Shown here: one piece after another, positions 1 to 64,000 of the stretch | Layout: every line of letters begins with the position of its first letter | How positions within the stretch are numbered: position 1 is the first letter of the stretch | DNA from: Sphaerodactylus townsendi | Taxonomy: Eukaryota | Direction of reading: 5' to 3' | Assembly: GCF_021028975.2 (NCBI RefSeq) | Contig: NC_059426.1 | Coordinates: 142,228,001-142,292,000, forward strand | Length of the DNA stretch: 64,000 bases | Notes under the pieces: model-generated | The model's input: the letters and a program-made list of their open reading frames with translations, nothing else | The model's database searches: none | Told to the model about the DNA's origin: nothing | Position numbers and translations under genes: made by a program

Positions 1-822
1 TTTGGGACTCAAATCAAGCTGAACAGATGGAACAAATAACCGTCTAAATTCAAATTCTACACATTCCTCCTCTGGCTTGAAAACAGCTGTTGCAAACTCT
101 ACAAATAGAGACCCCCCTTCTTAGATAACAGGAAGTTTCAGCCAGTTTTTGTGTTTGTTTCAGCTTAGCAGGAAGGGTTAAGAATGGGTGCCTGCAATCT
201 TCTCCCAAACACCCCTTTAAGTTAAAGCTTTAAATACTTTTGGTACAGACTGGAAGTAACAGGGCTAAAAATGCATGTGAAGTGAAAAATATACGTGCTA
301 CCATTTCTGTTTTGTGAGCTCTCATCTACATTCAGAACAAGCTCTTGTCCTGGCTTCCCATGGAGGCAGGGGTCCTGCCCCTTAACCTTTCAGGACATTT
401 TCAGTCTGACTGCAATGCTGGGTCATACATAAGTTTCCCCCTTTTGCTTGCCCAAAGATGAAGTGACTGACATTAGAGACTCAATACTGCCCTTGGGAAG
501 TTGTGAAAGAATGAAGTGCTAATGGCAGTTAGTCATTCCTGTGGCTACCTAACCTCAAAGGCAGGCTGATATAACAAGAGCTGGCTGCAACTGTGATACT
601 GGAGTGTGTCCCAGCTAGAGCTTGGAGCTCTGTCACTCCAAATTTCTTCCTAGGATCTTAGCTTAAGAGGGTGTGCCCCCCCGCCCACCCCACACACATA
701 TATAGGGAAGCTGTTGTGGAGAATCTAATCTCCTATTCACAAAGGACCTGTAGTCAGGAAAGCTGCTCTTTCATTTAGTTAGTGTGCTGTGAAATTGGAT
801 GGATACCAGTGGCCTCAAAAGA

Positions 823-27376
<26,554 letters not shown>

Positions 27377-30300
27377 GGCTGCTCCTGCGCCGCCTGCTTG
27401 CCTGGGGCGGAGGAAGAGGGGAGAAGCTGCCCCGCCGGGGGTCTAGAGGAGATGGGGAGCCTCGGAGGGCTGGAGGCGGCCAGCAGCTCCCTCCAGCAGC
27501 AGCTGCAGCAGCCTCCGCCAGAGATCCAGCAAGGATCTATTAGCGCGCATGCGCGAACCCCCTTTCCCCAGCCTCAGACCAAGCAGGAAAAGGGTCCCCC
27601 CTGGGCTACCCCTTCACCGGCCTCCCGGAGGCCTCTCAACCCCCGGGCGCTCCATGTCGGCGGCTGCTTCTGTTGACCCGGAACCACTTCGCCGCTGCTG
27701 GCGCCGTTACGTCCCGCAACCGGAGGCGGGGCAGAGAGAACCCCAGGAGCTGATGGCGGAAGGGGACGGGAAGGATCGTGCCCGTCTTGAGAATGATGGG
27801 TGGGAGCAGTTGGGCGGTGGAGCTGTGGAGGGTCTCCTTTAGCGTGGCGCTCATCACTGTAAAGGCACCATAGGGACGCCGCCTTCTTCGCAGAGACCAG
27901 TGAGAAAGTTGCCACTGCTCTTTTAACACACGAGTTCATATATAACGATTGCAACTCGTTATAAACATGCTGTGTGGAATCCACTAAAGAGTTGGTTGCC
28001 GGATAACGACTCTCGCAGTGGGAAGAGGCCGCAGTAGCCTCTCCAGTCTTCATTCATAGCAAAACCTAAACCACGTAATACCTTTAATGAAGTCCAGCGA
28101 AGACAGCCCGTGTTTGATTTATGCAGCACTCAGCATGTTCCCGACCACTATAAGGCGCTGTCTTGTAAAAATTCTGCGTGCGAGGAATAGTGATGGCCAG
28201 AGGTCTAGGATTAGGCAAATTGATGGAAGAGAGGTCTGTGGCTACTAGTCATGAACTTCCTCAATCAGAAGCAGAAATCCTCTGAATCGCAGTCCCAGGA
28301 GACAAAATCAGGGGAAGGCCTTCATCACTGAATTGTGTTTTAGCCATAGGAAGTAACTGGTTACACTGTGAGACAGGATGCTGGACCAGGTGGACCACTG
28401 GTCTGATCCAACAGGGCTCTTATTGTGTTCTTATGACCAGGTATGCTGATTTAACATGGTGCTAGTGTTAGATTTTTCATGTCCCTAATAAGCCAGCTGA
28501 CTTTAAATAATAAAACTCTCCTCTGGCTAATGCCATGTCAGTATGTAACAGCAGTTGATGGCATTGTTGTCCAGATCTTCAGAGGAATTTGAACCCAGGT
28601 CTATCAATCTCAGAGAGTGAAGGAAGGAACAGTAAAGAGATGATGGGGAAGGTGGAGAACTTTCCCTGACTTTTTCCAGCAAGCATGTTGGTTATTTTGA
28701 TTGTTTCCAGGCCAAAGATAAGCAACTTTTTGATTCATGTTTAGTGTGTGTGTGAGGTCACATGTTAAAATGTAAGCTGACCTAAGATAGAACATATTTG
28801 TAGTTTTACATTCTGGTTATATGCTTTAAATGTTGTCTCTGTGTTTGTTGTTTTGTAGCCTGCCTTAGGTACTTTAAAAGAGAGAGAGGTCAGAAATGTT
28901 TAATATAAATAAATACTATACCCTATTTTATTTATTTAAAGCATTTAGTAGCCACATTTCTGCCTTATAGTATTCAAGGTTGCTCGCAGTATAATATCGG
29001 CCAGCAACAGTATGCATTGTTTGGATCTCCAGTCAAATACTAAATCCTTTTTTATTTTTTTAAAAAAGGAGAGTAACATGAATCTATAACCTGATTAATT
29101 CTTATTCTTATTTGTAAATAATTTGATGAGAATACTTTGTTTCTATTGAAAATGCATTATTCAATCAGGCTTTATACTATATAGGTAAGAGGAAAAAAAC
29201 CAATATCTTTTAGATCTAAAAGGTCAAAGTATATTGCTTTCCCTTGTTCTTTTTTCTCTTTTATTATTTTTTTAAACTGTATTTCATAATTACTGTTGTA
29301 GATGAGCCCAGTGATCAGACCAGGAGTCCAGGTGTTCTTCATACTGTGGCCAACTACTTGCCCTGGAGAACTCTGCAGACAGTTTTGCATGTTATCAAAG
29401 AGTTTTACAGAAAATGATGAAATCACCAATCTACAAGTCTTAGTGGGAGTTGGGTTCAGGCACAGATTGTGACCTCAGAAAAACCCATCATGATGTAGTG
29501 AGTAGACTGCCTGATTAGGATCCAGGAGGGTTAGGATTGAATCTCAACTCTGCCATGGAAGTCATATACACATAACCTACCTCATAGGATTGCTGGGAAG
29601 ATACAGAAATGATGTAAAGCTGTTTTGGGTCCCCATTGGGGAGGAAGGTGCTGTATAAAGGAAGTAAAATAATAATAAAATGATTTATCCATTTGTGACA
29701 AGCATAACATCAGAAAATGAAGCTATGATTCCCAAGTCTCCAAACTGGTCATGAGTTTCATTATGATTATAGGAGTTGCAGTGTCAAAAATGAGGGGAAT
29801 CAGAACCTCCTGTCTCAGACTGTGTTCAGAATGCCTCCCTCATGTTCCTGTTTGCAATAGAGGTTAAGGTTGCTTGTTTTTGGCAGGCATTAACTCAACA
29901 GAAAATGAAGCTAGGTGCCTTGCAGCTGGCCAGCAGATTCCAGGTGATGGAAATTGCAGAGCCAAAAATGAAAGAGATTGTTATTTCCTGGCCTAGATTT
30001 ATACATCCCTCTGCTTTTTGCAAAGGAAGCAACTTTTTACTTACAAAAAACAAGGAAGCCAGAGGTAACACAGACAGGGAAGGTTACAGAACAATGGGGG
30101 TTAACAATTTCTCTGATCTTCAGACTGTGTAACTATGATCTAGGAGACCTGGGTTCTAATTCTCACTCTCTCATGGGAACCTTGCTTGGGCTACTCAGCC
30201 CAAGGTTTGTTGTGATAATAAAATGAAGACAAGGACAATGATTCAAGCTGCTTTGGGTTCCCCAATCATTGGTGAGGAGGGCAGGGTATAAATGGAAGTA

Positions 30301-30982
30301 AATCCCTCTACTGTTTGCAATGGAAAGGACAGCTAATGGCTAAAATCTGGGATGGTAGAACCAACAGAGGCAGGCAGAGTGGAAAATATCCCATCCTTTA
30401 CAAAACATAGGGGGTTTAATAACTTCCCTAGCCTATTAGAACCAGTGTGGTGTAGAATGTCCAGGTAAGACTAAGAGACCCAATTTCAAATCCCAATATG
30501 CCATGGGAGGTTGCTGATGACTTTGGTCCAGTTGCACTCTCTCAACCAGACTAGTTCACAGGGTTGTGCGGATAAAGTGGAGGGCAGGAGAATGATATAA
30601 ACTGCTTTGGATCCCCAATGGGAAGAAAAGCAGGGTATGACTTTTGTTATAAGTCTGATTTTGGCTACAGTTGACCCAAAAAGAGGGTGTTTGCTCTTGC
30701 TATTGCTTCATCTGGTATCACCGCAACTCTTGATTGGACACTGCAAATTAAGTATTCTAACTTCTGTTAAATAAGCTATGGGGTTGGCATGGAAAAGCTA
30801 ACGGATGACTTGCCTTTGGTAAATAAATAAATGGCTACTTAGTGCAGGAAGGGGTTGTGCTTCAAAAATATTAAAATGGGCATGGTTCAGGGCCAACAAC
30901 GCATCAAGGACCCTCAAGATTAAAGAGTACTGATATAAGGATAATTCCCCTGAACATCACATAAAAGCCTGTTCACATAGAA

Positions 30983-31389
30983 CAGTGGTGGCGAACCTAT
31001 GGCACAGGTGCCAGAGGTGGCACTCAGAGCCCTTTCTGTGGGCACACATGCATAGAGTTCATCATGGGGGGGAGGCGGAAAATCACCCACACCCACACAT
31101 GCATCTAGGCTAGCCTGGGCACTATCCTTTACCTGGGAGTAAGCTCGGTTGCTGGCAATGTGTCTTACTTCTGATTAAACTCTCCTAGGGTTGTGATTCA
31201 CCCATTCGAAGCGTTGTACTGTTGCTTCACCAAGCTTACTCCTGAGTAATGTGCGCCTCAGAGCCAATCGTCTTATCTATACTAAACCTCAGTATTCAGG
31301 TTAAATTGCCGTGTTGGCACTTTGTGATAACTAAGTGGATTTTGGGTTGCAATTTGGGCACTCAGTCTCAAAAAGGTTTGCCATCACTG
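30983..31389. mobile_element. hAT non-autonomous element
   Basis: TIR CAGTG(G/A)TGGC(G/A)AACCT; TSD ACATAGAA; same family as 44171-44597. Confidence 0.85.
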
Positions 31390-31751
31390 ACATAGAACAT
31401 CACAAAAAAACCTGTTCAAGCAATTATAATAAAACATTGGCACCTCTTGTCTAACAATTGTAATAAAACATTGGCACCTTTTAATAACCATAATAATGAA
31501 AAACCTCTGAGACAGGTTAGAGAACCATAGACAGGGAGAAGTACCAGATGGTATAAATGGTAAGGGGAGGACAGTATGCCGCTGTTGTATGTTGTGTGGG
31601 AGTGCAGAAACAAACAGAACATTTCAGAAATCATGCAGTGCCAAGATTTTTTAGATGCTCATGTAACAACTGTAATTCAAAGGAGGTAGTTTGTGTTATT
31701 CAGTGTCACTGGAATTTGTTCTTTTTTGTCATTCTCTTCTATTTTGTTAAC

Positions 31752-32229
31752 TGTAGTCGACCCACGTGGTCAGCGTAAGAACGAGACGAGACGCGGAGAT
31801 AACATCTGGTGGAGATCGCCAGCAGCGGGAGCCCGGAGGTCCGTGTTCCTAGCGAGTCTCCCGCGTGCTCGCTCCTGGCACCTTTTATTGTTATTTTATC
31901 GGGGGCGTGTAGGAGGGAGGACCGGGGGAAGTTCCGGGAGAGCGGGAGGCGAGGTCGAGGAGAGATCATCATGCTTGATGCATGATCTCACCTGGCTCAC
32001 GCGGCTTGGGAGAGGAGCCGTAAGCTGTCTGAGCCTAATCCTCACCTGGGGGCAAGACTCATTGTCCCTGCGCCCGGTGACTGAGGCCAGACAGTTCATG
32101 ACCCGTGACTCATAGGGGGGATGAGGAGTGGGGAGTCGCGGTCGCGACCAGAAGGTCGTAAGGTCCGTTAAGGCGTCCCAACGTTTCTACCACGGTGTGC
32201 TGTTGCTGGGTCAGCAGTGCATTACTACA
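31752..32229 (-). repeat. 3' LTR of provirus
   Basis: Preceded on the minus strand by a purine-rich tract; AATAAA at 31884-31889. Confidence 0.95.
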
Positions 32230-32247
32230 TCTCCTCGCTTACATTTT
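32230..32247 (-). other. Polypurine tract
   Basis: AAAATGTAAGCGAGGAGA immediately before the TG of the 3' LTR. Confidence 0.8.
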
Positions 32248-32299
32248 AGAAGGGGGACGGCGGAAATGCTAAGGGGTGATTTAAGGGGACGCTTTGTCT

Positions 32300-33891
32300 C
32301 CTCCGCCCGTCTGGTCAAGCTGACCGAAAGCTGCTTGTGTAACACATCAGGAGGAACTTGGTTAGCGGGGTAAGCGAAATTCGAGGGAGCTTCTTACTAA
32401 TAACACACACGTTACAGGCAATATTAGACACACATTGAACGTAAACAAGATCCGATAACGAGGCACACAATTAAACCAATGCAGAGCTTGCACAATAAAG
32501 CACTCAACCATCCTCCCGGCAGCCAGCTCCGGAGGGCTGACCACCAATGGGGCAAAACATCATATTTCAGATTAGATACAACTTCTTGCAGCCTCACGTG
32601 ACTTCATATGGAATCACAATTGCAGGAATTATCAGGAAAGATTAAAAACAACACATAGCCCATGCTTGCATTCTCACAACCTTGGTGATGTAATAACAAT
32701 AAGTAATCAATAAGCGCACGATTGTCTAGGGTCAGCTTGAGCAGCCCGAAAGTTCCTGCTGCTTTCGGAGGAGCCAGAGCCGTCCAGAGCAAATGTGGAG
32801 GTAGAGTTGATGGACTGCGCAAGGGCACAGGCCAGCCCGGCCAATAGTCTTAGCATTGTAAGAAGGCGAGTCCGGGGACTCCCACCAGGGAAGTGCTGCG
32901 TAGGGAGACGAACTCCCGCTTGGGAGAGGGCGAACGCGTCAGCTCCGACAGCGGAGGGGCTCGAGAGCAGCAGAGCGAGCGGCGGCGGCGGGCGTCCGGG
33001 CTCCCGGGGTGGGAAGCCTGGGGGTAGGGACGATGAGTGAGGCTGACCGAGGGCAACAAAGAGTTCCGGCAGAGAGTCGGGCGGGGAATGTAATTAAGCG
33101 TTCTCTCCCGCAGGTCCAGAACCAGCCCCTGGGGAGCAGGATGTTTCCGAACATGGGGAATGTCCTCCGTGTGTGCAGTATTCCAATTACCGGAGCCGAT
33201 GAATGGGCCCGGGTCGGTTCCCCGTTTCGCTGCGCCCGGTGATGCGAGGCGCAGGTGTTAGATTCGTGGGTTAGCTGGACAGTCTTGGTGACAAGGGAGA
33301 GAGCCGCCAGCCGGGAGGGTTTAGACGACGGGTCCCCAGTCGGCTCATAGAGTAACACCTGATGGATGGCCAGCGGTGGCATTCATGAAGGGGCTTCAGC
33401 CCAGACTCCGCTAGGAAGTCTCCGGGCGCTTTGCAGACGGGGAGCAGGCAGGAGCTTAGCAGCTCCCCGACTCCTCAGGTACTGGCCCAGGCAGAAAGAT
33501 GAGACGTTGGCAGCGGCAGCAAACTGCTCCCAGATGTTGGCCACCTGGTGAAAGCTCGTCAGGGGGTGGCCGCATCATGCCATCGGCAGGAGGCAACAGA
33601 GCAGGCAGCGGATGGTGGCCGCCCGAGGTTGGCGGTGATGATCGCAAAGCAGAGCGGCACAGAGGAGTTCCTCGGAGATTGTCTCGGGGTGGTCTTGCTG
33701 GCGCAGCAGCTCCTAGGAGCTTGGCTGGTGAAGTGCGCCTTGACGTCTCCCAGGTCATTCGGGTCTTTGGGCGTTGGCGGCGGCGTTCCTGTTGAGACCG
33801 CTGGGCGGGATCCTTTAGAGAGATGTGTTCCATCTCCGGGATGGGGTTGGTTTCCTCCTGGCGCCATCTCCATGGGTTGGCAGCCTGTCAT
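32300..33891 (-). pseudogene. env: ERV env (frameshifted as assembled)
   Basis: Leader MTW.DVK..TSQA.ELLRQQ...AII; SU end LPRGWFWTCG; furin site RRRRS (~32978-32992); ISD-like LDNRALIDYLLL followed by GCENASMG-CCF; hydrophobic anchor ~32400-32500. Confidence 0.82.
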
Positions 33892-33990
33892 GGCGAATCG
33901 GAGTCCACAGGGACCCAGGAAGAGGGACTGAAACACACCCCCTTTCCCCAGGTTATGGGGGGCGAGGTCCCGCCAGGCTCAGTTCTAGAG
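33880..33990 (-). pseudogene. Remnant of integrase C-terminus containing the probable env splice acceptor
   Basis: ITWGKG..VSVPLPGSLWTPIRH resembles the beta-type IN tail (TWGRGYACVS...PLWVP.R); GTGTGTTTCAG acceptor, AG at 33929-33928. Confidence 0.6.
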
Positions 33991-34899
33991 CTGGATGGCG
34001 GGGAGATCGGGATCGGGTTTTTGTTTGAGTTGGGGTTTTAGAAGTTTAGGAGTTTAATATAAGAAGGCTTGTTTTGCAGTCTGTGAAGGTTGCTTTTAAT
34101 GCAATCCTCCTGGGGGCCGCCTACTTACCTCTTTCTTTAATTGTTGTTTGACAGGGAGGGCAGGAGGTAGAAGCGACCCTGAGTGGGAATCTGGCTTCAG
34201 AGCGTCATCAGGGCTGCGTCAAAGGCCAGGGTCCGAGCCTCGGTGGGGAGGGAAACAGAAGCGGGTCCTGGGGGGGATTGTGGGTATGCATGCTTAATCA
34301 GCAACACAAAAGCGGGCTTCTTGGAAGCGCCTTTTAGGGGGGATGGGTGCATCCGGAGAATGATGCAATCGAGGCTTTTATTAGAGGCAGATTCCCCGCA
34401 CACAAAACAAAAGGGGGGGGGTTTTCTTTGCAAGGGGTTTGCACCTTACCGTCGGGACCTTGGTGGCTGGGAACGCAGGAAGCTGGATGGTGCTAAAATT
34501 CTTTGTGCGGGATCCCGAATTATCTTGAGGAATTGCCGCCGCCGAGACCGCCTTCCTTAAGGGGCGGTTTGCTAAGCGCTTCTGGCCTTTTTTTAACGTG
34601 GTACCTGATAAAGTTGCCAGGCGCTGGGCAGCCATAACCCAAACGCGGTTTTGGGTATTAGGGGCATAATGGTGGCAGCCCCTTTTTAAACTGGGGCCTG
34701 TCCTGACAGTGCTGCGGTATCAGGACGGGCCCAGATTTTAAATCCAGGGAGGGCCAGTCAGCCAATTGGCCCTCCGCCTCTACTGAGTCGAGAAAAAACA
34801 GAAGGGGAGGAGAGGAGGGGAGAGGGAAACAGTTTTCTACGGGAAATTCAGGGAAAGTAATTTTCGAGGAAGGCACGATTGGGATCAATGATCTGTGGA

Positions 34900-35745
34900 C
34901 GGCTTTATCCATCCCAGGAACCAAAGTCGCTTTTGACCTGACTCATGAGGTCCCTTCCCCAGAGATTGACGTGGGATGTCTAAGGCAGCGATGGGAAGCG
35001 GACTGTGAGCTGCCGCTCGAAGTCCTGGGCTGTTGACCGGGTGAGCTGAGCGGATGCTCCGTCTACAAGCTGTTTGTCTTCCCCCCACCCCCCAGATGTC
35101 GCGAGGGCAAGTTCCTCGGTGCGGCCACTGGTCGGGCCACTCGGCTGCTCTGATGACGGTAACATCAGCGCCCGGTGTCCACCAGGCTCCTTGAACATAC
35201 ATCCTTCTATGGCGAAGCCGCCCAGGTATGGGCGGGAGCTCCCGATAGGCGTCTCCACCGGCTGGGCGCACGGTGGTGGTTTTAGGCGCTGCGCCATGTT
35301 GGCTGCTGGGGCTTGTAGCCTTTATTGGAGTGAAGCAGCGGAGCAGCGCATGGGGCAAGAAGGAATCAACTGAGCGCAGCGCTGGCTCCGGCAGGCAACT
35401 CCTGTGGGATGTTTGTCCAGACTCTGGAGATGGATGGGTCCGCTTGGTGCTGCGGAGTTACGATCACTCCGGGGACGGCGATAGACAGTCCCTGTTCAGC
35501 GGCAGAGGCCTTTGGCAACACTCCAGCCCAATAGTCCCCGCGTATTAGGGATGGGCTCTGCCATACTGGGTTGGGGCGACAAAGAACCTCGGGTCGGGGA
35601 ACTTTTAAAGGAGATGGGCTGGAGTGCATGCGAAGCGATGATGCCACGATGAGGGGGGTGGTTTCGGCAGGGGCCTTGGTGTTTGGGCTCTGCTCTAGTA
35701 TTCCTCCTCCTTGGTCCTGGGCTGGGGAGACGCGCCGAGCGGGAG
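34900..35745 (-). pseudogene. pro: ERV degenerate dUTPase plus aspartic protease (frameshifted)
   Basis: GVLPKASAAEQGLSIAVPGVI (dUTPase motif 2/3-like); [24 protein letters not shown] (~35130-35195, after frame repair); IWGVGG flap; NLWGRDLM (~34945-34970). Confidence 0.85.
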
Positions 35746-37394
35746 TTTCCTCGACGGGCAGTCGCTTTCTCCAGTGGAAGCCTCTTCTGGCATCGTGGGC
35801 ACCGCCGGTTTTAGGGTGGCCTTCTCACTCCTGAGGGAGGACCCTCCTCCATCGGGGTTGTAGAGCCCCCCCTTTACCGGGCTGCTCTACACTCCCTTCG
35901 GAAGTGTCCGGATCTGCCGCAGTTAAAGCAGTCATCCTGGAGGCTGCCTCCCCGCCGGTGGAGGAAGTGCTGCGGCGAGGGAGTGCTAGCTTTGTGGGCT
36001 GGAGGATCCGATGGTCCTTGGCAAGCCTTAAGCATGTCGGCTAAGTTCAGGATTTTTTTGCCCAGGCCCGTGCATTGTTCTTGGCGGCACCTCGCCGTGG
36101 AGTATGCGTTCTCTTTATGCGACGCATGAGAGGAGCCTCGCTTTTGGGCCTCTTACCGCTATCTACCTGCCTCTTTGAGCGCTTCCTGGAGCCTGTTCAC
36201 AAACTGCGGCGCATAGGGCTCTTGGGGGTTTTTTTTGCCGGATGGTGGAGAAAACTCTGGGTTGGCTGGCCGGCATTGGGGACTTTGATAAATGCCTTTA
36301 TAGGCGACACTCCAGAAGGCGCACCGGTGAAGGGTGGCCTTCAGGCAGGATCGCGAGAGATCTGATCGTTGGGGTTGGCGAAGCATCGAAACCGGTAAAG
36401 CTGAGCGGCTGTGTAGGCGCCGCCGAGGCGGCCCCCCTGCTGATGCATTGCTGGCGGAACTCGGGCTTTCCCCAGATCAGCAAATTGTGCAGGGCTCAGT
36501 GAGCATCGCGGTAAAGGGTGGTTTTCCAGTCGCTCTGGAACCATTATTAGGTGATTCCTCGGGCGATTGCCTCCCAGCATGCCCTCTCACGTAGGGGCTA
36601 GTGATTCCTACGCCTCGTGACGCTTAAACTGCGGAGCTCGCAGTGAGGATGTTATAGCGTTTAAAAGGGCGGTACTCGACAACCCATTCCGCCTAATGAC
36701 GCACCCTCCCCCCCCCCGTATCTGTGAAATGGACCGGGGCATAATGCAAGCAGATATCGGCATCGCTCTTCCTCGCCAGGGTTTCTTTCTTCTGCAGGAT
36801 CGGCTTGGCTAATACGCTCTGGCGAGAAGTTTTGAAACCCGCGCCATTACGTGGCGTTTCGACGGAGAGTGCGAGTGGCTTCGGAAAATGAAGGCGAAGC
36901 AAGCAGGGAGGCATTGAGCGGCGGAGAGAGTTTGAAATGGGCTGTAAGGGCGAGCAAGGGGGGCAGAAGGAGGGACAGGCGTCCAATTTAGTGGGATAGG
37001 AGAAAATTCCGGGGTTGAAATTGAAGGTGAAAGATCGAAGGAGGCATGCGGACTCTACAGCAAGGGGAGAGCCATGAGAGTCTGCAGGCTGATGGCATGA
37101 CATAACATTGTCTCCATCGCCAGTAAGTAGTGACATCGGTGCTTGGCTGAGGGCTCTGTGCGCCTTAAAGAGTGCGCCTCGGGATGTTTTCCTGCAGTCC
37201 TTAGTCCCAGATTCAATGTCCCCCCCCCTCTGGGTACCCGGCTGGACACTGAGCTTCCAATCTCCTCAACCAGTTTCGCGCGAGCTCCCTTCTCTTTACC
37301 CAGGGGACCCTGCGCATTTCGCTAACGGCTTTCAGGTTCGCTTCAACGCGTCCTTAAGTCATAAGCTCCTGCTTTTTGCAAAAACTTTTCCCAT
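35690..37394 (-). pseudogene. gag: ERV gag (frameshifted as assembled)
   Basis: MG start at 37394; matrix motif YPEGGTLNL; capsid ITSPYVRG; MHR-like QEPYA-QFVNRLQEAL (~36180-36240); zinc knuckles CFNCGRSGHFRREC (35889-35930) and CPRCQ..FHW..DC (~35757-35801). Confidence 0.88.
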
Positions 37395-37581
37395 ACCTTC
37401 ACCACGGTGTTCCTGGTCTGGACGCAGAGAGTGTCCTAGGATCCAGCGTGATCTCTTGGATGCGCCCGATCCAGAGGGACAGGCGATACCGAAATGGTGG
37501 TCCCTGGATGCGCCGATCCAGCGGACTTCGGTATCGCGGCCCTTTCCCAGGCGACGGTGAGCAGGGTGGAGGTTCGAGGAT

Positions 37582-37599
37582 TCCCGGGTTTCGGCACCA
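37582..37599 (-). other. Primer-binding site complementary to tRNA-Phe 3' end
   Basis: Minus-strand TGGTGCCGAAACCCGGGA, an 18-nt complement of vertebrate tRNA-Phe(GAA) 3' end including CCA, 3 nt from the LTR. Confidence 0.93.
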
Positions 37600-37602
37600 G
37601 CT

Positions 37603-38055
37603 TGTAGTCGACCCACGTGGTCAGCGTAAGAACGAGACGAGACGCGGAGATAACATCTGGTGGAGATCGCCAGCAGCGGGAGCCCGGAGGTCCGTGTTCC
37701 TAGCGAGTCTCCCGCGTGCTCGCTCCTGGCACCTTTTATTGTTATTTTATCGGGGGCGTGTAGGAGGGAGGACCGGGGGGAGTTCCGGGAGAGCGGGAGG
37801 CGGGAGGTCGGGAGATCATCATGTGATGCATGATCTCACCTGGCTACGTGCGGAGAGGAGCGTAAGCGTCTGAGCCTAATCCTCACCTGGGGGCAAGACC
37901 ATTGTCCCTGCGCCCGGTGACTGAGCCAGACAGTTCATGACCCGTGACTCATAGGGGGATGAGGAGTGGGGGTGCGGTGCGACCAGAAAGCCGTAGGTCC
38001 GTTGGCATCCCAACGTTCTACCACGGTGCTGCTGGGTCAGCAGTGCATTACTACA
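37603..38055 (-). repeat. 5' LTR of provirus
   Basis: Direct repeat of 31752-32229; adjacent to the PBS; contains AATAAA and an AP-1 (TGAGTCA) site on the minus strand. Confidence 0.95.
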
Positions 38056-38287
38056 GTTAACATTGGTTATTGTTTCTTTGTTCAAGTCACTGGAATGCTG
38101 CATTTAGACTTCTGATTCTATTTCTGTCATCTTTTACTTTTGCTTCTCATCTGACATTAGCAATTTTAAGGATGTCATCAGTCATCCATTGAGGCTTTAA
38201 TTTCTTTTTGCTACAGGAATAATCTTTGTGCATTCTTCTATAGTAATATCTCTGGTTTCAACCTATAGTTTTCTAGGTGCTATTCAC

Positions 38288-38749
38288 TGTAGGGGTGAGC
38301 CCGCGAACCCAGCAGAACCATAGACAGAGCGCCTGGAATGCCGGTGCCAGCTACGGCCTTCTGGGCGCACACGCTCCCCCAACCCCCGCTCCCCCGTGAG
38401 TCACGGGTCATGAACTGCCTGACTCGCGGTCACCAGGTGTCCCATACAAAGGGACAAAAGGGCCCCTGCCCTCAGGTGAGGATTAGACCCAGACGCGGAT
38501 GCTTCCTCCTGCACGTAGCAGCCCGATGAGATCATACATGATGATCTCCTGTTCTCCCGACCTCCCACTCTCCCGCCTGTCCGACCCCTTTACACGCCCC
38601 TAATGAAACCCTAATAAAAGGTGCAAGGGATGAGCACACGGCAGAGTTGCCAGGATCACGGGATCCCGCGCTTCCTGCTACTGGCTCTCTCCACCAGATG
38701 ATATCTCCGCATCTCGTCTCTTCCTTGCGGCGTCGCGGGCACGACTTCA
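38288..38749 (+). mobile_element. Solo LTR of a related ERV subfamily, opposite orientation to the provirus
   Basis: TG...CA ends; 6-bp TSD ATTCAC (38282-38287, 38750-38755); shares blocks with the proviral LTR (ccaccagatg.tatctccgc.tctcgtctc, tcacgggtcatgaactg, caggtgaggattag, aataaaaggtgc). Confidence 0.9.
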
Positions 38750-38872
38750 ATTCACTTTAAGTTAGTAATCGGATCTGTTCTTTATATGGTCTTCAAACTC
38801 TTTAGGAATATTGTTTAGTTTATATTTTGGCATTATGAACATTTTGTTATTTTTCTTAAGATTTATTCTATA

Positions 38873-39395
38873 GGCCCACTCTGCATGGCCCAATAAACAC
38901 AGGTTTAAAATGGTTTTAAAAAACCATTTTGAGGGGAAACTTCGCACAGATCCTGCCCATAAAATGAGTCTGCCCTGTGTTATTTTCCCCAAACCGAATT
39001 TTTTTAGACACACGCTATTCTCGAGTCTTTTGAAAAATCCCGGGTTGCAGCCACTTGTGAGTGAACAGCCAGGAAGGAGGTGTTTTATCTGCCTCCATTT
39101 CCCTTTTTAAAAGATTTCTTGGCTTACATCTGCGTGACCGCACAGGTGCAGATGGTTGTATTGTGAAACTTCAGCATGGCTGTGGGGGTTCATTTGTGCA
39201 AGCCTGTGTAGCTACGCATTGGTGGGAAGTAAATTTTAAAAAGACGCATTTCCGTGCAAAGGCGCAACAGCAACCTGTATTGTTTCTGTGGGCTCCAATC
39301 GAAGCCTATACAGATGCATTGCCATGCAAAAACAGGAAAACGGGTTACTTTATCCCGACTACAACCCACTGTACATTTGCTGTGCGGAAGGGGCC
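38873..39395. mobile_element. Non-autonomous DNA element with GGCCC termini (PIF/Harbinger-like) inside the RTE LINE
   Basis: Imperfect inverted ends related to the MITE at 63795; the RTE reading stops at its left end. Confidence 0.5.
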
Positions 39396-41711
39396 CTAAC
39401 CATTCATGGACTGTACTACATTTAGCTTCTGGTGTTTTTAGCAGAGCGGCTAGAGTGTCTTTATCTTCTGCTTCTAATTATGTAATCTATTTGACTTGTA
39501 TATTGACCATCCAGAGGTATTCATGTATACAGTCATCTGTTTGGTTGAAACATGTTTGCAATGAACAACTTCATGGAATTTTATGAGTCACTTTCTTGCT
39601 TCATTTCATGCTTTTCCCCCACATTTTCTAACAATGTCTAATTTTACTTTGTTTCCCATTTTTGCATTCCAGCCACCTATGATTATATTTGTTTTAAGTG
39701 TGTGATCAGTTTCTTATCAGCATCAGTAGTTGGAGCTTAAACATGAATGATAGTTATGTTGATAGGATACTTGTGAAGTCTGAATGAGGTTATTCAATCA
39801 GGCTTTGCATTTATAGCCCCTAACTGGCTGTGCTATATTTCTCCTCGCTATTAGAGCAACTCCATTTCTTCTATGCTTGTCATTTCCTGAGTAAAACACT
39901 TTGTAATTTTCTATGCTGCAATTGTCCTAATCCAGTTTAGCTCATTCACTCTCAGCCTTGCAGTATTTAAACTGTCCTTTCTTGATTTACAATCTCATGT
40001 TTAGCCTGATTCATACTTGTCACATTCCATGTTCCTATTATGTGTGTCAAACAGCTTTGGACCTTCCCTTTGTTTCCATTCACATCAACAACTGAACATC
40101 CTTTTGGCTGTAATCCAGTTGCATCATTAAAAATAGCGCTATTCATCGTTGTCCTCAGCTGTTCCCCAGTAACTGATTGAGTGCTATCCAACCTGGGGGC
40201 TCCATCTTCCTGCACGATATCTTTTTTCATTTTAGATTGTCTCAGCATAAGTTTTAAGGTATGAAATGATCAGAAGTGGTTTTCATTGCCACCTTCTGTG
40301 CGATACTAATCAGGGTTAGCTGCAGTGGTACTGCTGTTGTCTATGAAATATCCTCTGCCAGTGTCACTTACTACTGCTGCTGCTGTCCAGTAGCTTCCCC
40401 TCAAAGATTCCCCATTACCATTGGAACCAGTGGCGTAGCGCCAAGGGGACGGGGGGTGCACGCGATGCACCGGGAGTGCACTGGTGTGGGGGTGTGGCAG
40501 GGGTGCATGGCGAACACATGCCCCAGGTTTCCCCTCACTCCGGCCCTGATTGTTCTCTTTTGCTCATGTGGCTGTTGATTCCTGAAGGGGGTGCTTCCAC
40601 ATTAGTTTAGTGTCTCAGCTGTGACCATTCCACCTCCACTAGGAGTTTATTATTTATTTTATTTCATTTATATCCCGCCCTATTCCCGGAGGGCTCAGGG
40701 AGAGTTACAACATAAAACTTAAAACAATTAGTTGAACTTTAAAATGCAACATTCAAATATAAGCAATTAAAACCAGTTAAATAACAGTACTGAGCGCCAA
40801 CACTGATAAAAAAATCTATGGCAATAAATGAATCTTTCCAACCTTTAGCCTCTTGTCAGAGTATAAATTCCTAAAGGTTTTGCTCTCAGATTTGATGGTG
40901 CAAAAAATCCCCTTTTCACGTTAAGGTGTGTGTTGTAATAAGGTAGAATATAAATATTTGAAATAAATAGCCCAGGCCTTTGTAAGTATGAAAGGCATAT
41001 TTAATTGAGTTCTACTACAGCGTGCAGAACATGTCCTGTGTGTTTATATGTAAAGAATGGATTGTTGAAGTTGTCCTTCAGAATAGTACTTCAAAATAGT
41101 GCTTATCTCGCAGGTTTTTTTTTTAAAAAAAATACTATTCCACACAATTGATATAAAAATAAGCACACAAATATCTGTTAATTCCTATGAAACAAAAAAT
41201 GCAATTAACATTGAGAGTCTCTGAACCTGTTACAATGTATTGTGAAAGACTGCTATGTTTTCTTTAAGATGTCACAAAATAATTCATGTACATTATATCC
41301 CTCACATCTTTTTCTACAACTACAAGCCTCCGCCTAATTAACATCTTCTCCACAAGTTCAAAGTAATCAGGATTCACATCCTTTAACAGAGCCAAAATAG
41401 ACAGCAAGCCTTTTTTTGAGCTTTAATTACACAAAAATGCGTCATTCAAAATTGATTTGCACTGAACAAAAGTATCACTAGTCCATTCTGTTTCAATCCA
41501 GATTGCAACAAAAGATTCTGAATTTTCGCCATTTGCTCATATAATGTTGTGCAAGAGACATCTGAAATTATATAGGATAGTAGCAAAATCTCTATCTGAA
41601 AGACAATTTGTCCTGACATAGTAGATGGAATTACAATTTCAATTTGCTCCTTATGAGATTAAAATGCTTCTCTTCTATACAGATTGTACTGTCACTTCAA
41701 ATGGGAGTAAG

Positions 41712-42333
41712 CAGGACTGGATTAAGATCTTTAGAAGCACTAAGCACTGAAAATATTATGGTACCCCCCCATGTACTGTATGTGTAATTCAAAATAAAAA
41801 CCATGGTAAACCATCATTTGTATGAAACAAAACACCTGTTATTCCAGTGCTTTCTTGCCTTGGAGATACATAGTATTTTATCTTACACGAATCAAAGATG
41901 CAAAATGTTTATACTGTTGCTTACTTATAATTTTCTTTATACTACAAAAAGTTTTCTCCTGCATTTTTGAATTGCAAATTCTTTGATCATATCCTCAAAA
42001 TTAATCTGCCATAACAAATCTGCTTCAATGCTTTGCAGAGAAAAGGAGGGGAAAAACTCTATGGGACCCTCTTTACTTGAGACCCTAAGCCAGGGGTAGG
42101 GAACCTGCGGCTCTCCAGATGTTCAGGAACTACAATTCCCATCAGCCCCTACCAGCATGGCCAATTTCAATTTGCTCCTTATGAGATTAAAATGCTTCTC
42201 TTCTATACATCTATACAGATGTACATCTATACATCTATACAGATCTGCTTCAATGCTTTGAAGAGAGAGCCGCAGGTTCCCTACCCCTGCCCTAAGCACA
42301 TGCTTATTTTGCTTAATGGTTAATCTAGGGCTG
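41712..42333 (-). mobile_element. hAT deletion derivative with transposase C-terminal (dimerisation-domain) remnant; hosts a nested MITE
   Basis: TSD GGAGTAAG; imperfect CAG...GATTAA TIRs; minus-strand SLQSIEADLLWQINFEDMIKEFAIQKCRRK (~41953-42040). Confidence 0.75.
42091..42289. mobile_element. hAT MITE with rearranged interior
   Basis: TIR CAGGGGTAGGGAACCTGCGGCTCTC; TSD CCCTAAGC; same family as 45967-46114. Confidence 0.85.
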
Positions 42334-42554
42334 GGAGTAAGCCACTGCTGGCTCTTTCTGCTTTGACCCAATATAGGAGGACATTTTTCCATATCCCAAT
42401 AAGCAGAGCTTTTAAAAAGAAGGCTCTGTCAAATTTATCTTCCTGTGTATGTACACTTGCCCACAGTTCTTTCCTTCAAATCTCTCAGGAGGAACAGCAA
42501 AAAATACTGCTGAATCCATAGCACTAGTTCAGCTCTTGTGATCAAGAGCACACC

Positions 42555-43238
42555 CAGTGGGGGGATTCTAATTTTTTAACAACTGATTCAGGGGGGGCCC
42601 CGCCATGTGCCTCCTGCCGCATGCCACTGCCGCCCACCTACCTGGCTGCAGTGCTCCCCTTTTCCATGTTGGGCTGGGGGGAGACAAGAGAAGGCTGCGC
42701 CTTGGCCTGAAGGGCCCGCGTGCCTGGGCTGGAGGCTGGAGCCCTGCTGGAGGTTGGCCAGGCCTCCTGGCTGCGCCGCAGTGGCCTTCTTGGGTTACGG
42801 CAGTGGCTGGGAGGCCTGGGCAGCCTCCATGGGAAGGAAGGAAGCCCCAGCCACCCCCCTCCCAAAGGCTTGCGTCCGGCTGCTCGCCGACCAGAAGGCC
42901 AAAGCCTGGCGCCGTGGCGCTTTTGGCTGGCGGCTGGGGCTTTCTCCAGCACAAGAGTCCTTGCCTCGTCCCCCAGCCAGCCAGGCAACCTCCTTATGGG
43001 GAGGAAACCCCAGCAAACTCCCAGCCAAAGACCTTGGCCTTTGGGCTGGCGGGCAGCCGGGTGCGAGCCTCAGGGGTGCGGCTGGGGCTTCCTCCCCCGA
43101 GTTGAGGATTCCTGTGCTCCTTCTAAGGGCAGGTGCTGCAGGGCCTCTTTGCTGTAGGAGTACCGGTTTGGCGAACTAGCTACAAATTTAGCTACCGGTT
43201 CTAGTGAACCGGTCTGAACCAGCTGAATCCCACCTCTG
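42555..43238. mobile_element. hAT non-autonomous element with GC-rich interior
   Basis: TIR CAG(T/A)GG(G/T)GGGATTC related to 1614-1805; TSD (A/G)GCACACC. Confidence 0.75.
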
Positions 43239-44170
43239 GGCACACCCAACAGCAGTAAAAGGCCAGCATGAGTCCACTCCACTACCAGGATTAGATTTTT
43301 AAATGCTATTTAGCCCTACAAGAGAGGGAACTTCAAAATCCGTTTGAAAACAAGCTGCAATGCATGTAAAAATAGATGATCTGGTAAAGTATTTGTTGTA
43401 AATAGTGCTGGATTTATCATTTTCTAGCTGGGTAATTCCAGGACATTTTATTTTTCATAGGTGGGAAAAAGTAATATATGAAAGAATGCATGTTCCTTGG
43501 AACTTGAGTCAAATTGCTATTTCTTTGCTTCAGTTTACCTTGGATAGAGCCTGGCAGTGTTTACATGCTTGAAAACTTTCAAGCAAGGGCTTGCAAAGAG
43601 CATCATAAATAAAGATGCTGGGAATTTCCCTTTCTGAAGACCTAACAGGTTTGCTTTTAGACTTCATCTAATTAAACACAGCCTGCAGCACAACTTGCAG
43701 TGGACTAATCAAAATACAGGAAAAGCAGATCTGAAGAAGGCTAGTTGGAACCTGCACTTACAAAGAGACTAAACTGATACAGACGTATGGGTTTACTAGC
43801 TGAACCTGCCCATTAGCAGATAGCAAACCACTTTGTTGGTGTTTTATTTTATTTCGGACATTCACTGGGATTCGGAATGGGACGATGCTGGAAAGATAGC
43901 TACTCACTGTACCCAAGTCATGTGCATCTCAAAAGGTAGTATTAATAAGCTGGTGAAGTATGTATCTAGTTATCACAATCCCCCTAAAAGGGTAGAGAGT
44001 TCCTTTTATTATTAGTTGTTATTAAATTTGTATTCCGCCCCCCCTCAATTAAGGTCAAGCTCAGGGCAGCACACATTTTAAAGCAATTTACTATTACATA
44101 AAATAACCTATTTGTCATTAAAGACATACTACTGAATTCAAGATGGCGAACAAACTAGCTCATGTTAGCC

Positions 44171-44597
44171 CAGTGGTAGCAAACCTATGGCATGGGTGCC
44201 AGAGGTGGCACTCAGAGCCCTCTCTGTGGGCACGCGTGCACAGAGTTTGTCATGTGGGGGGGAAATCACCCCCCCCACACACACACACATCTAGGCTGGC
44301 CTGGGCCGCTGGACTTGATGTGCGTGCACCCCAGCAAGCAGGGAAACTGGCTGGCCTGGTGCCTGTGCTCCAGATGGCTGCTGCCTGGGGCAGGGTGGGG
44401 GGTGGGGTGGGCAGAGGCTGCAAAGATGCTAGAGAGGCACAGAGTGGTGCATGTGGGACTTACTGGAGGCTACAGCAGGCTGGCCCCTGCTCGAGGGGGT
44501 TATTCAGGTTAAATTGCTGCATTGGCACTTTGCGATAAATAAGTGGGTTTTGGGTTGCAATTTGGGCACTCGGTCTCGAAAAGGTTCACCATCACTG
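44171..44597. mobile_element. hAT non-autonomous element
   Basis: Same termini as 30983-31389; TSD TGTTAGCC. Confidence 0.85.
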
Positions 44598-44649
44598 TGT
44601 TAGCCCATCTGGCCCAGCTTGGTATGAATTCTCCTAACACAGTATGAAC

Positions 44650-45150
44650 ATGGGCCAGGACCTCACCTACACTACTGTGTTCAGTTCTGGGCAATTTAAG
44701 AAGGATATTGACAAGCTGGAATGTATCCAGAGGAGGGCAACCAAAATGGTAAAAGGTCTGGAATCCATGAAGAGAGGTTTAGGGAGCTGGGGATGTTTAG
44801 TCTGGAGAAGCAAAGGTTAAGGGGAGACAGTATAGCTTTGTTTAAATATTTGAAGGGATGTCATGCCAAAGAGAAAGCAAGCTTGTTTTTCTGTCTCAGA
44901 GACTACAACACGGAGCAATGGATTCAAAGTGCAGGAAAAGGGATTCCACCTAAACATTAGGAAGAACTTTGTCAGGGCTGTTAGACAGTGGAATTCACTG
45001 CCTTGGAGAGTGGTGGAGTCTCTTTCTTCAGAGGTTTTTAAACAGTGGCTGGATGATCATATGTCAGGAGTGTTTTGCTTGTGTGTTCCTGCATGGCAGG
45101 GGGTTGGACTTGATGGCAATTGTGGTCTCTTCCAATTCTATGATTTCTAA
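44650..45150 (+). mobile_element. CR1 LINE 3' fragment
   Basis: ELGMFSLEKQRLRGD..LFKYLKG (CR1 ORF2 tail) and the CR1 3' end ttccaattctatgatt. Confidence 0.85.
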
Positions 45151-45966
45151 CTCAGGAGGGGGAAGAATGTGTATCATGTGTCAGGCAAACCTTCTTGATA
45201 TCAAACCCATGGTAGTGGGGGTGGGGGTGAACTCGACTTCCGGTCAGAATCAGCTGTATGTCCTCTGTGATAGCAAAAGAACACAGCAGATGGTTTTCAG
45301 GGCTGGGGGGGGGGGGTACGCCAAACCTGACTTGTCAGCTCCAGACAGTGACTTAAGATTACCCACTGAGCTCCAGAAGGTGACTCCTTGAGGAGACGGT
45401 GAATCAGAGGATTCATCTGATCCAAGGCTGGGAATCACCCACTCAGGGTGTTGTCCTCCCAAAGGAGAATAGTTCTGCGCATGCTGAGGGGAAAGAGCGC
45501 TCTAGGAAGCTAGAAAGTTCTCTCCTGGCAGGCTTGCATAGTACCAAATGTGTGCCTGTGCAGAAAATTGAAGATGAACTACTAGCAGTTCACTAGCTAC
45601 ATTAGCTATTACAAACTGGCTTGTACATCGTTTAGAAGATGTAGGAAAAGATAAAACCATCAAGACTAGTATTTATTTTTAAGGTTTTATATGTTGCATA
45701 CTTTGTAGCCTGAAGTGATGTAGACGCAATAAGTTGCTTAAGTCACAGATGCATGAAGGATGATTAAGTGAATTAAGGTAAAAGAATTTGAGAAAGATTG
45801 AGACACACCATTCTAAAGGATTTTTTTTATTCCCAAAAAAACATTTATTGAGGAAAAAAGTGACAAATCCCCAAACTGATGGTTGCAGATAAATCTGTAC
45901 AGGTTTTCAACGCCTGTTCTACTTGGCAGTAATTATACCACAAGAGTTAGGAGCAAAGCTCTAGAT

Positions 45967-46114
45967 CAGGGGTAGGGAACCTGCGGCTCTCCAGATGTTC
46001 AGGAACTACAATTCCCATCAGCCTCTGTCAGCATGGCCAATTGGCCATGCTGGCAGGGGCTGATGGGAATTGTAGTTCCTGAACATCTGGAGAGCCGCAG
46101 GTTCCCTACCCCTG
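45967..46114. mobile_element. Near-perfect palindromic hAT MITE
   Basis: ~74-bp arms around ggccaattggcc; TSD (C/A)TCTAGAT. Confidence 0.88.
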
Positions 46115-46337
46115 ATCTAGATCAAGGTACACCAATGAAGCTAAGCCAAAACAGTCTCATTTCACCTTCAAAGTCATCATTTCTGATGGGCAACAGAGGG
46201 ACAAACTGAAGAGAAAGGTTAATGATACCACTCCAAAACAAGACTTCCCCCCACTCCCTCTTAAGGTACTGCAGATTTGCAACAGGATCCAAATAACAAA
46301 GTTATCTTTGTGTTTTATGCAGCACAATCCTCTAGCC

Positions 46338-46485
46338 CAGGGGTCTGCAACCTGCAGCTCTCCAGATGTTCATGGACTACAATTCCCATCAGCCCCTGCC
46401 ATCATGGCCAATTGGTCATGGTGGCAGGGGCTGATGATAATCATAGTCCATGAACATCTGGAGAGCCGCAGGTTGCAGACCCCTG
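46338..46485. mobile_element. Palindromic hAT MITE
   Basis: Fold-back; TSD CTCTAGCC. Confidence 0.85.
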
Positions 46486-48458
46486 CTCTAGCCTCACTAT
46501 TATTGCTATTAGTTTGTTTTTTAAAAATATATTGAAACAGCTTCCAAATGTTCCAAAAGATTAAAAAGTGATGGGCCTTGGAATATGACTTTAAAAGCCA
46601 TAGCAGACATTTGCAAACAAAATTAACAGCACTGAGGACTGATTAACACATTACAAAGGTATTGGCTAAAAAGCTTCCAAGGCACATTCCTGATTCATGA
46701 CTGTGGTGCACAGCGAAAGGGAATTCTTAACCTGAAATGTCCTTGGGGAGACTGTAATGGCCCTATTGAGAAAACGTACGTGTACCCACATTGCCCCAAC
46801 AGGGCAAACAGCAGCTTCCTGGAACCAATTCAGGTGGGAAAAATTGCACTGGGGAAAGGATTAAGCACCTTTTCCCCATACATCTTAGCCCCCCTCCAAA
46901 TAAGACCTACGAATACGTGTACAACATGGAATTCCAGAAATAATTTTTGTAGCATTTGAATCATCCATGGTTTTAGAAAAGGGAAGTAACATCAGAAGTT
47001 TCAAGGTTTAGCAACACAGGTGTTACTTTCTATATTGAATCTCCTTGAGCAACACAAATCTGAAATGAGCCAGGGAGGACCTTTTCTTACATTCTTACCT
47101 CTTTTGCTCTTGAATATTTAAGATCAAAACAAGAAATGAATGTTTCCAAAAACAAGAAGCGACTTTTGGCAGGGTGAGAAGGGAATGATGCAACTAACGT
47201 TCTTGGTTGTATAATTCCAGTTATCTGGGGGAAGGGTAGATATTTGTTAGTCTTACGATACGAAACAGAATTCAGAAGTGGCCTGTTCAGCAGCACGACA
47301 TGTGGCTGGCAATTTAGAAAAGCTTCATCTTGCCAACAACCATACAACATTTTAACAGAATGACCCCTGTTTAACTAGCAGGGTAAATTGTGTGGGGCCA
47401 ACAGAATCTCTGTGCCTCTGCTATCAGATTTGTAAGATGTTGTGATAAACTGTAGTTTCACAGCAAAATTATACATAGTCTATCCAACTGTCTTGTATGG
47501 CTGCCAGTAAGCACTATGTTACCTGTCTGTAACTTGATTTAAATCTTTTTACAATACATTTTTGTAACTGACCACATAGCAGTCTTATTCCTACTTCTAG
47601 CAGATTTTAAATTAGCTTTACAGCAGGGAGTTGTCATCTCCCCCAACCATTCCCCAGAACAGGGTTAAACCTGAGCCTGCATTTCAAGTATGCATCTGGC
47701 AGATGCTTCTGACCATTAAAGGAAGAGTCTTCCAGTGTCCAAGGTTCTTTCAATAGCCGTTGTACCATTTCGGAACAAGAAAAGTATTTCCCCCAAAGAA
47801 TGAGAACAAGAGCCTGAGAAGTCTATTTACCAAGGTTTTTCTTCCGTGCTCTAAGCATTATGATCCATTTATTCTTCTCAGTTAACGGCCCTTCCTGCCT
47901 CAAATAGAAATATCAAATACCCTGACAACCAATAGTTTCTTCCACTTCATCTCCTTGTCAGAAGTGTAGCTACTGAACATCTGCAGCAAGATTTATTGCA
48001 CTGAAGGGTTGGTTCCCCATGTGAGATCTCAGCCATTCCCTTCAAAAACTCTGTGTGGTAACTGATGGACAGCTTGCAAGCATAACAATTTCAGCGTGTT
48101 CAAGAGGCTTAGAAAACCAGTTTGGTGACTTATTGGAAGAGGTCACCTAACTTCAACGCTAAGGGAGAGAAAAGACAGCGCAAACGTCAACTGTCACCAT
48201 CTCCAAGAAGGTTTTATTTCATCCTTGCAAAACAGTCCCTTAAAAACACAACTCCCCCTCCCTCTCAACTGTGTCGAATAATAGTTCAGAAACATCTTTG
48301 TTATTTTGTGTGCTGAATTTCCCTCTCTTCCCTTCTGGGCCAGTTCCTACAAGAAAGATTCATTTGGCAGGTCAACTCTGAAGTGGCTCTGAACAGTCAT
48401 TGGTGGGTCTCTGCGTTGTTCTGCTGGGGTTTCAAAGACGAGACACTTCCTTCTCCCC

Positions 48459-48580
48459 TTACTCAATCAGCTTCTTGGCCTTGAAGAAGCGACGCAGATA
48501 GAAGACCTGCCAGGTGGCCAGTCCAATGAGGCAGAACATTGAGAAAATGCTGAAGTACAATACCCGGATGTTTGTTGACT
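48459..48580 (-). CDS. TMED10: TMED10 (p24 delta/TMP21) last coding exon
   Basis: [39 protein letters not shown]: TM helix plus FF/dilysine tail; AG acceptor at 48581-48582. Confidence 0.96.
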
Positions 48581-49436
48581 CTGAAACAGAGCAAAAACCA
48601 AAACCAGAAACTAATTACTTGAAAGAAACATCAAGAATCACAAGCCCTTTCACCTCCATCCGACAGATGGGTCTAGTACTTCTTGAACTGAAACACTGAG
48701 GTAAGAACTATCAGACACCCAAAAAAGTGGCAGCAAATAATGAAGGTTAATATAGCCCTTGAGCAGCATGGACAAGAGCAAATCTAGGAAGGTCTTGCTT
48801 TCAATCAACAAAATCTGCAGGTCAAAATCCTGGCTCCGCCAGCTAATGCAGGAATGCTTACAAAATGAGCTTCAGATGAGCAGCCTCTCTGTCTTTTCTG
48901 CATCGCCCTCATGGCACGCAACTCTATTATGCAATTCCCACTGCCACTGTCATGCATGCGCCTCTTGCCCTTCACAACACTCAGAGGGAGCAACCCCTGC
49001 TCAATTTTACCAATAGTACTCAAGCACAGCAAAAATACATTATTCAAGTGAACATATTGACATGATTTGCTATTTTGCCTAGTTTATGTCAAATACAGAA
49101 TTTGAGTTCTCTTGTATAATCAGGTTACTTGTGTGAAGTAAGAGGACATCATAATTCTACTGAGAACACAGAGAAAGAACTGAGTAGGCTGCAAGGGGTC
49201 AGAGAGAACGTGTCAGGACTGATCAGCATAGCAGCCAAGTTATATAAAATATTTAAAGTAGTGAAATGTCAGCAACTACACAAAAAAGTTGAAAGCTGAT
49301 GCATTCAGAGGGAGGTGGAATTTTCCTCTCATCTGGATAACAGACCTAACATCAGGTTTGCATTCTGATATCAGTTCCTGGATACGGAACAGCAGCTCCG
49401 GTATGATCCCCAACTGGGATGCACACGAGTACTTAC

Positions 49437-49563
49437 CATTGGTGTCCCGCATCTCCTCCTCACGCTGCTTCATGTAGGCAAAGTCATTCACAATAGACTC
49501 TGAAAGATCTTCCAGGCGCCGTAGCTCCAGTTCCAGAGGCTTCAGCTTTTCCACTTTAGCAAT
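49437..49563 (-). CDS. TMED10: TMED10 penultimate exon
   Basis: [42 protein letters not shown]; AG/GT flanks. Confidence 0.96.
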
Positions 49564-49616
49564 CTGGCAAAGAAAGAGACTATGAACTGTGGCATGAAAA
49601 GAGAAGAGACCCACTG

Positions 49617-49751
49617 AACAGATGTCAAATTCACGGCCCTCCAGATGTTATGGACTACAGTTCCCATCATCCCCTGCCAGCATGATGCTGGCAAGGGATG
49701 ATGGGACCTCTAGTCCATAACATCTGGAGGGCCGCGAGTTTGACACCTATG
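49617..49751. mobile_element. Palindromic MITE (related hAT family)
   Basis: Fold-back gtcaaa.tc.cggccctccagatgttatggact arms. Confidence 0.7.
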
Positions 49752-50954
49752 CTGACTAGTGCCTTTTGCCCTGACTTTGTACTATACTACAATGTAGCCA
49801 ATCGGCTTTGTCCATTTTTCTACTTTACTCTCAACTGGTAGTGTGGGCCAACACTTCCTCTTTTGCATATTAAACTCAGTCTTACATGATACCATGACAG
49901 GATAAGGACCCGAAACCCTAGCTCACTGGGAGAAACAGTGAGTACACAACACACACTTGAAAATGATGAACCTGCCTGATTCCAAGATAGACCACTCAGC
50001 CCAATACTGTCTTCTCTGATGGGCAGCAGCTCACTAGAGTCTCTGGCAGAGAAAGGTCTTTCTCAGCCATTACTATTCAAGAAGACCCCTCGAAAGGGAG
50101 GTACCAAGTGCTGAACTTGGGATCTTCTACATGCAAAGTACGTGCTGTATCTTATTACCTCCACAAATGGTGCCAGGTACACAGGAGACGGAGTGGTTGT
50201 GAACAACCACAGAATTCCTTCGAAAAGATGCATGAGGAAAAAGGGCATTTATGTGATCAAAACATTCCACTTTTGCCTCTAAAAATGTCAAAGGCAAGAA
50301 CATTAGCTCAGATCTCCTGAAGACACTTCCGGTTTTGAACAAGCAGCTTTTACCTTAACCTGTAGTACTATTATAGTATTCCTTCCTTCCTTCCCTCCCT
50401 CCTTCCCTCCCCCCACCTGCCCCCCCATCTATTATGACAGAGATGGGGGTGGGAGAAATAGCCAAGAATCAGAATCTCACTTTGGCAAAAATGAAGTGGG
50501 GAGGGCTACCACGTGCCAGACGTTATGACAACAGAAGCAGTTATCGCGGTTGGGGAGGGGGAAGAACAGTAATAGTCATTTCTGTAGGTTTGTTGGAAGG
50601 GGGGGTGGAATTGTCATCTCTCAGCAAGCTGCACCTGCCAAAACTGGGAGACACTTGTACCCTAATCTCTTTTACAACTGGTAACACTACAGAAGGTGGC
50701 AGAGGACAAATATAATGATAAAGATAAAAGTAGGTCCTGTGTTGAATGTAAGGGTGAAATACAGCCCCTGGTTTGAAAAGACTGAGGGCCATTGTTTATA
50801 AATTACAGCCAAGTCCCTAGATCTTTTACAGTGAACAGGAAGTATCTACCTAATAAACCTGATCCCACTTTGCAGTGTCTTTCCAATGAGTGAAATGGCA
50901 CTAAGATGATTCTGGCTGTGAAAGCCTTTTGACAATATGGAGAGAAGACAGCAA

Positions 50955-51270
50955 ATTTACTGGCTGCCAGTGGAATTCCGGGTCATGTTTAAGGTCTTAG
51001 TTCTAACTTTTAAGGCCTTTAGTGGTTTGGGACCCTCATATCTCCAGGGCTGCATCTCTCCATACTTCCCACAGTGGTCATTCCATTCATCAAACAGGAA
51101 TCTACTTGTAGTCCCCAGCCCCAAAGACATTAGGTTGGCCTCAACCAGGGCTTTTTCAGCCCTGGCTCCAGCCTGATGGAACTCTTGGTCAACTGACACT
51201 AGGGCCCTGCGGGACCTTGTTCAATTCTGCAAGGTCTATAAAACAGAGATGTTCCACCAAGCTTTTGGCT
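50955..51270 (+). mobile_element. L2-type LINE 3' fragment
   Basis: WLPVEFRVMFKVLVLTFKAFSGLGPSYL...RAFSALAP. Confidence 0.75.
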
Positions 51271-51591
51271 GAGGCCGCCTGCTGCCGTGTTGCCATCTTG
51301 CTGGCCTTCCAATCATTCACCAACTATCTATCATTCAATTATTAACATCCAGCAAATGCGCTTCGTTCTCTATGCTATCGTGCATCTCCCCTTCCCGTTG
51401 GCGAAAAATGGGGACTTCTATAGGCTGAAGGGTATCTATTGCCATTGCTGGGATTTTGATTTGGTTTTAATGCTTATTGCTCCCTTTGTATATTGTTTTT
51501 ATGGAATGTAAGCTGCCCCAAGCCTAGCTGTTGCCAGGGATGTGAGGGGTATAAATATAAATAAATACTACGGCCGTGACTGTTTGTTGTA

Positions 51592-51609
51592 TGGCCACTA
51601 GAGGGCAAC
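51592..51609 (+). promoter_or_regulatory. Candidate CTCF site in a TMED10 intron
   Basis: TGGCCACTAGAGGGCAAC closely matches the CTCF consensus. Confidence 0.5.
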
Positions 51610-54600
51610 CAAACCTCAACAATCACAAAAATTACAGGTGGCGTTATAATTTAACAATGTTATGGTATGTCTTTTCAGTAACTGCTCTTACATTTTACTG
51701 CTAAAGAATAAGAAAACTGCCTAAGCAGCTACACAGCTGTAAATGTGCCATGCAAAATCTTGTTCTTTCTGAAAAACCCTGCAGGTCTCAGCATAGCTTC
51801 CCTGCAAAAAAGCGGTCAAAGGATACACAAGGACATGCTCTGTTTAGCAGAGGAAAAATACTGAAAATATGTGAAGTTTCTGTAAAGAAGCATAGATAGG
51901 CCTGGAGTCTTGTTATCAGCAGCTCCTAGCCCTGTTCCTCACAGTCAGACTTTGTATCACAATTCTACAGGACCAGGGTGAGCTGTAAAATCATGGTGTT
52001 TTCTCTCTTTGGGGAGATTCTAACAGAAAGCTTGTACAACTAACTGTTGTTAAAATTAGCACAACTGACAATCCGTGTTGATTTCCATGCCAATTTTTCC
52101 TAGTTCAAAAGGACCGGCACAGGGAGCAGTCAGCAAATGAGACACAAGAACATCAATTCCAGCAGGAAAAACAAGAGTCTTGTGGCCCATTAAAGACCAC
52201 CACCTTTTTATTCTAGCATGAACTTTCACAGATCACTATGTCAGAACACTCAAAAATGGCCCTAATCCCTGCACAAGTTGGATCCCTCCTCTACCAACTA
52301 TTTCCTCACCCCTTCATATTTAGTGGCATTCATTGGTGGGAAACCAACAGAAAGCAGCAGCTTTGCCCTATCAACAACCAAAAGACATACAAAATTCAGC
52401 TCCTGATACAAAGCACCCATGCCAGCTTGTGATTCTACATAAATTATTCCTGTCTTTTGCAAGTTAAGAGTTAATGTGCTATAAAGAGAGTGCCAAGTCC
52501 AGCCTTGAAACTACTAATGGACATGCATGGGTCTCTCTCTACCTTGTAGCCTCAGCACTGCTGCTCCTTGTCTGAAGAGTTACTAACAGCCCTGGCAAAA
52601 TGGAAAAAAAAATCTTTAGGAGAGGCCATTGCTTCAGGGAAGACTCATGGCTTGGCAGTAGAGAATTCACTTTGAATGTGGAGGGCCCTGGGCAAAATTT
52701 CCAGCATCTCCAGTTAGAAGGATCAGGCTGGGTGGGTGGGTGGGGGAGCAATATGGAAGACCCGTAGAGAGTCACCCTAGTTTGATTAGTTAATACAAAC
52801 CTGGATAGACCAACGGTCTGGTTCAGTATAAGGCAGCTTCATGTATTCACAAAACAAAACAGTATAAGGCAGCTTCATGTATTCACAAAGCTTCATGTAT
52901 TCACAAAACCCTCTGGTTCAGAGTTAATAAATGTAGCCAAACAGTTGCAACTAGGTCTTTCCATCTAGTCTGTAACATACTGCAACTCTTTACCAGTATG
53001 CAACAGAACTGATACTTTTTCTCTGTATATATCTGCCTACAAGTTGAACATTTCATACATCTAAGTGTGCTGTGACTCATGGACACTTCTGCCAGAAGTT
53101 TAGGATGCCCCTAAACTCCCGTTTTCATTATGAATGCTCCAAGTGCTCGTGCAAACAGGAAGTTTTAGTGCTAAGGCAGAGTGTATGACAGTGATCAAGA
53201 AGTAATTTGGGACTCAGATGGATCAGAACCAAAGTGGGACAAATTCAGAGCTACCATATGACACAGACACAATTATCTACATTTCATATATTTCCTTTCT
53301 TGTGGTAGAATGTTGATTCCAGTGCAAGTGGAACCTCGATTGGGTTAGTAGTCTTAGAAGGAAGGAAGAGCTAGCAACAGTCTTTCTTCATGTGCTTTAT
53401 GTGCATGTAGGTATGAATGGACAGAAAGGACAGAAATGGACCTACAGCTATCCTTGATGTGATAAAATGCTTAGGTCTTCTCTAACAGAGATGACCTATA
53501 CGTAGACACACACAGATGAAGCACAGTGAACAGTATGCTTGACTACAATTCTGGAAGCTACTGTGACTGACCAGCCCAAGCAGTCAGAGCAAAACATACA
53601 CACCGTATTTCAATCCTGGTAATGGCGAATCTCAGGGAACTGGCACTTTCGAGCAGATGCCATGGTTTTGTCACCCTGGGAGGGCTCACCTGTGCCAGCT
53701 TAGAACCCAAGACTGCTGCGGAACTGTATCAGGCATCATGCCTGCAATCTCTACAGGAATGAGTGAATTGCCCTCTTAGCTTTGCAGCACCCCACTTCCC
53801 CCTTCCCTGTTGCCACTGGAAGGACTTGAGACAGGGTAGCAATGGTGTTGCCACTCACTTATCTGCTCTCACGGACAAGCCAGCAGGAGCAGCCAGGACT
53901 TATCTACATGTGCAAGAGGTTGAGGGCAATGAGCATAACCATGTAAGCAGACCAAGCCAGCTGCTCGCCTTTTGACCAGGCAGGCACACCACAGCAAAGA
54001 ACAGCCGGCACCTCTGCTTGCCTTCCTTGGAGATGGTGGCAAGGATGACATCAGTGGGCACAATCCCCACCATAAAACAGAGGGCAAGGGCAGGTAGGCA
54101 CTGAATGCTGCTCCATGCTATCACCCAGTCACCGCTTGATCAGCTGAGGTAGCTCCTTCACTCTGCAAGAGGAGGTGGCACCTCTACAACTGGCAGCCTG
54201 TCCAAAGAGGGACATAGAAGAGCCCAACCCAAGCGCATGTTGACAAAGGTCCCCAAAATATAGCGCTGGCCATGCTGGTGATGAAATGCTCGCTATGCAG
54301 ACAATTGCCTCAGTGTTGGAGAAAAGGTTCAGAAATAAAGCTACCTTCAAAACCCGTTTCCCACATTATGGACTGAAATTCACCTTGCCCCAATCCAGAC
54401 TCTTCATTGGAAAGAGTTTCAATTGCAAGAGTAGGCCTACACCCCTCAAAAGAATAAAAGGGGTCAATGCACAGTGCCTGCATCGCCCCCTTTTTAACTG
54501 AGATGGGTTAGGAAAATCCTTGAAAACTTAGCCGTGGTCAGAATAAGCACCACTGGACAAGGCAGGCCACATACACACACACACGTTCAAGATCTCAAAA

Positions 54601-56328
54601 CAGTAAGATACCCAGAGGGCCATGAAAGTGGGGGCAGGGGCTAACAGGTAGGCTACGTTCAAATTTAAGGAACAGCTTAAAGATCATTCTTGAAGTATGA
54701 CTGGATCCAAATATTTTGCTTTAATTGGATTTGAGGCCTTAACCTTTAAAAGTATTAATAGATGCCACACTAATGCATATTTCTAATATGCCACACAAAT
54801 GCTTTCTAATTTCTAATACAAGAATCTGATTCCTGTAATGTTTATGGGACTTCCTATTTTTACGAAAAAATCCTCAGAAGTGCCACCAGAACAATATTAG
54901 TACTTCTACAGCTAGGGGACCTGGGAAACTGAGGTTGGAATCCCCACTCATGTCATGCAAGCTTACCGGGTGACCTTCAATCAGTCACACGCTCTTAGCC
55001 AAGACTCTGGCAAGTATTTGGACGGGAGACCTCCAAGGAATACCAAAGGTATGACATGGAGGCAGGCAATGGCCAATCACTTCTGAATGTCTCTTGACTT
55101 GAAAACCCCACTAGGGGTTGCCATAAATCAGCTGTTTTTTGATGGCCAAAAAACTCACCTTTGTTTCTGCTTTGTCAATTTCATCTTGAATGAGCTATGA
55201 GAAGATACACTGCAAGGGAAGTTGTTTTTGCAGGAGGAAATTGACAAGGGATTGCCACGTATTGTGTGTTACTGCGACTTTAATATGGCTGAAAATTTTG
55301 GTTCTTTGTGGGAAGTGGGTTCACTATGTAGTTCTGTTCCATCAGGTAATGGCACCTGCTCCAATAGTGTTTTTTTTTTTGGGGGGGGGGGGTCCATTTT
55401 GTGCAAACACCTGGCCCTTATCCACATCCATGTAGCTGCCCAACCTCCCCTTCAGTCATTTTCTCCTTCCCCTCCATCTGTTTTCAAAAGGATTTTTTCT
55501 CTTTGTCATATCAAACTAGTGATGCAACTCTGAGACAGAGACACAAATTAGCATGGTCAACTGGATCATCTTTGTCAATTTCACACAGAACTTGCAATCT
55601 TAACACTGAGGCAGAGAGAGATACATACTAGCGTGGTTGATTGGATCAGCTTTACCAATTTCATATCAAACAACCAATATAATGTCAGGGTACAGAGCAA
55701 TTTTGAAGTTGGGGACAATTTTAAAAAGTACTTGGAGCAATTGCTACATGTAATCAAGGACTGCTAAAGTAAAGATTGTGCATCACTGCACATCAAATTT
55801 GGCTGGAAAATGTGGTTGCTTGTGTGCATGTGGGGTGGACGGGAACGTGTTTCTGTTCCTTCAGGAAGTGGAATCTGCTCTGGGAGTTGTTTCAGCTTCC
55901 ATTTTGGGTTGATAAGTTCTCAATAGCAAATTAGGTCACTTCTGCATCACTGATGACATCCTACCATGATCAGGGATAATATATTTTCAGCAGGAGTGTG
56001 TGGAATAACTGCAATTGAAAAAACAATGGGGGGGACCCAAAACAAAGGGGGAAAGGGGGTGTGCAGAATGATTTCACAGAAAACATTTCCAAGGCATAAG
56101 GCTTGGGAAAATCTGTGGTAAGCTGTGCACGTGGAAAAGGCCTACGTGTCACTCTTCAGTATGCTGGGAATGCCCCATTTGAGAAGATCAGCCAAGTGAG
56201 ATCTAGATTAGGGTGCAGGCTGGCTGTCCCAATGGCTGAGAAAGCAGATTTTCACTGTGGGCCCCAAAGCCACATCCAGTATCATGTGAGTGCTAGGAAA
56301 AGATCACAGGCAGCAAACAGGGATGTAC

Positions 56329-56402
56329 CTCCTCATAGTTTTTTGCTTCCACTCCATGCTTCATGTTCAAGGTCACGAGCTGGTCTGGCATCCGCCCGGT
56401 TC
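56329..56402 (-). CDS. TMED10: TMED10 internal exon (third from end); upstream exons lie outside the window
   Basis: [24 protein letters not shown]; 74 nt, AG/GT, in phase with the next exon. Confidence 0.94.
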
Positions 56403-57337
56403 CTGGAAGTGCAATGAAAGGATTCATTGTATGAAATGCTGAGCCTGCCAGGAAATTCCCAGCCTCACCCCCCACCCCCACCCCAGCATTAGAGCAGGAT
56501 TTGCAATTCGCCTCCCATACAAGTCCATGAATGGCTGAAGAGGCAGCCCAGCTGTGCCTAAAAATCACAGGGGGAAAAAATCTACATATAGGATCAGCTG
56601 AAGGAAGAGCTCCCACAATAATAAGGACAAGCTGCAACTAAATGCGTGAAGTGTCCAGGACATAGAATACCGTGATTTCCTAATGCCTTCTCCCTTCTCC
56701 CAGCAATAAAGAAATGTTTGGATTCAGAACAGCTGGAGGAAGCTCAAAGATTAATTCTATTCAAATGGAAATACAGACAGAAATCCAGAGACAAGGGCTG
56801 AACTGAAGAGATGAAAGAATTAGCCATACATGAGTTATTAAGTTAGATGTCAGCCAGCAGACTACACTGGCATTTGGGGACAATCTACTAAGACCTATAT
56901 ATATAGGATATATAGTGGAATAGGATCTAGGAATGGAAAAATTGTCACTGCAGTATTTACTGCCTGAACCCTTTTGTATTTGAACCCCACCCCCCAATTT
57001 CTGCCTTCTTTACCAATGGCTCGCAAATTACCACTAGAGCTTTGTGTTCCGGTCCCCTACAGTAAATTGCCCCCAGGCTAGTTCATTATACGTCTACATG
57101 TTTTTACTGAATTATGTTATAAATATAACTGTTGATTTCAATTGCTGAAATGTTTTCAAGTTTCTGATTCATTTGACATGAAAATGTTTTGAAAAAATGA
57201 AAGGACTCCCTTCGGGGATCGGGCGGTATACAAATTAAATAAATAATAAATAATAATAATAATATTAGCAGCCTATTTTGAGCAGGTGCCTGGTCCTTTA
57301 AGAAAACAAATTATTTTAACTACCTTAGTTTAGAGAA

Positions 57338-57560
57338 TCAGCGTGGTGTATTGGTTAAGAGTGGTGGACTCCAATCTGGAGAACCAGGTTTTATTCCCCA
57401 CTCGTCCACATGAAGCCTGCTGGGTTACCTGGGGCCAGTCACAGTTCTCACAGAACTCTCAGCCCATGAAGAGACAGACAATAGCACATAATCTCTGAAT
57501 GTGTCTTGCCTTGAAAACCTTATGGGGGTCACCGTAAGTCAGCTATGACTTAAAAGCACA
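57338..57560 (+). mobile_element. tRNA-headed SINE (Sauria-SINE-like tail)
   Basis: gcgtggtgtattggttaagag...ggttttattcccc head; tcttgccttgaaaacc...gtaagtcagct tail seen in many copies in the window. Confidence 0.65.
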
Positions 57561-58322
57561 TGCACAGCTCAGTTCAGTCTATAATGAGTTTTCAGTGCTC
57601 ACACCTGAATTACTGCCCTGGTACTATAACCTGCACTGGTTTTGTACTGTGGGCTTATCTTTCTTCCTGTTTACCTGTTCCTGTATGCCCCAAAGGCTTT
57701 ATCATTTGATATGACCTTCCAAGCACCCCCTTTTTTTGTATTTGAAGGAACTGCCCTGCCAACAGCCGCAGAAGGCCATTGCTTTCACATCCTACATGTG
57801 AGCTCCCCAAGGCACCTGGTGGGCCACTGCAAGTAGCAGAGAGCTGGACTAGATGGACTTTGGTCTGATCCAGCTGGCTTGTTCTTATGTTCTTCTTAAA
57901 GTAAACCGCTCCTTGGACTCCGTTTATTCCCAGGCTCTCCATTCTATGATAGGTCAGCTCAGTGGTGGTTCTTCAGGACTTAACTCTGCCTCTGAAAAGA
58001 CACTCTAGGACAGTGATACTCAGTGGCGCTGGCACCTCTGTTCCCCAGAGTGGCACTTGGTCTGGGTTCCAGGAAACTAGGTCAGACCTTGCCTGGTGGG
58101 ACTTATGGTTGGCAGGCAGTTCCAAAGCAACAGGTAAGTTGCAAACCTCTCTGAGGTGCAGGCCTCATGCCAGGGGCAGAAGTAGATGTGGATCTTTTGC
58201 TTGATGGTAATTGTGACTGTGGTTCTCCACCAGTCAAATAAGAAGGTCTAAATTATAAGACAGCAAACAGAAAGTGAGAGCAGCTTTTCAGAAGATTCAA
58301 TTACAGCCTGCTCCTATGCATA

Positions 58323-59466
58323 CCGTATATACTCGTGTATAAGTTGAGTTTTTCAGCACATTTTTGTGCTGAAAAAGCCCCCTCGACTTATACACGAGTC
58401 AGGTGTACTGTATATACTCGCGTATAAGTCGACCTGCATATAAGAAGAGGTACCTAATTTTACCACAAAAAACTGGGAAAACTTATTGACTCGCGTATAA
58501 GTCGAGGGTGGGAAATGCAGCAGCTGCTGGTTAATTTCAAAAATAAAAATAGATGCCAATAAAATTACATCAGTTGAGGCATCAGTAGGTTAAATGTTTT
58601 TGAATATTTATTTCAAAGAAAAACAGTAAACTGGCTCTGTAAGTGGAAAAGAGGGTCAACAAGAACAATATGGTATCAACAATAACTTTGAAAGTACAAA
58701 AACCTTAGCTCAACCAGCAACCAAGCTAAAACACAAGAGTTAAAATCCTCCAAAACTGGATTCCTCATCATTATCTGTATGTCCAAATGTAACCCAATTT
58801 AGATTTTATGAGGGATATTATCAGAAATGGAAAATCGACTATTAGCTTCCATTGTAAACAATGGGGGATGGGGCATCCCCTTTGGGGGTCAATAACTTTG
58901 GATCCGCTGACCCAAACTTCACCAAACCTGGCTGGTATCATAAAGAGACTATCCTGATGAGACCAGCCAGGTTTGGTGAAGTTTGGTTCAGAGGGCCCAA
59001 AGTTATGGACCCTCAAAAGGGTAGCCCCATCTACTAATAGCTCCCATTGAAAACAATGGGGAATGGGGGCACCTCATTTGGGGGTCCATAACTTTGGAAC
59101 CCCTGAACCAAACTTTACCAAACTTGGCTGGTATCATCAGGAGTGTCTTCTGAGGGTACCCTGAAATTTTGGTGCCGCTAGCATAAAAACTGCGCCCCCT
59201 GCTGGCCGGCAAAGTAAAAACACACACAAAAAGTTAATGACCCGCATATAAGTCGAGGGGAGCTTTTTCAGCATTTCCCACCCTCGACTTATACGCGAGT
59301 CAATAAGTTTTCCCAGTTTTTTGTGGTAAAATTAGGTACCTCTTCTTATATGCGGGTCGACTTATACGCGAGTATATACAGTACACCTGACTCGTGTATA
59401 AGTCGAGGGGGCTTTTTCAGCACAAAAATGTGCTGAAAAATTCGACTTATACATGAGTATATACGG
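58323..59466. mobile_element. Tc1/mariner-type non-autonomous element with ~195-bp inverted ends
   Basis: TA|CCGTATATACTCG...AGTATATACGG|TA; long near-perfect inverted repeat. Confidence 0.8.
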
Positions 59467-59489
59467 TATTTTAAAAAATATTTTAGGGT

Positions 59490-60200
59490 TTTTACTTTGT
59501 CAGCCTCCAGGGGGCGCAGTTCTTAGGCTAGTGGCACAATTTCAGGATATCATCAGGTGACTCTCCTGATACCAGCCAAGTGGGAGCTAATAGATGGGGC
59601 TACATTTTGAGGGTCCATAACTTTGGACCCCTTGAACCAAACTTCACTAAACCTGGGTGGCATCATCAGGAGGGGCTCCTAAAGATACTCTGAAATGTTG
59701 GTACTGCTAACATAAACATTCCTCCCCTGATAGGTTGTGTGAATGTCCCTTCTAAAATGACACCTGCCATGTGCAATTTTAAAAATATGTACACTAAAAA
59801 TAATGAACTGTTCTTTTAAAAAGCAGGGTAGTTTTGAGTCACAATGAACAGGCATGTTCATTCCAGTTTGTATTGTAAGATCCATTGTTAAAAACCCTTC
59901 CTTACAAAAAAGCTAAGGTTTTTGTACTTTTAAAGTTATTGTTGATACCATATTGTTCTTGTTGACCCTCTTTTCCACTTGCAGGGCTAGTTTACTGTTT
60001 TTCTTTGAAATAAATATTCAAACTAACATTACTGATACCTCAATGTCTCAGACATTGAGTATCTATTTTTATTTTTGAGATTTACTAGTAACTGCTGAAT
60101 TTCTTGTGAAACATACGATGAGTCAATCCAAATTTTCCCAGACACAATGGTAAAATTAGGTGCCTGTACTAACATATCGCGGGATGACCTGCTCACCTGA
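59490..60200 (-). repeat. Older inverted copy of the same family as 58323-59466
   Basis: Reverse complement of 58560-58720 is recognisable at ~59910-60080. Confidence 0.6.
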
Positions 60201-61646
60201 AAATATATCTGATGATAATTACTAAGAAACAAATCATACTGAGCCTAATGTAAATTAACCTGTTCCCACCTCTGTGGTGGAAAGCACACTCAGGTCACAG
60301 CTGACTTATGGTGACCACGTAGGGTTTTCAGGGCAAGAGATGTTCAGACCTGGGCTGAGATAGTTCTGAGAAGACTGTGACTATGAGGTTACACAGTAGG
60401 ATTTATGTGGAGGAGTAGGGAATCAAACCCAGTTCTCCAGACTAAAGTCCACCACTCTTACCACTACATCACACTGGCTCTTGGTCCCCCTTCTACCCAC
60501 ACAAAGTAGGTCTGTGCTTGTTTCATATAATACTCAGCAACTCTTCTCCTTCTTCAAGCCAAGAAGGATTTATTTCACAGGAAGGTGGCAGCACAGCACA
60601 GCAGACTCAGCACTGGGGGAGGGGAAAGAAATACGAGCGTACAGTGGAAATTGGGGAGACTTCCCATGGTGCTACTTCAACATTATCCAAGATATAGATT
60701 TCAAGCTTGTTGAACAACCCGACCATCACATACCACAACTATCAGTTTCCATGCTAGCTTCAAATAGCCTCTACAGCTATGGAGCCTGTACCCACACCGC
60801 ATGTGGACACTTTCACTTCACTGATAAATAAGATGCTCACAATTTAAACAGTCAAAACCTTGGAGATGCTTTGGCTTCTCAGGCTGAGATGGAAGAACAC
60901 AGATATAAAGAATGACACTTGAGCTATATTGTGCCAAACTCATGGCAAGAAGGGCAGGAGCTGACTTGACGAGAGACTTTAAAAGATAAAATAGAAAGGA
61001 GCCTCAGAAATCTACACTGTCACTTAGGAAATTTTCCAGTGCGAGGCTGGCTCAGCCAAAGCAAAAAAATCAATTAAAACATGGATAAACAAGCGAGATA
61101 CGCCTGGCTGGAAACTTCCTAGTATAGCATACACGAGGTCCTTGCCGCTTTAAAACAGAACCATTTACACTCACAGTGGCTGCAGTTGGGTGTCACAACA
61201 AGCTCCAATTAAGATGGGCTTAAACATGGCTTGTTAGCAACCGTTTGCTTCCTTTCTTGTGCAAAGCACAGTTAAGGATTCCTGGTTTGAAATGACAGCC
61301 CCCCCCCCCCCACACACACACACACTGTAAACCATGTCAAGTAAATAAAACTGATTCAGCTGGATTCCAGCTTTCATGGGTCATATGGAAGCAAAGCTTT
61401 TTCAAAAAAATCCTTAATCATGCTTTGGGGTGCTTCAGTGAGGGGGTGCTGATGTGAGCCCCTGCTCCTGAACCATCTTGGGTTATTCAGTGTATTGATT
61501 TGATTTGATATTTAATTTATATACTGCCCTCTTCCAGAGGGCTCAGGGCGGTGCACAACAGCAAAATAATACATAATAATATGCAATAAACATAACAATA
61601 CAAAACCATGGCTAGTAACCAAATTCAATAGCCTCCCAGCCCAACA

Positions 61647-61845
61647 GGCTTTCATGGCCTGATTCAATTGGTTGTGGTGGGTTTTCCGGGTTGTGTGGCC
61701 GTGGTCTGGTGGATCTTGTTCCTGACGTTTCGCCTGCATCTGTGGCTGGCATCTCTGAAGATGCCAGCCACAGATGCAAGCGAAATGTTAGGAACAAGAT
61801 CCACCAGACCTTGGCCACACAGCCCAGAAAACCCACCACAACCAA
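61647..61845. repeat. Head-to-head palindromic Penelope-like fragment
   Basis: ~85-bp inverted arms centred near 61755 (ggcatctctgaagatgcc). Confidence 0.65.
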
Positions 61846-63794
61846 TCTTGGGTTAATTCGAGCCTGCTGTGATGTCTGAACATAACTTTTCTCTTGCCTG
61901 CAATGCAAAATGAGCTGCCCTAAAATTTGAACACAACATTTATATGAAAACTAGATCACACAACTTTCTTGCACAAACCCTGCCCATGGTCAACTCAAGA
62001 CCAATGGGAGATGCAAAAGCAGGGCCGGTGCATACAGGTTGATGAGGTAACCGAATGTTCTTGCTGTTTTAGTTGTGAATTCCGCTTACCCTTTAATTCC
62101 AATTTGACCCAGAATTTGAGGACTGAAACTCCCAAATAAAAAGTCAGATCACATTAATGGTTCAAACTATCCAGTGGCAAAAGGTACTTGGCCCTTATTA
62201 ACAAAAGACACATATAACTGAGGCCACAGTTTGTGGAAAATAATTTCAAATTATTGGTCCAGGACAGGTTTTTTTAAAAAAATTAAATTTACACAACTAC
62301 AGGCAAGCCCAAACAGGGAAATATACGAAGAAAGAGAAGCTTTTACATTTGACTCGGAAGATGCGTTTGCTATTAGGAATGAATTTTTAGACAACAGATA
62401 TCTAACTTTAAAAGGAATTCTGGCCTAAATGATGCAAAACTGAAATTAAGATACACAATTTACAGATAACCTAACAAAAGTATCTGGCATATGCAATCTT
62501 TCTTCTTGTACATATTTGCAAGAACCTGGAACAGCTACAAGCAGGGAACTGATAACGCACTATCTTGAGTTCCAGACCCAAAATGAAATTTGAGAAGTGC
62601 TCTCTGAAAGCTGTGAACTTATTAAGAGGAGCTCCCTTCATCTCACACGCTGCCTTTTCCCTTTGCGGAGTGCTCTGAGCAAAGCAATGTGCCTTTCACT
62701 TCCTCTTCCCTATTTTTGTGGCTAAGTGCTTGAGAAATCTCAGTTACTTTGTTCCCACCTGGCCCAACGGCCCAAATGTCTGTTGTCGTGGGTCTGCCTC
62801 CCCAAGGCAGATGCAACCATACAACTACTGCTGCCAAAGCATAATCTCAGTAGCAGGTCAAAGAGGTGATTTAGTAAGCTGCTTCGGGTTACATCTGATT
62901 TCCCCAGAACATGACACTCCTTTTTAGAAGGTCAGCTCCACAGATCAAAGTCTGAATTTATGGCAAGGCCACCACATGGCTTTACTACCTTCTCGGGTTA
63001 AAGCTTTCTAGAAACAAACTTTCAAGTAGAGGAATCATGTTGCTAATCACATAACGTGCTACATGCAGAACCTATGCTCAATGCCAGAGCTCTACAGCAG
63101 AGGTGTCGGGAAGAAGAAGCCAGCGTAAATGGCACGAAGTACAAACCATGGTGCAGATTACTTGCACAGCTTTGAGGGTGCTCCACTCAACTTGACTGCC
63201 TCCATGAAGATTGCACGAATAACTTTGGTAAGCAACAATCAGGTGATAACAATCAAGCCCCCAAGAACAGCAATTATGGCCAGCAAATAAAAATTTTCGA
63301 GGATCTGGGATATCAGGAACTTCTATCAACTGCAGGAATGCCTAGATTTAGGGAGAAATAGCTTTGATGCTAATCAACACAGGCCCTGAACCATGCCTAA
63401 TTCTCTTAGCAAACCATCCATGGGAATCCAGATGGCAAAAAGTACTGTTACATAATTGGAGGGCATGCCTATTTATATAGGCTCCACGGCGTGGCACTAC
63501 AGTGATACAGAAATTACTAATGTATGAAATACCAATACACAATTGGAGCAGTTGACACCCCTTCAAATGGCAAAGCACCCTCAAATGAGTATACACATGA
63601 AATCCAGATTCCAGTTCTATGAAGCCTGCCATCTCAGCCAAGGGAGTTTCTCTGCTCCAAAGGGCCATAATGGATTTCACACCAATGCAGTATTCTACAC
63701 AACGATTAAGTAATTCAGTGCCACAATCCCACTGGGTACTTTGTGGGATCACCATATAGGAATCACATGGCCTGGGAGTTTGAGGTGCGACATA

Positions 63795-63935
63795 GGCCCC
63801 TTCCACACATGCAGAATAATGCACTTTCAATCAACTTTCACAACCGTTTGTCAGTGGATTTTGCTATTCCACACAGGTGCAAAGTGCACTGAAAGTGGAT
63901 TGAAAGTGCATTAATCTGCATGTGCAGAAGGGGCC
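63795..63935. mobile_element. Palindromic PIF/Harbinger-like MITE
   Basis: GGCCCCTTC..CACATGCAGA.TAATGCACTTTCAATC inverted arms; 3-bp ATA flanks. Confidence 0.7.
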
Positions 63936-64000
63936 ATAGGGAGACGGGTTTTTTTGACAAAGCCTCAGCAAGGAGCAAAGGCTGCCGGTAGGCAATCAGA

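Follow-up and report, generated by a model that had tools for sequence, protein, structure and literature searches.

The window, i.e., the whole stretch of 64,000 nucleotides of Sphaerodactylus townsendi DNA analysed here, contains a provirus without a pol gene, and this locus raises the question of how such an element could have been copied and integrated. An earlier note on this DNA had taken it for a recently integrated member of a non-autonomous lineage that keeps its particle and envelope genes, has replaced pol with other sequence and borrows Pol from a helper. The TSD, the two LTRs, the tRNA-Phe PBS and the polypurine tract that the note had named are all present, as are the gag, dUTPase-protease and env genes, whose frames are open in clean sister copies. 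The parts of the provirus, in window positions, are as follows.

38056..38061, no strand: TSD GTTAAC on the 5' side, a 6-bp direct repeat
37603..38055, minus strand: 5' LTR of 453 nt, TG...CA; the LTR is shared by family B, the pol-bearing relatives treated below
37582..37599, minus strand: PBS for tRNA-Phe(GAA), identical in family B
35695..37394, minus strand: gag, with MA (MG start), CA and two zinc knuckles; frame broken by extra bases
34905..35810, minus strand: dUTPase-protease frame overlapping the end of gag, DTG near 35179
34783..34820, minus strand: predicted splice acceptor, a polypyrimidine tract plus CAG, in 65/72 cassette copies
34450..34782, minus strand: non-coding exon-like segment, strongly folded
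34689..34782, minus strand: conserved two-hairpin block of 94 nt, 97% column identity in 38 copies
34542..34573, minus strand: hairpin whose loop, CCTTAAGG, is self-complementary and whose arms resemble the PBS and the PBS complement
34443..34449, minus strand: predicted splice donor GTRAG, in 59/72 copies
34113..34147, minus strand: purine-rich block from integrase DNA, kept within eroded IN sequence
about 33892..34042, minus strand: eroded integrase C-terminal remnant; a predicted splice acceptor for env lies in it, about 24 nt ahead of the env ATG
32241..33891, minus strand: env, with a long Arg-rich signal peptide, SU and a gamma-type TM
32230..32240, minus strand: short polypurine tract
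31752..32229, minus strand: 3' LTR of 478 nt, TG...CA, with extra bases in its 5' half
31746..31751, no strand: TSD GTTAAC on the 3' side, a 6-bp direct repeat

The furin site of env lies at about 32990 and the CX6CC motif of TM at about 32678; the signal peptide, with its Arg-rich stretch and TW motif, may resemble Rec/Rem, and the first 100 amino acids of env found no match in Pfam. The PBS matches tRNA-Phe(GAA) genes of the same genome. In a pairwise alignment, the two LTRs stand four substitutions and 20 gap openings apart, and the identical stretch that the earlier note had put at 177 bp is in fact 200 nt long. The substitution distance of 0.9% is consistent with the recent integration that had been proposed, and CpGs are indeed retained (observed/expected ratios of 0.63-0.94 inside the element versus 0.15-0.23 in the two flanks). 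A noise-tolerant DNA search of the window provirus detected neither an RT core nor an IN core, only the eroded IN tail being left, and a Pfam profile search with 28 window frames returned just zf-CCHC and a weak RVP. The longest open frame of this copy comprises 190 amino acids. Compared with three clean sisters, it has 305-313 small extra-base events (499-511 nt), 30-33 missing-base events and 1.8-2.2% substitutions. Since the clean copies differ among themselves by merely 5-7 extra- or missing-base events, the broken frames most likely reflect assembly noise in the form of unpolished long-read error. The clean copies put the true length of the element at about 5.84-5.86 kb, with open frames of 518 amino acids for gag, 275 for dut-pro and about 534 for env.

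The cassette-bearing, pol-less elements, here called family A, extend far beyond this locus. A 25-mer of the cassette has at least 535 exact matches genome-wide, 24 of the 26 other two-LTR copies have a 5-6 bp TSD of their own, and 39 of 40 copies sampled across protease identities of 79-99% have the cassette but not pol. Among 146 classified loci, 79 have the cassette and 60 a pol core; the cassette loci include none with an RT or IN core (0/79), and they retain protease DNA (77/79) and SU (73/79). Along a clean A copy, cassette included, contigs from the short reads of four runs span 30 of 30 bins. These copy data refute a post-insertion deletion or misassembly of the window locus alone, an explanation for which the many assembly-type errors of this copy could have spoken and to which we give practically no credence; they establish the non-autonomous lineage with a shared pol lesion that the earlier note had envisaged. 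Because A LTRs reach a divergence of 28%, the A lineage is old. Its loss of pol has left a series in which residues 1-96, then 1-46 and finally none are kept.

Family B has the LTR, the tRNA-Phe PBS and gag in common with A. Young B copies have a single Gag-Pol frame of 1,596 amino acids in which the protease has decayed, and they lack the SU part of env; Pfam recognises Gag, RT, RNase H and IN domains in this frame, and neither RVP nor dUTPase at E<=1. The frame has one zinc knuckle and yields no free Gag. CA and RT are found within one frame at 12 loci. The cassette is present in 0/60 pol-core loci and SU in 5/60; 20 of 20 further pol loci, found by an exact RT motif, are without protease core, SU and cassette, which makes SU present in 5 of the 80 pol-bearing loci inspected in all. 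The RT motif has 123 matches genome-wide, 100 of them listed; 20 of the 41 newly listed chromosomal places were inspected, and 16 more were classed by query range alone. Within B, a decay series leads from pro-pol fusions with a damaged WGRD motif to copies in which the protease has vanished. LTR pairs within 0.5% of each other occur in both families (A, 7 of 38; B, 4 of 15 clean pairs). The notion of a Pol-lending helper is supported in that a pol-bearing family with the same LTR and PBS exists, but this donor is itself defective, having neither protease nor SU.

In trees of LTR, gag and TM, members of the two families are intermixed over about seven successive subfamilies. The LTR tree contains 18-19 changes of A/B label, 13-14 of which are forced by strong branches; one young A LTR is identical to one young B LTR, and 29 of 29 B LTRs are closer to some A LTR than to any LTR of the complete-type loci discussed below. 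PR, SU, RT and IN distances follow LTR distance (rho 0.71-0.89), and young A and B proteins agree at 87/89 positions in MA and 175/195 in CA. Judged by dN/dS, computed pairwise, so that the values are not independent, from open-frame copies only (7-30 per gene), A is under purifying selection in gag (0.18), dut (0.12), PR (0.07), SU (0.15) and TM (0.10), in line with the earlier view that particle and envelope genes are kept; contrary to the expectation for a classical parasite, the A genes (0.07-0.18) are not decaying. For B, the values are 0.26 in gag and 0.08 in both RT and RH-IN, and the ex-protease linker is neutral (0.90). Codons bordering the lesions are constrained on either side, at 0.05 for the last 30 PR codons of A and 0.09 for the first 40 pol codons of B. 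The TM remnant of B has a value of 0.18, which a two-component model could explain only as import from A.

The sequence that stands in place of pol is, as had been surmised, something other than pol; it is non-coding, structured and set between conserved splice-like sites. The exon-like segment measures 203-423 nt across copies, mostly about 310, and has folding z-scores of -4.8 to -9.1 in six of six copies. The 94-nt two-hairpin block occurs in no B or complete-type locus, and a covariance model of it run against such loci (44 sources) gave nothing convincing, the best E-values being 0.12 and 2.5. Covariation in the block is thin, with three pairs varying on both sides, and does not exceed that of shuffles (112/500); Rfam returned one sub-threshold chance match in the 5.85 kb of the element. 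In our view, the cassette is likely to be a cis-acting element that would influence the fate of the A RNA, be it splicing balance, export or packaging. Two other identities were considered and rejected. It is not a pol in decay: in blastn and tblastx comparisons with a relative that has pol, the only matches are the IN tail and the 35-nt purine block, and the oldest A copies lose recognisable pol from about residue 96 to 728, with the cassette lying between these points. Nor is the cassette a protein-coding accessory exon, because the segment lengths keep no frame and the lone ORF, of 159 amino acids in one copy, is without a Pfam match and broken in another copy. Among 15 of 124 joints in contigs of four runs, whose kind is unrecorded, none lies at the predicted splice sites, which weighs neither way.

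The gene sets of A and B complement each other and are jointly complete, their architectures are mutually exclusive, and both families have young copies. We interpret them as a mutually complementing, two-component endogenous retrovirus, split into two dependent genomes, and put the probability of this reading at roughly 0.7. Because each family has genes that the other has lost, neither would be expected to replicate alone, and the two together likely would. With somewhat less assurance, we favour an obligate pair whose complete ancestor has been lost, whose members exchanged LTR and gag through about seven subfamilies and whose structural half evolved a new, structured exon of RNA where pol had been. 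We infer that A and B are co-expressed and co-packaged. The cell would transcribe both from their common LTR; A would supply Gag, Gag-dUTPase-protease and Env, and B the single Gag-Pol fusion, which would enter the Gag lattice of A via its near-identical MA and CA. The A protease would then free RT and IN from the fusion, and either RNA, A or B, could undergo copying and integration. Where the RNAs of A and B are packaged together, template switching between them would stop LTR, gag and TM from drifting apart.

If, instead, A and B each parasitised a complete helper, be it exogenous, polymorphic or unassembled, and this helper co-evolved with them and renewed their LTRs and gag by recombination, one would be dealing with the usual arrangement, of which the cattle C and D elements provide an example (PMC10924933), and with a genome in which complete-type loci do exist. 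These are L126, L150, L191 and the rearranged L166, and three of the five pol loci with SU (L126, L150 and L166) also have protease motifs. The census of pol loci covers only some of the RT-motif matches, and because the assembly is noisy, some of the breaks in these few, old and broken loci could be errors. Yet complete-type LTRs are 24.5-28.7% distant from the young LTR and confined to the oldest clade; a search for pro-pol junctions found seven among 40 scored, five of which are early B. No young complete provirus was seen among the 80 pol loci inspected in this one noisy haploid assembly, for which 100 of the 123 RT-motif matches were listed, and these loci included no present-day helper that shares the LTR and is coding throughout. 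Moreover, the protease codons at the cassette and the pol codons at the dead linker remain constrained, which would not be required if a helper supplied protease and pol functions. We consider such a helper unlikely.

Dependence might also run one way, B being a self-sufficient intracellular retrotransposon (unprocessed, or served by a protease of the host or of another family) and A a parasite of its Pol. Loss of SU is a known path to intracellular retrotransposition. The long frame of B stays open, its gag is constrained, and the genome also contains L189, a young ERV that is unrelated and has long frames. Orthoretroviral maturation, however, requires the viral protease, and young B has neither a protease nor free Gag from its 1,596-residue frame with one zinc knuckle. 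Furthermore, the LTR and MA/CA of B track those of A, and L189 has a pol only about 30% identical, another LTR and another PBS. We regard this one-way dependence as quite improbable.

Retroviruses are usually viewed as having a single component, and a defective ERV as living off a complete helper. If A and B do form a two-component retrovirus, they would represent a natural replacement of a monopartite virus by two complementary defectives, which for plants has been put forward in the case of pararetroviruses and of one family of retrotransposons. A single genome preserves the intermediate stages in dated sequence, so that one could study directly in which order the losses occurred and what part co-packaging plays. 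An ERV family without an intact provirus need then not be dead, and pol-based ERV screens would overlook one half of such a pair, the larger with at least 535 motif matches, and misinterpret the other, which has 123.

By its markers, namely Gag_p10, a dUTPase ahead of the protease and an ERVK-like Pol (52-54% to turtle proteins), the element is class II (betaretrovirus-like). It shares Gag_p10, the dUTPase-protease frame, the ERVK-like Pol and a CX6CC TM with class II (ERVK/betaretrovirus-like) ERVs that have a gamma-type env, and differs from them in its tRNA-Phe primer and split genome. The nearest named homologs are from turtles, a lizard and a snake, which suggests a reptile host. As regards a possible counterpart of the split in turtles, Caretta gene models fuse protease or gag to env and an Emys model fuses gag to pol; these look like spliced predictions.

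A literature search, with most subscription journals outside its scope, found no retroviral precedent for a bipartite, segmented, two-component or split genome; theory does predict that a monopartite virus can give way to two complementary defectives (PMC10223652). Defective proviruses that spread through complementation or a helper are described for canid CfERV-Fc1(a) (PMC6407205) and chicken EAV-HP (PMC4607243), but these share scattered lesions, whereas A and B are two stable, complementary architectures that have co-evolved over successive subfamilies. A swapped centre, trans-complementation and recombination between types link our elements to the D and C forms of ERVK[2-1-LTR] in cattle, ETn/MusD, IAP I-delta-1 and recKoRV; the bovine D form, as described there, has no intact genes and a complete helper (PMC10924933), whereas A keeps selected gag, pro and env and its Pol donor is defective. 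The 'semi-autonomous' wheat elements Sabrina/WHAM resemble A in having Gag-protease without RT/IN and a long co-evolution with a partner (PMC9744471), but this partner, Wilma, is reported as fully autonomous with little sequence in common, unlike the defective B, which shares LTR and gag. The same split, RT/integrase versus Gag/protease, separates wheat Fatima RLC_famc1.1 from RLC_famc1.4/1.5, plant LTR retrotransposons without env, for which it was suggested from ORF content (PMC6097303); the Fatima passages of that paper contain no selection or tree test, dead-protease Gag-Pol fusion or RNA cassette, all of which A and B have. A close likeness is offered by the florendoviruses (Caulimoviridae), with two components, complementary missing domains, near-identical cis regions and co-evolving halves, as here; their bipartite members were called unique among viral retroelements, retroviruses being termed diploid rather than bipartite (PMC4241990). 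As portrayed in that account, they are plant pararetroviruses without active integration or an envelope, whereas A and B are integrating, enveloped, LTR-bearing and young.

The provirus in the window belongs to a family of Sphaerodactylus townsendi endogenous retroviruses (family A) that carries gag, dUTPase-protease and env and has a folded cassette in place of pol. With a probability of about 0.7, we regard family A and its pol-bearing sister, family B, as the two halves of a mutually complementing two-component retrovirus, whose mechanism we infer. The features of the window copy are as follows.

31752-38055, minus strand: provirus with LTRs, target-site duplication (TSD), PBS and purine tract
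LTRs: 453 nt and 478 nt, with 4 substitutions and 20 gap openings between the pair
TSD: GTTAAC
PBS: three bases inside the 5' LTR
Purine tract: short, preceding the 3' LTR

The cis elements listed in the earlier note are thus all present, with the PBS matching three tRNA-Phe(GAA) genes of the S. townsendi genome, and its statement that CpGs are retained is borne out (observed/expected 0.63-0.94 in the element vs 0.15-0.23 in two flanks). The longest frame does not exceed 190 aa. Compared with three clean sister copies, themselves only 5-7 events apart, the window copy carries 305-313 extra-base events (mostly 1-2 nt, the 5' LTR being spared), 30-33 missing-base events and about 2% substitutions. 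When short-read contigs were placed on a clean A copy, the 12 listed of 20 indels lay within the LTR or the cassette or immediately ahead of the 3' LTR. The frame breaks of the window copy are most likely unpolished long-read errors. A solo LTR of the same superfamily (38307-38729, plus strand; 72% identical) lies 250 nt away from the 5' LTR and points the opposite way, and the window holds three other GC-rich islands (17858-18913, with an internally repeated ORF-like stretch; 27001-28000; 42580-43179).

Absence of pol characterizes a lineage and not a single deleted copy, as had been proposed. With the cassette region as query, 40 scored candidates yielded 43 matches, of which 35 are near full length, and an exact cassette 25-mer occurs 535 times in the genome. 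The pol deletion is shared by independent loci, since 24 of 26 other two-LTR copies are each flanked by a separate TSD of 5-6 bp (of the other two, the first is a tandem and the second has a boundary that did not resolve). Among 40 protease matches picked from 140 to span 79-99% identity, 39 have the cassette and lack pol, the exception being L126, which has pol. Clean copies measure about 5.84 kb, with open, Pfam-confirmed frames for gag (518 aa), dUTPase-protease (275 aa) and env (about 534 aa). The oldest copies retain pol residues 1 to ~96 and the integrase tail from ~728, later ones residues 1-46, and in the youngest the 5' part of pol is gone; from this gradation it follows that the cassette was present from the start and that the pol stumps eroded around it. 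One 3.3-kb two-LTR derivative with its own TSD (L058, contig C2 at 92.93 Mb) has kept env, but pro, the cassette block and the greater part of gag are gone; in another copy, the cassette harbors a LINE-like fragment with endonuclease and RT pieces on the opposite strand (L124:3440-7430).

A derivation of the cassette from pol was rejected, as its pol likeness is limited to the integrase tail and a purine block. The cassette is non-coding and has no match in Rfam. It contains a predicted splice acceptor (polypyrimidine-CAG; 65 of 72 copies) and, 203-423 nt downstream, a predicted donor (GTRAG; 59 of 72). The segment between them has a folding z of -6.96, and in diverged copies this value ranges from -4.8 to -9.1 (6/6) vs -0.1 to -2.6 in neighbouring controls. 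Its first 94 nt, the block, show 97% column identity across 38 copies whose synonymous sites differ by about 0.5. In the block, 97% of cells pair, and both-side changes comprise 11 cells in three pairs (vs 500 shuffles: 0/500 for cells, 112/500 for pairs), so that covariation support for the fold is modest. Searches of B and complete-type loci gave no convincing counterpart of the block. The loop of a second hairpin (window 34542-34573, also in A copies) is palindromic in all 15 copies listed. Because a predicted leader donor and env acceptor are also present, the segment could, if spliced as predicted, form an internal exon of the env mRNA. The arms of the second hairpin, on either side of its palindromic loop, match the PBS and the complement of the PBS over 9 nt; doubled in L093 and L101 and with altered arms in L110, L119 and L161, this hairpin may serve in dimerisation or PBS pairing, or the likeness may be due to chance. 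Purine-rich integrase DNA at window 34113-34147 is retained in A amid decayed integrase sequence, possibly as a central polypurine tract or splicing enhancer.

Family B carries the complementary gene set. The pol of L126 found 85 matches, and an exact RT motif occurs 123 times in the genome, partly on unplaced tandem contigs. Young B copies have LTR, PBS and gag in common with A and run from Gag to integrase in one 1,596-aa frame, in which Pfam recognizes MA, CA, one zinc knuckle, RT, thumb, RNase H and three integrase domains, with no match for protease or dUTPase; CA and RT share a frame at 12 loci. In early B copies (L136, L143, L151, L152, L153), pro and pol are fused in frame and the WGRD motif is altered; from there the protease decays via remnants of 26-59% identity to none. 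SU has been lost from env and TM retained. Some copies (L151:6168-7160, L149, L132) have an open SU-less env of about 330-370 aa, in which the signal region is fused to the furin site and TM; it may either function as a TM-only protein or have been imported from A. Small unplaced contigs (C84, C486, C570, C508, C1269 and others) carry head-to-tail A and B proviruses with one common LTR, probably collapsed-repeat assembly products that inflate counts.

Noise-tolerant DNA queries classified 146 loci. The cassette block is present in 79, of which 77 have protease DNA and 73 SU, and these queries detected no RT or integrase core in any of the 79. A pol core is present in 60, with SU in five and the block in none; the remaining seven represent fragments, deeper deletions or another family. 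Protease core, SU and block are missing from all of another twenty pol loci, which were chosen by motif alone; 19 of them match the B linker. A hidden complete helper that serves both families appears improbable within a pol census that takes in 20 of the 41 chromosomal RT-motif sites newly listed and 100 of the 123 RT-motif matches, with 16 further sites classed by query range only. Of the pol loci inspected, only L126 and L150 have both protease motifs upstream of RT; L191 has DTG and SU, and L166 has undergone rearrangement. In this assembly all four are broken, and they may be ancestors or old recombinants. The LTRs of L126 and L150 are 24.5% and 28.7% distant from the young LTR, and the L191 pair diverges by 8.6%. 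The young ERV L189 (contig C6, 45.53 Mb; 640-nt LTRs 97.8% identical, different PBS) is unrelated; it has a 789-aa pol piece, about 30% identical to that of B, and a 503-aa env-like frame.

Families A and B have diversified together. Of the 72 copies chosen for trees, 36 belong to A and 29 to B, and seven were then labelled complete, five of which were later reclassed as early B. Among the results listed, the LTR tree (65 rows) requires 19 label changes for A, strong branches forcing 14 of them, and 18 for B, with 13 so forced; the 5' gag tree requires 19 (10 forced), and the TM tree 12 and 9. About seven successive subfamilies emerge, with A and B paired in each, and between L021 (A) and L134 (B) the LTR does not differ at all. 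The nearest LTR is an A rather than a complete-type one for 29 of 29 B LTRs, and for 26 of 30 A LTRs a B lies closer than a complete-type LTR. Correlations of gene distances with LTR distance (rho: A protease 0.81, A SU 0.89, B RT 0.78, B integrase 0.71) are descriptive, as kin share history. Young copies exist in both families: of the 63 LTR pairs found in A, 38 are clean, and 7 of these are at most 0.5% apart; of the 34 found in B, 15 are clean, and 4 lie within that limit. Divergence reaches about 6%.

The genes unique to each half are under selection, judged by median pairwise dN/dS of pairs with dS of at least 0.1 and of copies with open full-length frames only. In A, values are 0.18 for gag (16/36 copies), 0.12 for dUTPase (22), 0.07 for protease (29), 0.15 for SU (26) and 0.10 for TM (30); the low value for SU suggests that spread is infectious, from cell to cell. 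In B, they are 0.26 for gag (13/29), 0.08 for RT (11), 0.08 for RNase H-integrase (8), 0.18 for TM (7) and 0.90 for the former protease linker (10). A hidden helper would be least apt to renew the codons at the edges of the lesions; selection on the last 30 protease codons of A, adjoining the cassette (0.05; 33 copies), and on the first 40 pol codons of B (0.09; 21 copies) therefore points to use of its own enzyme by each family.

Gag-Pol enters retroviral particles via its Gag part, and the Gag proteins of A and B are alike (MA 87/89, CA 175/195 identical). On the two-component reading, family A would provide Gag, dUTPase, protease and Env, and B would provide RT and integrase as a Gag fusion, its dead protease being a mere open spacer. 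Recombination happens between co-packaged retroviral RNAs. That B, with its open Gag-Pol frame and constrained gag, is self-sufficient is slightly less probable than a hidden helper: release of RT and integrase requires viral protease.

The nearest named proteins to those of families A and B belong to turtles, one lizard and one snake (40-44% for env, 52-54% for pol). Many near-identical env homologs (P0001-P0008; 40-44%) occur in sea turtle genomes, and turtle gene models splice gag or protease into env where the predicted env acceptor sits here. No retroviral two-component precedent was found in the literature searched, whose coverage excluded most subscription journals. The division of functions seen in A and B has been suggested for wheat Fatima subfamilies (PMC6097303). 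For the florendoviruses of plants, a two-component genome has been put forward by authors who describe retroviruses as diploid and not bipartite (PMC4241990). In contrast, the partner is autonomous in Sabrina/WHAM (PMC9744471), and in the vertebrate defective pairs described, helpers are complete or lesions scattered (PMC10924933; PMC6407205; PMC4607243). Theory holds that a complete virus can be eliminated by two defectives (PMC10223652).
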